Shown here one piece after another: positions 1-64,000 of a stretch of DNA of 64,000 nucleotides. A model generated the notes under the pieces. That model saw nothing but the letters and a program-made list of their open reading frames with translations, did no database searches and was not told where the DNA came from. This DNA comes from Acaryochloridaceae cyanobacterium VAR_48_metabat_390 (GTDB lineage: Bacteria; Cyanobacteriota; Cyanobacteriia; Thermosynechococcales; Thermosynechococcaceae). The number at the start of each line of letters is the position of its first letter. Position 1 is the stretch's first letter. Where the stretch lies: positions 1 through 64,000 of the forward strand of contig JANPLU010000068.1 in the NCBI GenBank assembly GCA_031422435.1, in the 5' to 3' direction. Both the position numbers and the translations under genes were made by a program.

Positions 1-61
1 GCTTTGCACAAGGACCAGAGGAGAAATTAGGGCTTTGGGGACGTTGGGTAGGCTTCACCAT
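1..61 (-). CDS. serC: Phosphoserine aminotransferase, 5' end only (runs off the window)
   Basis: Manual translation from CAT at 59-61: MVKPTQRPQSPNFSSGPCAK. The FSSGPCAK motif is typical of the Methanosarcina/alphaproteobacterial-type SerC N-terminus. Not in the ORF track. Confidence 0.8.
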   Translation of the reverse strand, partial: MVKPTQRPQSPNFSSGPCAK

Positions 62-116
62 AACAAGATTCAATCAGGTTAAAAATTCAGAACAAGCAGA
101 AAACAGGCTATTGATA

Positions 117-296
117 AGGATCATGGATTTAATAACCTCCAACATTGACCCTCACCCCAGCCCCTCTCCCAGAGCGGGAGAGGGGAGTAAGAATCTTGTC
201 CCCCTTCTCCCGCTCTGGGAGAAGGGGTTAGGGGATGAGGGAGTGCAAAGCACATCGCTTAAAACCAATTCTGTAAGTTATTTAATCCACGATCTT
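117..296. mobile_element. MITE-like element (~180 bp) with TA flanks and an internal C-rich/G-rich palindromic repeat
   Basis: Imperfect terminal IRs AGGATCATGGATTTAATAAC (117-136) / GTTATTTAATCCACGATCTT (277-296), 17/20 match. TA at 115-116 and 297-298. Internal CCCCTCTCCC..GGGAGAGGGG and CCCCTTCTCCC..GGGAGAAGGGG hairpins. Confidence 0.7.
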
Positions 297-376
297 TAGC
301 TTCACAATAAAACTAGATCTTCAGGGTGCCCAGTAATGGTTATGGCACCCTGAATTCATTGAGCAGAAGGTGGGAT

Positions 377-1732
377 ATGAGCTACGACTATGACTTGTTT
401 GTAATTGGGGCTGGCTCTGGCGGTATTGCTTCAGCACGCCGCGCCGCAGAATATGGTGCGAGAGTTGGCATTGTAGAATCTGGTCGGCTGGGGGGCACCT
501 GCGTGAATCGTGGTTGTGTGCCTAAAAAGCTGATGGTGTATGCTTCCCACTTTCCGGCTCAGTTTGAAGAGGCCCAAGGCTACGGCTGGAGCGCGGTTGA
601 AAGCACCCTTGATTGGAACCACATGGTTACGGCAGTCAATGGCGAAGTCACGCGACTCAACGGCATTTATCAGCGGATGCTCGATGGGTCTAAGGTTGAG
701 GTGTTTCGCGGGCATGGTCGTCTGGTAGATGCCCATACCATTGCGATTGGCGAGCAGACTATCACCGCAGAAAAAGTGCTGATTGCCGTAGGCGGCAAAC
801 CTGTAAGGCCAGACTTTCCAGGGGCAGAATATGCCATTACGTCGGACGATATTTTTACCCTGCCAGAACAGCCCAAACACTTGGTGGTGTTAGGGGGCGG
901 ATACATTGGCGTTGAGTTTGCCTGCATCCTCAAGGGGCTAGGCAGTGAAGTGACGCAAATTTTGCGATACACCCACATTTTGCGCGGGTTTGATGAAGAC
1001 ATCCGCAACGAAATTCAGGCGGGGATGAAGCATCACGGCATTCGGATTGTGCCCAATATGCGGCATATTGCGATCGCCAAAACTGACTCCGGAGTCGAAA
1101 TTACGGTCAAAACCGCAGACGGCGAAGAAGATCTCATTCTCGCCGATGCCGTGAGCTTAGCCGCCATTGGTCGCAAGCCCCTGCTCGAAAATCTGGGACT
1201 TGAAAATACCAAAGTTGAGATTGTAAACGGGGCGATCGCCGTAGACCGCCATAGCCAAACCGCCGAAGAAAATATCTACGCTGTGGGCGACTGTACTGAT
1301 CACATTAACTTAACGCCCGTTGCCATTAACGAAGGTCGCGCCTTTGCCGATACGCACTTTGGCAAAAAGCCGCGACAGATGAGCTACGACAATGTTGCCA
1401 CTGCCGTATTCTCTACCCCAGAAGCTGCCACCGTAGGGCTAACAGAAGAGGAAGCCCGCGCCCAGTATGGCGATGATGCCATTAAGGTCTACCGCAGCAA
1501 GTTTAGACCCATGTACTATGTGCTGCCAGGGAAAGAAGAAAAGACCCTCATGAAGCTGGTGGTGCAGATCGAAACCGATCGCGTTTTGGGTGCCCACATG
1601 GTGGGAGATCACGCGGGTGAGATTATTCAGGGGGTGGCGATCGCCCTCAAGATGGGAGCCACGAAAGCCCAGTTTGATGCAACCGTCGGCATTCACCCCA
1701 GCTCTGCCGAAGAATTTGTCACGATGCGCTGA
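377..1732 (+). CDS. gor: Glutathione-disulfide reductase
   Basis: GAGSGG FAD motif, GGTCVNRGCVPKK redox disulfide, C-terminal GIHPSSAEE. ATG at 377 chosen as start. Confidence 0.95.
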   Translation: MSYDYDLFVIGAGSGGIASARRAAEYGARVGIVESGRLGGTCVNRGCVPKKLMVYASHFPAQFEEAQGYGWSAVESTLDWNHMVTAVNGEVTRLNGIYQRMLDGSKVEVFRGHGRLVDAHTIAIGEQTITAEKVLIAVGGKPVRPDFPGAEYAITSDDIFTLPEQPKHLVVLGGGYIGVEFACILKGLGSEVTQILRYTHILRGFDEDIRNEIQAGMKHHGIRIVPNMRHIAIAKTDSGVEITVKTADGEEDLILADAVSLAAIGRKPLLENLGLENTKVEIVNGAIAVDRHSQTAEENIYAVGDCTDHINLTPVAINEGRAFADTHFGKKPRQMSYDNVATAVFSTPEAATVGLTEEEARAQYGDDAIKVYRSKFRPMYYVLPGKEEKTLMKLVVQIETDRVLGAHMVGDHAGEIIQGVAIALKMGATKAQFDATVGIHPSSAEEFVTMR

Positions 1733-1774
1733 GGCTGATCTTAGATCAAACATGTTTAATGGCTAATTTTTACG

Positions 1775-2359
1775 GTGTTTTCTGTGGAGCAGAGTGCTTT
1801 AACGCCAGCTTATGCTGCTACGGTTTTTGATGCTCAAGGGATTAGACAGACCGTAATCTTGGAACCAGCAAAACAGTCTGATATGAGTGGTTCTTGGGTG
1901 TGCGACTGGCATAATCTCTGGAAAATGACCAATTTTGAATGTGAGGCCGTCATTAAGCTTTCCTTTGATGGAAAAACGAAGGGATTGATGCGTTACGGTT
2001 TATATCCTTACGATGGAAACCCTTCAAAATCTCCTGAGTATATAGAGATACAGAATCTTGAGGCGCTTGAAGGGAATACTAGAGAAGTAAACCCAGTAGG
2101 GTTTTGGCTCATTTGGTATGCCGTTCAGGTTGGTCTGTTTATCTGCGATGGAGACTCTAACGGTTCAGTCATCACTTTGGATGCTTTCGAATATAGGCGC
2201 TCCTACTATAGAGATAAGGTTAAAATGGATGAACTTGGGCAGACCAGACTATCACCAAGCGAGGATGGATATGCTTACAGGTTTACGGAAGAAGGGGCAT
2301 TGGCGTTCTGCTCAAGACTTGAAGATCGCTATGGGTTCCCAGCCTGTCTTAGCAGATAG
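1775..2359 (+). CDS. Hypothetical protein, possibly GNAT-fold acetyltransferase
   Basis: 194-aa ORF. The pattern YIEIQNLE...VGFWLIWYA...ITLDA...SYY resembles GNAT motif A/B organisation (inference). Confidence 0.55.
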   Translation: MFSVEQSALTPAYAATVFDAQGIRQTVILEPAKQSDMSGSWVCDWHNLWKMTNFECEAVIKLSFDGKTKGLMRYGLYPYDGNPSKSPEYIEIQNLEALEGNTREVNPVGFWLIWYAVQVGLFICDGDSNGSVITLDAFEYRRSYYRDKVKMDELGQTRLSPSEDGYAYRFTEEGALAFCSRLEDRYGFPACLSR

Positions 2360-2524
2360 CGATTCATGCTGGGAAAGTTTTGATGACGATATCGTCGCAG
2401 GATCTGAGCACGATATGAATCCTGTTGAGAGATATGAGTTTGTTCAGAAAAGAACTTACGGCAGCGGTAAAACCTCTGAGCGCACTTGAAGTCGAACATT
2501 TGAGAAGGCTGGTAACGTTAGAGA

Positions 2525-5080
2525 ATGGCAAAACTTACGTTCTCTCACCTTGCAAGCCTTCTCTACAGCGCTTGCAACGATCTTCGCGGCAGTATGGATG
2601 CCAGCGAATACAAAGAATACATTTTTGGCATGCTGTTTCTCAAGCGTGCTAACGATTTATTTGATCAGCGGCAGGCCGAGATTAGGGCTGAAAAAGCTGC
2701 TCAAGGTATGAGCGAGGCAGATATTGTCATTGAGTTGATTGACCGTGACAATTATTCCGGCAAGTATTTTTGGGTGCCGGAACGGGCGCGTTGGAATCAG
2801 GGTTGGGTTGAGCATGTTATTAAAGATGGCGAACCCAAGACAATCCATCATCCGGCGTTGAAACACGTTAAGGAAGAGGTTGGCAGCACCTTAAATAAGG
2901 CGCTTGAGGCCATTGAAGATGCCAATGTTGAAGCCCTACAAGACGTGTTAAAGGGCATCAACTTTAACCGCAAGATTGGTCAACGGACGTTGGACAATGA
3001 CACGCTGGCTGACTTTATCCAGAATTTTGAGAAGATTCCGCTCAAGGATGAGGATTTTGAGTTCCCAGATTTGTTGGGTGCTGCCTACGAATGGCTGATT
3101 AAGTTTTTTGCAGATTCTGCGGGCAAAAAGGCGGGGGAATTTTATACCCCTGCGGAAGTGGTGCGGATTTGTGTAGAAATCTGTGACCCCAAAAAAGGTA
3201 TGCGAGTATATGACCCAACGGTTGGGTCGGGCGGTATGTTGATTCAGGTACGGGACTATCTGCGCGAGTGCGGTAGCTCTGGCGAAGTGGGGCTGTTTGG
3301 TCAGGAGAAGATTGGCACCACCTGGTCGATTTGCAAGATGAATATGCTGCTGCACGGCATTTCTGACGCGGATATTCGTCAAGAAGATACGCTCAGAGAG
3401 CCTCAGCATTTGGATGAGAATAACAATCTCAGGCGGTTTGAGCGTGTGCTGGCAAATCCGCCGTTTAGCCAAAATTACATCAAAAAAGATCTCAAGTTTT
3501 CGGGGCGCTTTCCGGTGATGATGCCAGAGAAAGGCAACAAGGCTGACCTGATGTTTGTGCAGCACATGCTGTCTGTGCTGAAGCATGATGGACGATTGGC
3601 AACGGTAATGCCCCACGGGGTGCTGTTTCGCGGTGGTGAGGAACGGGCTGCACGCAAGCACTTTATTGAACAGGGCTATCTAGAGGCCATTATTGGTCTG
3701 CCCAGCAATTTATTTTATGGCACGGGCATTCCGGCCTGTATTTTGGTGATGAATAAGCAGGGTGCGGCAACCCGCGACCATGTGCTGTTTATCAATGCCG
3801 ATCGCGAGTATCGAGAAGGGAAGGCGCAAAATCATCTGCGGCCTGAAGATATTGACAAGATTGTCCACGCCTATCGGTCTGGGGTAGACATACCTGCCTA
3901 TGCGCGGCGGGTGCCTGTGGCAGAAATTGCGGCGGAGGACTACAACTGCAACATTCGGCGCTATGTCGATAATGCACCGCCACCGGAACCGCAGGATGTG
4001 CGCGCTCATCTTCATGGCGGGGTGCCTGTTGCTGAGGTTGATACCCTCACCCATTTCTGGGACAACTATGCAGAGCTACGACAAGACTGCTTTACGGTGC
4101 GCGACCCATCCCAACTGGACGCGGATCGCTTTGTAGATATTGCCCCTGCTATTAGCAATAAGCGCAATATTGCAGATTTTGTGACGCAGCACAGTGGCGT
4201 GGTGGCGCGGCATGGGCATTTTATGCAGCAGCTAGAGGACTGGTGGCAGGCAAATTTGCCTATTGTGGAGGCGCTGGCACCAGACCCAAAAAACCAGCAT
4301 GAGCAGTCTGGCAATGTGTACCGAATGCGGAGCCATTTGCTGGAGAGCATTGCGAAGGTTTTGGCGGATCAGACGCTTTTAACGCCGTTTCAGGTGCGGG
4401 GGGCGTTTGCGAACTATGTGGATGTGCTGAAGGCGGATTTTAAGTCTATTGCAGCGAGTGGCTGGGGGGCTGAGCTGATACCCGATGAGGAGATTTTGCG
4501 GAGTCAGTTCCCTGATGTACTAGAGGAGATGAAGCTGGCGCAGGTGCGGCTGACGGAGCTACAGGCGCTATTTGCGGCGGCGGATGAGGAGGATTTTGAA
4601 GATACGGATGACTGTGGGGTGATGGCGAGTGATGTGGTTAAGAGCAAGAAGGCTGAGCTGAAGGCGGCGAGGGGGCAGGCAAGGCTGTGCAAGCGCGACC
4701 CGAGTTTGGGGGACTGGACGAAGTATCAGTTTATGGCAGAGCAGTTGGAGGGGCAGTTGGCTCGCCACAAGCTGCTAGAGGATGAGGTGAGGGCGCTGAG
4801 GGCGACGATTAAGGGGGTTGAGAATAAGCGGGATGAGCTGGTGGCAAGGGCGCGACTAAAAATCTCGAAGGATGAGGCGCGAATGGTGATTGTTGCGCGG
4901 CTGCGTCGGGTGCTGATGGAGACCTATGAGGCTTATCTACGGGCGGATCAACGGGCTTGTGTAAGGGCGATCGCAAATCTATGGAGCAAGTACGCGGTAA
5001 CGACGAAGACGATTGAGGCGGAGCGGGATGCGGCTTCGGCGCAGTTGAAGGCGTTTTTGGTGGAGTTGGGGTATGAGTGA
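2525..5080 (+). CDS. hsdM: Type I RM modification subunit (long, 851 aa)
   Basis: [22 protein letters not shown]-terminus, [18 protein letters not shown] motif I, NPPF motif IV, extended helical C-terminus. Confidence 0.95.
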
Positions 5081-6353
5081 GTGGATTGATGCAACGGTTG
5101 CTGATGTAACTAAGTACCAAAAGGCTGGAGGAACTCCTGTTGCCACAAATCCTGATTACTATGGTGGAGATATCCCGTTTGTAGTCATTGAGGACATCAC
5201 AAAAAGTTCACGTTTTTTAGAAAAAACTGAAAATACTCTTAGCGGTCAAGGTCTTTTAAATAGTGCTGCATGGCTTATCCAAGAACCTCATATCTTGTAT
5301 TCAATGTATGCGACTGTAGGCAAGCCAATAATCAACAAGATTGCATGTGCGACAAACCAAGCAATAATTGCCCTTAAAGAAAATGAGCTAGTTGATCAAG
5401 AATTTCTTTACTATCAACTTCTTTTTATAAAGCCATCAGTACACAAATTTACTGCTCAAACAACTCAGTCAAACCTGAATGCTGGTGTTGTCAAACGGTT
5501 GCCTATTACATACCCAAAAAATAAGGCCACGCAAAGAAAAATTGTTGAAATTCTCTCAACCATTGACCAAACGATCGCCCATACTGAAGCCCTCATCCAG
5601 AAATATCAGCAAATCAAAGCGGGGTTAATGCACGACCTGTTTACCCGTGGCATAACCTCCGATGGTCAGCTCAGACCCCCCAGAGAACAAGCCCCAGAAC
5701 TTTATGGAGAGACGGCGATCGGTTGGATTCCGAGGGAGTGGGATATTATTCCGTTAGGTCGCATTTCTGACATAACATCAGGGGTAACTCTTTCATCAAA
5801 AATTTCACTCGATCAAACGTTTTCAGTTCCATATCTAAGAGTTGCAAATGTACAAGATGGATATTTAGATTTAAGCGAAATTAAAGAGATAAAAGTAAGT
5901 CAGAATACTCTTCAAAATTTGCGTCTAGAAACTGGCGATGTCTTAATGAACGAAGGCGGAGATTTTGACAAACTTGGAAGGGGAACCGTCTGGCAAGGTG
6001 AAATTGAAAACTGTATTCACCAAAACCACGTATTTCGAGTCCGAACAGACAGACTACTACTCAGACCGTTTTATCTTGCTTACTGGTCTGAGTCAGACTT
6101 TGGAAAAAGATACTTTATTTTAAGTTCAAAACAGTCAACAAACTTAGCATCAATCAACTCTACTCAATTAAAAGCATATCCAATCGCTACTCCAAACCAA
6201 GAAGAACAAGAAAGAATAGAAAATAGAATCAATTCAGCTAATAACAAAATTAAAAATCTGAAAACAGAAATAGAAAAGCTCCAAAAACAAAAATCTGGCC
6301 TAATGCAAGACCTCCTCACTGGCAAAGTTCCCGTCACCATCAGCGAATCGTAA
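5073..6353 (+). CDS. hsdS: Type I RM specificity subunit (two TRDs)
   Basis: Overlaps the hsdM stop (ATGAGTGA). Conserved helical spacers [12 protein letters not shown]...GWIPREW and [13 protein letters not shown]. Confidence 0.95.
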
Positions 6354-6451
6354 AGCGCAGGCATAGCAGAAGCTAGCGGTGGCATCCAATTAGCCCACCC
6401 ATCTAATCAAGAAGTAGAATAGGTTTAATCTCTCTCCCCGTGTTTTGAGCA

Positions 6452-6727
6452 ATGGACGCAACCACTATAGAACGACAAAACCTAATTCAAGCCGTCGGCA
6501 CCCTACCCGACGAAAATCTTCCTGAGCTTGCCAGTTTTCTAGACTATCTTCGCTACAAATCAGATCGCTCAAAAGCACCTGACCAAAGTGCCTCCAGCTT
6601 TTTATATGCAATAGCAGGCTTAGGTAGCTCTGGACAGCAAGACATTTCAGAGCGCGACGAAGAGATCCTACTTCAAGACATCGATCCCATTTATGGCTGG
6701 CAGCTTAAATCGAGCAATCCTGCATGA
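6452..6727 (+). CDS. Putative antitoxin (partner of the truncated PIN toxin)
   Basis: 91 aa with LPDENLPELASFLDYLRYK and IAGLGSSGQQDISERDEEIL, resembling cyanobacterial VapB-type antitoxins. Its stop overlaps the ATG of a PIN-like start. Confidence 0.6.
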   Translation: MDATTIERQNLIQAVGTLPDENLPELASFLDYLRYKSDRSKAPDQSASSFLYAIAGLGSSGQQDISERDEEILLQDIDPIYGWQLKSSNPA

Positions 6728-6792
6728 CCGCAATACTCGACACCAGTTTCTTAATCTCATTTCCACGGAGCGACAGTCTATGGCGAAATTAA
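6724..6792 (+). pseudogene. Truncated PIN-domain (VapC) toxin N-terminus
   Basis: ATGA-coupled to the upstream ORF. Translates MTAILDTSFLISFPRSDSLWRN*; ILDTSFL is the first PIN beta strand with its catalytic Asp. Confidence 0.6.
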
Positions 6793-7013
6793 TTGTGCGA
6801 AACATTCATGAAGCCGTTATCAAAGCCCTCAAAATGCGGACAAGTCAGCATGGTGTTAGTGCAGAAGCAGAGCATCGCAAAATTTTGGAACAAGCATTGC
6901 TCAAACCTCAGCGAAAGTCTTTTGCAGAAGTCTTGAGCCAGATCCCCAACGTTGGCAATGATGCAGACTTTGAGCGAATCCAAGACGACAGAGCCAGCAA
7001 TGAATTTGATTGA
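6780..7013 (+). CDS. FitA/StbC-like ribbon-helix-helix antitoxin
   Basis: MAKLIVRNIHEAVIKALKMRTSQHGVSAEAEHRKILEQAL is a typical FitA-like RHH sequence. Confidence 0.85.
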   Translation: MAKLIVRNIHEAVIKALKMRTSQHGVSAEAEHRKILEQALLKPQRKSFAEVLSQIPNVGNDADFERIQDDRASNEFD

Positions 7014-7416
7014 TACCAACGTCATCAGCGAACTTCGCAAAAAAGACAAAGCCAACCCTGGCGTTAAGCAATTTTTTAAGCAAAATGCTGAGCGTAAAGC
7101 CCACCTATTTATCAGCGTTATCACTATCGGAGAACTGCGCCGAGGCGTTGAAATTATTCGGTATCGGGGCGATCAGCTACAAGCCGATATCCTAGAAGCC
7201 TGGTTACAGACCGTATTGGATGACTACGCTAACCATATTCTAGAATTCACGGCAATTGACTCCCAAATTTGGGGGAGGCTGCGCGTCCCGCATCCTGAAA
7301 ATGCCCTAGACAAGCAAATTGCCGCCACTGCACTTACCTGCGCCTTAACCCTAGTTACCCGAAATATAAGTGATTTTGTAAGCACAGGGGTTCCACTCAT
7401 CAACCCATTTGATTGA
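7000..7416 (+). CDS. vapC: VapC/FitB PIN-domain toxin
   Basis: LIDTNVISELRK, ISVITIGELRRG, DKQIAATA, LVTRNISDF motifs. Overlaps the antitoxin. Confidence 0.9.
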   Translation: MNLIDTNVISELRKKDKANPGVKQFFKQNAERKAHLFISVITIGELRRGVEIIRYRGDQLQADILEAWLQTVLDDYANHILEFTAIDSQIWGRLRVPHPENALDKQIAATALTCALTLVTRNISDFVSTGVPLINPFD

Positions 7417-7453
7417 TATTGTAATCTGGAAGCTAAAAGTTACAAACGAGGCT

Positions 7454-7470
7454 ATTATACAAAGTATAAT
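7454..7470 (+). promoter_or_regulatory. Palindromic operator overlapping the -10 box of mazEF
   Basis: ATTATAC-aaa-GTATAAT perfect 7-bp IR containing TATAAT, ending 18 bp upstream of the mazE ATG. Confidence 0.6.
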
Positions 7471-7487
7471 TCTAGTCCAGGTAGCTT

Positions 7488-7739
7488 ATGGATATCCAAC
7501 TCAAAAAATGGGGCAACAGCTTAGGGCTGCGGATTCCCCACCAACTTGCCAATAGCCTAGGCGTAGATGAAACATCAACCCTAGAACTCCTCGAAGTCGA
7601 GAACACCCTCGTACTCCGCAAAAAACAAACGCCCATCACCCTAGATGAAATATTAGAGAGCATCCCAAAGGATTTTCAATATCCAACGGACGTACAAGAC
7701 TTTGTTAACAGTTCAGCCATAGGGCAAGAACTGCTCTAG
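7488..7739 (+). CDS. mazE: AbrB/MazE family antitoxin
   Basis: KKWGNSLGLRIP signature. Confidence 0.9.
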   Translation: MDIQLKKWGNSLGLRIPHQLANSLGVDETSTLELLEVENTLVLRKKQTPITLDEILESIPKDFQYPTDVQDFVNSSAIGQELL

Positions 7740-7759
7740 CTAGCGGAACCGAGCAAACC

Positions 7760-8098
7760 ATGAATATCCAGCGCGGAGAAATTATCCGCATCAACTTAAA
7801 GCCCACCACTGGCAGAGAGCAAACCGGAGAAGCGCGCCCCTGTCTAGTTTTAAGTCACACTCAGTTTAACCAAGTCAGAAATGGCATCGTCATTGTTTCC
7901 CCCATTACCAGCACCATAAAGCCCGAAATCAAAACCCTCATTTCCATCCCTGACGGCTTTAAGATATACGGCTCCGTCATTGCCGAACAAATCCGCACCT
8001 TAGATCTCAGTCAACGCTGGTGGAAAAGCACAGGAGAACATCTGCCAACGGAATTTATAGACGCTGTAGTTGCCACATTGAATCTTCTGATTGCCTGA
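7760..8098 (+). CDS. mazF: PemK/MazF family toxin
   Basis: RGEII..L.PTTGREQ...RPCLVLS, SPITS, EQIRTLD motifs. Confidence 0.9.
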   Translation: MNIQRGEIIRINLKPTTGREQTGEARPCLVLSHTQFNQVRNGIVIVSPITSTIKPEIKTLISIPDGFKIYGSVIAEQIRTLDLSQRWWKSTGEHLPTEFIDAVVATLNLLIA

Positions 8099-8125
8099 GA
8101 CGCACCGCTGACAAATGAGTTGCCC

Positions 8126-11100
8126 ATGTCTGAATACACCGAAATCGAACAACCCTTCTTACAACAGCTCACTAGCCTAGGCTGGACGAGTATCGATCAA
8201 GGTGAAGGCATCCCGCAAAACCCCAGCAAAAGCCTGCGGCAAACCTTTCGCCAGTGGCTCTTACCTGATGTCTTCTGCACAGCAGTAGCAGCCCTTAACA
8301 CCGCTGCTTGGGGCCAACCCTGGCTCACCCCCAAGCAGCTCCAAGACCTACAAGACCAAATTCTTCGCCAACCCAACCGCACCCTGCTAGAAGCCAACGA
8401 AGCCATTCAAAAGCTATTGTTCAAAGCCCAAGTTGACACCAACGAAGTCACAGGCGAACAAGACCCCGTCGTTAAACTCATAGACTTCGCCAACCCCCAA
8501 AACAATCAATTCCACGCCATCAACCAGTTCCGCATCGACACCCCAGGCTGCGTCAAGCCGTTCATCATCCCCGATATAGTCCTGTTTGTAAACGGCATTC
8601 CTCTTGTCGTCATAGAGTGCAAAAAAGGCAGCACAAACTGCGCCAACCCCATGCAAGAAGCCTTTGAGCAGCTCCAGCGCTACATGAACCAGCGCAAAGC
8701 CACCCGCGCCCAAGGCTTAAAAGAAGGCGAACCGCGCCTATTTCATACCAACCTGCTGCTCATCCGCACCTGTGGCCTAGAAGCAGACTACGGCACCCTC
8801 ACCTCCGGTCAAGAGCATTACTTCCCCTGGAAAACACAGTGGCCTCACGACGATGCCGCAGCCCAAAATATGAACCCGCAACAGCAGCTCATCAGCGGCA
8901 TGTTAAATAAGCCAAACCTGCTGAACATCCTGCGTACCTCCACCGTTTTTATGGATACCGATAGCGGCTCCCGTATCAAAGTGGTGTGCCGCTACCAGCA
9001 GTTTAGAGCCGCAGGCAAAATTGTAGAACGCCTTCGCAACGGTAAAACCCAAGCCGAAAAAAGCGGCGTAGTGTGGCACACCCAGGGTTCCGGCAAAAGC
9101 CTCACCATGATATTTATGGCGCGAATGCTGCGTGCCGCCCCAGATCTGGGCGACTATAAAATTGTGCTCATCAACGATCGCACCGATCTCGAAGACCAGC
9201 TCACCAAAACCGCCACTCTCATCGGCGGACGCGTCAACACCATCGAAAACACCCGTAGCCTGCGCACTCAGCTCTCCACCGACAGCTCAGATATCAACAT
9301 GGTGATGGTGCATAAATTTCAGCAGCGCGAAGAAACCCTTTCCCTCAAAGTGGCTGAAGCCCTGGGCACCTATCAAACCATGCCTTCCGGCAAAACCTTT
9401 GGCGTGGTGAATAGTAGCGATCGCATCGTCCTCCTCATTGACGAAGCCCATCGCACCCAAAGCTCAGACTTGGGAGACAACATCTTTGAAGCCTTCCCTC
9501 AAGCCGCGCGGATCGCCTTTACAGGCACCCCCCTCATTACCGAGCGCCACGGCGAAAAGCAAACCCATAAACGCTTTGGCGAGTATGTAGACACCTACCG
9601 CCTCATGGATGCGGTCAACGACGGCACCACCCTACAGATCCTCTACGAAGGCCGCACCGCAGACGCAGCCCTCACCGATAAACACGCCTTTGAAACCGCC
9701 TTTGAAGACTTGTTCCAAGACCGTAGCGCCGAAGAACTGCTCGCCATCAAAAAGAAATACGGAGCCAGTGGCGATATTCTAGAAGCCGAACAGCGCATTA
9801 ATGCCATTGCTATCGATCTAGTGAATCACTACATCGCGCATATTTTGCCCAACGAGTTTAAGGCACAAGTCGTCTGCCATTCCAAACTTGCCGCAGTCCG
9901 CTATCAGACCGCCATCGAACGCGCATTGAATCAGCGGCTAGAAACCCTCAAGGCATTACCCAAACCCGATAAAGCCCTCATTCAAAAAATTGCCTTCTTA
10001 AAAGCAGCCGTAGTCATTTCCAGCGATGGCACCAACGAAGCCGCCTACGTGACCCAATCTCGTAAACAGGCCAAAGCATGGAATGCCGTCGATAACTTTT
10101 GCAAACCCTTCAACCCAGAAGACCCTGACCAGCAGTATACAGGCATCGCTTTTTTAATTGTGTGCGACATGCTGCTCACGGGCTTTGATGCCCCCATCGA
10201 GCAGGTCATGTACATCGACAAAAAAATTAGAGAGCATACATTATTGCAGGCGATCGCCCGTACCAACCGCATTAGCCAAGGCAAAAAACGCGGCTACGTG
10301 GTGGACTACATCGGCCTAGCAAATCATCTCACCGAAGCATTAACCCTTTACGCCGCCAGCGACGAGCAAGCCGAACTGGCACTAGGCTTAAAAAGCATCA
10401 CCTCAGAAATGCCCGTCCTAGAAGAACGATATCAACGCTTGCTGCAATTATTTTCAAATCGCAACGTCAAGGAAGTCGATCGCTTCGTCCAAGGCAAACT
10501 GCCCACTGTTGAGACCGATGCCATAGTCGTGAATAATGCGGTTCGCCTATTAAAAGACGAGAAAATCCGTGCTGACTTTGACGTGTACTTCAAAAAGTTT
10601 TTGATGAGCCTAGATATCATCCTGCCCCACCCAGCCGCTCATCCCTATCGCGTCCCGGCTAAACGCTTCGGGTATATTTTACGGGTTGCCAAAGAACGCT
10701 ATAAAGATACCAGCCTAAACTTTGGCGATGCGGGACAAAAAGTCAAAGACCTAATCAACGAGCATCTAATTAGCTTAGGCATTAACCCCAAAGTACCGCC
10801 CATTGAGCTACTCGCCGATGATTTTATGGCCAACCTCAGTAAACATGCCGCAGGCAACCCAGAAGCAAGAGCCAGCGAAATGGAGCACGCTATCCGTAAG
10901 CACTGCACCGTGCATCACGATGAAGACCCAGCCTTTTACAAAAGCCTCGCCGAGAAAGTAGAAAACCTAATCGATCAGCATCAAGACCAGTGGGAACAGC
11001 TCGCAGAAGCCCTAGAAAAACTTCGTCTAGAGGCGAAGGCAGGTAGACAAACCACAGAAGAAGGCATGAGCAAAGAAGCCACTACCTTTTATGCTCATAT

Positions 11101-11389
11101 TGCAAACGAAGCCTTTGAGAAGGGCGAAGTCCCAACCGAGGCAAAAGCCAAAATGAGGGTATTAATGGAAGCGATTGTAGATACTTTGCAAGACAGTATT
11201 GGCAGTATCGATTTTTGGACGAATGCGGACAAGCAAAAGAAAACCCGCAGCCAGATTAAAACAGCATTGACCCTCACCGGAATTCAGCAATTGAAAGAAA
11301 ACCGAGAGCGCGTTGCAGTTGAAATCATGAAGTTGGCAAAAAACCGCCATGATGCCTTACTTCGGAGAATCGGGGAGAGCAAAAAATGA
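8126..11389 (+). CDS. hsdR: Type I RM restriction subunit
   Basis: PDIVLFVNGIPLVVIECK nuclease motif, HTQGSGKS Walker A, DEAH, FTGTP, MLLTGFDAP, QAIARTNR. Confidence 0.95.
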   Translation: MSEYTEIEQPFLQQLTSLGWTSIDQGEGIPQNPSKSLRQTFRQWLLPDVFCTAVAALNTAAWGQPWLTPKQLQDLQDQILRQPNRTLLEANEAIQKLLFKAQVDTNEVTGEQDPVVKLIDFANPQNNQFHAINQFRIDTPGCVKPFIIPDIVLFVNGIPLVVIECKKGSTNCANPMQEAFEQLQRYMNQRKATRAQGLKEGEPRLFHTNLLLIRTCGLEADYGTLTSGQEHYFPWKTQWPHDDAAAQNMNPQQQLISGMLNKPNLLNILRTSTVFMDTDSGSRIKVVCRYQQFRAAGKIVERLRNGKTQAEKSGVVWHTQGSGKSLTMIFMARMLRAAPDLGDYKIVLINDRTDLEDQLTKTATLIGGRVNTIENTRSLRTQLSTDSSDINMVMVHKFQQREETLSLKVAEALGTYQTMPSGKTFGVVNSSDRIVLLIDEAHRTQSSDLGDNIFEAFPQAARIAFTGTPLITERHGEKQTHKRFGEYVDTYRLMDAVNDGTTLQILYEGRTADAALTDKHAFETAFEDLFQDRSAEELLAIKKKYGASGDILEAEQRINAIAIDLVNHYIAHILPNEFKAQVVCHSKLAAVRYQTAIERALNQRLETLKALPKPDKALIQKIAFLKAAVVISSDGTNEAAYVTQSRKQAKAWNAVDNFCKPFNPEDPDQQYTGIAFLIVCDMLLTGFDAPIEQVMYIDKKIREHTLLQAIARTNRISQGKKRGYVVDYIGLANHLTEALTLYAASDEQAELALGLKSITSEMPVLEERYQRLLQLFSNRNVKEVDRFVQGKLPTVETDAIVVNNAVRLLKDEKIRADFDVYFKKFLMSLDIILPHPAAHPYRVPAKRFGYILRVAKERYKDTSLNFGDAGQKVKDLINEHLISLGINPKVPPIELLADDFMANLSKHAAGNPEARASEMEHAIRKHCTVHHDEDPAFYKSLAEKVENLIDQHQDQWEQLAEALEKLRLEAKAGRQTTEEGMSKEATTFYAHIANEAFEKGEVPTEAKAKMRVLMEAIVDTLQDSIGSIDFWTNADKQKKTRSQIKTALTLTGIQQLKENRERVAVEIMKLAKNRHDALLRRIGESKK

Positions 11390-12093
11390 ACGCCCGCCGT
11401 GTCCGAGATATCGAATATCACCTCTTGCCAGGAACCGATCGCAAAACCACTGATATTGTGATCGAGCGCAATGGCATCATCGCAGTGCGCCCCCCGAAAA
11501 ACCTTAGTCCAGATCGAGTCGATGCATTAGTAGACAGCAAACGGATGTGGATTTACCGCAATCTAGCTGAGTGGCGTGACTTAAATGCAACGGCAGTCGT
11601 GCGTGAATGGGTCAATGGCGAAACATTTCTCTACTTAGGTCGTGCCTATCGCTTATCGCTGGTTTCTGACCAATCTTGCGATCTAAAACTTAACGAAGGA
11701 CGATTCTGCTTAAATCGAACCTTACTCGATCAGGATGGCTCTAAGAATGCTAGAAGAGCCTTTGAAGCGTTCTATGCCGAAAAAGGGCGCAAATGGATCG
11801 GCGATCGCGCAACCTATTTTGCCCCAAAGGTAGGGGTCAAACCCGCTGGCGTAACGGTCAAAGACTTGGGCTATCGTTGGGCTAGCTGCACGTCAAGCAA
11901 CGGACTTGCCTTCCACTGGAAAACCATGATGGCACCGCCAAAAGTTATTGATTACGTGGTCGTGCACGAACTTTGTCACATCCACTATCGCAATCATTCA
12001 GATGCATTCTGGAACGAGATTGATAAAGTGATGCCGGATTACCGCGAGCGTAAAACGTGGTTAAAGCAGCATGGTGCAGGACTGGATTTATAA
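11386..12093 (+). CDS. YgjP/DUF45 (M48/SprT-like) metallopeptidase family protein
   Basis: RWASC and DYVVVHELCH..NHSDAFW HExxH motif. ATGA-coupled to hsdR, a common type I RM companion. Confidence 0.9.
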   Translation: MNARRVRDIEYHLLPGTDRKTTDIVIERNGIIAVRPPKNLSPDRVDALVDSKRMWIYRNLAEWRDLNATAVVREWVNGETFLYLGRAYRLSLVSDQSCDLKLNEGRFCLNRTLLDQDGSKNARRAFEAFYAEKGRKWIGDRATYFAPKVGVKPAGVTVKDLGYRWASCTSSNGLAFHWKTMMAPPKVIDYVVVHELCHIHYRNHSDAFWNEIDKVMPDYRERKTWLKQHGAGLDL

Positions 12094-12286
12094 GCTCCAA
12101 TTAATGAATCGAGCGAACCCTCCAAATGCGCTTGTGAGTTCTTTTGCAACAGGAGGCGATCGCCTCAATCTTCAGAATTTGTAATAAAAACGAGGCTATA
12201 AAGGCTCTAGTGTAATAAGTTAGGTGACTTTTTATCATTTAAGCATCGTTAACAAAACCGCTTAGCCCTAGAACTGGAAGTTTAGA

Positions 12287-13006
12287 ATGAGTAGCAATTT
12301 AGCCGTCAAGCTGCGTGAGGGAACTAAAAAATCTCACACGATGGCCGAAAACGTTGGATTTATCAAATGCTTTCTCAAAGGAACCGTTGAGAAAAATTCT
12401 TACCGTAAGCTGGTTGCCAATCTCTACTTCGTCTACTCGGCGATCGAAGCAGAAATGGAGCGCAACAAAACGCATCCCATTGTGTCTAAGTTTTACTTCT
12501 CTGAGCTAAACCGTAAGCAAAGCCTAGAGTCAGACTTAGCGTTTTACTACGGCTCTAACTGGCGAGATCAGGTGGCACCTTCTGCCGCTGCTCAAGTCTA
12601 CGTCAAGCGTATCCATGAGATTGGTGAAACTGCACCAGAGCTTTTAGCGGCTCATTCTTATACTCGCTACATGGGTGACTTGTCCGGTGGTCAAATCCTT
12701 AAAGGCATTGCAGTACGCGGCATGAACCTTGCTGAAGGTGAAGGTACTGAATTTTATACCTTTGACCAAATCTCTGATGAGAAGGCATTTAAGGCCAAGT
12801 ATCGCCAGTCCATGAACGATCTCAACCTTGACGAAGCAATGCAGGATCGCATTGTCGAAGAAGCAAACGATGCCTTTGGTCTCAACATGAAAATGTTTAT
12901 GGAGCTAGAAGGCAGCTTGGTGAAGGCGATCGGTCAAATGGTTTTCAATGCACTGACTCGCCGTCGCGTCCGTGGCAGCACCGACGAACTCGTGACCGCT
13001 GAGTAA
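12287..13006 (+). CDS. ho1: Heme oxygenase (biliverdin-producing)
   Basis: LREGTKKSHTMAENVGF, HSYTRYMGDLSGGQILK. Confidence 0.95.
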   Translation: MSSNLAVKLREGTKKSHTMAENVGFIKCFLKGTVEKNSYRKLVANLYFVYSAIEAEMERNKTHPIVSKFYFSELNRKQSLESDLAFYYGSNWRDQVAPSAAAQVYVKRIHEIGETAPELLAAHSYTRYMGDLSGGQILKGIAVRGMNLAEGEGTEFYTFDQISDEKAFKAKYRQSMNDLNLDEAMQDRIVEEANDAFGLNMKMFMELEGSLVKAIGQMVFNALTRRRVRGSTDELVTAE

Positions 13007-13030
13007 TTTGATGCCTTTGAGAAAGGCTTA

Positions 13031-13086
13031 ACTCAAAACGACAGCCCAAGCGTTTTATGGAAAACGCTTGGGCTGTCGTTTTGAGT
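13031..13086. terminator. Perfect 26-bp stem hairpin, probable bidirectional terminator
   Basis: ACTCAAAACGACAGCCCAAGCGTTTT-atgg-AAAACGCTTGGGCTGTCGTTTTGAGT between convergent ho1 and mscL. Confidence 0.75.
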
Positions 13087-13193
13087 CCTGATCTGACCTT
13101 AAAGAGGTTCTCTCTGTTTAGATGGGATGACACCCCCCATCGATCATCCCATCTAGGCTTAGTAAGCCGATTTACGCTGCGGCAACCACTGTT

Positions 13194-13673
13194 TTAACGC
13201 GTTTGAGATTCTACGGCGCGGGTTAAGCGCTCCAGTGAACTGATTAGGTTTTCTTGAGCGACTACTGCTGGATCGGGGGCAGTTTCGGCAAGGGCTTCCT
13301 GACGGTGTGTTTTACGCTTTGCAGCCTCAACGACGCGAATTAGCACAAAAATAGCCAGCGCAATAAATACAAAATCCACAATGGTTCCAAAAAACTGGCC
13401 TAAAAGAATTGCATTATCAACAGTTTTGGTCGGATCATTTGGAAATTTTGGGTCCGGCATACTGCCCAATACTATTTTGATGTTGCGCCATGCTCCGCCT
13501 GGAATTGCTAGGCTCAAAATCGGCATAATCACGTTTTCAACGAGGGACGTAATAATTTTGCCAAAGGCCGTCCCAATCACAACCGCAACGGCGAGATCTA
13601 GAACATCCCCTTTCATAATGAATGCTTTGAAATCGCCCAAAAATCCTCGCGCTTGACCCAATCCCTTTGACAC
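13194..13673 (-). CDS. mscL: Large-conductance mechanosensitive channel
   Basis: FKAFIMKGDVLDLAVAVVIGTAFGKIITSLV. Confidence 0.93.
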   Translation of the reverse strand: MSKGLGQARGFLGDFKAFIMKGDVLDLAVAVVIGTAFGKIITSLVENVIMPILSLAIPGGAWRNIKIVLGSMPDPKFPNDPTKTVDNAILLGQFFGTIVDFVFIALAIFVLIRVVEAAKRKTHRQEALAETAPDPAVVAQENLISSLERLTRAVESQTR

Positions 13674-13815
13674 AACACACCTTCTTAGATTGACAGCAGA
13701 ATCTTAGCATTGCCCTGTCTATGGAAGAGGCGGCGGGGGATAATGGGTGTTGCAACAGTAAGCTATGTTGATGGTTCGCTACAACGATTTCAACACGACA
13801 GCAAGGTTTCAGTTC

Positions 13816-14688
13816 ATGGGTGAGCAGTTTCATCACATTTCCGTTTTGTCCCGTGAGCTGATGGAGGGACTGGCGCTAACCGAAGGAGGGCTATATCTTG
13901 ATGCAACGGTTGGGGGCGGTGGGCATAGCGAACTGGTGTTGGCACTCCCCAATACGCGAGTGATTGCTTTAGACCGAGATCAGGATGCCTTAACCGCAGC
14001 AAAGGCTCGGCTGCAAGAGACCTATGGCGATCGCATCCAGTTTTGGCAGGGCAATTTTGCCGACTATAACCCTGGGGATCAAAAATTTCACGGAATTTTC
14101 GCCGATTTAGGCGTAAGTTCCGCTCAGCTAGACCAGCCAGAGCGCGGGTTTAGCTTTCGCCATGAAGCCGCCTTAGATATGCGAATGGATCAAACGCACC
14201 CCCAAACCGCCGCAGAACTGGTGAATCGCTCCAGCGAGAAAAAGCTTGCCGATATGTTTTTTTACTACGGCGAAGAACGGCATTCTCGCCGCATTGCCAA
14301 ACACATCGTCAACAGCCGCCCCTTTGAGACCACCACTCAGCTTGCAGATGCGATCGCTGCTATCCTGCCGCGACACCAGACCGGACGCACGAGAGGCACC
14401 TTCATCCATCCCGCAACGCGAGTCTTTCAAGCCCTGCGAATTGCCGTGAATGAAGAGTTAAAGTCTATTGAGACGTTTTTAGTAAAAGCGCCTCTTTGGC
14501 TGCATCCAGGCGGACGCATTGCCATGATCAGTTTCCATAGCCTAGAAGACCGGATTGTGAAACATACCCTACGAGAAACAGAATGCCTAAAAATCGTCAC
14601 CCGTAAGCCGATCCAAGCACAGCCTGACGAACTGCGGCAAAACCCGCGATCACGCTCGGCAAAGCTGCGCGTGGCAGAGCATTTGTAG
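13816..14688 (+). CDS. rsmH: 16S rRNA m4C1402 methyltransferase
   Basis: [51 protein letters not shown]. Confidence 0.95.
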
Positions 14689-14971
14689 CCCTTAAACAGG
14701 TGTTCAATTTGGCAGCAGGTGCAAAATTGCAAGACAGCCGCGATAGAGAAGATCTAAGATCCCCAAAAAACTTTACAGAAAATCTGAGAAAGCCCTTGCG
14801 CAAAGGCAAAAGACGGGTCAGGATATGAACCAAGATCTGAAAAAAAGATAAGTCTTTTTATCTAAGTCCTAAATTCATGCATTGATGGTGCAGGGCAATT
14901 TCAGCGCCGCTATCTTTTACGTGCCTATCTTGAGCATTTTGTGGTGTGTTTCAGAACTTGAGGAGTGAACT

Positions 14972-15448
14972 ATGCCGACCGCCGTCCGATCAAATCTTCG
15001 CGCTAAATCAGTAAATCGCACTGCGAACCCTAGCAGCCGTGTATCGACTGCTATGCCTGTGCCGCTTCAGCTTGTTCCGACGCAGCAGCCGTCTCGTAAG
15101 CTGGCTTTGTTGCTCAAGCTGCGTAAAGTCTCGACCCCAACCGCCGTCGTTCTGACGCTGTTGATTTTGCCAATTTATGGGTGGAGCGTTTCGACGCAGC
15201 TATCTTGGGGAAAACGCTATCAACACTTAGAGCAGCTTCGTCGAGAAGAACGGCACTACCAGGCACAGACAGAAACGCTTAAACACGACCTGACCCAAAA
15301 CGCGATGCAAAACCCAGCGGGTCTAGTACCACAAGGGCCAAATAATAATTTGTTTTTGCCCGAAATGCCGTCACGGCCTAACGTCCCGGTGGCGACCACT
15401 CCTCCCGTAAAGCCTAATCCAGCCGCTAGCGCTCCGCTGGCCTACTAG
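14972..15448 (+). CDS. FtsL-like single-TM coiled-coil protein
   Basis: One TM segment (AVVLTLLILPIYGW) followed by a coiled coil. Lies between rsmH and ftsI. Confidence 0.6.
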   Translation: MPTAVRSNLRAKSVNRTANPSSRVSTAMPVPLQLVPTQQPSRKLALLLKLRKVSTPTAVVLTLLILPIYGWSVSTQLSWGKRYQHLEQLRREERHYQAQTETLKHDLTQNAMQNPAGLVPQGPNNNLFLPEMPSRPNVPVATTPPVKPNPAASAPLAY

Positions 15449-15469
15449 ATTTATTGAGTTTCTAAACCA

Positions 15470-17293
15470 ATGCGTGTTTCTGCTGCCAACACCGTAAAGT
15501 TAAAGTCTCGCCGCGCTGAAATTGCAGCTAGACTCCGCAATACGAGACCCATTAATCTCCCTGGCTACCATCAGCGATTGGTCTGGGTGTGGCTGCTTTT
15601 ATTTTTGGGTCAGTTTGGGCTGATTGCTCGGCTGGTTTGGCTGCAGGTCAATCAGAGTGCGCAATTAGGGCAGATTGCCAAAGATCAGCGCTCACGCAAA
15701 CTTGCGCCCAAGTTTGCGCGACACCCGATTGTGGATCACAACGGCAATATTTTGGCCAAGGATGAACCCACCTTTCGCCTGTTTGTGCATCCCACAATGT
15801 TCAAAAAAAGTAGGGCAGACATAGCATCTGCACTTTCGCCCCTTATTAAAACGTCGGCAGACGAGCTAGTACGCCTCTTTGAAAGCGGTAAGACGGGCAT
15901 TCCAGTTATTCGCAATCTGTCTGAAGAGACGGCATCTAACCTACGAAAACTGAGGCTAGATGGGGTAGAGCTAAACCAGGAGTGGAGCCGCACCTATCCT
16001 CAAAAAGACCTAATGTCTTCGATTGTAGGCTATGTGGATGGAGACCATTTGGGGCAAGCTGGACTGGAGTACAGCTTGCAAACGTGGCTCAAGGCGAAGC
16101 CTCCCTCAGAGAGCGTTTCTGAGGATGGCAATGGCTACCTATTGCCCAATCAGTTTTCGACGCGTCCGCTCAATGCCGATGAACTCAGCCTGAAGCTGAC
16201 GCTGGACACTCGATTGCAGTGGTCTGCGACGATGGCGCTTCACAAAAAACTGAAGCGGTACGGTGCGCTGCGCGGTGCGGTGGTGGTGATGGACGTGAAG
16301 GACGGGTCACTGCGGGCTTTGGCGGCGGAGCCATCCTATAACCCTAGCCAATTTTATAAGGCAAACCCAGCGCTGTTTAGAAACTGGGCGATCGCCGATC
16401 TTTACGAGCCTGGTTCTACCTTTAAGCCCATTAATATTGCGATCGCCCTCGATGCGGGTGCCATTAAGCCCGATACCGTTGTCTACGACCCGGGCAATAT
16501 TTCTGTAGGTGGGTGGCCCATCCAAAACAACGATGGCTCTGCCTACGGAGCAATCAACATTACCAAAGTACTTGAGGTTTCGAGCAATATTGGGATGGTT
16601 CGCATCATGGAGCGCGTTAAGCGGGCGACCTACTACGACTATCTCAAAAAAATTGGCATTGGCGAAATTACGGGTACCGATATGCCCTTTGAAACGGCGG
16701 GCAGCATGAAAGATCGGCCTCAGTTTGTAGACTATCCCATCGAGGCAGCAACAAACTCATTTGGACAGGGCTTCTCGGTTACGCCCATCCAGATGGCGCA
16801 GCTTCATGCGGCGATCGCCAATGGGGGCATGATGGTGACACCTCACGTCACCGAGGGGCTATTCAACCCCAGCGGTAAGCTTATCTCCAAAACCGAACTC
16901 ATCTCGCCTCGCCGAGTCTTTTCAGAAGCCACCACCGCCAGCGTGCGACAAATGATGGCAAGCGTGGTCGAAAATGGGACTGGCAAACCTGCCAAGATTC
17001 CAGGCTATCGTTTGGGCGGCAAAACCGGAACTGCCCAGAAAGCAGGCGGTGGCACCTACCGCAATGCACGTATTACGAGCTTTGTGGCGACGTTCCCCGC
17101 TGAGTCGCCTCGGTATGTAGTCTTTGCCGTTGTAGATGAACCGAAGGGCGATGATGCCTTTGGTTCAACAGTTGCGGCTCCGATTGTGAAGTCTGTGATT
17201 GAGACGCTGATTAGTGTAGAGGGAATTCCCCCTAGCCACCCTGAAGAGCTGAAGAAGCCTGCTGCAAACTTAAAGGCTAAGCTGACACCCTAG
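15470..17293 (+). CDS. ftsI: Class B penicillin-binding protein (FtsI/PBP3)
   Basis: EPGSTFK (SxxK), SSN, KTGTAQK motifs and an N-terminal TM anchor. Confidence 0.9.
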   Translation: MRVSAANTVKLKSRRAEIAARLRNTRPINLPGYHQRLVWVWLLLFLGQFGLIARLVWLQVNQSAQLGQIAKDQRSRKLAPKFARHPIVDHNGNILAKDEPTFRLFVHPTMFKKSRADIASALSPLIKTSADELVRLFESGKTGIPVIRNLSEETASNLRKLRLDGVELNQEWSRTYPQKDLMSSIVGYVDGDHLGQAGLEYSLQTWLKAKPPSESVSEDGNGYLLPNQFSTRPLNADELSLKLTLDTRLQWSATMALHKKLKRYGALRGAVVVMDVKDGSLRALAAEPSYNPSQFYKANPALFRNWAIADLYEPGSTFKPINIAIALDAGAIKPDTVVYDPGNISVGGWPIQNNDGSAYGAINITKVLEVSSNIGMVRIMERVKRATYYDYLKKIGIGEITGTDMPFETAGSMKDRPQFVDYPIEAATNSFGQGFSVTPIQMAQLHAAIANGGMMVTPHVTEGLFNPSGKLISKTELISPRRVFSEATTASVRQMMASVVENGTGKPAKIPGYRLGGKTGTAQKAGGGTYRNARITSFVATFPAESPRYVVFAVVDEPKGDDAFGSTVAAPIVKSVIETLISVEGIPPSHPEELKKPAANLKAKLTP

Positions 17294-17295
17294 AA

Positions 17296-18471
17296 TTAGC
17301 GAAGACTCAACATCTCAAACTGCTGCCAGCAGAGATAGAGCCCACGGGGCACATGGAAACAGCCCTTCCACTTGCCGCCCTTCAGGTTAAGCAATACCTC
17401 GCCTCGACGGTTCAGGTAGCCAAACCATTCGCCATATTCTGGATCTGCAAAATGTGCCCAGGAATAATCATGCACTTTCTGGAACCATTCCCAGCACTCT
17501 GGACGATGGGTGAGGCGATCGCCCAGCGCCAGCGCCACCAACGTCTCTAAATGCACCCACCACAGCTTTTGATCCCACTCAAGCTGATGGGGTGGGTGGC
17601 CTTCTGCGTCCATAAAGTAGTACAGGCCGCCATAGTCTTTATCCCAAGCAACGTTGAGAGTATTCAACACCACGTCTACCGCACGGTTGATGGTGGCGAC
17701 ATCCCCTCGGCGGTTAGCAATGTCCATAATGAACCACATCGCCTCAATGCCGTGCCCTGGGTTCAGCAGTCGTCCATCAAAGCAGTCGAGGTGTGACCCA
17801 TCCGGCATCACATTTTCAAACATGATGCCTCGCACCGGATCTAAGAAATCCGTCATGACTTCTTGTACCGTTTCGTCAAGGACGCGGTTCAGGGTTTCCT
17901 TGGGCAACAGCCAATCCATTTCTAGGGTGAGGTTGGCTAAAATCATCGGCACTGCTAAAGATTTCAGAGGGCGTGTGCCAGGGTAGCCTTTGGTATAGGT
18001 GCCCTTGGGGTTGTCCTTACGGCGCAGCACATTGCTGTAGGCATCTAGCGCCACTTCCTTTGCCCAGTCTTGCCCAGACGCTAGCGCAAATTTGCTAAAG
18101 GCCATTGCGGCAAAGCAGTCTGAAAAAATATTGTAGGGCTGTACTAGGGGCTGACCGTCTTGGGTCAGGGCAAAGTACCAGTCGCCGTTAACGTCACGAC
18201 CGTGATTCGCTAAAAAAGTAGCGCCATTGGCCGCAATGTTGAGCCAATCTTCACGCTGCTCAATGCGGTTATAAAACGTGGAAAACATCCACACCTGGCG
18301 GTTTTGGAGCCAGATAAATTTATCGGTATCGTAGACCTTGCCTGTGCGATCAAGGCAGGTAAAGTAGCCGCCCTGCTGCCAATCGACGGAGTGCTTCTCC
18401 CAGAAGGGGATCACGTCATTAAGAAGAGCGGATTTGTACTGGTGGGCAAGGGCTTTAAAGTCACGTTCCAT
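17296..18471 (-). CDS. N-acyl-D-glucosamine 2-epimerase (AGE family)
   Basis: [48 protein letters not shown]. Confidence 0.92.
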
Positions 18472-18502
18472 GAAAATTTTTAGAGAAAAGTGCCGCTGCT
18501 AA

Positions 18503-18724
18503 CTACTGAACATCCCACCAGCCAAAGCTTGGCCCAACAAAGCGAATAAACACCCAGCCACCGCCTAACGCGAAAATGCCAATCCAAGCCCCACGGGTGG
18601 TCCACTGCACAAACTTTTCGCTGTCTGCTTTGCCAAAAGACAGCCCTGGCAACCCAGGGAGACTCGATTTTGACTGACCGTACTTTTCGCCAAGCTGCTC
18701 TTTTCGTCGCTTTGATTCACCCAT
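18503..18724 (-). CDS. DUF2839-like small cyanobacterial membrane protein
   Basis: MGESKRRK N-terminus, TTRGAWIGI...RFVGPSFGWW. Confidence 0.8.
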   Translation of the reverse strand: MGESKRRKEQLGEKYGQSKSSLPGLPGLSFGKADSEKFVQWTTRGAWIGIFALGGGWVFIRFVGPSFGWWDVQ

Positions 18725-18801
18725 TTTGCTGCTGTTCCTTGTTCAAATGATCGAGGATAAACCCAGCGATCAAAGTATTCTAAAGCAATCCTACTATAGG
18801 G

Positions 18802-18996
18802 TTAGTCCTTCCCAACTGCACCGAGCGCTGTCAAAGTAGCCCTTTGGGCTTCGGTTAGGCCATAAATATTGTGGATCTGCACTGTAAGGTTTGCAGGCAA
18901 GTTTCGTTGAAGGGGTTCCTCAGTTTAAGGGTGGCATCGTAACTGTTACTGGCAAGGGTTTGGTGAGCAGGTTTGAAGTGCGATCGCCCTCACTCT
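18802..18996 (-). pseudogene. Remnant of the C-terminus of a WD40-repeat (NB-ARC/NACHT-type) protein
   Basis: Manual translation with two frameshifts: RVRAIA / FKPAHQTLASNSYDATLKLRNPFNETCLQTL / IYGLTEAQRATLTALGAVGKD*. Confidence 0.7.
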
Positions 18997-19003
18997 GCCC
19001 ACT

Positions 19004-19039
19004 AAAAGGCCACCGAAGAAGCTAAACTCGGTGGCTTTT
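19004..19039. terminator. Intrinsic terminator-like hairpin
   Basis: AAAAGGCCACCGA...TCGGTGGCTTTT. Confidence 0.55.
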
Positions 19040-19137
19040 CTATGAGTTTGGAAATTCAGAAACGCTATGCAAGCCTGGTAACAATCTACTAAAGTGAAAT
19101 TTAAGCGGGTTGTAGCTGCTATTGGAGGGATAAAGTC

Positions 19138-20868
19138 ATGACAACAGCGAAACCCAGAGACGTTCAGGTCATGCCGATTGCCCCAGAAACCACCATTGTG
19201 CGATCGCGCAGTTGGACGCGGCTAAAGTTTGAAATTGAGTACGGCCTTCAGAGAGGCACCACCGCCAATAGCTATCTCATTCGTGCAGATAAATTCGCCC
19301 TAATGGATCCACCTGGCGAAACCTTCACCGAGCTGTTTTTAGACGCGCTCCAGGCACGGATTGATCCCACCACCATCGACTACATCATTATGAGTCGGGT
19401 GAACCCCAACCGCTGTGCCACGCTCAAAGCCCTCTTAGACATTGCGCCTCAGGCCACTATTATTGTGTCTAACCCAGGGTTAATCGTGCTGAAGGAAACG
19501 CTCCCTGACCTCGCATCCAAGGTACAAACTGTACGCGGGGACGAAACCTTGGATTTAGGGCAAGGCCATCTTCTCTCGCTGACTCAAACTTCAACACCAC
19601 GTTGGCCAACCAGTATCTGCACTTACGACCCTGCTACCCAAATTTTGTTTAGCGATAAGTTTTTTGGTGCCCACATCTGCGGCGATCAGGTGTTTGATGA
19701 GGGTTTCCAGTCTATCCAAGAAGATCGGCAGTACTACTTTGACTGTTTAATGGCTCCGAATGCCCGTCAGGTCGAAATTACCTTAGACAAATTGGCGGAG
19801 TATCCGGCAAAAGTTTATGCCACAGGGCACGGCCCACTCGTGAAGTACGGGTTTGAAGACCTCACAAAAGCTTATAAAACCTGGGGTCAAGCCCAGAAAG
19901 CGCAGGAGCTAGCTGTGGCACTTCTGTACGCTTCGGCCTACGGAAATACCGCTACCCTGGCTCAGGCGATCGCCCGAGGTATCACCAAGTCTGGCGTGCA
20001 GGTGGAGGCCATTAACTGTGAGGTGGCAACCCCCGACGAAGTGCAGGCCGCGGTCGAAAAAGCGGATGGCTTTATTATTGGGTCGCCGACCCTAGGCGGA
20101 CATGCACCTACCCAGGTGATGACGGCGTTAGGCGTTGTGATGGCAAGCGCCACTAAGCTTAAGCTCGCGGGGGTCTTTGGCTCCTATGGTTGGAGTGGAG
20201 AGGCGATCGACCTGCTTGAAAGCAAGCTCAAAGACGCAGGGTTTCAGTTTGGGTTTGATCCCATTCGCGTAAAGTTTAAGCCTACAGCAGCAACCCTTCA
20301 GTGCTGCGAAGAAGCGGGTACAGACTTTGCCCAAAGCCTTAAAAAAGCAAAAAAGACGCGCCAGTCTCGCCAAAAAGTGAGCCTAGAATCTCAGGTAGAC
20401 CCGACTGTACAGGCCGTAGGCCGCTTAGTGGGGTCTTTGTGTATTGTCACCGCACGGCAAGATGACGTAAGCAGCGCAATGCTGGCAGACTGGGTTGCTC
20501 AAGCGACCTTTAACCCGCCGGGGCTAACCATTGCGGTTGCAAAAGATCGGGCGATCGAGTCACTGCTCTATCAGGGAAATGCCTTTGTCCTGAATATTTT
20601 GGGCGAAGGAAAGCATCTAGGGCTGATGAAACATTTTCTTAAACCCTTTAGCCCAGGAGAAGACCGCTTTCTGGGTGTTGAAACCCAGTCCGTTCAAAAT
20701 GGCTGCCCAGCGCTTAAAGATGCCGTCGCCTATCTAGAATGTACCGTTGATAACCGGATGGACTGTGGCGATCACTGGCTTGTGTATGCCGTCGTAGGGG
20801 CAGGAACTGTAAACGATGGAGATACGCTAACGGCAATTCACCACCGTAAATCAGGCAACCACTATTGA
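19138..20868 (+). CDS. flv1: Class C flavodiiron protein, Flv1-like
   Basis: Beta-lactamase-like, flavodoxin (YASAYGNT, GSYGWSGEA) and flavin reductase domains. Non-canonical SRVNPNR in place of HxExDH marks the Flv1/Flv2 clade. Confidence 0.8.
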   Translation: MTTAKPRDVQVMPIAPETTIVRSRSWTRLKFEIEYGLQRGTTANSYLIRADKFALMDPPGETFTELFLDALQARIDPTTIDYIIMSRVNPNRCATLKALLDIAPQATIIVSNPGLIVLKETLPDLASKVQTVRGDETLDLGQGHLLSLTQTSTPRWPTSICTYDPATQILFSDKFFGAHICGDQVFDEGFQSIQEDRQYYFDCLMAPNARQVEITLDKLAEYPAKVYATGHGPLVKYGFEDLTKAYKTWGQAQKAQELAVALLYASAYGNTATLAQAIARGITKSGVQVEAINCEVATPDEVQAAVEKADGFIIGSPTLGGHAPTQVMTALGVVMASATKLKLAGVFGSYGWSGEAIDLLESKLKDAGFQFGFDPIRVKFKPTAATLQCCEEAGTDFAQSLKKAKKTRQSRQKVSLESQVDPTVQAVGRLVGSLCIVTARQDDVSSAMLADWVAQATFNPPGLTIAVAKDRAIESLLYQGNAFVLNILGEGKHLGLMKHFLKPFSPGEDRFLGVETQSVQNGCPALKDAVAYLECTVDNRMDCGDHWLVYAVVGAGTVNDGDTLTAIHHRKSGNHY

Positions 20869-21013
20869 TGGGCACCTTGGCACAACTGAAAAATAAACAG
20901 CGTTATTTTTAAGAGGTATTGGTCAATACTAGAACAAACTATTTCGATTATTGAGTCTCGATACTTTTAGGTGTAGAAACCTGTCGTGTTGCCGTAATAA
21001 GTGGCTTATCCCT

Positions 21014-22396
21014 ATGACAAATGTTCCTCAGCCTCCCGCCTCCTCTCATAAAGTTCCTCTCCCGCCACCTCCTCACTTCCCGCTGGCGGGGAAGGAAGTT
21101 GACGTAACGATGGCAATAGATTCCCCAACCTACAATCAAACTACTTTCAACGGTTCGTCAACGCAAACGTATGCAGCGGGTCCTGGGATAGATTTACCCA
21201 CCCCCACGAAGGCTCATCCTGGTTCTAACGCGACGATTCCTTTCACCGTCGTTGGCTCTACCTTTGCCAATCGCTCTCCAGAGGCTGGTGAACCTACCCA
21301 GTCCACCATGAAGATTCCCAAGCGTCCTGCAAATGGAATCACGCTAGAAAGCCTGGTTAACGAAGCCTACGACAACGACTTTTCTGATGTTCACTTGGGC
21401 GTTGGAGAAGTGCCTCGGTTCCGCGATCGCGGTCGAATGGCACTCACCAGCTACCCCGTCACAGATCCCGATACCTTTGAATGCTGGTTAGAGGAAATTC
21501 TATCGCCCGAACAAATTCAGCACTTTCATAACGACCTAGAATTTGATGGTGCGCACCAATACGAAGGTCTCGTGCGGATACGGATTAACGTCTTTGTCAG
21601 CCTTAATGGGCCTGGGATGGTGCTGCGGCTGATTCCGCTCCGCATCAAAACCTTAGAAGAACTGAGTCTTCCCATGATCTTTCGGGATCTATGCCAGTAC
21701 CATAAGGGTCTAATTTTAGTCACTGGCCCTACGGGTTCCGGTAAATCTACCACTCTCGCGGCAATGGTAGACTACATCAACTCAGAAATGCCCAAACACA
21801 TTATCTCCATTGAAGACCCCGTCGAATTTGTACACAAAAGCCGCAAGTGCATGATTCGCCAGCGGGAAGTAGGGATTCACACCCATAAATTTGATAACGC
21901 GCTTAAGGCATCCCTACGAGAAGACCCAGACATTATATTGATTGGGGAAATGCGCGATCGCGAGACGGTCAACACAGCCCTCAAAGCAGCCCAAACGGGT
22001 CACTTAGTCTTTGGAACCCTGCACACCAACAGCGCCGTCAAAACCATTGAGCGGATCTTGAACCTGTACAACCCAGACGAACAAGGCCCCATGCGGATGC
22101 AGGTCGCAGAGTCTTTAGTCGCCGTTATTGCTCAGTCTTTGCTGCGCACCACCGACGGCAAGCGCGCCGCCATCCACGAAATTATGGTCAACACGGATGC
22201 GGTAAAAGACTACATTTTGAGAGGGGATATTGAGGCGATCGAGCAGCTCATTCCACAATGTTCCTATGACGGCATGATGACCATGAATCAGTGCATCTAC
22301 GAACTTTACGAAGAAGGCCGCATTGATGAAGAAACGGCTCTAGAAGCTTCACCCAAGCCCAACGAAATGGCGCAAACGCTGCGCGGACGCGTTTAA
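21014..22396 (+). CDS. pilT: Type IV pilus retraction ATPase, PilT2-like with Pro-rich N-terminus
   Basis: GPTGSGKST, IEDPVE, LREDPD..IGEMRD, TGHLVFGTLHT. Confidence 0.92.
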   Translation: MTNVPQPPASSHKVPLPPPPHFPLAGKEVDVTMAIDSPTYNQTTFNGSSTQTYAAGPGIDLPTPTKAHPGSNATIPFTVVGSTFANRSPEAGEPTQSTMKIPKRPANGITLESLVNEAYDNDFSDVHLGVGEVPRFRDRGRMALTSYPVTDPDTFECWLEEILSPEQIQHFHNDLEFDGAHQYEGLVRIRINVFVSLNGPGMVLRLIPLRIKTLEELSLPMIFRDLCQYHKGLILVTGPTGSGKSTTLAAMVDYINSEMPKHIISIEDPVEFVHKSRKCMIRQREVGIHTHKFDNALKASLREDPDIILIGEMRDRETVNTALKAAQTGHLVFGTLHTNSAVKTIERILNLYNPDEQGPMRMQVAESLVAVIAQSLLRTTDGKRAAIHEIMVNTDAVKDYILRGDIEAIEQLIPQCSYDGMMTMNQCIYELYEEGRIDEETALEASPKPNEMAQTLRGRV

Positions 22397-22413
22397 GGCC
22401 GTAAGGGTCATTA

Positions 22414-22577
22414 GACCTCTTGCATCAATCTTAGCCCCCTCATCCCTTTCTTGTAGCCCAAAGGCTTTACCCTTCTCCCACGAGGGGAGAAGGGCTATTC
22501 CGGCTCCCCTCGCCCGTTCTGGGAGAGGGGCTGGGGGAGAGGGGCTGGGGGAGAGGGTCATATTAGTACAAGCGGTC
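22414..22577. mobile_element. MITE-like element (~164 bp) with TA flanks
   Basis: TA-GACCTCTTGCA ... TACAAGCGGTC-TA imperfect terminal IR. Internal CCCTTCTCCC/GGGGAGAAGGG hairpin and a tandem GGGAGAGGGGCTGG duplication. Confidence 0.7.
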
Positions 22578-22581
22578 TAAT

Positions 22582-22607
22582 AAAAAAGCCACCTCCTAAG
22601 AGGTGGC
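22582..22607 (-). terminator. Intrinsic terminator for the ycf46/ycf35 operon
   Basis: GCCACCTC-ctaa-GAGGTGGC with a T6 tract on the - strand. Confidence 0.65.
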
Positions 22608-22636
22608 CTAAATGTTTTGGGAACGCGCAGAGAAAT

Positions 22637-22990
22637 TTAGCTGTGAACAACCAGCTTGACATTAGCGTTTTGGAGACCAGGACGTTGAGCCTCAAGCAAT
22701 GTTTTGTTAATCGCGTACTTTTGGTTAATCGAGTTGATTAACTCAGTTTGGTTATGCTTTTTGGCAACGCCCCAGAGGTCGGCAATGAGGTCAAAGGTAC
22801 CATCGGTATTCTTAGACCAGCCGAGGTCATACTCGCCTTCGAGTACAGCAACAATATCTGCCCGAACTCTTTGACCGTGATAACCGCGCACGTCGGCTTC
22901 GGTCTTCAACTGAACACCTAAATCCTTGAGAGAAGTCTTCAGGATTTCAGCATCGGTGATTTTGGTTCGGAGGGTGCTGAAGTGTGACAT
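22637..22990 (-). CDS. ycf35: DUF1257 / Ycf35 family protein
   Basis: MSHFSTLRTKI, DVRGY.GQ, FDLIADLWGV. Confidence 0.85.
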   Translation of the reverse strand: MSHFSTLRTKITDAEILKTSLKDLGVQLKTEADVRGYHGQRVRADIVAVLEGEYDLGWSKNTDGTFDLIADLWGVAKKHNQTELINSINQKYAINKTLLEAQRPGLQNANVKLVVHS

Positions 22991-23129
22991 GGTGATAATT
23001 CTCCACTTGATGATGAGTTATACAACACTTGACTGAAGATGCCGCTCAATCTGATGAATTGAATTGATGCGGTGGTGAAACTGGCATGATGCCAGTTTTT
23101 CCTCCTGAGGGGGATCAGAAGAAAACTTG

Positions 23130-24635
23130 TTAAAACTCCAGGCGCTGATATTCAGCGACGGAAGCTGCTGCTGGACGCGCACGCTGTCTAGCCCAATCTC
23201 GTAGCGCTGTGACCTGTTCGGTCATGGTGCGCGACAGCGGCATGGTCGCTCGACTGGCAGCAATAATGTCGAGCTGCGTAAACTCTCGATCTTGAGCAAA
23301 TGCCTCATACATGGCGGCGATAATCGCCTGCTCAATCTCAGATCCTGAAAATCCATCACAAACGGTCGCTAACTGCTCAATATCAAACCGTTCAATATCG
23401 CAGCGACGTTTGGAAAGATGGACTTCAAAAATTTCCTGACGCTCTTCTTTGGTAGGTAAATCCACAAAGAAAATTTCGTCAAATCGGCCTTTGCGTAAAA
23501 ACTCTCCTGGCAGACGCTCGACGCGATTCGCCGTTGCCATCACAAATACAGAAGACGTCTTTTCCTGCATCCAGGTCAAGAACGAACCAAAGATTCGACT
23601 GGAGGTGCCGCCATCAGAATCGGCAGACCCAGAGCTACCCGCAAACGCCTTATCCATTTCATCAATAAACAGAATGGCAGGGGCAACAGATTCAGCCGTC
23701 TTGAGCGCCTCTCGCAGATTCGCTTCTGAACGCCCTACGGTGGAGCCGTCATAAACCCGACCCATATCCAGACGCAGCAGAGGCAACCCCCACAGACGAG
23801 ACGTGGTTTTGGCGATAAGAGACTTACCACAGCCAGGAACGCCTAAAATCAGCATCCCCTTTGGTTTTGGCAACCCATACTCTCGGGCGCGATCTGTAAA
23901 AGCAAAGTTGCGCTGTTTAAGCCACCGCTTTAGCTCGTCTAAACCGCCAACAGAATCTATAGTCTCGTCTTCTTCAATAAACTCTAAAATTCCATTGCGA
24001 CGAATGAGCTGCTTTTTCTCTGACAAGATAATGTCGAGTTCGGTTTCAGCCAGACGACCTGACGTAACTTTGGCCTTCTGGTAAACTTTTTCTGCCTCGT
24101 CACGGGTCAACCCCAGAGATGCTCTAAGGAGCTTTTCTCGCACTTCAGGCGTCAGCTTTGGAGAACCGGCAGGAAGATGACTTGACAAAACCTCATCCAA
24201 CTCGGGAATGGTTGGAAGGGGAAAATCAAGGACAACGATTTCCTTCTCTAGCTCAATCGGAATCTGCTGAATCGGAGACACCAGAATAATGCTTTTGTCC
24301 GTGCCCTTAAAGGCCAGTACCGCATCTCTAAGCAGCCGCACTACTTCAGGAGAGAAAAAGGGGTGCAAATCTTTGAAGATAAAAAGAGAAGGGTCTTTTT
24401 CTCGGATGGCAGACTGAATCGCCATCTGAGGGGCTAGCGTATTGTGATGAGCGGTGTGGCGGGGCTGATCAAGGCCGATCAGTCCGTGGGTTGTCGTCCA
24501 GGTAAAAACCTTAAGCTGAGGACGCTCACCTTGGGCAATGTTGGCGATGGCCTGCTCTGCACGCGCCTCTTCAGGCGTGACCAGATAAATTAAGGGGTAT
24601 TGAGCCTTAATTAAAATTTTAAGCTCTTCTTTCAT
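23130..24635 (-). CDS. ycf46: Ycf46-family AAA+ ATPase
   Basis: GVPGCGKS, LFIDEMDKAF, RKGRFDEIFFVDLP. Adjacent to ycf35. Confidence 0.9.
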   Translation of the reverse strand: MKEELKILIKAQYPLIYLVTPEEARAEQAIANIAQGERPQLKVFTWTTTHGLIGLDQPRHTAHHNTLAPQMAIQSAIREKDPSLFIFKDLHPFFSPEVVRLLRDAVLAFKGTDKSIILVSPIQQIPIELEKEIVVLDFPLPTIPELDEVLSSHLPAGSPKLTPEVREKLLRASLGLTRDEAEKVYQKAKVTSGRLAETELDIILSEKKQLIRRNGILEFIEEDETIDSVGGLDELKRWLKQRNFAFTDRAREYGLPKPKGMLILGVPGCGKSLIAKTTSRLWGLPLLRLDMGRVYDGSTVGRSEANLREALKTAESVAPAILFIDEMDKAFAGSSGSADSDGGTSSRIFGSFLTWMQEKTSSVFVMATANRVERLPGEFLRKGRFDEIFFVDLPTKEERQEIFEVHLSKRRCDIERFDIEQLATVCDGFSGSEIEQAIIAAMYEAFAQDREFTQLDIIAASRATMPLSRTMTEQVTALRDWARQRARPAAASVAEYQRLEF

Positions 24636-24704
24636 GGCCTTCACCTCACATTAGAGTTGGCGAATCGCTTTTAGCAGCTAGGCTCTCCCCGAGGGATGAC
24701 GCGA

Positions 24705-25028
24705 CTAGACGCTAGCCGGAACAAGTGGCTCAGGAGCCATTATCTGAAGACCTTCATCACTAAGTAGCGAAGGCTGATGCTTAAGAGAAACGAGTTCGCT
24801 AGCGCGAAGGACGACGGAGGAGGCACATTCTGGACAGCTAAACACTTGGTGCGTTGCGCCCAAAACAGATGCTTCAAATTCTTCGACAATCTCCGGGTGA
24901 TGGATGTAGAAAGCCAGCGCACGTTCTGCGATCGCAGACATTGGCTCTGCTTCTACTGCGGCCTTAATCTTAAGCTCACGATGAAGCTCAGGCGGCAAAT
25001 ATAACGTGACTTTTTGTTTGTCTTGCAT
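24705..25028 (-). CDS. RHH/CopG-like protein with CxxC
   Basis: KQKVTLYLPPELHRELKIKAAV, CPEC. Heads the ycf46 operon. Confidence 0.75.
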   Translation of the reverse strand: MQDKQKVTLYLPPELHRELKIKAAVEAEPMSAIAERALAFYIHHPEIVEEFEASVLGATHQVFSCPECASSVVLRASELVSLKHQPSLLSDEGLQIMAPEPLVPASV

Positions 25029-25259
25029 ACGGTTTACACGTTTTCCCGGGTGTGTCTTTACACTTTACTCACTGCCCTAGGCGCTGTCAAGACAGTATGC
25101 TGCTTTAGCGTCAAAAAAGATACATTACTTAATGTTTTGCGATTGTTGGAGGAAAGCTATTGCGTTAGGACCTGCGTTATCTATGGACTAAAAGCTGCTT
25201 CAATGGAAATTGAGCTAGGTTTAGTACGCTCAAAACGTTAACGGCGAAAGGAATACTTC

Positions 25260-26033
25260 ATGGATGTGATACCGGCGATCGACTTATTAGGCGGTCGATG
25301 TGTGCGTCTGTACCAAGGCGACTATGAGCAGTCTGAGGTGTTTGCGGAAGATCCTCTTACGGTGGCGATCGCCTGGGCAGAGCAAGGGGCGCGATGGCTA
25401 CACCTGGTAGATCTAGACGGTGCAAAAACGGGTGAGCCTGTCAATCTATCTGTGATTGCCAAAATTGTAGAAACCCTCAACATTCCGGTGCAGGTGGGGG
25501 GTGGGCTGCGAACCCAGGCGAGAGTCGCCAGCTTTTTAGAAATGGGGGTTCAGCGCGTTATTTTGGGAACCGTTGCGGTTGAGAATCCTGATTTGGTGGC
25601 GCAGCTTTGCCAGACTTACCCAGACCAGATTATGGTGGGTATTGATGCTAGAGAAGGCATGGTGGCAACTCGGGGATGGATAGAGACATCTGAAGTTTCG
25701 GCGATCGCCCTGGGTGAGCGTGTAGCCTCAGAAGGTGCTGCCGCCATCATCTACACCGACATTCAGCGCGACGGCACGTTACAAGGGCCAAACCTCCCCT
25801 TATTGCGGCAAATGGCTGAGGCGGTTTCTGTGCCTGTTATTGCCTCTGGCGGCGTGAGCAATTTAACTGATATTTTGAGCCTGCTTGCCCTTGAGCCAAT
25901 CGGCGTGAGCGGCGTGATTGTCGGGAAAGCGCTCTATACCGGAAATTTGTCTTTGACGGAGGCGATTAGAGCGGTAGGGTCAGGACGTTGGCAGGATGTG
26001 CCGACAGATTTAGGACAATCTTCTTTTGCTTAA
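25260..26033 (+). CDS. hisA: ProFAR isomerase
   Basis: [34 protein letters not shown]. Confidence 0.96.
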
Positions 26034-26052
26034 GGATGGCTTAAGGTATTAA

Positions 26053-26301
26053 TCAGGCATCGGGGTGAAAATCTGGGCAGTGAATGGCCTGCTCTGTCAG
26101 AGCAGCCTGAGGGTGAGCGGTACACTTTAGCACTGGATTATTAGTACAAAACTGACAGCGCGCGCAGGGAATTTGATGGAGGCGCTGACTGACCTGAACC
26201 GTCTCTTTCAGCAACGCCCACAAGCTTAAACCCAGGCAGATCAAGAAACCCCAGCTCAAAATAATGCTTAAGATCTGCCATCCAACGCCTGTAAAAATCA
26301 T
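26053..26301 (-). CDS. Small membrane protein with Cys-rich tail
   Basis: TM helix then RLHQIPCARCQFC...KCTAHP...CPDF. Confidence 0.7.
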   Translation of the reverse strand: MIFTGVGWQILSIILSWGFLICLGLSLWALLKETVQVSQRLHQIPCARCQFCTNNPVLKCTAHPQAALTEQAIHCPDFHPDA

Positions 26302-26355
26302 GGGCGGCTCCTCCTGCTGGCTTGTTTGTGACCGTTTGCGCGCTTAGTCGGCTCC

Positions 26356-26820
26356 CTAGAGCACTTCGTGGGTATAGGCGTGCTGCTTCACGTTGTCCTC
26401 GGTTCGCACAACTCTCTCAACGTTGAGCATTCGCTTACGCTCAATGGAATAGTTAAAATCTGTTTTGGATTGACCGAGGGGAAGTAGCGACTGAATAGAG
26501 GCACAAGAGCGGTAGCTGCGGGTTGCCGCCATTAGCCGTTCTTCAAAGGCGTCACAAAGCTGCACATCTGCCGGAAATGACGCGGGGACTTGTCCTTGTC
26601 CTTGGGAAAAAGCGGCCTCGAAGGTTGTGGCGATCACCATCTCATAAGAAGTTTCAATACCCTTACAAAGTCCTTCAAGTGCCGCAGAAGGGATAGGTTC
26701 TACCACTTTAATCGGCTGGAGTTTGCCGTCTTCTTTAATAAAGCAAGTGGCGACTCCCAGCACAACATAGGCATCTGAGGGCACATCGGTCACATTGGGA
26801 GGCATCAAGTTCAGGGACAT
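26356..26820 (-). CDS. Conserved cyanobacterial hypothetical protein
   Basis: YVVLGVATCF, EPIPSA, C-terminal DNVKQHAYTHEVL. Confidence 0.75.
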   Translation of the reverse strand: MSLNLMPPNVTDVPSDAYVVLGVATCFIKEDGKLQPIKVVEPIPSAALEGLCKGIETSYEMVIATTFEAAFSQGQGQVPASFPADVQLCDAFEERLMAATRSYRSCASIQSLLPLGQSKTDFNYSIERKRMLNVERVVRTEDNVKQHAYTHEVL

Positions 26821-26918
26821 AAAAAATTCCAAGTGGAAAGATCCAAAAAATGGGTAAAGTTTTTAAACTCTACCCACTCACCATTCTAGAGGCGTTTACC
26901 CTATCCTTCCTTGAAGTT

Positions 26919-27353
26919 TTATTGAACCCTTTGGGGGCTTTGAGGAATTTGGAACACCTTAAGCTGATCGGCTTTCATGAGGCTCCCCTGCTCTTGAGCA
27001 ATCCGCTGAGCAGTTTCTGGCGATTGGCTGCGCTTGTAGGTTTCTTGAAGTTCTTGAAGACTTTGCGCAACCTGAGATTCTTCTCGGCTAATTTCTTTGA
27101 GCTTCTCGCGTTGGGTTAACTGGTAGGGCACTAAATTAGCCAAGGTTACAATAGCTGTGCCAATCAGCACGGCATTCATGCCTAAAACCAAGCCTGATTC
27201 CCAAACTCGAGCTTTGTGATCATGGGCAGAAGTGGCCTTGGATCGCTCTTTGGCAGCGCCACTCTGGTTTTTAGACAATTGCCGACGCTGAGCCAACAGC
27301 TGCTTAGATCTGCGATCGCGGGGGGAGGGGACGGAATTGGGTAGTGCGCTCAT
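26919..27353 (-). CDS. Single-TM coiled-coil protein (Slr1601-like, FtsB/DivIC-like)
   Basis: TM then LVPYQ and a coiled coil. Lies downstream of psaM. Confidence 0.65.
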   Translation of the reverse strand: MSALPNSVPSPRDRRSKQLLAQRRQLSKNQSGAAKERSKATSAHDHKARVWESGLVLGMNAVLIGTAIVTLANLVPYQLTQREKLKEISREESQVAQSLQELQETYKRSQSPETAQRIAQEQGSLMKADQLKVFQIPQSPQRVQ

Positions 27354-27519
27354 AGTAAAAAAGGCGGGATGATTTTGGACTAATTCTAGATTAGAAATCC
27401 GATTTTTGCGCTAAATCTTTTCTCCATCTTGCGAATCAACGCTGCAAACCAAAATCTTAGCGTCTTCAAGCGTTTAGTTCAGCCTATAAAGCTGAGACTC
27501 AATCCGTTAGTCGATATGA

Positions 27520-27559
27520 AAAAACCTGTACATTCCGTTAGCGGAATGTACAGGTTTTT
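27520..27559. terminator. psaM terminator
   Basis: AAAAACCTGTACATTCCG-ttag-CGGAATGTACAGGTTTTT, 18-bp perfect stem. Confidence 0.8.
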
Positions 27560-27570
27560 AGACAAGACCT

Positions 27571-27663
27571 TTACTTATACAGTTCGGTCGAGAGACGCAG
27601 GGCAAGAAAACCAGGGATAAGGGCGATCGCCAAGGCGACGAAGACCTGAGTATCTGACAACAT
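27571..27663 (-). CDS. psaM: Photosystem I subunit XII
   Basis: Manual translation [30 protein letters not shown], with AGGAG RBS upstream. Below the ORF-track size cutoff. Confidence 0.95.
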
Positions 27664-27943
27664 AAGGACAAACTCCTTGAAATTACATTGTAGAGATGCA
27701 TTGATAATTCACAATGTCCGTCAAAGTGACCCCTAACGGAATCCTTTGTTACATCATGCAACACTCTAAGGGGCACAGATCTTTCTGGTCATCACGGATA
27801 GGGAACCTAAAGACATTGAAATTTCAGGCTCTAAGGTGCCAAAACCTTTGTTTGACGTTAGGGTTGATACAGGAGATGCGATGTCAGATAATTTTTGCTA
27901 TCTCTATGGCTCTCCTCTGTTTTCGACTTCCCTCAGGACCTGA

Positions 27944-28729
27944 ATGCTAGACCAAATCTCCACGATTCTCTCCCGCTTTGACGTTAACACCGCTTTTTTG
28001 ATTGTGATTTTGGCGGGGTTAGAGGCGGTTTTATCAGCAGATAATGCGATCGCCCTGGCGGCATTAGTCCAGGGAATCGAAGATGAAAAGCTTCAGCGTC
28101 AGGCTTTGAATCTGGGCATGGTGGCGGCCTTTGCCATGCGAATGGGACTTATTTTTACAGCAACCTGGGTCGTGAACTACTGGCAGTTTGAGCTGCTGGG
28201 TGCAGCGTACCTCCTATGGCTGTCTTTTCAATATTTTTCGTCCGATGAAGCGGAAGGGCAGCATCATGGTCCTCGCTTTACCAACCTGTGGCAGGCAATC
28301 CCGCTGATTGCGGTGACGGACTTGGCTTTTTCGTTGGATAGTGTAACTACAGCGATCGCCCTTGTTAACGACCGCTGGCTGGTGATTTTGGGCGGCGTGA
28401 TTGGCATTATTATGCTGCGGCTCATGGCGGAGCTATTTATTCGTTGGCTTAAAGAATTTGTCCATTTACAGGATGCTGGCTACGTGACGGTCGCGCTGGT
28501 GGGTGCCAGACTATTGCTCAAAGTCATTAATGACCAGATTGTGCCCCCTGAATGGCTCATGATTACGGTTATTGCAGGTTTGTTTGCCTGGGGCTTTTCA
28601 AAACGGGTGGATGCGACGAGCCAGCCAACAGAGCCATCTGCTGCTATATCTGAGATAGCCAATCAAAATGAAGTCGAAATAGTCAATGAAGTCGTTAAGG
28701 CTCCTCAAGATTTAGAAGTGACTAAGTAG
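27944..28729 (+). CDS. TerC family integral membrane protein
   Basis: LEAVLSADNA, DLAFSLDSV. Confidence 0.9.
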   Translation: MLDQISTILSRFDVNTAFLIVILAGLEAVLSADNAIALAALVQGIEDEKLQRQALNLGMVAAFAMRMGLIFTATWVVNYWQFELLGAAYLLWLSFQYFSSDEAEGQHHGPRFTNLWQAIPLIAVTDLAFSLDSVTTAIALVNDRWLVILGGVIGIIMLRLMAELFIRWLKEFVHLQDAGYVTVALVGARLLLKVINDQIVPPEWLMITVIAGLFAWGFSKRVDATSQPTEPSAAISEIANQNEVEIVNEVVKAPQDLEVTK

Positions 28730-28763
28730 ACCTCTTGAAATTTAACACCAATGATCTCTTGGC

Positions 28764-28809
28764 TTTAAAACAACAAAGCCCCATCATAGTGGGGCTTTGT
28801 TGTTTTAAA
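28764..28809. terminator. Bidirectional terminator between terC and ndk
   Basis: TTTAAAACAACAAAGCCCCA-tcatag-TGGGGCTTTGTTGTTTTAAA. Confidence 0.75.
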
Positions 28810-28823
28810 AATTAGGAGTAGGC

Positions 28824-29273
28824 TTATTCGTAAATCCAGATGGAGAGGGTAGGAGTCCAGTCGGAGAGTTCTTCGGACTTAAACCAGAGATCAATCTCAC
28901 GCACCGCCGTTTCGGGTGCATCAGAGCCGTGAATGATGTTACGACCAATATCCACGCCAAAATCACCCCGAATGGTTCCAGGCTCAGAGTTGAGGGGATT
29001 GGTCACACCAATAATTTTACGGGCAGAGGCTACAACACCTTTGCCTTCCCACACCATTGCAACCACTGGTCCAGAGGTAATAAAATCTACCAAACCACCG
29101 AAGAATGGCTTTTCTTTATGTTCGCCATAGTGCTGCTCGGCAAGGTCGCGGCTCACGGTCATGAGCTTTAGCCCGACCAAGGTAAACCCCTTTGCTTCAA
29201 AGCGACCTAGAATTTCGCTTACCAGTTTGCGCTGTACGCCGTCTGGCTTAATGGCTAAAAATGTACGTTCCAC
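28824..29273 (-). CDS. ndk: Nucleoside-diphosphate kinase
   Basis: [29 protein letters not shown]. Confidence 0.97.
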
Positions 29274-29353
29274 AGAATTTCTCCGACAGGGGTTGTTGTC
29301 CTTTATCTATGCTGGGAAAAGATGGGACTTTTGTAAAGTAATTCGCAGCACCC

Positions 29354-29551
29354 ATGAAAACATCCGTAAAAATGCTTATGAAATCCATTCCGCAGCAAAT
29401 TCTCATCGGCATCGCCGGATGCATCGTGCTAACGCTGGTGCTGAGCAGCGGGTTATCCATTGCCGTAAACTATGGCATTGCTCAATTTGAGCAAAAAGCT
29501 CAGGATTTTTTGCCCACAGTTCAGCCAGAGTCAACAGCGCCAAAACCATGA
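29354..29551 (+). CDS. Small single-TM hypothetical protein
   Basis: 65-aa ORF with one hydrophobic helix. Confidence 0.45.
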   Translation: MKTSVKMLMKSIPQQILIGIAGCIVLTLVLSSGLSIAVNYGIAQFEQKAQDFLPTVQPESTAPKP

Positions 29552-29632
29552 TAACCAACGCAGCACTTGTGTTTGGACATGAACTTCTGAGACTTGATGC
29601 TGGAGATACAGCCCTTTTACAAAATTTGAATC

Positions 29633-29815
29633 ATGTCTTTATTGAAACCGTCTTGGCTCACACCGTTATTTTGGGGCACGTTGATTGCTGCCACCGTAAT
29701 TTTAGGACTACGCGGCTTTGCTATTTTGACCATGATTCCAGGTGCCATTGTGAGTGGCCTTTGGATTGTGGCTATTAGCCTAGGTATCTATTTGGCGATT
29801 ATCAGCTTGCGCTAA
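29633..29815 (+). CDS. Small two-TM hypothetical protein
   Basis: 60 aa, LRGFAILTMIPG between two hydrophobic helices. Confidence 0.55.
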   Translation: MSLLKPSWLTPLFWGTLIAATVILGLRGFAILTMIPGAIVSGLWIVAISLGIYLAIISLR

Positions 29816-29825
29816 TGGGTTTGCG

Positions 29826-30875
29826 CTAGGGCATAATCGCGGCCTTAATGGTTTTTCGCTGCTTCATGTCTTCAAAGACCTGTCCTAAATTGTGGAAAGG
29901 CTGCTGATCGTTGATTATTAGCTCTAGGGGCAGCACGCGGCTGGCTATCAGGTCTAAAGCCTGCCGGACATAGAAGGGCGTGTTGTGAAATACGCCTTTG
30001 AGAGTGAGTTCGCTGTAGTGGAGCTGTTCTGTATCAACACTAATCTGCGTGTTGCGGGGGCAGCCCCCAAAAAGATTGACCGTTGCGCCAGGGCGACCAC
30101 AGGCGATCGCCGTTTCCCAAACGCTGGGCACCCCTGTGGCCTCCACGACAATATCGGCTCCCATCCCTGCGGTGAGGCTTTTCACAACGGCAGGAATGCT
30201 CTCTACCTGTCGATGGTTAAAGGTGTGCGCCGCGCCAAATTTTTCGCCAATTTGCAACCGCTGATCGGAGCCGCCAAATAAGGTCACTTCAGCACCCTGA
30301 TGGGCTAGGGCACCCACAAACATAAGGCCGATCGCCCCATCCCCAATCACCACAACTTTAGGCGCACAGCCCCAGCGCTGCTTTAGCTCTGGCGAAAACC
30401 CAGACCGCGCCACGCCGTGCAAAACACAGGCCAGAGGTTCTGTCAGAGAAGCCAGCGCATCCGGTACGCCTTCGGGAACCCGCAATAGGTTATGGCGAAC
30501 AATAGGAGCTGGAATTTTTAGATATTGGGCAAAGGTGCCGTTATTAAACGTGAGATCAGGACATAAGGAATATTCTTGACGGTTGCAGAAAAAGCAGCTC
30601 ATGCAGGGCGCTGAGTTGTTGGGTACAACGCGATCGCCGACACTCCACCCCGTCACCCCATCACCCAGCGCCACAATGCGCCCAGCAGCCTCGTGCCCAA
30701 ACAGAGTAGGGGGCTTAAGCATCCGCGCATGACCTCCTCGCCGCCATACTTTGAGATCGGTTCCGCAGGTGGTAGCAACAGTGACTTCAATGACAACTTC
30801 CCCAGCAATTGGCGTGGGGTCTTCGACCTGCTCTAGGCGTAAATCTTCTTGACCATATAAAACGGCGGCAAGCAC
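29826..30875 (-). CDS. Zinc-dependent alcohol dehydrogenase (MDR family)
   Basis: CGTD, GHE, C..C..C.......C structural Zn site, GDGAIG. Confidence 0.9.
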   Translation of the reverse strand: MLAAVLYGQEDLRLEQVEDPTPIAGEVVIEVTVATTCGTDLKVWRRGGHARMLKPPTLFGHEAAGRIVALGDGVTGWSVGDRVVPNNSAPCMSCFFCNRQEYSLCPDLTFNNGTFAQYLKIPAPIVRHNLLRVPEGVPDALASLTEPLACVLHGVARSGFSPELKQRWGCAPKVVVIGDGAIGLMFVGALAHQGAEVTLFGGSDQRLQIGEKFGAAHTFNHRQVESIPAVVKSLTAGMGADIVVEATGVPSVWETAIACGRPGATVNLFGGCPRNTQISVDTEQLHYSELTLKGVFHNTPFYVRQALDLIASRVLPLELIINDQQPFHNLGQVFEDMKQRKTIKAAIMP

Positions 30876-30924
30876 GGCGATCGCAGCTCAACTTAGAGGT
30901 TTACACAGGAGTTAGATTTCCAAT

Positions 30925-32019
30925 TCACGCAAGAATAAGCTCGAGATTCCTGCCGACATCTACAGTAATAGTGTCTGATATAGATGCATCCAATAGCGAA
31001 TCTTTCACGCACTCTGCAACAACATTTGCAAGTCTACAGGGCACTGCATTTCCAATCTGTGAATACACATTACTGCTTGATCCACAGAACATATAGCTTG
31101 AAGGAAAAGTCTGAAGCAATGCAGCTTCATTGATTGTGAGTCGTCTTAAATACGAAGGAGCATCATGCATCCCCTGAGGTTTCCCCCCCGCCATTAAGTG
31201 CCGATGGTATTCTTCAACCCATGCTGTGCCACCATGATACAAATGATGATTATCTATAATGGGAGTCCTGTTCCCCCCCATACTTGCAGGCAAAGTACTT
31301 GCCCATCCATCTGGATTAAGTGGCCTACCTTGTCCATTGAATAACATGCCAGCATAAGGAGATTTTCTTAGCACTGGTTTCACGGCGAGCGTAATTTTTG
31401 CATTGCAAACTCGGTCATTGCCTTTTGTACCTGGCTTACCTAAAGGTATCAATATATCCCGTAGAGTCGGGGCTAATTTTCTGTATTTTTGAAAACTCGA
31501 TGAGAGAAAAGGTTTGAACTGATTTCTTAATCCGATAAAAAACACCCTCTCACGAGACTGAGGTACTCCAAAGTCTTTTGCATTAAGAATATTTATAGAA
31601 ACGTTGTAACCAGACTTCTGGAAACGTGATACGAGGGCAGTACGAACCCCTTCAAATTTGGCAAGTGAGCCAAGCGATTTCACGTTTTCCATAACGAACG
31701 CTTTTGGTTGAATAAGCTCCACAATCGAACAGAAGCTAAATATCAGTTTGCTTCTAGGGTCGTCAGGGTTCATCTTGCCTGCAATAGAAAAACCTTGACA
31801 GGGAGGTCCGCCAAAAACCACATCTACTTCCCTAAATGTGCTGAATTCCGTCCTGCACTCGTCAATATCCCCTTCAAAAAGAACTGTCCCAGGATGGTTG
31901 GCACGAAATGTATCACAAGCGTGCTTGTCTATCTCGTTAGCAGCCATAATTTCAAATCCAGCATCTTTGAAACCTACTTCCATGCCGCCTGCACCACTAA
32001 ACAGAGAAACAGCTCTCAT
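30925..32019 (-). CDS. DNA (cytosine-5)-methyltransferase
   Basis: LFSGAGG, GGPPCQGFS, ENV, QSRERVFFIG, QIGNAVP. Confidence 0.95.
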   Translation of the reverse strand: MRAVSLFSGAGGMEVGFKDAGFEIMAANEIDKHACDTFRANHPGTVLFEGDIDECRTEFSTFREVDVVFGGPPCQGFSIAGKMNPDDPRSKLIFSFCSIVELIQPKAFVMENVKSLGSLAKFEGVRTALVSRFQKSGYNVSINILNAKDFGVPQSRERVFFIGLRNQFKPFLSSSFQKYRKLAPTLRDILIPLGKPGTKGNDRVCNAKITLAVKPVLRKSPYAGMLFNGQGRPLNPDGWASTLPASMGGNRTPIIDNHHLYHGGTAWVEEYHRHLMAGGKPQGMHDAPSYLRRLTINEAALLQTFPSSYMFCGSSSNVYSQIGNAVPCRLANVVAECVKDSLLDASISDTITVDVGRNLELILA

Positions 32020-32088
32020 CGAATTATTCCTATTTCGAATATTTTGATAATCGTAGCATGATACGAGCGGTAGATAAAAGCAAAAATC

Positions 32089-32358
32089 ATGCAAGTCATG
32101 AATAAAAATAAAACAATCCACGATAAGCGCTATCAGTCGCTAATAACAGAACTCGCAAAAGAGCGAATTCGGCTCAGCATTTCACAGGGTGAACTCGCCG
32201 CTCATATTGGTTTGAATCAATCTGATGTTTCCAAGATTGAAAAATTTGAGAAGCGCTTAGATGTACTCGAATTTTCTACGATCTTGGAAGCGCTTCGTAT
32301 CTACGAAAATATTCGACTTCAGCATATTGTTAAAGAATTCATGAGGATCCCTGGATGA
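32089..32358 (+). CDS. XRE-family HTH, probable RM controller (C) protein
   Basis: ISQGELA...QSDVSKIE...RLDVLEF. Overlaps the start of the endonuclease and is divergent from the MTase. Alternative start 32098. Confidence 0.8.
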   Translation: MQVMNKNKTIHDKRYQSLITELAKERIRLSISQGELAAHIGLNQSDVSKIEKFEKRLDVLEFSTILEALRIYENIRLQHIVKEFMRIPG

Positions 32359-33443
32359 GTGGTGTTGTCAAACGAAATAGCTCTGGCCAATACTATGTAA
32401 ATACAAGACTGGGAGTAGCAAAAACTAAAAGTTCAGAGGATTTCCCTGAATTTGACTCTTCTACAGAGGTTCACAAATTACTTACTGAACTTATAGAAGT
32501 GAATGCCAAAGGATTTCGCGGTGTAGTTGTCACTGCATTAACTGGCTTGCACTTAGATGACAATTATGATCCGCTGAATAATTTTTACGGGTGTAGCCCA
32601 CGATCTATTTTCGAAGGTGGTATTTGGTATGCACTTCAAGATAACGGCATTCCTTGCGGCAAGTCAGATCCCCTCAATGTGGCAAAAAATGCAAATCAAT
32701 TAAATGAGGACTGGGCAAAGGGTCGGCGGCCTCAATCAGCGGCAATGGCAGTGGTAAAATTTCTCAATATCATAATGGAGGTGGGAAAAGCAAAAAGAGC
32801 AAAATTAATCGACTATTTCTTTTTCCGTCTTTGGAAATACGCTGAAAGTGTAACAAGCTACCAGCTTGCTGATATCAAATCATTGTTCGAGTCAAGGCAG
32901 ACTTTAGGCAATAAACTCGTAGCATTTACTCTCAAATATCCAGAGTCTGGCAACCTCCCTCAATTTCTTGTTTCGCAGTTATTGTCTGGCGTTTTCCGTA
33001 CCTCTGCGATAAATGTAGCGGGAGGAAGTGAAAGTGTTTTTGGAACAAATACTACATCCAAAAAACCTGCTGACTTATGGCTTGAAATTGATGGGCTAGA
33101 GACTAATTTATATGAGATTACCGTCAAGCCAGTATCGAAGAAGAGGTTAGATGACAGTTTAGAGGCGCTCAGAGCTACGGGTCATCTGGATCACTCTGTA
33201 ACGTTTATTTGTAGGCTGCAAACTGATGTGGCGGAGCTTGATGTTATGGAGGGTAGCTACATCTATAAAGGTAAACGCTTTGATTTTGTGGATTATCAAT
33301 CATTCTCTTGTTCTCTTTGTGCGTTGCTGAGCGACGAAGAATTCACCACAGTTTTAAATAATGTGGCGAACTTTGTTCAAGATATGCATATTTCGATAAA
33401 AACAAAAGCAGGATGGAATGAGTTCTTTTCGACAGAGATCTAA
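32355..33443 (+). CDS. Probable type II restriction endonuclease
   Basis: 362 aa, PADLW...LYEITVK PD-(D/E)xK-like motif, M<- ->C-R layout. Confidence 0.75.
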   Translation: MSGVVKRNSSGQYYVNTRLGVAKTKSSEDFPEFDSSTEVHKLLTELIEVNAKGFRGVVVTALTGLHLDDNYDPLNNFYGCSPRSIFEGGIWYALQDNGIPCGKSDPLNVAKNANQLNEDWAKGRRPQSAAMAVVKFLNIIMEVGKAKRAKLIDYFFFRLWKYAESVTSYQLADIKSLFESRQTLGNKLVAFTLKYPESGNLPQFLVSQLLSGVFRTSAINVAGGSESVFGTNTTSKKPADLWLEIDGLETNLYEITVKPVSKKRLDDSLEALRATGHLDHSVTFICRLQTDVAELDVMEGSYIYKGKRFDFVDYQSFSCSLCALLSDEEFTTVLNNVANFVQDMHISIKTKAGWNEFFSTEI

Positions 33444-33508
33444 TATGTGGCTGCACTTGGAGCTGAACTTTATTCCATCGGTGATGATGCAAAGTGTATC
33501 GTAGGCTG

Positions 33509-35065
33509 TTACGAGTCAGTCTCTGAACCAGAATCCGTGGCATTGGTTTGCAGATCCAGCGGCGGAAGAGAGACATACCGACCGTAAATTTCAGCCATTT
33601 CAAGGAGGCGATCACCATACTCTGGTCGCAGCGCATCAGCCCGATACCGCCAGCGCCAGTTGTTGTCAACGGTGCCTGGGGTATTCATACGGGCATTAGT
33701 GCCCAGACAGCAGACATCTTGGAGCGGCACAATGGCCTGGTTCGACACAGAACTCATGGCAACCCGAATCATGTCCCAGGCCACGCCGTGAGGACTAACA
33801 CCGCCTAGATATTTAGAAAAGCGCTCTTTTTCGTAGTCAGAAGCGGCCTCGTACCAGCCGAGGGTTGTGTCGTTGTCGTGGGTGCCCGTATAGATCACGC
33901 TGTTGTGGATGGTGTTGTAGGGCAGGTAGGGGTTGCCTCCATCGCTGCCAAAGGCGAAGTGTAAAATCTTCATGCCTGGAAAGCCAAACTGATCGCGCAA
34001 GTCTAAAACGGCTTGATCAATATCGCCCAAATCTTCCGCAATGATGGGGAGGCTGCCCAGAGCATCGCGCACGGCTGAGAACAGCTTTTCGCCAGGGCCG
34101 TAGAGCCACACCCCTTTAATGGCGGTTTCTTCTTCTGCCGGAATCGCCCAGTAAGAGTCAAACCCTCGAAAGTGGTCAATCCGAATGAGATCGACTAGCT
34201 CAAGGCAATCTTTGAAGCGGTTCACCCACCAGGCAAAATCTGTCGCCTCAAGGTGCTTCCAATCGTAAAGGGGGTTGCCCCAACGCTGACCCGTTACCGC
34301 AAAGTAGTCAGGGGGGACGCCTGCGACAAAGATGGGCTGTTTTTCGTCGTCAAGCTGAAACAGGTCTGGATTTGCCCACACGTCCGAGCTATTGAGGGAG
34401 ACATAAATGGGGATATCTCCAAAAATCTGAATATGGTTCTGGTTGGCGTACTGCTTGAGGGCGCTCCACTGCCGAAAAAATTCAAACTGCCAAAATTTTT
34501 GACAGTAGATTTCATCGGCGAGGGCTTCTCTTGCAGTTTTAAGGGCTTCAGGATGGCGATCACGCAGAGGAATCGGCCAAGCACTCCACATGCCCTCTGG
34601 CTGGGTTTTGTGCAGCGCCATAAATAGCGCGTAATCGTCTAGCCAGTGAGCTTTAGCGGCGCAAAAATTAGCAAAGGCAGTTTGCTTAAGGGGTGGCGCG
34701 GTGTCTCTAAACCGAAAGCTGGCCTTATGGAGCAGCGGCATTTTCCAGTTTTCGACTCGCTCAAACTCAATAAAGTCTGGATTAAAGTCTGGCAGCCCCT
34801 GAAGATCTTCGCTAGAGAGTAGCCCTTCGCTGACCAATACATCAACGCTAATGAGCAGCGGATTGCCTGCGGCGGCTGAAAAGCTCATGTAGGGCGAGTT
34901 GCCATAATCTGTAGGGCCAAGGGGCAAAATTTGCCACAGCCGCTGACCGCTTTTAGCTAAAAAATCAATAAACTGTCGCGCCTGTCCCCCCAAATCGCCC
35001 ATCCCGTAGGGGCCTGGGAAACTGGTGGGGTGAAGCAGAATTCCGCTGGTTCTTGGAAATGGCAT
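33509..35065 (-). CDS. malQ: 4-alpha-glucanotransferase (amylomaltase)
   Basis: SGILLHPTS, RIDHFRGF, IAEDLG, YTGTHDN, RMNTPG. Confidence 0.96.
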   Translation of the reverse strand: MPFPRTSGILLHPTSFPGPYGMGDLGGQARQFIDFLAKSGQRLWQILPLGPTDYGNSPYMSFSAAAGNPLLISVDVLVSEGLLSSEDLQGLPDFNPDFIEFERVENWKMPLLHKASFRFRDTAPPLKQTAFANFCAAKAHWLDDYALFMALHKTQPEGMWSAWPIPLRDRHPEALKTAREALADEIYCQKFWQFEFFRQWSALKQYANQNHIQIFGDIPIYVSLNSSDVWANPDLFQLDDEKQPIFVAGVPPDYFAVTGQRWGNPLYDWKHLEATDFAWWVNRFKDCLELVDLIRIDHFRGFDSYWAIPAEEETAIKGVWLYGPGEKLFSAVRDALGSLPIIAEDLGDIDQAVLDLRDQFGFPGMKILHFAFGSDGGNPYLPYNTIHNSVIYTGTHDNDTTLGWYEAASDYEKERFSKYLGGVSPHGVAWDMIRVAMSSVSNQAIVPLQDVCCLGTNARMNTPGTVDNNWRWRYRADALRPEYGDRLLEMAEIYGRYVSLPPLDLQTNATDSGSETDS

Positions 35066-35132
35066 GGCTGCGAAATTCCTTTAAAAAAGACTGAAAGCGC
35101 TGTTTGCAGAATCCTAAGCGCATTATAGGAGT

Positions 35133-36248
35133 TTACAGTGCCGCTTCAAGGTAAGCTTCAATCTTTTGGGCGGTAATCGGAGCCAGCAAAACGCCGTTGC
35201 GATAGTGCCCTGTGGCAATCAGTACGTTTTGATAGCCTGGAAGCCGCTCAATAACGGGAGCCGCTCGTTCTTCGGGTCGGGGGCGCAACCCTTGCCAAGT
35301 GCGCAGAATTTCGGCATGGGCAAGCGCTGGGTAAAGGGCGATCGCCTTCTGCCGTAATGCCTCCAACCTCAAGGGATCCGGCTCAAGGATAGTCTTGTCA
35401 TCGGGGAATTCAACGGTTGCCCCCACCCAAAGCTCATCTTCACTCAGGGGCACCAGATGAATATCTTCTCCATTAAGGACGGGGCTGTCTATTCTCATGG
35501 CCTTAGGGCAGCGCAGATGCAGCGCCTGTCCTAACACAGGGCGAATTTGGATCGGCTGCGCGAGGGTTTGCGTTAAAGCCGCTGAGCCTAAGCCTGCTGA
35601 AACAATCACCCAATCAACGGCGATCGCGTCTTGCCCCTTACACAAGTGCGTCACCCGCTGATTTTCTGTGCCTGCCTCACTACGAAAACCGGAAATCTCA
35701 GCATTAAAGTGAAACTGTGCCCCATTTTGAGTTGCCCCCTGAATCAGCGATTGGGTTAAGGCCACGGGATCAATCTGGCGATCTTGGGGAGAGTAGACTG
35801 CACCCACGGCGATCGCCCCCGTTTCGTGCGATCGCGCTTCTGCTAGTTCTGGGTAGTGTTCGACAAGCTGCTGCCGTGACCAATTCTCAAGGATAAATCC
35901 CTGCTGTTGCCGCACCGATTGGGTTTTAGTCCGTCGCGCAAAATCCTCTGCATCAAAGAACAATTGCAAAATACCGTGGCGATTGTAGGGAATACTTAGA
36001 CCTGTATCTTCAATTAGCGCTGGAATCAAGGTTTCGTAAAGCCGTAAGCTCTCTAGCCTTAACGTAAGATGTTTGCCCTTGAGCTTTGAACTAATAACCG
36101 CCGAAAGTACCCCTAGAGCGGCTCCCGTGGCCTCTAGCTGTTGAGGAGGGTTTTGTTCAAAGACCTGTACTTCTAAATTGGGGTGGGTGCTGAGTCGATG
36201 GGCGATCGCCGCTCCTACCACGCCCCCACCAATAATGCCAACGTTCAT
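35133..36248 (-). CDS. FAD-dependent oxidoreductase (DAO/glycine oxidase-like)
   Basis: IIGGGVVG, GLRPRP, GHYRNGVLLAP. Confidence 0.88.
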   Translation of the reverse strand: MNVGIIGGGVVGAAIAHRLSTHPNLEVQVFEQNPPQQLEATGAALGVLSAVISSKLKGKHLTLRLESLRLYETLIPALIEDTGLSIPYNRHGILQLFFDAEDFARRTKTQSVRQQQGFILENWSRQQLVEHYPELAEARSHETGAIAVGAVYSPQDRQIDPVALTQSLIQGATQNGAQFHFNAEISGFRSEAGTENQRVTHLCKGQDAIAVDWVIVSAGLGSAALTQTLAQPIQIRPVLGQALHLRCPKAMRIDSPVLNGEDIHLVPLSEDELWVGATVEFPDDKTILEPDPLRLEALRQKAIALYPALAHAEILRTWQGLRPRPEERAAPVIERLPGYQNVLIATGHYRNGVLLAPITAQKIEAYLEAAL

Positions 36249-36382
36249 AACAGCCGCTCCCCAACGCAAAGTCTATCCACAAAAAAAGCGAATTCTGACC
36301 TCAAAACTGGTACAGAATCCGCGATTTCTTCCCTGATTTTACAGGGTTTATTGACAGCGCTAGGGTTTTAAACCCGTATTGG

Positions 36383-36895
36383 TTAAGTCGCTTCAACCTC
36401 AGCGGTGGCTGGGGCTTCCACCTCGGCAGCAGCTGGAGCTTCAGTCGCTGGCATCTCAGGCAAACCACCCAAAAATGCGTCAATATCCTTCGTAGCGCTC
36501 TCAAAGCCTCTTAAAGCAGCATCCACGTTGGTGGCAACGGCGGCCTGGTCGATTTCAATAAAGTCTTGAAATATGCTGCGAGAAATATCCCGTGCAGCCT
36601 TTTGCTCTGAGGGCAGCAGATTGGAGGTGACATACTTCAAATCTTGAATCATTGACCCAAACGGCCCTCGGATCGTGCTACGAACCTCTTGCCACTCTCG
36701 GTCTTGGATTGCAGTACCCAAGGCATCTAAGCGCCCGTAGGCACTTTGAATTTCAGGGAGATACTGCTGAATTTTCTGGAGCTGCGCCTCCGTATAGGTC
36801 GGAGCAACTGCAACCGTACTAGGGCCACCACAGCTCACTAAAACAAAGGCAAACATCACAAATAAGCAGGACAACAATGCGCGAAATCTAAACAT
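36383..36895 (-). CDS. psbQ: Photosystem II extrinsic lipoprotein CyanoQ
   Basis: Lipobox LVSC, PTYTEAQL..IQ, IRGPFG. Confidence 0.88.
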   Translation of the reverse strand: MFRFRALLSCLFVMFAFVLVSCGGPSTVAVAPTYTEAQLQKIQQYLPEIQSAYGRLDALGTAIQDREWQEVRSTIRGPFGSMIQDLKYVTSNLLPSEQKAARDISRSIFQDFIEIDQAAVATNVDAALRGFESATKDIDAFLGGLPEMPATEAPAAAEVEAPATAEVEAT

Positions 36896-37014
36896 AATGG
36901 CGTTAGACGGAACGATACAGCGAACAAGATTTATTCCGCTATTTTAGGATGAGTTGCCCGTCTGACGGCACCGTTGAAAGAGATATTCGTGAATCGTTAG
37001 ACAATAGCCCAGAC

Positions 37015-37806
37015 CTACGGCGACCCTGGAAAGCGATTAATTTGGGCATAGCCACTAAACAAGAGCTGATGCTGTTGAGTTTCAACGCGGTTGATTCGCA
37101 TTTCAACGCCGTCTAGATCAAAGCGATCCATATCAACCATACCGTTTAGAAGCTCGACAAACTCAGTCGTAATTTGCCTAGAAAGCTCCTGAAGATCTTC
37201 AGGAATCTGATCTGCTAAAAACGCTGGCTCTGTAAACAAAAGCCGTCGCCGCCGCTCGACAGACAAGCCAGTCTTCACCGCAATCGGAATGGGAGTGTCT
37301 CGGCTCGGTGCGTTAACCTTGGCTCGGATTTCAACCTGGTTATTAGGCAGTAGCTTCATTGCAATACTGTCAAAGGACACAGGCTCATCGATCCCCGTGC
37401 CCTCCGATAGCCACACATCATCCAGCAGTTTTGTGACCAACTCTGCATTAAACGCTTTGTTGATACCGTCTTCAGACAAAATGATCTGGGCGATCGCCTG
37501 GGTCGGCTGCTTGAGCTGAATTTTGCCCCGCAGTACCGAGCCAAAATCAATGGCGATCGCATCGGTTTCAAAGGACATTTCCTCCACCTGAAACTGACGC
37601 TTAATCACAAGGCCACGGCCCTGCATCTTAATGCTGTCAACATTCCCCTGAAGGAGCTTACTTGAAGGAAAACATCGGATGCTCACGTCAACCGTATCGC
37701 TCTGGCTAAACATACGCCGGATCGACTGACTGGCAACCGTGTTGAGCATCTGCTCGCCAAAATCTGTCTGCATTGAACCTTCAGCGCTAGCAAATCCACT
37801 AAACAT
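37015..37806 (-). CDS. DUF2993 (LmeA-like) protein
   Basis: DFGEQMLNTVASQSIR, SSKLLQG, ETDAIAIDF. Confidence 0.75.
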   Translation of the reverse strand: MFSGFASAEGSMQTDFGEQMLNTVASQSIRRMFSQSDTVDVSIRCFPSSKLLQGNVDSIKMQGRGLVIKRQFQVEEMSFETDAIAIDFGSVLRGKIQLKQPTQAIAQIILSEDGINKAFNAELVTKLLDDVWLSEGTGIDEPVSFDSIAMKLLPNNQVEIRAKVNAPSRDTPIPIAVKTGLSVERRRRLLFTEPAFLADQIPEDLQELSRQITTEFVELLNGMVDMDRFDLDGVEMRINRVETQQHQLLFSGYAQINRFPGSP

Positions 37807-38116
37807 GAAGCTTTTCCTCGGTCGCGCCTCACCCTCGTTGTAACAGAATATTAAGCAATGTGACAACGTTGAAAGATTAGTTTTTGTATCAGGAGTGATT
37901 AGATTTTTGTATAGGTACGTAGTTGGGCACGTCAATCGGACACGTCAGCAAATCAGCTCCTTTGGCCTCTGGTTCCCAAAAATCTAAAGTTCTGGAGTAC
38001 GGGCTTCTACCGTGAGATCGGCCTACTCCAAAGCATAGGGTTCTATGCCTATCATGGGTAGTGCTGCATATTTATTTCCGCACAAACATTACCGCACAGG
38101 TTCGTCCTATCTCGGC

Positions 38117-39046
38117 ATGAGTCAAACCTACAAGGCTACAGGTATCAATCTCAAAAGCGTCCCGCTGGGGGAGGCGGATCGAATCGTCACGATTCTGACC
38201 CGTGAGCTTGGTTTGGTGCGAGCTGTTGCTGGGGGTGCCCGTAAGCCTAAGTCTAAGCTCGGCGGTCGGGGGGAGCTGTTTGTGGTAAACCATTTGATGC
38301 TGAGTACAGGGCGATCTCTCGATAAAATTGCCCAAGCCGAAACCATCGAATCTTACCCAGCCCTTAGCCGAAATCTCGCAAAGCTAACGGTGGCACAATA
38401 CTGGGCTGAGGTGATTCTTAACCAACCCCCTAATCACGACACCACCGCAGAAGTCTTTGACTGGCTCTGCCAGCGTCTGGGCGATCTCGCCGCGAGTGAA
38501 GTGGGTCTAGCGCCCTTGGTTCATCTGCTCTATGGCATCGTACAGTTGCTTCAGTTAGAGGGGATTTTACCTCAGGTCAAGCAGTGTAGCCTGTCGGGTC
38601 AAGCCGTTAACCCCGAGGGAATGGGGAATGGGAAAGTAATCTTTAGTCCTGCCGCTGGCGGCATTGTTCTGCCAACGGATGAGGTTGCGGCGGATTTCTC
38701 CTCAACGGACGGCGGCTATGCCAAAGAACAGCCCTCAGGTTACGGACGATCCTCTAAACGGGCGCTCACCCTTTCTGCGCCAGAACTGATGTTGCTTCAG
38801 CAGCTCGTTCGAGTACAAGAGGTACTGCCCCAAGCCCACACCCCACCTTTAGAGCTGCTAAACCTAGCAGATTCTGCCCAAGAATGGCTTAAGGTAGAAC
38901 AGGCGCTGCGAACCTATGTGCAGTATCATACCGACCGACCGATTCGTTCTGCCGCCTTACTTGAGAGCTGCTTTCTTCCTCATTTCATTCCATCGCCCTC
39001 GGTTCAGTCCCAGCCCATTACCGTTTCTGCTGCTGCTTGCCCATGA
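38117..39046 (+). CDS. recO: DNA repair protein RecO
   Basis: TYKATGINLK..PLGEADRIVTILT...GARKPKSKLGG. Confidence 0.93.
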   Translation: MSQTYKATGINLKSVPLGEADRIVTILTRELGLVRAVAGGARKPKSKLGGRGELFVVNHLMLSTGRSLDKIAQAETIESYPALSRNLAKLTVAQYWAEVILNQPPNHDTTAEVFDWLCQRLGDLAASEVGLAPLVHLLYGIVQLLQLEGILPQVKQCSLSGQAVNPEGMGNGKVIFSPAAGGIVLPTDEVAADFSSTDGGYAKEQPSGYGRSSKRALTLSAPELMLLQQLVRVQEVLPQAHTPPLELLNLADSAQEWLKVEQALRTYVQYHTDRPIRSAALLESCFLPHFIPSPSVQSQPITVSAAACP

Positions 39047-40593
39047 CTCGTGCGCCAGACTCTTCTTCCCAGCGAGATACGCTCAACTCACCCTTGCGGG
39101 CTTCGGGCGCGCCGCTATCGCCCAATAGTGCGCCAGGGGCATCTCGTCCTCCCTTTACTGGCTCAGGCTCGACAAATGGCAGCGCCATAGCGGCGGCAGC
39201 AGCAATGAAGACAGATGTGCCTCATAGCGTTAGTGATGGGGTTGAAGAGACGGTTGGGGAGATGACGTTTGATTCTGAACTCAGCGAGAGTAAGCCCAGC
39301 TTTTGGAAAGTTCTTCAAAACCAAAACTTTTTATTTTTGTGGGCAGGTCAAGTCTTTTCACAGCTTGCAGATAAAGTCTATCTGGTGCTGATGATTGCGC
39401 TCATCACAACCCAGTTTCAAACCGAAGGCCAAACGGTCAGCGGCTGGGTGTCGTCGGTCATGGTGGCGTTTACCATTCCGGCGGTGCTGTTTGGCTCCTT
39501 TGCTGGGGTACTCGTCGATCGCTGGTCTAAAAAATGGACGATGGTGCTGACCAATGTCCTCAGGGGCGGCCTTGTGTTGCTCCTGCCTCTACTGCTGTGG
39601 GCCGTTAAACCCTACGGCAATTTTTTGCAGGTGCCCCTTGGCTTTTGGATGGTTTTAGGGGTTACGTTTTTGGTCTCAGCCCTCACTCAGTTTTTTGCCC
39701 CTGCCGAGCAGTCCACCATTCCGCTGATTGTCGATAAGCCCCAGCTCCTCAGCGCTAACTCGCTCTACACCTTTACGATGATGCTGGCGGTGGTGGTAGG
39801 GTTTGCCGCAGGCGACCCGCTGCTAGAGCTTTCGACAGCGCTCTTGGGTCATCTGCCTTGGGTGGGGTCTTTTAGTCGAGAGCTGGTGGTAGGGGGCAGC
39901 TATGCGATCGCCGGACTATTGCTAATGTTTTTATCGACCAACGAAGCCAGTCGCCCTCAAGTCACAGATATGGGGCAAGTTTGGGCAGACATCAAAGACG
40001 GGCTTGAGTTTATTAATGCGCATCGCCGCATTAAAGGTGCGCTGATACAGCTTGTGATCTTGTTTTCAATCTTTGCTGCGCTAGCGGTCTTAGTCGTCCG
40101 CATGGCTGAGGTTTTGCCAGAAATTAAATCATCGCAATTTGGCCTACTGCTTGCCGCAGGGGGCGTTGGCATGGTGATTGGCATTGGGGTGCTGAACCGA
40201 ATTGTCCATCATGTTTCTTACCGGATCTTGAGCCTGTACGGATCTTTAGGGATGGGTGTCGCGTTCTTTTCTCTGGCCTTTTCTACCCATCACCTCTGGC
40301 TTTCCTTGAGCCTGCTATCTGCCATTGGTGTTTGTGCTGCTCTCGTAGGTGTTCCCATGCAGACCACCATGCAAGAGCAAACCCCAGAAGATTTACGCGG
40401 TAAAGTATTTGGTCTTCAGAACAACGCGGTCAATATTGCTCTGAGCTTACCCTTAGCGTTAGCAGGCGTTGCCGAGACCTTTTTTGGCCTTCAGTGGGTG
40501 CTGTTGAGCTTAGCCACGCTGGTTGTGACAGGGGGACTCTTAACCTGGTATATTTCCGGTACTGCTGAATTAGCGGATCGTGAGTCTGCGTAA
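39043..40593 (+). CDS. MFS transporter
   Basis: FLWAGQVFSQLADK, AGVLVDRW motif A, about 12 TM segments. Confidence 0.9.
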   Translation: MTRAPDSSSQRDTLNSPLRASGAPLSPNSAPGASRPPFTGSGSTNGSAIAAAAAMKTDVPHSVSDGVEETVGEMTFDSELSESKPSFWKVLQNQNFLFLWAGQVFSQLADKVYLVLMIALITTQFQTEGQTVSGWVSSVMVAFTIPAVLFGSFAGVLVDRWSKKWTMVLTNVLRGGLVLLLPLLLWAVKPYGNFLQVPLGFWMVLGVTFLVSALTQFFAPAEQSTIPLIVDKPQLLSANSLYTFTMMLAVVVGFAAGDPLLELSTALLGHLPWVGSFSRELVVGGSYAIAGLLLMFLSTNEASRPQVTDMGQVWADIKDGLEFINAHRRIKGALIQLVILFSIFAALAVLVVRMAEVLPEIKSSQFGLLLAAGGVGMVIGIGVLNRIVHHVSYRILSLYGSLGMGVAFFSLAFSTHHLWLSLSLLSAIGVCAALVGVPMQTTMQEQTPEDLRGKVFGLQNNAVNIALSLPLALAGVAETFFGLQWVLLSLATLVVTGGLLTWYISGTAELADRESA

Positions 40594-40615
40594 GGTTAAT
40601 CTGCTTAAGATTTAA

Positions 40616-41788
40616 ATGCACATTGCTTGGATTGGAAAACGATCGCCTGCCTGTGGCAATGTCACCTACAGTCGAGAAGTGACAAACGCCCTCTTAGATC
40701 GGGGCTATCAGGTGAGCTTTCTCCACTTTGCTCAAGAAGAAGAAGTGGAGTTTTCTGGGAATGACCCTGCGCCCCAGTCCCTTCAGGCCGAGTGTCAAGA
40801 AGTCACGCTGCCGTTTATCTATAAATCCCAGATTTATACCATCCCCAGTCTGCGCTCTAGCAAAGTGTTGTTTCAAGCTTTAAAGGGACTAAAGCCAGAC
40901 TTAGTTCACGCATCTTTAACGCTCTCTCCACTAGATTTTGTCTTGCCAGAGATTTGCGAAGAGCTAGGGGTGCCGCTGGTCGCAACCTTTCACCCGCCCT
41001 TTAGCCATAAGCACCGCAATTTATCTTCTGGTACGCAGCAGTTTATGTACCAGCTCTACGCACCCTTTTTGGCAAACTATGATGCGGTGATCATTTTTTG
41101 TGAGGCACAGAAAGAGTTATTGCATCGTTTAGGGGTGCCCTTAGAGCGGCTCATTATTATCCCTAATGGGGTGGATGTAGAAAAATATTCACCAGGAGTC
41201 TCTCGGTTTAGAGATGAAATTGGCGCCAACCGCGTCTTTGTTTATCAAGGGCGAATCGCGGTCGAAAAAAATGTGGAATCTTTGCTGAAGGCGTGGCTAC
41301 AGGCCGCCATGCCCGATGACTGCAAGCTGGTGCTGGTGGGAGACGGCTCACTCCTTACGTCTCTTATGCCTGCCTACGGCCCTGAAAACAACATTTTATG
41401 GATGGGCAATATTCTAGATGAGCAGCGCCGGATTGATATTCTGCGCGGCTCAGACGTGTTTATTTTGCCCTCTTTTGTAGAAGGGCTGTCTTTATCGCTA
41501 TTAGAGGCGATGGGGTGTGGGGTCGCCTGCATGGCAACGGATGTGGGTGCAGATGGCGAGGTATTGAGCGGTGGCGCTGGTGTAGTTTTAAATCCGCAGC
41601 GGGCGCGGAGTGAACTGCAAACGTTGCTGCCTTTATTTGCACACCATCCAGAAATGTCTGCGCTATTGGGGCAAAAAGCGCGAACGCGAGTGGTCGAAAA
41701 ATATTCTCTAAGAGCAAATATTGACAGCCTTGTGCAGTTTTATGACCAGATTTTTAAGATGCCAAAGACGACCTTGATCTCTCAATAG
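40616..41788 (+). CDS. dgdA: GT4 glycosyltransferase, DGDG synthase-like
   Basis: MHIAWIGKRSP.CGNVTY N-terminus characteristic of cyanobacterial DgdA/Ycf82; EGLSLSLLEAM. Confidence 0.8.
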   Translation: MHIAWIGKRSPACGNVTYSREVTNALLDRGYQVSFLHFAQEEEVEFSGNDPAPQSLQAECQEVTLPFIYKSQIYTIPSLRSSKVLFQALKGLKPDLVHASLTLSPLDFVLPEICEELGVPLVATFHPPFSHKHRNLSSGTQQFMYQLYAPFLANYDAVIIFCEAQKELLHRLGVPLERLIIIPNGVDVEKYSPGVSRFRDEIGANRVFVYQGRIAVEKNVESLLKAWLQAAMPDDCKLVLVGDGSLLTSLMPAYGPENNILWMGNILDEQRRIDILRGSDVFILPSFVEGLSLSLLEAMGCGVACMATDVGADGEVLSGGAGVVLNPQRARSELQTLLPLFAHHPEMSALLGQKARTRVVEKYSLRANIDSLVQFYDQIFKMPKTTLISQ

Positions 41789-41848
41789 AGATTTATTTGA
41801 AGAATATAAGGTGCTGATAGCCTGCGGTATAGTATCTGGGTTAAAGCA

Positions 41849-42454
41849 TTGCTCAGGACTTTACCTTTGCTAGAGCAGCCGTCGCTTTTTTCAGATCTAG
41901 CGCTAAGAGACATTCGACACTCTAGTCTCAATGCGTCGCCATTGCTGAAAATGAGTGTTCACAGCCTTTGTGCTTGGAAGCAGCGAATTTTTCAGTACCA
42001 GCAGCAGGTGATTCAAGAAACCCCACCTGCCCAGATCTCGCTGTTTGATGGGCAGGGATTGGGGACTGATCTAGAAAACCTTGACCCGTTTAGGCTGCGA
42101 TCGCAAAACATTGAATTTTGGCGCTGGCCTGCCGAAGAACCTGGGTTAGCCGCCCTTTATTTTGTAATTGATCATGAGCAATCGCCTTTGCTCCTCTATG
42201 TGGGTGAAACCTGCAAAGCAAACCAGCGTTGGAAAGGGGTGCATGACTGCAAACGCTACGTCCGTAACTATATTGCAGCCCACCGCATTCACAGTTTACC
42301 CGTTAGCGTCAGTATTGGCTTTTGGACTTATGCCCCAGCCGCAACGCGCCCTCGTCAGCATATGGAGCGATCGCAGATTGAAAAATGGCGATCGCCCTTC
42401 AATAAAGAAAATTGGAGACATTGGGGCACTCCATTTATGGGCGGCAAACACTGA
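41849..42454 (+). CDS. GIY-YIG nuclease family protein
   Basis: ALYFVID...LLYVGET, RWKGVHDCKRY, SPFNKE. Start uncertain. Confidence 0.75.
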   Translation: MLRTLPLLEQPSLFSDLALRDIRHSSLNASPLLKMSVHSLCAWKQRIFQYQQQVIQETPPAQISLFDGQGLGTDLENLDPFRLRSQNIEFWRWPAEEPGLAALYFVIDHEQSPLLLYVGETCKANQRWKGVHDCKRYVRNYIAAHRIHSLPVSVSIGFWTYAPAATRPRQHMERSQIEKWRSPFNKENWRHWGTPFMGGKH

Positions 42455-42555
42455 AGAGCAAAGTGGTCACTCTTGCTAATCACGCAGCATTTAAGAAGAC
42501 TTCGTGTTCCCAAACCTGGTTTAGCTACACTAAAGTAGATTCAGTCAGCGAGGCT

Positions 42556-43410
42556 ATGAAGATGTCAACTTCGCCCCTAGCCCAAAAAAGTAGCCTATCC
42601 ATTGCAGGGTTCTCTGCCGCCGCCCACAAGCGTAACCCCACCATTCAAGACTTTAAGTTTCGGGATGGTTTACCCACCGCCGAAGAGCTACCCGATTCGG
42701 ATGATAGACCTGTGGATAGTGAACTTCAAGAATTGATTCCAGGGTTGCTTAAGGCCATTCTTTTAGACCAGTGGCGAAACCGCACTGACTGGCTATTTGG
42801 AATCGATCTGGGGCTATACTACGACCCTGACGAACCCTGCATTGCCCCAGACGGTTTTTTGAGCTTGGGTGTTAAAGCCGCAGAGGACGAAAACCTGCGG
42901 CCTAGCTATGTTTTATGGGATGAACAGGTCATTCCTTTATTTGTATTAGAGGTAGTTTCTAAAGCCTATCGCCAAGAGCATTCTAAAAAGTTAGCCATTT
43001 ATCAGGCGATTGGAATTCTCTACTATGTGGTTTACGCTCCACTGCGCAAAAGAAAGGCTCGTTTCCAGGTGTATAAGCTTATCAACGGGGAATATATGCT
43101 TCAAAGTGAGGAAACAAAGCCCTATTGGATGCCGGAAATTGACCTAGGAATTGGTGTAGAACTCGGCAGCTACGGCTGTAGACAACGGGAATTGCTCTAC
43201 TGGTATGACCAAGCGGGGCAGAGATATCCTACGCCCACAGAAAGGGCAGAATTTGAGTCTCAGCGGGCACAGCTTGAAGCACAGCGGGCGGAACTTGAAG
43301 CGCAGCGAGCAAAAACGGAAGCAGCAGCGCGACAAGCGGCTGAGCAAAAGGCCAACCGACTTATGGAACAGTTACGGGCGTTAGGGATAGATCCAGACAC
43401 GCTTGAGTAA
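42556..43410 (+). CDS. Uma2 family endonuclease with coiled-coil repeat tail
   Basis: ELPDSDDRPVDSELQ, APDGFLSLGV, LEVVS, RAE repeats, LRALGIDPD. Confidence 0.88.
   Translation: MKMSTSPLAQKSSLSIAGFSAAAHKRNPTIQDFKFRDGLPTAEELPDSDDRPVDSELQELIPGLLKAILLDQWRNRTDWLFGIDLGLYYDPDEPCIAPDGFLSLGVKAAEDENLRPSYVLWDEQVIPLFVLEVVSKAYRQEHSKKLAIYQAIGILYYVVYAPLRKRKARFQVYKLINGEYMLQSEETKPYWMPEIDLGIGVELGSYGCRQRELLYWYDQAGQRYPTPTERAEFESQRAQLEAQRAELEAQRAKTEAAARQAAEQKANRLMEQLRALGIDPDTLE
43240..43323 (+). repeat. Imperfect 21-bp tandem repeat (about 4 units) in the Uma2 tail
   Basis: gaaagggcagaatttgagtct / cagcgggcacagcttgaagca / cagcgggcggaacttgaagcg / cagcgagcaaaaacggaagca. Confidence 0.7.
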
Positions 43411-43416
43411 TAATGC

Positions 43417-45399
43417 TTAATTCAAAAGAGATACGCCTGGAAATGCCGTTGGGTTTTGACGATCGTTCAGTCGTTTTTGGAGCGCTTCGAGGCGCAGATT
43501 AGCACGGGGAATGTTTTCGATGAGTTGGTAAGGCAAAATATTTTGCTCTAGGGCAAAGGCTGCGGTGGTACCTGCTGCGGCTCCTGCCGACCACTCAAAG
43601 CCGTGGACGCGGTACGTTGCGGCGCTGATGTGGCTGGTGGCAATATTTTTGCCCGTCACAATTAGGTTATCAATCCGAGGTGGAATCATCGCCCTTAGCG
43701 GAATTTGGTAGGGATAGGTGACGTGTGCGCCCTGACGTTCGCCCATTCGCTCCGTATTCTCTGGCTTTTCAGGGGGGGATTCTGCCATGCAGGGGTGGAA
43801 GTCGATGGGGTAGTGCCCAATCCCCACGCTATCGGGGTACAGCCGCGCCCGCGATCGCAGTTTGACCTGCTCTAATGAAACTTTGCCCGTAATTACATCA
43901 ATGGCATTGAGTCCAGCTAGAGACGTAACAAGATCGCGGTAGGCGCGGCTCGATAGGGTGTCGCGGTAGTACGGCTGGCGATAGTCTTTGGCAGACACAT
44001 CCGTTTCGCTAATGGTAAATCCGTCGGCATAGGCATAGCTATCGCGTCCAATGAGGCGACGACCTTCACGGATGTATGGAAATTTTGAAAGCCCGTGGGC
44101 GGTTCCCATCGGAGAATCAAACCCTTTGAGATAGCGCAAGTTAGGCCACGGTTTTTTGGCCTTGGAGCCTAGTTTTGAGTCAGTTGTGCCTGCCAGCAGC
44201 CAGTAAAAATAACCTTGAGCCAGTTCTTCCCCGCCCTTTAAGCTGCTGACCCGCAAACCACCCTTCCAGCCATTGGGGGTGAGCTGACCCTGCTCACTCA
44301 ACTGCTGACGGGTATAAAGCAAATTATCTGTCGGGTTTCCGGGGCCGTAGTCATTGCCCCCGCCCCAGTTTTGCATCGAGATATCGCCAGAATTGACGAC
44401 AGAATATTGGTTTGGTTGGCGGTCTGTACTCCAAATGCGGCGGTAGGTAAACACTAGCGCAGGGTCTTTGGCATAGCGATCGCTGTCGTAGCTATAAAAC
44501 GGCTCGTACTGTTTGTAAAACGGTGGTGGGTCAGCGGATTCTGGCTGTGCAGTAGACTCCATTGCAAAAGTGTAGGTAAATGCCTGAGGGCAATAGGGAT
44601 AGGCCGTTTGACTAGAGCTAGAAGGTTCTTTGTAGGTGCGCGGGTCAACCCCCACCCGATAGGGTAAATCTGCTAGCGCTAAGAGTTCACCTGTTTCGGT
44701 GGCTTCAATGACCATCCACTGTCCTGAAGCAGGTGCAGTAAAGTTCAGGATGGTTTTTGCCCAGCGCGGGGAATCAGCTTCTGTATAAAAGTCATCCCAC
44801 CCTTGGGATAAAAAGTCTGAATTAAGGGGCGGCGTGTTGGGCTGTGCCTGGTGCTGAATTGCCCTCACTGACAAAACCTTAGCACCTGTCGCCGGAGGGC
44901 TAATCTGGAGCGACTTAACAACTGTGTTAGGAAAAAACAGCAGCTTCCCTTTGCCCTGCTTTTGGGCACGCACCAGCATCTCTCGTAAAATATCGTTGCC
45001 CGTATGGGGCAAAAAGCAGGCTGCGCTTACCCAGCAGTTGCCTGGGCTTTTCTGCTTAATTTGGTCAAAAATGGCGTTCCGAAATTCTAGGTATCCTCTG
45101 GGGAAAAGCTGCTGCGATCGCTGAATTGCCGTCTCATCCAGTGCAGAAGTGCCTTGGGATGAAATCTGCCCGCCAATCCAATCCGTTAGCTCCGTCATGC
45201 AGACGGTACGCCCTGCGTGAAGCGCCTCGTAAGCTGCGGCAGTGCCAGCCAGCCCGCCTCCTACGATTAAGATGTCACAGGCGATCACCGTTTGAGAGCC
45301 AGAGCGAACTTCAATAGCTTCAATTTCTTGGGGTGTCGCTAGCCAGAGGAAGGCAATACCAGTGCCCCACATTAAAATTCGCCCTAAATTCATCCCCAT
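43417..45399 (-). CDS. Exported FAD-dependent oxidoreductase
   Basis: N-terminal signal-like segment, DILIVGGGLAG, WIGGQISSQG, YIREGRR, PYQIPLRA. Confidence 0.85.
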   Translation of the reverse strand: MGMNLGRILMWGTGIAFLWLATPQEIEAIEVRSGSQTVIACDILIVGGGLAGTAAAYEALHAGRTVCMTELTDWIGGQISSQGTSALDETAIQRSQQLFPRGYLEFRNAIFDQIKQKSPGNCWVSAACFLPHTGNDILREMLVRAQKQGKGKLLFFPNTVVKSLQISPPATGAKVLSVRAIQHQAQPNTPPLNSDFLSQGWDDFYTEADSPRWAKTILNFTAPASGQWMVIEATETGELLALADLPYRVGVDPRTYKEPSSSSQTAYPYCPQAFTYTFAMESTAQPESADPPPFYKQYEPFYSYDSDRYAKDPALVFTYRRIWSTDRQPNQYSVVNSGDISMQNWGGGNDYGPGNPTDNLLYTRQQLSEQGQLTPNGWKGGLRVSSLKGGEELAQGYFYWLLAGTTDSKLGSKAKKPWPNLRYLKGFDSPMGTAHGLSKFPYIREGRRLIGRDSYAYADGFTISETDVSAKDYRQPYYRDTLSSRAYRDLVTSLAGLNAIDVITGKVSLEQVKLRSRARLYPDSVGIGHYPIDFHPCMAESPPEKPENTERMGERQGAHVTYPYQIPLRAMIPPRIDNLIVTGKNIATSHISAATYRVHGFEWSAGAAAGTTAAFALEQNILPYQLIENIPRANLRLEALQKRLNDRQNPTAFPGVSLLN

Positions 45400-45428
45400 C
45401 TCCAAAGGTTGGCTGCTTATAACCAGAA

Positions 45429-45869
45429 CTAATTAATAGCCGCTTCATAAGCCCCCAGCTTCAGCAAACGAGCAACCACACGACGAGACACACCCGCAAG
45501 TTTGCTAGCTTTCCCCAGGGCTTCCCCACGTCGAAGGTTACGCACTACATTTTGGACTTTATAGCTAAGAGAAGCCGCATAGGCAATTTCGCCCGTACGA
45601 TTTGCCACAAGCAGCCCACGCACAACGGCATTTGCGAGAACGTGGGACTGGATATCTGCACCAGCACTCCCACGATTTGCCTCTGTATAAACATGCTGCG
45701 GAAGTAGGCTTTTTTCAAGGGGAATAATGGGAACCTCAGATAGCTCTGCCGTCAGAATAGATCTTTGTAGGGGGCTTGCAGCGGCATAGGGACTAACACC
45801 CACACACATTGTGGCAATCAGAGCAATACAGCTAGAGGTTCTCATAAGGGAGACATCTAAATGAATCAT
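45429..45869 (-). CDS. Hypothetical exported protein
   Basis: 146-aa ORF with a signal-peptide-like N-terminus. Confidence 0.55.
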   Translation of the reverse strand: MIHLDVSLMRTSSCIALIATMCVGVSPYAAASPLQRSILTAELSEVPIIPLEKSLLPQHVYTEANRGSAGADIQSHVLANAVVRGLLVANRTGEIAYAASLSYKVQNVVRNLRRGEALGKASKLAGVSRRVVARLLKLGAYEAAIN

Positions 45870-46058
45870 TTAGGCAAGAAAACGAACAAAATGTGGGGTT
45901 AAAGTTCTAGCGCAATGCAGAGTTTTAGGCTACGCATCACAATCAAACCCTGTTAGCGTCTGTTGTACGACAATTTGAAAGATTTGTGTCAACAACTTTA
46001 GGGGTCGATGAAGATCAACGCCTATTTGCAGAGCTATTAACGGGTGGGGTTTAAGGTG

Positions 46059-46802
46059 CTACCGAGCATCTCGTAAACCTGTCCAGCCAATGGCAATAAA
46101 GCCAAGGGCGAGCAGCAAACTTCGCACTTCAGCGCGCCAGCGATTGAGAGACACTTCTTTGCCAACCTGATCGAGTGCCTGCTGCTTTTGCTTTTTCATT
46201 TCATCTAATTGCTGAGCGGCCTTCTTATCGAAGGCTTTGGGATCTTTTTTAAGCTCTTGCAACATTGCCAGCTTGTCAGCAGCTAAGTCTTTGCGCTGTA
46301 AGAGCTGATCAAGCTGACCACTGGCAAGTACAGACTGAATCTCCTCCTGCTGCTGCTGGATTTGAAATTTAATTTGCGCCTCTTGCTGATCGGCACGGGT
46401 GGCTGCAGCACTTAAAATCTGACCGGAGGTGCTGAAATGAAAGGGGATCAGCAGCAGAAAGATTAGTCCCAGAAGGCTAGCAACAATGAATGTCCAAAAC
46501 TGGGAATTACGCCAGGGCGAGGCAGCAGTATCTGATGCTGAATTTGGCGCTGAACTTGGCACAGCTTTACCCAAGACCTGGTTAATCCAAAAACCTGCAT
46601 AGACTAGGGCTAACCCCAACAGCGCAATTACCCCTCGGTCAATCAGCTCATTGAGAAAGCTAAGCTGTAGGTCGGGTTTATCTCCCTGAAGGGTAAATAG
46701 CCGCACGGTAAAGTCGTACACAACCGTGAGCAGCAGGATGATGCCAACAATCGGCAAAACAAAGGAAGTTTGTCGCAAAGGGCGATTTTCGCTCGCATTC
46801 AT
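46059..46802 (-). CDS. HpsJ-like membrane protein
   Basis: IDRGVIALLG, LLGLIFLLLIP.H, Q-rich coiled coil, C-terminal FIAIGWTGL. Confidence 0.75.
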   Translation of the reverse strand: MNASENRPLRQTSFVLPIVGIILLLTVVYDFTVRLFTLQGDKPDLQLSFLNELIDRGVIALLGLALVYAGFWINQVLGKAVPSSAPNSASDTAASPWRNSQFWTFIVASLLGLIFLLLIPFHFSTSGQILSAAATRADQQEAQIKFQIQQQQEEIQSVLASGQLDQLLQRKDLAADKLAMLQELKKDPKAFDKKAAQQLDEMKKQKQQALDQVGKEVSLNRWRAEVRSLLLALGFIAIGWTGLRDAR

Positions 46803-46906
46803 GATGGGTAGAAGAACCTGTAGTGGAATGAGTCGTGGAATTCATCAATGTGATGCCGCAGGTGTGTGCCGCAAATTCTGCAAAATCTTAACACCTGATG
46901 GGGGCG

Positions 46907-48103
46907 CTAGGGGCGATCGCCGCTGGTGAGTTCTTGAGGGTCTAGCTTGCTTAAGGTGATGCGTAAACTGCGCGGCTTGCCCTGTTGATTGACCTGAACT
47001 GTAATCATGCCACCAGGTCGCGCCGCCTCCACGGCCTGCTGGACATCATCCGTCGTACGAATGGGCTGTTCGTTGATAGATTGCACCAGATCGCCAGATT
47101 TTATGCCGCCCGCTGCCGCAGGAGAGTTGGGCATTACCTTAACGACTAAAACGCCCTTCTCAGCATCTAGCTTAAGCTTTTCCTGCTGGTTGATCTGATC
47201 GCGGAGTTCAGGCGTAAGGTCTACCATCTGCACCCCCAAATAGGCGTGTTCGACCTTGCCGCTTTCGACTAACTGCCGAGCGATCAGCTTGGCTGAGTCA
47301 ATAGGAATCGAAAATCCGAGTCCTTGAGCATTTTGGATAATAGCGGTGTTAACGCCAATCACCTGTCCTGATGCATTAAGGAGGGGTCCTCCAGAATTAC
47401 CCGGGTTAATGGCTGCATCGGTTTGGATAAAGCGCACCCGCCGATCTGAGATGCCAATTTCAGACCCTGATCGCCCCGTGGCGCTGATGATGCCTACGGT
47501 GACTGTGTTGTCTAACCCCAAGGGGTTGCCAATGGCGATCGCCCATTCTCCTGGCAGCAGCGCTTTAGAGTTGCCAAGACTGACCGTCGGCAAGTTTGAC
47601 GCTTCAATTTTAATGACTGCGATATCTGTCAGGGTATCTTCCCCCAGTACCTTGCCCTTAAACTGACGACCGTCTTTGAGCAATACCGTCACCTGATCGG
47701 CCTTATCAACGACATGGGCATTGGTCATCACCAAACCTTGGGCATCAAAAATAAAGCCTGACCCCGTTCCGCGATCAACTCGTTCAGTGCTGCGGTTCTG
47801 CTGCGGAATTTCAAAAAAGCGTCCCAAGGGAGAGTCGGTGCTGGTGTCTTGCACTGTACGGGTAGAGTTGATTCGCACCACTGCTGGCCCTACTTTCTGA
47901 ACCACCTGAACCACGAAGTTAGGCGGTAGTGCGGTGCCAGCAGCAGAAACGGTTGTCGGTAACGGCGAAGCGGTGCCAGCAACGGGACTTGCTGATGGTA
48001 GGGGAGGCTTGATTGCTGTACAGCCGCTTTGTAGCCCAAGGAGTGCGATCACCAACCCACCCCATCGCAAAGATCTAAACCTCCGTCGTTGTCCATCCAT
48101 CAT
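46907..48103 (-). CDS. HtrA/HhoA/HhoB serine protease with PDZ domain
   Basis: GSGFI, TNAHVV, DIAV, QTDAAINPGNSGGPL, C-terminal PDZ. Confidence 0.93.
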   Translation of the reverse strand: MMDGQRRRFRSLRWGGLVIALLGLQSGCTAIKPPLPSASPVAGTASPLPTTVSAAGTALPPNFVVQVVQKVGPAVVRINSTRTVQDTSTDSPLGRFFEIPQQNRSTERVDRGTGSGFIFDAQGLVMTNAHVVDKADQVTVLLKDGRQFKGKVLGEDTLTDIAVIKIEASNLPTVSLGNSKALLPGEWAIAIGNPLGLDNTVTVGIISATGRSGSEIGISDRRVRFIQTDAAINPGNSGGPLLNASGQVIGVNTAIIQNAQGLGFSIPIDSAKLIARQLVESGKVEHAYLGVQMVDLTPELRDQINQQEKLKLDAEKGVLVVKVMPNSPAAAGGIKSGDLVQSINEQPIRTTDDVQQAVEAARPGGMITVQVNQQGKPRSLRITLSKLDPQELTSGDRP

Positions 48104-48286
48104 CTTGTTCGCTCTGCTTTGCTGGATAAAAGTCGTATTGCTTAGGCTTATGAAAACCAAAGCTTCTTGTAGGCTACTCAATTTTAGAAGGTGGTTGCTG
48201 CCCTGAAAAGCCTCAATAGGCTATCGAAGTGCAAGATTAGAGAGCCGTTTGGCACAATAAGAGAGTTGAAGAACGTTAGGTGGCCC

Positions 48287-49255
48287 ATGATAACTCCCTC
48301 CTACGATCCAGATTTGAGGGTTAAAAAGCGTACGGTGTTTCTTTATCAGCGAATTGCCTGCGTAGGGTTAAGTAGTATTGCAGGCATTGGGCTGGGAATG
48401 ATTCAGAAAAAGGCGATCGCTCTGCCTATCGTTACAGACTGCCCCCATCGACCCGTGCTAGAACGTTTGCAAGCCCATAAAGTTCAGCCTAAAGAGACGC
48501 TTACCCAAATTGCCAATCGCTACGGGTTACTTAGTACAACCCTGATGGGCATGAACCCTTTGGTGCGGACAGGAAAGGTTAAACCAGGCCAAATCTTAGT
48601 CATCCCGCCCTATAACGGGATTGTCGTTTCGCTGACGACAGGTCAGACCCTTCAGTCTGCGGCGCAAGCTTATCAGGTTAAATCCGATGTTTTGTTTGAG
48701 GTAAATGGCTGTCAGAAAAACCCAAAAACCGTCTTTGTGCCAGGGATAAACTGGTCACCCGTGAATTCAGGATCAGCTGCCGCAACCTTCCTTCCCAAGC
48801 AGTCACCCACTCAAGTTGACGCATTTTTGCAACAAGACCACTACCCACTGCCGCAACCCGCAGCCGTGATGCGAACCTATGGCTGGCAGCCCAATGGCCC
48901 TAGCAATGCCATTGTCTTTGCAAGCGGGGTTGACTTAGCGACCGCATCCGGAACACCCGTATATGCCGTTGCTGATGGAACCGTTGCCTTTGTGGGGGTA
49001 CAAAAACCTTGGGGCAATATGGTTGTGATTAACCATGCGCGAGGTCGTCAAACCCGCTATGGTTACCTAGATTTACCCAGCGTTAAGGTGGGTCAGTCTG
49101 TGCAGCGGGGTCAGGTGATTGCCAATGTTAAAGCAGCATCTACCTCTGCGCTTCGGTTTGAGCTGCGCTATCGATCTGCTCTGGGCTGGGTTGCTCAAGA
49201 TCCGCAGCCTTACCTCCGCGCCATTTCGGGTTCCAAAAAAACGCCGCAGCTTTAG
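48287..49255 (+). CDS. LysM + M23-like protein with degenerate Zn ligands
   Basis: Two LysM repeats. M23 fold motifs read FASGVDL, TRYGYL and ALRFELR. Confidence 0.85.
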   Translation: MITPSYDPDLRVKKRTVFLYQRIACVGLSSIAGIGLGMIQKKAIALPIVTDCPHRPVLERLQAHKVQPKETLTQIANRYGLLSTTLMGMNPLVRTGKVKPGQILVIPPYNGIVVSLTTGQTLQSAAQAYQVKSDVLFEVNGCQKNPKTVFVPGINWSPVNSGSAAATFLPKQSPTQVDAFLQQDHYPLPQPAAVMRTYGWQPNGPSNAIVFASGVDLATASGTPVYAVADGTVAFVGVQKPWGNMVVINHARGRQTRYGYLDLPSVKVGQSVQRGQVIANVKAASTSALRFELRYRSALGWVAQDPQPYLRAISGSKKTPQL

Positions 49256-49273
49256 CCCCTGCTTGCACAAGGC

Positions 49274-49675
49274 TTACTTTGGTCCACGCATTAGTGCGAG
49301 GTAAAGCTCTACGCCCACAACAATGATGGGCAATCCAATCCCAACTAACCCTAACCATCCCATCGCTTGAGATAAGGTGACATAAAGCTGTTTATTAGCA
49401 TTTTGCCGATCAATTTTTTCCTGCGTCCATTTGACCCACCAAGAGCTAATGCCCATGAGTACCGCGCCGAGAATTCCTGCGGGGATGGTGATAGAAAGCC
49501 AGATTGAAAGTCTATTTGAACCCTGAATCATTTGAAAGCTAGGCAAAATTATAAGGCTCAAGCCTTCTAGAAAAAACCAGACGAACAGCGCACTGACCGC
49601 ATCCTTACGGGCTAACTGTAGATCTTGATCTGACTCATTGAGCAGAACGGTTTGCTGGCGACGCTGGTGACGCAT
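49274..49675 (-). CDS. Hypothetical membrane protein
   Basis: Three hydrophobic helices. Confidence 0.65.
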   Translation of the reverse strand: MRHQRRQQTVLLNESDQDLQLARKDAVSALFVWFFLEGLSLIILPSFQMIQGSNRLSIWLSITIPAGILGAVLMGISSWWVKWTQEKIDRQNANKQLYVTLSQAMGWLGLVGIGLPIIVVGVELYLALMRGPK

Positions 49676-49948
49676 AGGTGGGGAATTGAACTCGTCGAAA
49701 CATCAGCGAACTAAAACTCTAGATTGGCGTTAAATCTCTTGAAACGCGATTGGGCGCATTACTTCAGCGCAACAATGTCGCTGAATCGCTTAACCATGAG
49801 CGAATCGTGGTGGACTCAATGAGCAGGAAAGCCTGTCATAATTTAAGAGGGGTAGCAATGCTATGTAGATCATTCCCCCAATTGACAGCAAACATTTCAT
49901 TTGAAATGGAAAAGTTAAAGTTTAGGCTAGGAGCAGCGCTTAACGTTT

Positions 49949-50233
49949 ATGACAAGAGCAATTTGGCACGATACCGTATTGGCTGAGAGCGATCGCTGTG
50001 AAATTGTAGAAGGGAACTACTACTTCCCTGCTGACGCCATCAACAAAGACTATTTTCAGCCCAGTGCCACCCACACGACGTGCCCCTGGAAAGGGGTTGC
50101 AAGCTACTACAGCATTACGGTAGATGGCAAGGTAAATCCAGACGCAGCCTGGTACTATCCTCAGGCGAAGGACGCAGCCAAAAATATTGAGGGCTACATT
50201 GCGTTCTGGCGAGGGGTGCAGGTTAGTCCCTAG
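49949..50233 (+). CDS. DUF427 domain protein
   Basis: VEGNYYFP, TCPWKG.ASYY, AAWYYP. Confidence 0.9.
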   Translation: MTRAIWHDTVLAESDRCEIVEGNYYFPADAINKDYFQPSATHTTCPWKGVASYYSITVDGKVNPDAAWYYPQAKDAAKNIEGYIAFWRGVQVSP

Positions 50234-50366
50234 GCCACCAAAAGGTAAACACCCAAAAGTCAACAAATGTATCATTCGCGCTGGCATTCTCTTACAGAGT
50301 GTCCCCTCGGTTCTGTAAGCTGAGAAAAGTGTTTTAAGCTCTCTATCTTCATTAGTCGTTGTTGCC

Positions 50367-51338
50367 ATGTCTGCCGCTGTTGTGACCGCTCCTCGCACCA
50401 TTCGTCTTGCCTCTCGCAAAAGCCAGTTGGCGCTGGTTCAAACCCACTGGGTTCAGGGAGAGTTTCAGCGGCTCTATCCAGATCGCACCTTTGAAGTGGT
50501 GACGATGACTACCCAGGGTGACAACATTTTGGATGTAGCACTTGCCAAAATTGGAGATAAGGGGCTTTTTACCAAAGAATTAGAGCTATCTATGCTGCGG
50601 CAAGATACAGACTTTGCGGTACATTCTCTTAAAGATCTGCCTACTCATCTTCCCGAAGGGCTAATGCTAGGGTGCATTACCGAGCGCGAAAACCCTGCCG
50701 ATGCGTTAGTGGTGCATCCAAAATGCAAAGATTACCAAATTGATACGCTGCCTGCGGGTACGGTAATTGGCACGTCTTCTCTACGGCGGCTGGCGCAACT
50801 ACGGCACCACTTCCCCCACCTTGAGTTTAAGGATGTGCGGGGCAACCTCAATACCCGTCTCCAAAAGCTCGACAATGGTGAGTATGATGCCCTGATTTTG
50901 GCCTACGCTGGGCTGCATCGTCTGGGGTTTGGCGATCGCATTCATCAGGTCATCCCGTCCGAGATTTCGCTCCATGCGGTCGGGCAAGGTGCGCTAGGCA
51001 TTGAGTGCCGCACCAATGACCCTGAAATTTTAGAGATACTCAAAAAGCTTGAGCATACGCCAACCGCCCAGCGCTGCTTAGCCGAGCGATCCTTTTTGCG
51101 AGAACTAGAGGGCGGCTGTCAGGTGCCGATTGGGGTCAATACAGCCATTGAGGATGGTCAGCTTACCATGACGGGCATGGTGGCGAGTTTAGATGGCCTG
51201 CGTCTGATTAAAGATATCGTTGTGGGTGCAGCCACTACAGCAGAAGACTTAGGCATTGAGTTGGCGAACAAGCTAAAAGCGCAGGGCGCACAAGAAATTC
51301 TCAACGAAATTATTGCCGAATTTCGACCTGAAGCCTAA
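50367..51338 (+). CDS. hemC: Hydroxymethylbilane synthase
   Basis: [40 protein letters not shown]. Confidence 0.97.
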
Positions 51339-51404
51339 TCTCCCGTTGGGGCACAAGGTATATGCACCCTCTTCTACTACTTCACTTTAACGGAGGTAAA
51401 CCTT

Positions 51405-52112
51405 ATGCTGACAGTCCGTCCTTCTGAAGAACGCGGTGCTGCCACACTCGATTGGCTTGACAGTCGGCATACGTTTTCTTTTAGCAGCTACTACGACCCT
51501 CAACATATTAGCTTTGGCCCCTTGCGGGTTATCAACGAAGATATTGTCCAGCCTGCCAAAGGGTTTGGTACCCACGGTCATAAGGACATGGAGATTATTA
51601 CTTATGTTTTAGAAGGTGAACTGGAGCATAAGGATAGTCTGGGCAATGGATCGGGGATGCGCTACGGGGACGTGCAGCGCATGTCTGCGGGTACCGGAAT
51701 TCAGCACAGTGAGTTCAACCCGTCTGCTACAAACCCTGTTCACTTACTTCAGATCTGGATTTTGCCAGGACAACAGGGACTTGCGCCCAGCTATGAGCAG
51801 ACGACTTTTGCGGAAGCGGAAAAATGCGATCGCCTCTGCCTAATTGGATCCCCTAATGGGCGAGAGGGTTCTGTCACTATTCATCAAGACGTGAATTTGT
51901 ATGCAGCGGTTTTGCAGCAGGGTACCAGCATAAGTCACACCCTGGCAACGAACAGAATTGCTTGGCTTCAGGTGGCACGGGGCGCTGTGGCGCTTAACGG
52001 TCAGACCTTGGTAGCGGGGGATGGCGTAGCGATTGCTCAGGTCGATAGTCTAAAGATCCAAAACGGTGAAACTGCTTCAGCAGAAGTGTTGCTTTTTGAT
52101 ATGGCGGGTTAA
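51405..52112 (+). CDS. Pirin family protein
   Basis: [33 protein letters not shown]. Confidence 0.93.
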
Positions 52113-52373
52113 CTACGCATTTTCTTGAAGCTGCTTGATGAGCCAGTCTTCTACCGCCTGACCATCTCTGCGCTGTAGCTCCGTTTTAATCAGAAACGGC
52201 AGCTCAGAGCCAGCGGGTGCAGCCTCTCGGTTAAACGAAATCTTATAGTTCTGCGGGTTTTCGCCCCGCTCCATCAGCCACTGCTCTACCTTAGCGGTTG
52301 CAAAAAACGACTGCCCGTCCTTAAACAGACGGGTAATTTGCAGTTCTAAAGAATAGGGACTAAACCGAGCCAT
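52113..52373 (-). CDS. Hypothetical protein
   Basis: 86-aa ORF with GGAGG RBS upstream. Confidence 0.7.
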   Translation of the reverse strand: MARFSPYSLELQITRLFKDGQSFFATAKVEQWLMERGENPQNYKISFNREAAPAGSELPFLIKTELQRRDGQAVEDWLIKQLQENA

Positions 52374-52393
52374 TACAACCTCCTGTGATCAAT

Positions 52394-52810
52394 TCATTCA
52401 CCAGAAACGTGAATAACGACTTCACGCAAAGAGCCATGCTGCCGATGCTCCCATAGATAGATCCCCTGCCAAGTGCCTAACACTAAACGACATCCATTCA
52501 CCGGAATTTGTTCTGAGGTATGGGTGAGCACCGTTCGGATATGGGCAGGCATATCATCTGAGCCTTCAGTCCTGTGGCGGTAGTATGCCCCTTCAGGAAT
52601 CAGCTTCGCTAAAAAGGTTTCTAAATCTGCTAACACATCTGGGTCAGCATTCTCTTGAATGATGAGGCTAGCAGAGGTATGCCGTAGAAACAGAGCGCAC
52701 AACCCAGTTTTAATCCCCGACTTCAAGACCGCATCTTGAACCTGCCGAGTAATATTGCTGAGAGATTTGCCGTTTGTCTTAACCTGAAGTAGCTGCTGCC
52801 GATGAGCCAT
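52394..52810 (-). CDS. yjbQ: YjbQ/UPF0047 family protein
   Basis: HTSASL.IQENADPDV, DDMPAH, LGTWQGIYLWEHR. Confidence 0.92.
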   Translation of the reverse strand: MAHRQQLLQVKTNGKSLSNITRQVQDAVLKSGIKTGLCALFLRHTSASLIIQENADPDVLADLETFLAKLIPEGAYYRHRTEGSDDMPAHIRTVLTHTSEQIPVNGCRLVLGTWQGIYLWEHRQHGSLREVVIHVSGE

Positions 52811-53321
52811 AACGAACAATACAGCATGAGGAGGATCAACACGATACTCAATTATTTCATGCCTGCAGTGCCCTTTCAATGAGAGATGTCAGGTTCTCAG
52901 ACGAATTTCTTTCATCCTCTCAGGACTCAGAGCCGCAGTCTCCTTTGAAGCAAAGTCTCTGGCGACTTTAAATCTTTTTGAGTTTTATAGATCCAATTTG
53001 AGTTTTACAGCGTAATTAGTTCATAGGATAGGCAATTTACACCTCTAAGGGTGAAATAGGGCCTCTCCCAGGGTGGGTGACAGATACACGCCGCTCTCTT
53101 GAGGCCAAGTAACGGTATGCACTCTGGGGGATGCAGCGCGAAGCGGGACAGTTTAATATGTGTCTTGCCGAGCAAAAATGGCTGTGACGCTAGTTCTGTT
53201 AGACAACAGCTAAAATCCTTACAGGGCAGGCTGTCTCGCCTTAAGTTGATACCCTGCACTCTGGGGCTTAAGAATAGCGCACGCAGTGATGAAGGTTAAA
53301 TCTCTAAATAAGGCTTTGATT

Positions 53322-54554
53322 ATGAATCGTAAATTCAAATATTTTCTCAAAAGCTTGAGAGAAAGGAAGAGTCTTCTGATAAAGACGTCCTCTCAAAACC
53401 TTACGGATATTTTTCGTAGGGCAGGGGCACTTTTGATTGCTTTACTCATTATATGGAATTATTCAATTCTTCCTGCCGAGGCTTCGGACCATCAAGATAC
53501 GACTTTTCTTGCTACTCAAAGGACGTCTGCTGACTTAACTGATCTATACCTGTTTGAAAGCCCTGCGAACCCGACACAGATGGTTCTGGCAATGGACTTT
53601 GATCCCCTCATTGCACGAGGTGAAATTCGACCCTTTGACCCTGGTGTTCTCTACCAATTTAAGATTGATAATACAGGAGATAATATTGAAGACTTAGTGC
53701 TTCAATTTATGGTGAACGGTCGGGGTAACAATCAAACCGTTTCAGTTTATGGCCCAGGGCGTCCCCTTCAGGTTGGCACTGAGTCACGACTGCTCAGAGA
53801 AGTGGGTAGAGGACCCATTAACAGGGTGTTTGCACCTGGCGGCGCTTTGAAAGTCTTTGTAGGCGATCGCAAAGATCCATTCTTTTTTGACCTAGAACGA
53901 TTCTTTAAAATCTTGCCGGATCGTAATTATTTAGTGCAGCCCAATCCTGCTCCACCCTTTACTGTTCTCTCATTCCGACCTCCTGGTCAAGCAAAAGACA
54001 CCCTTGCGCCTTTTAATGTTCATTCTATTGTGGTGGAGCTACCGAGAAGTCTTCTTGGCAGAGGGAAAATTGGAGCTTGGATAACCACTAGTGTTCAGTC
54101 TCCTAGACAAAGGGAAGGCGTTTACTCGCAAATTGAGCGATTAGCAGTTCCAGCGCTGAATGAATTATTTATGGACTTTAAAAGTCATAACGCCAGTAAT
54201 CTTAAGACTCCAACCCAAGATGCGTCTAATCAATCTGGGTTCATTCGCTCTTTTGTTCAAGCGATTGGGCGACCTAAAGGTATCGCAGATGCTGTAATAT
54301 CTGTGGCTATTCCAGATGTCATTAAAGCTGACCTTTCAAAGCAAAATGGCACCTATCTTGGTACACAGCTAACCCAAAATTTTGGGGGCAGACGTCCACA
54401 AGATGATGTCATTGATGTCACGGCCTCTGTTGTCTTTGGCGATGCGGTTACAGGCATTGAAGCTGGTGCAATTCCGGCGTTAACGAGCGACAATGTGGGA
54501 CCTAATAAGGCAAACTTTCGCAGCACTTTTCCTTATCTAGGCGACCCGCTCTAA
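53322..54554 (+). CDS. DUF4331 family exported protein
   Basis: Signal ending AEA-SDHQD, DLTDLYLF, YQFKIDN.GD, DPFFFD, GRRPQDDVID, FPYL. Start uncertain (53289/53322). Confidence 0.8.
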   Translation: MNRKFKYFLKSLRERKSLLIKTSSQNLTDIFRRAGALLIALLIIWNYSILPAEASDHQDTTFLATQRTSADLTDLYLFESPANPTQMVLAMDFDPLIARGEIRPFDPGVLYQFKIDNTGDNIEDLVLQFMVNGRGNNQTVSVYGPGRPLQVGTESRLLREVGRGPINRVFAPGGALKVFVGDRKDPFFFDLERFFKILPDRNYLVQPNPAPPFTVLSFRPPGQAKDTLAPFNVHSIVVELPRSLLGRGKIGAWITTSVQSPRQREGVYSQIERLAVPALNELFMDFKSHNASNLKTPTQDASNQSGFIRSFVQAIGRPKGIADAVISVAIPDVIKADLSKQNGTYLGTQLTQNFGGRRPQDDVIDVTASVVFGDAVTGIEAGAIPALTSDNVGPNKANFRSTFPYLGDPL

Positions 54555-54559
54555 AGCCT

Positions 54560-55945
54560 ATGAATGGGTACTGGCGAATCCTGCAATTGCTATTAATTCT
54601 GGTCTGTCTTTGCTTTGCGCTGGAGAATTCTTCTGCTTTGGCCTTGACGCGTAAAGAATCATTCTCTGCGGGTTTGATTCAAGCCGATAAGGCTTCAGAA
54701 CTGGTTTTTCCAGACTATTTACAGCGTTCCAGAATAATTAGCACCTATGAAGCAGAAATTCGTCAGTCTCCTGACTCCTCTTTGCTTTTGCGACTGCTGG
54801 CGGGGCAATACCTAAAGCGTTTTCGGGAACGCGCTGATGTGGAGGATTTATTGCGGGCAGAGCAGGCATCTCGTCAAGCACTCTCGCTTCAAAATGATCG
54901 AGATCGGTCATCCTCGATGATTTTAGCCTCCACTCTGTTGTCGCAGCATCGCTTTCAAGAAGCACTAGGGGCGATCGCGAAGGCTCAGAAGTTTGACCCA
55001 GATGATGTAAATCTTGTTGCTTTAAGCGCGTCGATTCAGATGGAGCTAGGGCACTACGAAGCAACCCATCATCTACTGCAAATGTTGACTCAGAAAACAG
55101 AGGACTCAGGGCACGATGCCGTTCTTGCACGTTATTTAGAGTTGACGGGGAACTTGGCGGAGGCTAGAGCGCTAATGAATTCAGCGATGCAGCAGATGGA
55201 CGCATTTTATTCAAATTCAGCCGAAACTCGGGCATGGTTTCATGTGCGGGCAGGGGATTTGTCCTTTGCAGCAGGGGAATTAAATCTTGCTGAACAACGC
55301 TATCAGGAAGCGCTTAACCTCTTTCCTCAGGATATTGCTGCTTTTACCGGACTCGCTCGGCTCTATGCCGCCCAACACCGCTGGCAGGACGCTTTAGATA
55401 TTGCCAATCGAGGCATTGAGTGGGTGCCGTTAGTAGAGATACTGGCCTACAAAGCTGATGCTCAAAAGGCATTGGGAGATTCTGAAGGGGTCATTGAAAC
55501 CGAGAGTCTTATAGAGGTGGTTGCGCGTTTGGGTAAGGTTCAGGGCATCTATGACCGAGCGTTGGCTATGTACTACGTTGATCATGGCATTCACATCCCT
55601 GAGGCGCTTGAGATTGCACGACGAGAGGTATTGGTGAGAGACGATATTTATGCAGAAGATACATTGGCTTGGGCTGCGGCAGCTAACCATCGGTGGAAAG
55701 AGGCGCAGCAAGCGGCAAAACGCGCTACTCAGCTTGGTACAGAAGATGCCTTAATTCTGTTTCATAGCGGCATCATTGCGCTGAACTGCGGCGATCGCCC
55801 CTCAGCCTTTGAGCATCTAACCCAAGCCCTGAAGCTGAACCCTCAATTTCATCATCGGTATGCAGAAGAAGCCCGTCAGGCATTGTCGAGCCTAGCGTCT
55901 GTTTCTGCTCAACCGAACCGCTTAACATCTTCTTATCATTCCTGA
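54560..55945 (+). CDS. Exported tetratricopeptide repeat protein
   Basis: Signal peptide, repeated TPR helices, RDDIYAEDTLAW. Confidence 0.85.
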   Translation: MNGYWRILQLLLILVCLCFALENSSALALTRKESFSAGLIQADKASELVFPDYLQRSRIISTYEAEIRQSPDSSLLLRLLAGQYLKRFRERADVEDLLRAEQASRQALSLQNDRDRSSSMILASTLLSQHRFQEALGAIAKAQKFDPDDVNLVALSASIQMELGHYEATHHLLQMLTQKTEDSGHDAVLARYLELTGNLAEARALMNSAMQQMDAFYSNSAETRAWFHVRAGDLSFAAGELNLAEQRYQEALNLFPQDIAAFTGLARLYAAQHRWQDALDIANRGIEWVPLVEILAYKADAQKALGDSEGVIETESLIEVVARLGKVQGIYDRALAMYYVDHGIHIPEALEIARREVLVRDDIYAEDTLAWAAAANHRWKEAQQAAKRATQLGTEDALILFHSGIIALNCGDRPSAFEHLTQALKLNPQFHHRYAEEARQALSSLASVSAQPNRLTSSYHS

Positions 55946-55964
55946 TCAGAGTGAGAACTCCGCT

Positions 55965-57566
55965 ATGAGAATTCTGCTGCACAGCTCTACCTGGATCATT
56001 TTTTTTACGGTGTTATTTGGATTTTGGACGCCTTCTGCAGAGGCTCATCCTTTAGGAAATTTTACGATTAACCAGTATTCAGGGCTACAGGTTTCCCGTG
56101 AGGGTTTAGGTATTGACTACGTGCTGGATATGGCTGAGATTCCCGCCTTTCAGGCCATAAACCGGATGGACGTCAATCATAACCGTCAGCCTGACCCAGC
56201 CGAAATCATCGGTTATCCCGAAGCTAAATGTCAGGAAGTCGTCTCCAATCTCAGCTTAAGCATTGATCGGCAGCCAGTACCGCTTTCAGTAAAACGCTCG
56301 ACCGTCGAATTCCCACCGGGTGTAGGTGGATTAGCCACTTTACGCCTTACCTGCGCATTAGAGGACAAAACGTTTGTCGTCGGTACCCATCAAATCATTG
56401 AATTTGAAAACAAGCTTTACCCTGAGCGTCTCGGTTGGCAAGAGATGACCGTTGCGGCGAAGGATGTCTCCATTCAAGGAGACTTTAAGACGGAGAGCAT
56501 TACAAAGCGTCTAACTGACTACCCTACCGATCTCCTGAGCAGTCCTCTTAACCAGCGTCAGCTTTCTGTTGACGTTAATCCACTTCAGACGCTGAGTCCA
56601 CAGCAGAAATTTTCTCCAAAATTATCGAGGGTTTGGGGCGCTGCAATCTTAGATCGAGGAAATAATGCGTTCACGAGCCTAATCACGCAAGAGAACCTTA
56701 CTGTTTCGACTGTTTTGATCGCGCTGCTTACTGCCTTTATTTGGGGTGGGTTTCACGCTTTATCACCAGGACACGGTAAGACCATTGTTGGCAGTTATTT
56801 AGTGGGTTCTCGGGGCACGATTAAACATGCTCTTTTTCTAGGTTTAACGGTAACAATTACCCATACGGCTGGCATTTTTGCATTGGGGTTAGTCATGTTA
56901 AGCACCTCTCAATTTCTCTTAACAGAGCAGCTTTATCCCTGGTTAAGTTTACTGTCGGGTTTATTAGTAACGGGGATTGGGTTAAATATCTTGATACGTC
57001 GATTGAAGGGTTCCCCAATTTTTCAGAACTGGATCTTAACGAAGAAGATGCCTAAACATGATTTAGCTTTTTCTGCTCAGCCTATGAGCTTAATTGACAG
57101 TCATCAATCCATCACCGATATTGCTGATTCTGTTCACAGTCATGACCATCATCATCATCACCACCATAGCCATGAACATCATCACTCCAATCACGGGCAC
57201 CCCCACAGACATCATTCTCATCTGCCGCCACTTGGCACCGATGAAGCTCCCGTCACCTGGTCTAGTTTGTTAGCCCTAGGAATTTCAGGAGGGCTATTGC
57301 CTTGTCCGTCAGCGTTGGTGGTGTTACTCAGTGCGATCGCCTTAGGTCGAACTGGCTTTGGACTCTTGCTAGTCTCTGCTTTTAGCCTAGGACTTGCTGG
57401 GGTTCTGACCGGGATTGGTTTGCTTCTAATCTATGCTAAACAGCGATTTGAGCAAATGCCGATTCAGCTCCCTGGCAGCACTTTATTTCCTTCTATCAGC
57501 GCTCTATGCATCACCTTACTGGGGATAGGAATCGCAGTAAACGCGGTTCCTCTCGCTATTTTCTAG
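55965..57566 (+). CDS. NicO/RcnA-type Ni/Co transporter with N-terminal periplasmic domain and His-rich loop
   Basis: AEAHPLGNFTIN, HALSPGHGKT, TITHTAG, HSHDHHHHHHHSHEHHH, GLLPCPSAL. Confidence 0.88.
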   Translation: MRILLHSSTWIIFFTVLFGFWTPSAEAHPLGNFTINQYSGLQVSREGLGIDYVLDMAEIPAFQAINRMDVNHNRQPDPAEIIGYPEAKCQEVVSNLSLSIDRQPVPLSVKRSTVEFPPGVGGLATLRLTCALEDKTFVVGTHQIIEFENKLYPERLGWQEMTVAAKDVSIQGDFKTESITKRLTDYPTDLLSSPLNQRQLSVDVNPLQTLSPQQKFSPKLSRVWGAAILDRGNNAFTSLITQENLTVSTVLIALLTAFIWGGFHALSPGHGKTIVGSYLVGSRGTIKHALFLGLTVTITHTAGIFALGLVMLSTSQFLLTEQLYPWLSLLSGLLVTGIGLNILIRRLKGSPIFQNWILTKKMPKHDLAFSAQPMSLIDSHQSITDIADSVHSHDHHHHHHHSHEHHHSNHGHPHRHHSHLPPLGTDEAPVTWSSLLALGISGGLLPCPSALVVLLSAIALGRTGFGLLLVSAFSLGLAGVLTGIGLLLIYAKQRFEQMPIQLPGSTLFPSISALCITLLGIGIAVNAVPLAIF

Positions 57567-57623
57567 ATCCGCAAGACTCTAAAAAATAGCTGAACTTTAA
57601 AAACCTATACTGGAGAAACCAAA

Positions 57624-57734
57624 ATGAAAAAATTTAGCCTATTCTTCGCTATAACAGCGCTAAGCATCATTGGTTACTTTGAAATTAGCGTGTTTCAAGC
57701 CGAAAGACTTTTTTGGCTACAGTTAAGTCTGTAG
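57624..57734 (+). CDS. 36-aa hydrophobic small protein
   Basis: GGAG RBS, then MKKFSLFFAITALSIIGYFEISVFQAERLFWLQLSL*. Not in the ORF track. Confidence 0.45.
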   Translation: MKKFSLFFAITALSIIGYFEISVFQAERLFWLQLSL

Positions 57735-57900
57735 TAAAAATTTTAGATATAGGAGGAATATGAAATAATTATACCTGTTGAATAAATCGTGAAGGTAAGA
57801 TTCTCAATTCTGTATTTTGCCGATCAGGCCTTGCTCAGTTTCTTGAGCACTGAAAGGATGTTGAAGTCGTAATTAATTAAATTGTGAGTGAGTATTAATC

Positions 57901-59520
57901 ATGAAAAAATCATTTTTGCTAGCTGGAACCTTGAGTTCTCTGAGTTTTGCTGTACTGAGCCTTGGATCACTAGGGCGTCCTGCCTTAGCCGAAGCGCTTA
58001 ACCCTGCGGATCAGGTCATGTCTACATCAGAGCAAGATGCAGACATCGGTCAGGTTACGTCCGTTTCTCAGCTTTCCGATGTTCAGCCCACCGACTGGGC
58101 GTTTCAGGCGCTGCAATCCTTGGTTGAGCGCTACGGCTGTATCGCAGGGTATCCTGACGGCACCTTTAGAGGGAATCGTGCTGCTACCCGCTATGAGCTA
58201 GCCGCTGCGCTTAATGCCTGCTTAGACCAAATTAGCGACAGATTTGCCAACAAAGAAGACTTAGCAACCGTCAAAGCACTGCAAGAGGAATTTAAAACAG
58301 AACTTGCTACCCTTAAGGGTCGCGTGGATGGACTTGAAGCCCGCACCAAAACCCTTGAAGCCCAACAGTTCTCTACCACCACTAAACTTCAGGGAGAAGT
58401 GGTGATGGCGGTCCAGTATGGTGGCGACACCGTTGATAGGCGCTTTGGTGCTCCTATCAATGTAGATAGCCGCGCTACGGCGCTCGCCAGAGTTCGCCTC
58501 AACTTCAACACTAGTTTTAGCGGGAGTGATCTGCTGCAAACTCAGCTAGAAGTAGGCAATGGCGGCAGCGACCTATTTGGTGCTAGAGACGGCAATGGCA
58601 ATCGCATTCTGGTTGACGATGGCAGATCACAGACGGGTTCTAACCTGTATGACAGCGGCATTATTGACTATGCTGGCGTCCCTAGCAATGTAACGCTGCG
58701 ACGCTTAGCGTACTCTTTTAAGCCATCTAAAAATCTGACACTCACCATTGGTCCGCGCCTATTTCCAAGCGATTTCGTTGACTTTAACAGCTATGCTAAT
58801 AACTCAGCCCAAGATTTTAGCTCTGGCTTCTTCATCAACAATCCTCTCATCATCAATAACCTCGTAGATGGGCCTGGCGGCGCAGGAGCCGCAGTCGATT
58901 GGAGGTTTGGTGGTGGCCCTATTAGCTTACGTGCAGCCTATGTAGCTGCAAACCCAACCAACTCTGTAGCAGCACCATTAAGCTTTGGTGGTGGACTTTT
59001 TGGCGACCCCTATCAAGCGACGGCTGAAGTGGAGTACGCGAAGACCTTTGGCGCTAGCAAAAAGAACAATTTTGCTGTGCGACTGCAATACACGCGTTCT
59101 TCTACCGAGGATTTTCATCAAAACGTCGTTGGCGTTAATACAGAACTCACCTTGGGTCGGTTTGGGGTGTTTGGTCGAGCCGGTTACTCGATTGACCCTC
59201 AGTTCATTAATGTTAGTGCAGGAAACATCATTACAAACGTTCCCATCGGCAAAAAAACGGACTACTTTCTGACCTGGCAAGCAGGCATTGGCATTAAGGA
59301 TGTCTTGGTTCCTGGCTCTCTCTTTGCGGTAGCCGCAGGTCAGCCATTTATTGTCAACAATCAAGCTGGACCTGAACAGTTCAATTTTGAAGGGTTCTAT
59401 CGCTTCCCTATTAATGACAACATCACGATTACACCAGCAGTGATGGTTATTACAGACGCCAACAATACTAAAAATGATGCTATTGTTCAGGGCGTAATTC
59501 GAGCAACGTTCTCATTTTAA
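57901..59520 (+). CDS. Cyanobacterial SLH-domain outer-membrane porin (OprB / iron-uptake porin family)
   Basis: QVTSVSQLSDVQPTDWAFQALQSLVERYGC, QQFSTTTKL.GE, terminal Phe (RATFSF). Confidence 0.93.
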   Translation: MKKSFLLAGTLSSLSFAVLSLGSLGRPALAEALNPADQVMSTSEQDADIGQVTSVSQLSDVQPTDWAFQALQSLVERYGCIAGYPDGTFRGNRAATRYELAAALNACLDQISDRFANKEDLATVKALQEEFKTELATLKGRVDGLEARTKTLEAQQFSTTTKLQGEVVMAVQYGGDTVDRRFGAPINVDSRATALARVRLNFNTSFSGSDLLQTQLEVGNGGSDLFGARDGNGNRILVDDGRSQTGSNLYDSGIIDYAGVPSNVTLRRLAYSFKPSKNLTLTIGPRLFPSDFVDFNSYANNSAQDFSSGFFINNPLIINNLVDGPGGAGAAVDWRFGGGPISLRAAYVAANPTNSVAAPLSFGGGLFGDPYQATAEVEYAKTFGASKKNNFAVRLQYTRSSTEDFHQNVVGVNTELTLGRFGVFGRAGYSIDPQFINVSAGNIITNVPIGKKTDYFLTWQAGIGIKDVLVPGSLFAVAAGQPFIVNNQAGPEQFNFEGFYRFPINDNITITPAVMVITDANNTKNDAIVQGVIRATFSF

Positions 59521-59528
59521 TAATGAGC

Positions 59529-59568
59529 ATTTTCAGGAGTTTTTAACGACTTAAAAACTCCTGAAAAT
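59529..59568. terminator. Porin terminator hairpin
   Basis: ATTTTCAGGAGTTTTTAA-cgac-TTAAAAACTCCTGAAAAT. Confidence 0.75.
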
Positions 59569-59710
59569 ATAAACTTGATAAACCTCTCCCTAGCCGAGAA
59601 TGCGCCGCTCATCCAAACGGACAGGACGCGGTAACCTTTGACGCTATTCACTGACTTTAAGGCTATTTAGTGTACTATTTTTCAGACTTTCGTTGAGAGG
59701 TATCCGGCAC

Positions 59711-60622
59711 TCAGGCTGTAATCGGCAGTTCTGCAAGCCAATCGGCGATCGCCAAATTCACAACTTCTGCACATTCATCATGGGGGCAATGCCCTGCATC
59801 ATCTAGCTCAATCAGCTTCAGCCGCGTATTCATCGCAGCAAACTTTTGAGCAAAAATGGGCGGCACCATCCGATCCTGACGACCCCACAATAGCAGTATC
59901 GGAATCTCTAACATTGGTAACACCACGTCCACCCGTGGCCCAAACCTGGGGTTTATCATCGCCTGCAAAATCATGCTGAAGGCGCGTGCCGCACCGCGAT
60001 CGCCTGCTGGGGTGGTCAAAATTTCCACTAGCTCCTCGGTAATCGCCGCGCGGCTGGCATAGGCAAGCCCCGCCCAAGGGCGAATCACCTTTGGACGGCG
60101 CACCCCATAAAACAGCGATTTGAGAATCCATTCTGCTGTAAAGGCTCGCTCAATGCGAGATAAGACAGGACGACACCACTGAGGGATTAAATCTTCGCGC
60201 AGCGAAGGATCCGGTAAGCTCAGCATAACCAACCCCTCAGCCATTTCAGGATGTGCATGGGCTGCGCTCAAGGCCACTAAAGACCCAATTGAATTACCCA
60301 CCAGGATGGCGGGACGACCCATAAACGTCTGCCAAAAACTGTGGAGCTGCTGCACCCATAAATCAACGCTGTAGGGCACTGCTGCTTTTTCAGAAGCCCC
60401 AAACCCCAGCAGATCTAGCGCATAGACCGTGTGGCGCTCTGCAAAAAAGGGTAGATTTTGTCGCCAATGTCCCAAAGACGCGCCAAACCCGTGGATAAAT
60501 ATGATGGGGGGGTGGTTGGTTTTTTGAGCAGGTCGGAGATAGGTATAGCGCGCTTGCCATCCCTGCCACATCCAGTCTCGCTGCTGGCCTAAGGGAGAGG
60601 GGCGAAGGCTTGTTTGGTTCAC
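59711..60622 (-). CDS. Alpha/beta fold hydrolase
   Basis: HGFGAS, DLLGFGAS, GNSIG nucleophile elbow, GHCPHDE. Confidence 0.9.
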   Translation of the reverse strand: MNQTSLRPSPLGQQRDWMWQGWQARYTYLRPAQKTNHPPIIFIHGFGASLGHWRQNLPFFAERHTVYALDLLGFGASEKAAVPYSVDLWVQQLHSFWQTFMGRPAILVGNSIGSLVALSAAHAHPEMAEGLVMLSLPDPSLREDLIPQWCRPVLSRIERAFTAEWILKSLFYGVRRPKVIRPWAGLAYASRAAITEELVEILTTPAGDRGAARAFSMILQAMINPRFGPRVDVVLPMLEIPILLLWGRQDRMVPPIFAQKFAAMNTRLKLIELDDAGHCPHDECAEVVNLAIADWLAELPITA

Positions 60623-60776
60623 GGTGTGTCCTCGTTTCCCTTTCCTCTGATTCTAATGCCTTTATCAAAGCTCTTCCCAAAGGCTGAAACCCAAGCGTCT
60701 GCGGTTATTTCTGGACGACATCGTTTATCGTTAAGTAATGTAAATTTATTTTGGTACAAACAGTGTGCGTGGTGTG

Positions 60777-61550
60777 ATGCAAGGCTTCTCAATCCAGCAT
60801 AAAGATAAGGCAGATGCAGGGGGCAAAATAAGGGGTGTTGAGGTGTGGCTCAGTCCGGCGATCGCGCTTGGTATGGTCAGCCTTTGGGCAATCAGCGTAG
60901 GCGTTGCGTTTTCTCTCAACCTAGAATCCGTTCCCCTTATCGGAAAAGTGTTGATACTGCTATGGCAAACGCTTCTGTATACAGGGCTTTTCATTACGGC
61001 GCATGATGCCATGCATGGGGCGGCGTTCCCGCTGAATCGGGCGGTGAATGATGGCTTTGGCACCGTTGTGCTTTGGCTCTATGGGCTGTTTTCGTACAAA
61101 GAATTACTGCGTCGCCATACGCTGCACCATCAGTTTCCAGCGAGTGAAGAAGATCCTGATTACTCTAGGGGTGAACAGACTGGGTTTTGGGCATGGTACT
61201 GGTCATTTATGACGCGCTACTGGAGCTGGAAGCGCTTTTTTGCCCTTGTCGTTACCTTTCATCTTGTGCATCACTTCTTGGGCGTTGCCGAATCTAATCT
61301 GGCGTGGGGATGGGTTTATCCTTCGGTGCTGAGTTCGATGCATCTGTTTTACTTTGGCACCTACCTACCCCACCGTCAGCCAAAATCAGGGTATACCGAT
61401 CATCATTGCTCTACGACCATTCCGCGTCCCTTTTTGCTGTCGCTACTGGCCTGCTATCACTTCGGCTACCACTATGAGCATCATGCTTACACTCAGGTGC
61501 CTTGGTGGCAGCTCCCTAAGGTTTATCGGCAAACGGTTGAGATGAGCTGA
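60777..61550 (+). CDS. crtW: Beta-carotene ketolase (fatty-acid desaturase superfamily)
   Basis: TGLFITAHDAMHG, HTLHH, DPDY, FYFGTYLPH, CYHFGYHYEHH, PWWQLP. Confidence 0.88.
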   Translation: MQGFSIQHKDKADAGGKIRGVEVWLSPAIALGMVSLWAISVGVAFSLNLESVPLIGKVLILLWQTLLYTGLFITAHDAMHGAAFPLNRAVNDGFGTVVLWLYGLFSYKELLRRHTLHHQFPASEEDPDYSRGEQTGFWAWYWSFMTRYWSWKRFFALVVTFHLVHHFLGVAESNLAWGWVYPSVLSSMHLFYFGTYLPHRQPKSGYTDHHCSTTIPRPFLLSLLACYHFGYHYEHHAYTQVPWWQLPKVYRQTVEMS

Positions 61551-61580
61551 CGCTGACAGTTGTAAAACATCTGAAAGACG

Positions 61581-62759
61581 TCAAAATCGAGCGAGACTTG
61601 CTGTCAGTCGATCAAATCGGTATTGACTAATAGTTCCTTCCTTAATTTTTTCAATTGCCTCCTCAATGACCTCAAGGGGTACGAGGAACCACTCTTTCGG
61701 CTTCACTGGCATGTCAAAGCGATCCTTCAGTTCTAAATCTAATCGAGCGCTGCTAAAAAACTTCTGAAGCAGTGCTTCTAGTTTCTGGCGATTGAGATTC
61801 GACAGTTTGAAAGTGGCGACGATTTCTACGTCTGCCAGCAGATAGGTGGGGTCTTTTTTAGCGTTGGCAATTCGGTTTTTTACGTCGCCTCCGGTTACGC
61901 CAATCTTGTGAATGACAGATCGGTTTTTGGCAATGAAGGGATGATCAGACTGGCTCCTGAGTACGTAAATGTAGCCCGTTGGTAAGTCGTCTGCTGCTTC
62001 AGCCTGAGAAAAAAGAGGGCCAAAGTCTGGATTGGTGATGCGGCGGCTGGCTTTGTCTTTGTTAAGGGCACGTTGGAGCGATCGCAGCAGTAAATCGCTC
62101 TCGGTAGCGTTGTCATAAATCACCCGCAGCCTCCGGTCTTGCCGCCCATAGTCGCTCACAAATGGCTCACCCATTTCGGCTACCATCACTTTCTGCCCAT
62201 CAAGGATAAACAGGTCGCCTGGGTTGACTGCCGCATTGTCTTGATATTTCAGGGTTTGCCGTTCCCCCGTTTCTAACTGGCTCTGCACTTGGGTGAAGAT
62301 AGGTCTGAATACGTCGAAGTCTTTGCAAGAAGTACGCTGGGCGATTTCCTCTGCGGCTTTAATTTCGCTGCGCGACCTTACATGGGTAAGCTGGGCAACA
62401 TCGTTTTCTGGATTCGTATGGATCTCAAGAGCAGCCAGTAGTTCGTCATCGGTGAGATCCGCTGTCGCTAATTCGATATCGTCGCTAGCATCTAACAAAC
62501 AATGGGAGTCTAACGGTTCCAAGATGCCGCGACATTCTTCAGAGTCGCGTAGGCGATCAAGCCGCACCGCATAAAGCCGCTCGAAGATATCGCGGTCTTC
62601 CCCGTGCTGGGGAAATCTGCCCTGTTCTTCTACAAACCGCTCAATCTCTTCAAACCCTGCGATAATTCGCTCCTCAGTAGCTGATCGACCACTACTTTTT
62701 TTCGCCTGAGCAAAGTCGTCAAGTTCTAACCTTAGTTCGTCGAGATCCATCTCAGTCAT
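61581..62759 (-). CDS. YeeC-like protein with C-terminal T5orf172/GIY-YIG domain
   Basis: GYIYVLRS...HKIGVT, RIANAKKDPTYL, LE..L..FF, EWF. Start overlaps the helicase stop. Confidence 0.82.
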   Translation of the reverse strand: MTEMDLDELRLELDDFAQAKKSSGRSATEERIIAGFEEIERFVEEQGRFPQHGEDRDIFERLYAVRLDRLRDSEECRGILEPLDSHCLLDASDDIELATADLTDDELLAALEIHTNPENDVAQLTHVRSRSEIKAAEEIAQRTSCKDFDVFRPIFTQVQSQLETGERQTLKYQDNAAVNPGDLFILDGQKVMVAEMGEPFVSDYGRQDRRLRVIYDNATESDLLLRSLQRALNKDKASRRITNPDFGPLFSQAEAADDLPTGYIYVLRSQSDHPFIAKNRSVIHKIGVTGGDVKNRIANAKKDPTYLLADVEIVATFKLSNLNRQKLEALLQKFFSSARLDLELKDRFDMPVKPKEWFLVPLEVIEEAIEKIKEGTISQYRFDRLTASLARF

Positions 62760-64000
62760 AGCGTCCTTCATCTTTGAAGCGGACAAATGCAGCAGCGCCC
62801 TCAGCCATTCGCTTCTCCCATGCATCGGGTGAATTGGATGAGGGCAGCCGTCCCCTTTCCTTTTTGAATTTAACAGCCCGCATGGCGAGGGCTTTGGCTT
62901 CTTCTGGTGTCAGGTTTGTCCACTTGGCAGCAATTACTGCAGCCACCTGCCGCAATCGCTCTTCGCTCATAGATTTGGCGAGAATGGCGTAGGCTTCGCC
63001 AAAGGGATTGATGCGATCAATCAGATCCATATCCAGCTCTGTGACGGATAGGGCAAACTGACGTACCCCGTCGATGAGGGCGGTGTTTTTTGCCGCTTCG
63101 CCATTACTAAGACCGATGGCATCGGGGTTGGCGGTGTAGGCTCCACTCGCCTCGTTTACGGTTTGCTTGGCTTGTTGAACAAGGTTTAGAGCAGCGATCG
63201 CATGTTGCCGTACCGTTTCTTGATCTTCTTCGTCTAAATTCGGGAATTTCTCTTTGACGATTTTGCCCATGCGAACCTGGGTCAGTTCTTCGGGGACGAG
63301 TTCTTCGTCGAAGAGACCGCGCTCGATTGTGGGTTTGTCTTGGACAAAAGCTGTCACCAGTTCGGTCAAGTCTTCGCGGCAGATGCGCTCGGCCTGTGGG
63401 CTTTTAGGTTCGGCTAGCCCTTTAATTTCTAGTTGAATTTGCCCCGTCGTGGGATTGACACCCACATTGCACTTGAGCGGATTGTAGCCGTCTTCGCCGT
63501 AGTCGTAGCCTGGGGTGGGCTGATTGTCGGGGCACTTGGGTTTGAACTCGAAGCGTGGTGCAAGAACCTGCTCCATTAGCAGGCTGGCGGCAATGGCTTT
63601 GAGGGTATCGTTTACCGCCTCAGCGACGGCGGCTTCGGTGGCATCGGGTTCGGCGATCAGGTTGGTGAAGCGGGCGCGGGTTTTGCCTGGTGCATCGCGG
63701 GTGGCGCGACCGATGATCTGGATGATCTCCGTTAGGCTGGAGCGGTAGCCAATGGTCAGGGCGTGTTCGCACCAGATCCAGTCAAAGCCTTCTTTTGCCA
63801 TGCCGAGGGCGATGATAATATCGACGCGATCGCGGTTGTTTTTATGGGCGGGGTCTTTGAGGGCGGTGGCGACTTTATCGCGCTTGGTGGGGTCATCGTC
63901 TACGAGGTCGGCAATTTTGAGAATTTTGCCGTCGGTGGTTTTGACGAGTTGAAATCCCGTTTCGGGTTCTGTGCCCTGCCATTCGCCCAGTTCTTCGATG
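62752..64000 (-). CDS. YeeB-like SF2 helicase, 3' part (frame open to the window end)
   Basis: Frame is open from 63999: IEELGEWQG...IADLVDD...DIIIALGMAKEGFDWIWCEH (motif V) and QIIGRATRD (motif VI). Confidence 0.85.
   Translation of the reverse strand, partial: IEELGEWQGTEPETGFQLVKTTDGKILKIADLVDDDPTKRDKVATALKDPAHKNNRDRVDIIIALGMAKEGFDWIWCEHALTIGYRSSLTEIIQIIGRATRDAPGKTRARFTNLIAEPDATEAAVAEAVNDTLKAIAASLLMEQVLAPRFEFKPKCPDNQPTPGYDYGEDGYNPLKCNVGVNPTTGQIQLEIKGLAEPKSPQAERICREDLTELVTAFVQDKPTIERGLFDEELVPEELTQVRMGKIVKEKFPNLDEEDQETVRQHAIAALNLVQQAKQTVNEASGAYTANPDAIGLSNGEAAKNTALIDGVRQFALSVTELDMDLIDRINPFGEAYAILAKSMSEERLRQVAAVIAAKWTNLTPEEAKALAMRAVKFKKERGRLPSSNSPDAWEKRMAEGAAAFVRFKDEGRYD

Follow-up and report, generated by a model that had tools for sequence, protein, structure and literature searches.

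Silent-site G-richness toward exchanged cassettes in cyanobacteria, a possible footprint of repeated break repair

In replication-associated GC skew, the leading strand is G-rich and the sign switches at oriC and ter. Local strand asymmetry beside breaks is already known from eukaryotes: parts of Hinch et al. (2023; PMC7615360) describe human meiotic double-strand-break hotspots at which the DNA left of the break is single-stranded on the forward strand, and C>N and A>N changes occur in the flanking 2 kb, with peaks of C>G and A>G. In bacteria, TRD replacement and domain movement are described for the type I hsdS of Helicobacter pylori in sections of PMC3077401, and sections of Du et al. (2011; PMC3148964) place genomic islands near GC-skew switch sites, many of which are listed in Cyanobacteria.

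The pattern reported here is an excess of G at silent sites on the strand that runs toward exchanged cassettes. Like the human hotspots (as covered in parts of PMC7615360), it has a central sign flip, falls on the strand that 5′-to-3′ resection would expose, acts on a 1-2 kb scale, and includes prominent A>G and C>G. Unlike them, it is bacterial, no programmed nuclease or binding motif was found, and the breaks are presumed; the skew also resets silent-site composition and includes T>G, with C>T weak. With replication-associated skew and the irregular skew of cyanobacteria (as treated in parts of PMC7198777) it shares an excess of G over C, little T-A skew and a terminus-type sign, but it is local (gone by 3-4 kb), recurs at numerous loci, within genes as well as on plasmids, and is without contig-level skew here. 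As in H. pylori hsdS (parts of PMC3077401), TRD1 and TRD2 are replaced independently of each other, with recombination in the conserved regions between and beside them; the terms "skew" and "G-rich" are missing from the main text of that paper. Foreign DNA is tied to skew switches as in Du et al. (2011; PMC3148964), the relevant parts of which use 100-kb windows, contain no polarity or silent-site analysis, and treat switches as insertion hotspots or as island-borne; in the present case it is the native flanks that carry the skew, and the cassette has none. A literature search of main texts, with subscription journals mostly outside it, found no bacterial equivalent of this size.

The window, which is the whole 64,000-nucleotide stretch of DNA analyzed from Acaryochloridaceae cyanobacterium VAR_48_metabat_390, harbors a type I RM locus, confirmed by the expected Pfam domains in hsdM, hsdS, and hsdR. 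Its features are as follows.

2525..5080, + strand: hsdM (851 aa; Pfam N6_Mtase and HsdM_N; skew profile)
3000..5080, + strand: left arm, in which silent sites of the + strand (the one running toward hsdS) are rich in G and poor in C, with its peak at 4325-5080 (silent-site skew)
5073..6353, + strand: hsdS (426 aa; Pfam Methylase_S), centre of the switch, cumulative synonymous peak at 5354
5081..5549, + strand: TRD1, AT-rich and unskewed (comparison with relatives)
5550..5741, + strand: central conserved region of hsdS, weakly C-rich at first and turning G-rich over the final ∼40 nt ahead of TRD2
5742..6278, + strand: TRD2, replaced in relatives (comparison with relatives)
6279..6353, + strand: C-terminal conserved region of hsdS, C-rich
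6452..6727, + strand: 91-aa ORF, C-rich, without a Pfam match, common to relative G001
6780-7013, + strand: FitA-like RHH antitoxin (Pfam)
7000-7416, + strand: PIN toxin (Pfam), its gene missing at this place in G001
7488-7739, + strand: mazE, C-rich (Pfam, skew)
7760-8098, + strand: mazF, C-rich (Pfam, skew)
8126..11389, + strand: hsdR (1087 aa; Pfam)
within hsdR, peak ∼8276-10525: right arm, a C-rich + strand, equivalent to a G-rich - strand running toward hsdS
11386..12093, + strand: YgjP/M48 metallopeptidase, where the skew fades (Pfam, skew)
62752..64000, - strand: DEAD/ResIII helicase gene, the second site, continuing to contig position 64854

Segments of this locus are swapped among relatives. 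TRD1 has 99.5-100% identity in the close relative G001, and is replaced in G002 and in the G001-like strain of run X5, while replacement of TRD2 is seen in G001 and G002 as well as in runs X4 and X5 (537 nt vs. 522 nt of other sequence). Of the further runs, X8 contributed one contig, and X9-X15 cover little of the stretch. The two TRDs are exchanged independently between conserved regions, and the swap borders, which are the same across close relatives, match the skew switch at hsdS and at four other loci. At the mazE-mazF position, 99 nt at 75% identity is all that matches G001. The repeat search found no long near-perfect repeats in 2000-12500 and no invertible or direct-repeat architecture; as there is a single hsdS and no recombinase family among 11 proteins scanned, a phase-variable (invertible or repeat-driven) hsdS was rejected. 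The original prediction had regarded the skew as the mark of a mechanism that diversifies TRDs and cargo: the skewed tracts do adjoin TRD swapping, as a footprint beside it, but no dedicated diversifying machinery was identified.

The skew itself is large. Four-fold sites in the last 750 nt of hsdM (4325-5074) comprise G80, C5, A17, and T14, and those in the first 1650 nt of hsdR (8126-9775) comprise G32, C166, A33, and T29. Relative to codon-family baselines from the whole genome, the G+T excess at synonymous sites amounts to +0.33 in the 3′ part of hsdM (208 sites, z 9.7), -0.24 in mazE (69 sites, z -4.0), and -0.25 in the 5′ part of hsdR (475 sites, z -10.9). Because gene z-values are overdispersed (SD 1.9) and the per-gene SD is 0.058 over 2793 ORFs, the effect is best expressed as ∼5 empirical SD, which places it above background at degenerate sites, as had been proposed; the hsdS switch ranks strongest among the 84 switch points of the assembly. 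The synonymous G skew is ∼0 where hsdM begins and has climbed to +0.9 by the 3′ end of the gene. The end of hsdM had been described as G/T-rich, and mazE and early hsdR as C/A-rich, with three quoted strings that we located at 4393, 5057, and 8328. The G and C enrichments are borne out; the T enrichment is not, since T-A skew is -0.04 across the final 800 nt of the gene, and the T gain is confined to two-fold sites, with none at four-fold sites or overall. The proposed range of 4300..9800 captures the centre of a signal that is wider: it extends from ∼3000 to ∼12000, and its cumulative curve has one maximum, which lies within TRD1 at 5354. Convergence on each variable segment did not hold up: no re-flip occurs at the vapC/mazEF cargo or around the variable ORF 1775-2359, and the architecture is a single kilobase-scale G-vs-C switch around hsdS, plus a small flip ahead of TRD2. 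This miniature flip is G-rich as described, although just 9 synonymous sites contribute to it in the window (z 2.5), and is positive in 11/11 cyanobacterial and 33/45 other homologues.

The same polarity recurs around AT-rich cassettes genome-wide. Among 155 cassette flanks, 110 are positive and 32 exceed +0.12 (toward the cassette), with none below -0.12 (null mean 0, SD 0.006). Skew falls from 0.078 at 0-300 nt to ∼0 at 6-8 kb. Both proposed checks, decay with distance and switches at strain-variable segments, gave positive results in genome flanks and swapped loci. Gene orientation offers no explanation, in agreement with the original prediction: flanking genes pointing toward cassettes (+0.039) and away from them (+0.032) have equal-signed skew, so no transcription-coupled asymmetry is seen. 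The skew also switches inside single genes at TRDs. Replichore GC skew is likewise missing (mean deviation within 0.04 across the 24 largest contigs, covariance ∼0 at 4 kb), and contig ends have no skew toward the contig break (123/240 positive). At the helicase gene (62752..64000), G enrichment of the + strand points toward the TRD belonging to an MmeI-like gene that lies immediately outside the window. Intergenic DNA between skewed genes leans in the same direction, but by only +0.045 to +0.10 (+0.012 near cassettes overall), which is below the neutral mutational prediction and counts against a mutational footprint. Also on that side are the switch points at |z| of at least 3.5 (39 convergent vs. 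45 divergent, the weak ones without convergent preference), a 7-kb G-rich block without an adjoining AT-rich cassette (C14:12-19 kb), and a divergent locus (L262, the only significantly divergent one of 36 loci of the cyanobacterial class).

Silent G-richness on the strand running toward a swapped segment is common to most other cyanobacterial lineages tested. Survey loci were chosen before skew was seen, as the best-scoring among the listed hsdS matches with flank room (60 of 150 listed, and 20 in another list); 4/40 class loci and 10/20 loci of other classes were excluded for being one-sided, collinear or overly AT-rich, 3/20 loci of family f2 and the Nostoc plasmid were also dropped, and incomplete hsdM ORFs removed 7 of 80 loci plus L002 from the operon comparison. 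Within the same operon family, kilobase-scale skew occurs in 11/11 cyanobacterial and 0/45 non-cyanobacterial loci; as the signal lies at synonymous sites and is missing from these 45 homologues, amino-acid composition is excluded as its source. The hsdM tree has two distinct groups of cyanobacterial copies, both skewed, and in cyanobacteria the skew extends to unrelated type I families whose genes are ordered differently (weakly or on one side at L117, L121, L125, L127, L128, L130, and L133). Non-cyanobacterial operon copies vary in cargo spacing, yet kilobase-scale skew is missing from them, so while polarity, decay, and swapped segments fit the proposed polar footprint of cassette exchange, exchange alone is not supported as its source. 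In these homologues, a G excess is found in the last 11 hsdM codons and a G deficit in the first 15 hsdR codons.

Skew tracks HIP1-rich loci. It is missing from the other classes of the phylum, and from the RecB-bearing, HIP1-poor cyanobacterial family f2, in which 3/3 genomes have full-length RecB-type matches; no RecB-type match was found in the present genome or in four other skewed genomes (G026, G030, G038, and G042), a contrast in which HIP1, RecB absence, and ploidy are confounded. Haloarchaea are polyploid, and three haloarchaeal plasmid loci are unskewed; polyploidy alone was therefore rejected as the cause (n = 3).

Strand asymmetry of substitution is ∼fourfold for A>G, T>G, and C>G, only ∼1.5-fold for C>T, and absent for C>A. 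With stationarity assumed and pairs of unequal divergence pooled, the two-fold ratios are 4.2 for A>G/T>C (95% interval 3.2-5.6) and 1.4 for C>T/G>A (1.1-1.9), which indicates faster turnover at purine two-fold sites. Two-fold sites are consistent with stationarity, and at four-fold triplets G losses number 179 vs. 157 expected under a stationary model and gains 82 vs. 106, mostly from one pair. Raw triplet parsimony, biased by G-rich composition and distant outgroups, was discarded in favor of the later rate estimates. Among 30 polarized third-position differences within one species, changes toward G (11) and away from it (10) are in balance. G is enriched in 24/24 sequence contexts tested, G+C at four-fold sites is 0.63-0.64 in skewed regions vs. 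0.57, and amino-acid usage shifts along with the skew. No oriented Chi- or G4-type motif is enriched beyond composition (8 patterns vs. 300 codon shuffles in two arms): GGG counts are 32 vs. 28.5 and 75 vs. 71.8, GGG and GGGG in the hsdM arm lie ∼2 SD over shuffles, and GG-tetrad patterns are at or below them.

In our judgment, with confidence about evenly divided, the silent G-richness of cassette flanks, on the strand with its 3′ end at the cassette, may be the mutational footprint of repeated break or gap repair during homologous exchange. A heterologous cassette would be cut or lost when replaced by incoming DNA or another chromosome copy; 5′-to-3′ resection would expose the + strand as a single strand in the left flank and the - strand in the right flank, with repair synthesis proceeding inward from both 3′ ends. 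Lesions on the 3′-ended strand, or errors in the new strand, could place G there. Without RecBCD, the single-stranded tails would probably be long-lived, no replichore skew in this genome would hide the mark, and selection for new specificities could route the ancestry of flanks through many repair events, so that bias accumulates. The sign flips with the polarity of 3′ tails and the skew decays over a kilobase-scale tract; of the C>N and A>N excess expected, A>G and C>G are raised ∼fourfold and C>T weakly, C>A is not, and T>G is raised too. As no Y-family polymerase was matched in this genome, the translesion route proposed for the human hotspots is not evidently available; Endonuclease V families also had no match here, the latter likewise in Synechococcus elongatus.

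The main rival is a fixation bias, or recombination drive, in which arms with a G-rich 3′-pointing strand recombine or persist better, and G alleles hitchhike with successful cassettes against mutation. The recent excess of G loss at four-fold sites, the raised four-fold G+C, the accompanying shift in amino-acid usage, and the short-range skew of the same polarity at TRD borders of non-cyanobacterial homologues all speak for it. A pure fixation bias, however, was calculated to give ∼2.3 for both two-fold ratios, and the unequal turnover observed counts for a mutational footprint instead; the lack of a Chi-like or G4-like motif, G enrichment in every context, and balanced within-species changes also make this rival unlikely. 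Local replication geometry, in which forks without a fixed origin stall or meet at foreign cassettes and the toward strand is mostly copied as the leading strand, would account for the terminus-type sign, the missing contig-level skew, and perhaps the unskewed family f2, and most cyanobacteria do have irregular GC skew, some being multi-origin without DnaA (in parts of PMC7198777). Yet autocorrelation that is gone by 3-4 kb would require origins every few kilobases, and skew of up to +0.9 that switches within single genes and occurs on plasmids renders this improbable.

A form of the original proposal, in which donor arms are damaged by cytosine deamination while single-stranded in natural transformation, gains from the presence of ComEC, from the link to HIP1, which boosts transformation efficiency (in parts of PMC13756078), and from T exceeding C at two-fold sites. 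If either strand can be taken up, however, damage should fall equally on the two arms and cancel, barring a difference between the 5′ and the 3′ arm. The smallest asymmetry is that of C>T, and four-fold sites have no T enrichment, so deamination of exposed arms in its simple form is not supported, which leaves donor-arm damage very improbable. An effect of codons or of expression, or an origin in donors of different codon usage, could apply to the terminal codons of non-cyanobacterial hsdM and hsdR, which may reflect the ribosome-binding site and translation start. For the kilobase-scale signal it is largely refuted by the gradient within one gene, opposite signs in co-oriented genes, orientation independence, absence from the 45 non-cyanobacterial homologues, and recurrence in two tree groups and unrelated families, and we give it hardly any credence overall.

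Beyond the repair footprint itself, a broader proposal is tentative and somewhat doubtful: in HIP1-bearing, RecBCD-less cyanobacteria, hypervariable cassettes (restriction specificity domains, CRISPR modules, polysaccharide clusters, and conflict-system effectors) may recombine by a break-centred, strand-polar pathway that is mutagenic, writes G onto the invading strand over kilobases and, more than replication, generates irregular cyanobacterial GC skew and maps exchange hotspots. The skew would allow such hotspots to be recognized in a single genome, suggests a cause of irregular skew that can be tested, and gives a handle on DNA-end processing in cyanobacteria without RecBCD. If the drive reading is true, homology-arm polarity would matter for engineering cyanobacteria. 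Plasmid pSYSX of Synechocystis PCC 6803 carries the pattern, which makes it directly testable in a model strain.

The type I restriction-modification operon of the window is convergently skewed, that is, both flanks of its hsdS are G-rich on the strand running toward the exchanged cassette. The two systems of the window considered here are as follows:

2525-12093, + strand (all genes): type I restriction-modification operon, in the order hsdM, hsdS, 91-aa ORF, FitA-like/PIN pair, mazEF, hsdR, YgjP peptidase
61581-64000, continuing to position 67987 of contig C68 of the studied assembly (G000): MmeI-like type IIL system with helicase, DUF4351 and T5orf172 genes; the genome's second-strongest convergent switch

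Four-fold sites number G80 C5 A17 T14 in hsdM (4325-5074) and G32 C166 A33 T29 in hsdR (8126-9775). Against codon-family baselines (3211 script-called ORFs of G000; per-gene SD 0.058), synonymous G+T deviates by +0.33 (z 9.7) in the hsdM segment and by -0.25 (z -10.9) in the hsdR segment, and cumulative synonymous skew rises from ∼3000, peaks at 5354, and declines until ∼12000. The C-rich start of hsdR is as originally noted, and the G/T-rich end of hsdM held for G only: the skew is one of G versus C, with T-A skew near zero in the left (hsdM-side) arm. Convergence on each variable segment had also been noted, which did not hold; there is no skew within TRD1 itself, the toxin-antitoxin cargo shows no further large flip, and the ORF at 1775-2359 has no convergent skew around it. 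This 194-aa ORF has no Pfam match and is missing at the same place in two related genomes, G001 and G002.

In G001, TRD1 is 99.5-100% identical to the window and 4700-5100 is 99% identical, with 75-98% in the rest of the operon and a different TRD2 and cargo. Both TRDs differ in G002, and the locus has likely been laterally shared with that lineage, since hsdM is 89% identical and core genes 74-86%. Contigs of related strains (sequencing runs X4 and X5) carry 522 different letters where the window has 5742-6278; relative to the G001 locus, X5 has a clean TRD1 replacement (469 nt vs. 430) bounded by window positions 5080 and 5550. Loose ends appear at the replacement border in X4 and X7. Judged from these sequences, the replacements in G001, G002, X4, and X5 indicate that TRD swapping between conserved regions is under way in this lineage, a likeness to the hsdS swapping reported for H. 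pylori (PMC3077401). Separately, differences between conspecific strains at one locus (L115:6264-8018) cluster in tracts inside hsdR (e.g., 16 within 7842-8018), as expected of imported recombination tracts.

Across G000, 84 switch points reach |z| of at least 3.5 (39 convergent, 45 divergent), and the convergent share is 5/6 at |z| of at least 5 and 4/4 at 6 or above. Strong convergent sites lie at:

this hsdS
a second hsdS
TRD regions of two MmeI-like genes
TRD region of a type ISP gene
CHAT-TPR and NACHT-HEAT genes
a 15-kb polysaccharide cluster
a type I-B Cas module

No cassette is evident at contig C88 (lytB/uvrA), which is among the top four switch points. At four sites compared with nine same-genus genomes, the missing or replaced part is the unskewed middle. 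For 91 cassettes picked by a third-position A+T of at least 0.70, without regard to skew, the skew points toward the cassette in 110 of 155 flanks, exceeds 0.12 in 32 and is below -0.12 in none; the mean of 0.056 (null 0, SD 0.006) falls to zero by 6-8 kb, bearing out the expectation of decay with distance. Flank skew is equal for genes pointing toward or away from the cassette (0.66 threshold), autocorrelation vanishes by 3-4 kb, and overall contig skew is absent. We regard both the reality of the skew and its tie to exchanged segments as hardly in doubt.

Across this operon family, all 11 cyanobacterial loci (window included) have a long-range index of 0.32-1.16, vs. -0.38 to 0.19 in 45 non-cyanobacterial loci; the nearest hsdM relatives of the window operon are labelled as cyanobacterial, and the cyanobacterial copies require two changes on the hsdM tree (FastTree topology as computed). 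Of the 36 usable loci from the window's class with an unrelated hsdS, 33 are convergent (25 with z>3, one with z<-3), and z>3 occurs in 0/10 usable loci from the phylum's other classes and 0/50 non-cyanobacterial loci (11/50 below -3; unnormalised index). The host-range counts given here and below include non-independent kin and so overstate significance. Of the plasmids, Synechocystis pSYSX (0.50) and one from Oscillatoria (0.54) are skewed, and three haloarchaeal ones are flat.

The motif GCGATCGC, named HIP1 after PMC5101192, occurs 3855 times in the 3.7-Mb G000 assembly, which together with the hsdM relatives marks the host as a cyanobacterium. Of 80 metagenome loci, skew is present in all five whose HIP1 density is 3.9 per 10 kb or more, and also in two short HIP1-free contigs; a locus at 2.8 per 10 kb lacks the left arm. 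One HIP1-poor family with full-length RecB, probably the picocyanobacteria as judged from PMC5101192, has a mean index of 0.02 (17 loci, none above 0.2). Two loci of one genus with 2.5-2.6 Mb genomes (L121, L133) are HIP1-rich with native-like hsdS composition and small skew; a weak RecB/AddA-like match occurs in G016. G000 encodes ComEC and MutL; family searches there returned no RecB-type match (PD-(D/E)XK proteins being stand-alone only), no Y-family polymerase, and no endonuclease V.

Non-cyanobacteria have same-polarity skew at TRD borders over a short range (under ∼75 nt), positive in 41/45 homologs at hsdM codons 826-840 and in 2/45 after TRD2. It occupies hsdM codons 826-851 and the hsdS conserved regions (L001-L080), and may in part reflect common descent or ribosome-binding sites.

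On the G-rich strand, G is raised and C lowered in 24/24 contexts tested, most strongly in C_G. Four-fold rate ratios (3250 paired sites, reversibility assumed) are 3.4 for A>G/T>C, 4.3 for T>G/A>C, 4.0 for C>G/G>C (a consequence of composition under the reversible model), and 1.1 for C>T/G>A, all about 1 in core genes. Two-fold sites, for which reversibility need not be assumed, give 4.2 (3.2-5.6) for A>G/T>C and 1.4 (1.1-1.9) for C>T/G>A, or 4.4 and 1.5 when orientation-balanced. Two-fold triplets are consistent with stationarity, four-fold triplets have excess G loss (179 vs. 157), and gains and losses of G even out among the polarised third-position differences that separate conspecific strains (30 third positions among 40 listed of ∼110). 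Intergenic DNA follows the skew sign weakly.

Cytosine deamination alone does not fit, given a C>T/G>A ratio of only 1.1-1.5 vs. 3.4-4.4 for A>G/T>C. The leading reading, about as likely as not, is that the skew is a mutational footprint of break repair: on each side, the G-rich strand is the one that would stay single-stranded after 5′-to-3′ resection at a central break and that inward repair synthesis would extend. At human meiotic hotspots (PMC7615360) this geometry spans 1-2 kb, and A>G and C>G stand out as peaks. That a recombination drive holds the skew is a doubtful but serious alternative; its production by local fork convergence seems unlikely, and by damage to donor arms more unlikely still.

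In the literature searched, we found no account of a polar skew at silent sites on either side of variable cassettes. As far as the cited texts go, PMC3148964 ties islands to switch sites at the 100-kb scale and gives no polarity, PMC7198777 explains the irregular skew of cyanobacteria by their mode of replication, and PMC11185547 reports that recombination next to accessory clusters is no more than slightly elevated, with no strand-specific bias and no mention of cyanobacteria.

DUF4351 genes recur in skewed flanks of five variable loci (L081, L086, L087, L090, L091). A block of 7 kb whose + strand is G-rich (L089:2388-9090; G000:C14:12387-19089) has genes on both strands (PBS lyase HEAT, HTH, GGDEF-EAL), adjoins phycobilisome linker and CpeS genes, has no AT-rich cassette next door, and is duplicated in inverted orientation in G009. 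A dispersed repeat of ∼135 bp (window ∼22409-22543), MITE-like by appearance only, has dozens of 76-96% copies in the same-genus genomes G001 and G003. A second of ∼100 bp (window 147-241; G000:C68 ∼67834-68080) is present many times over in G000, G001, G003, and G007. Several G000 contig ends carry a 140-bp element.
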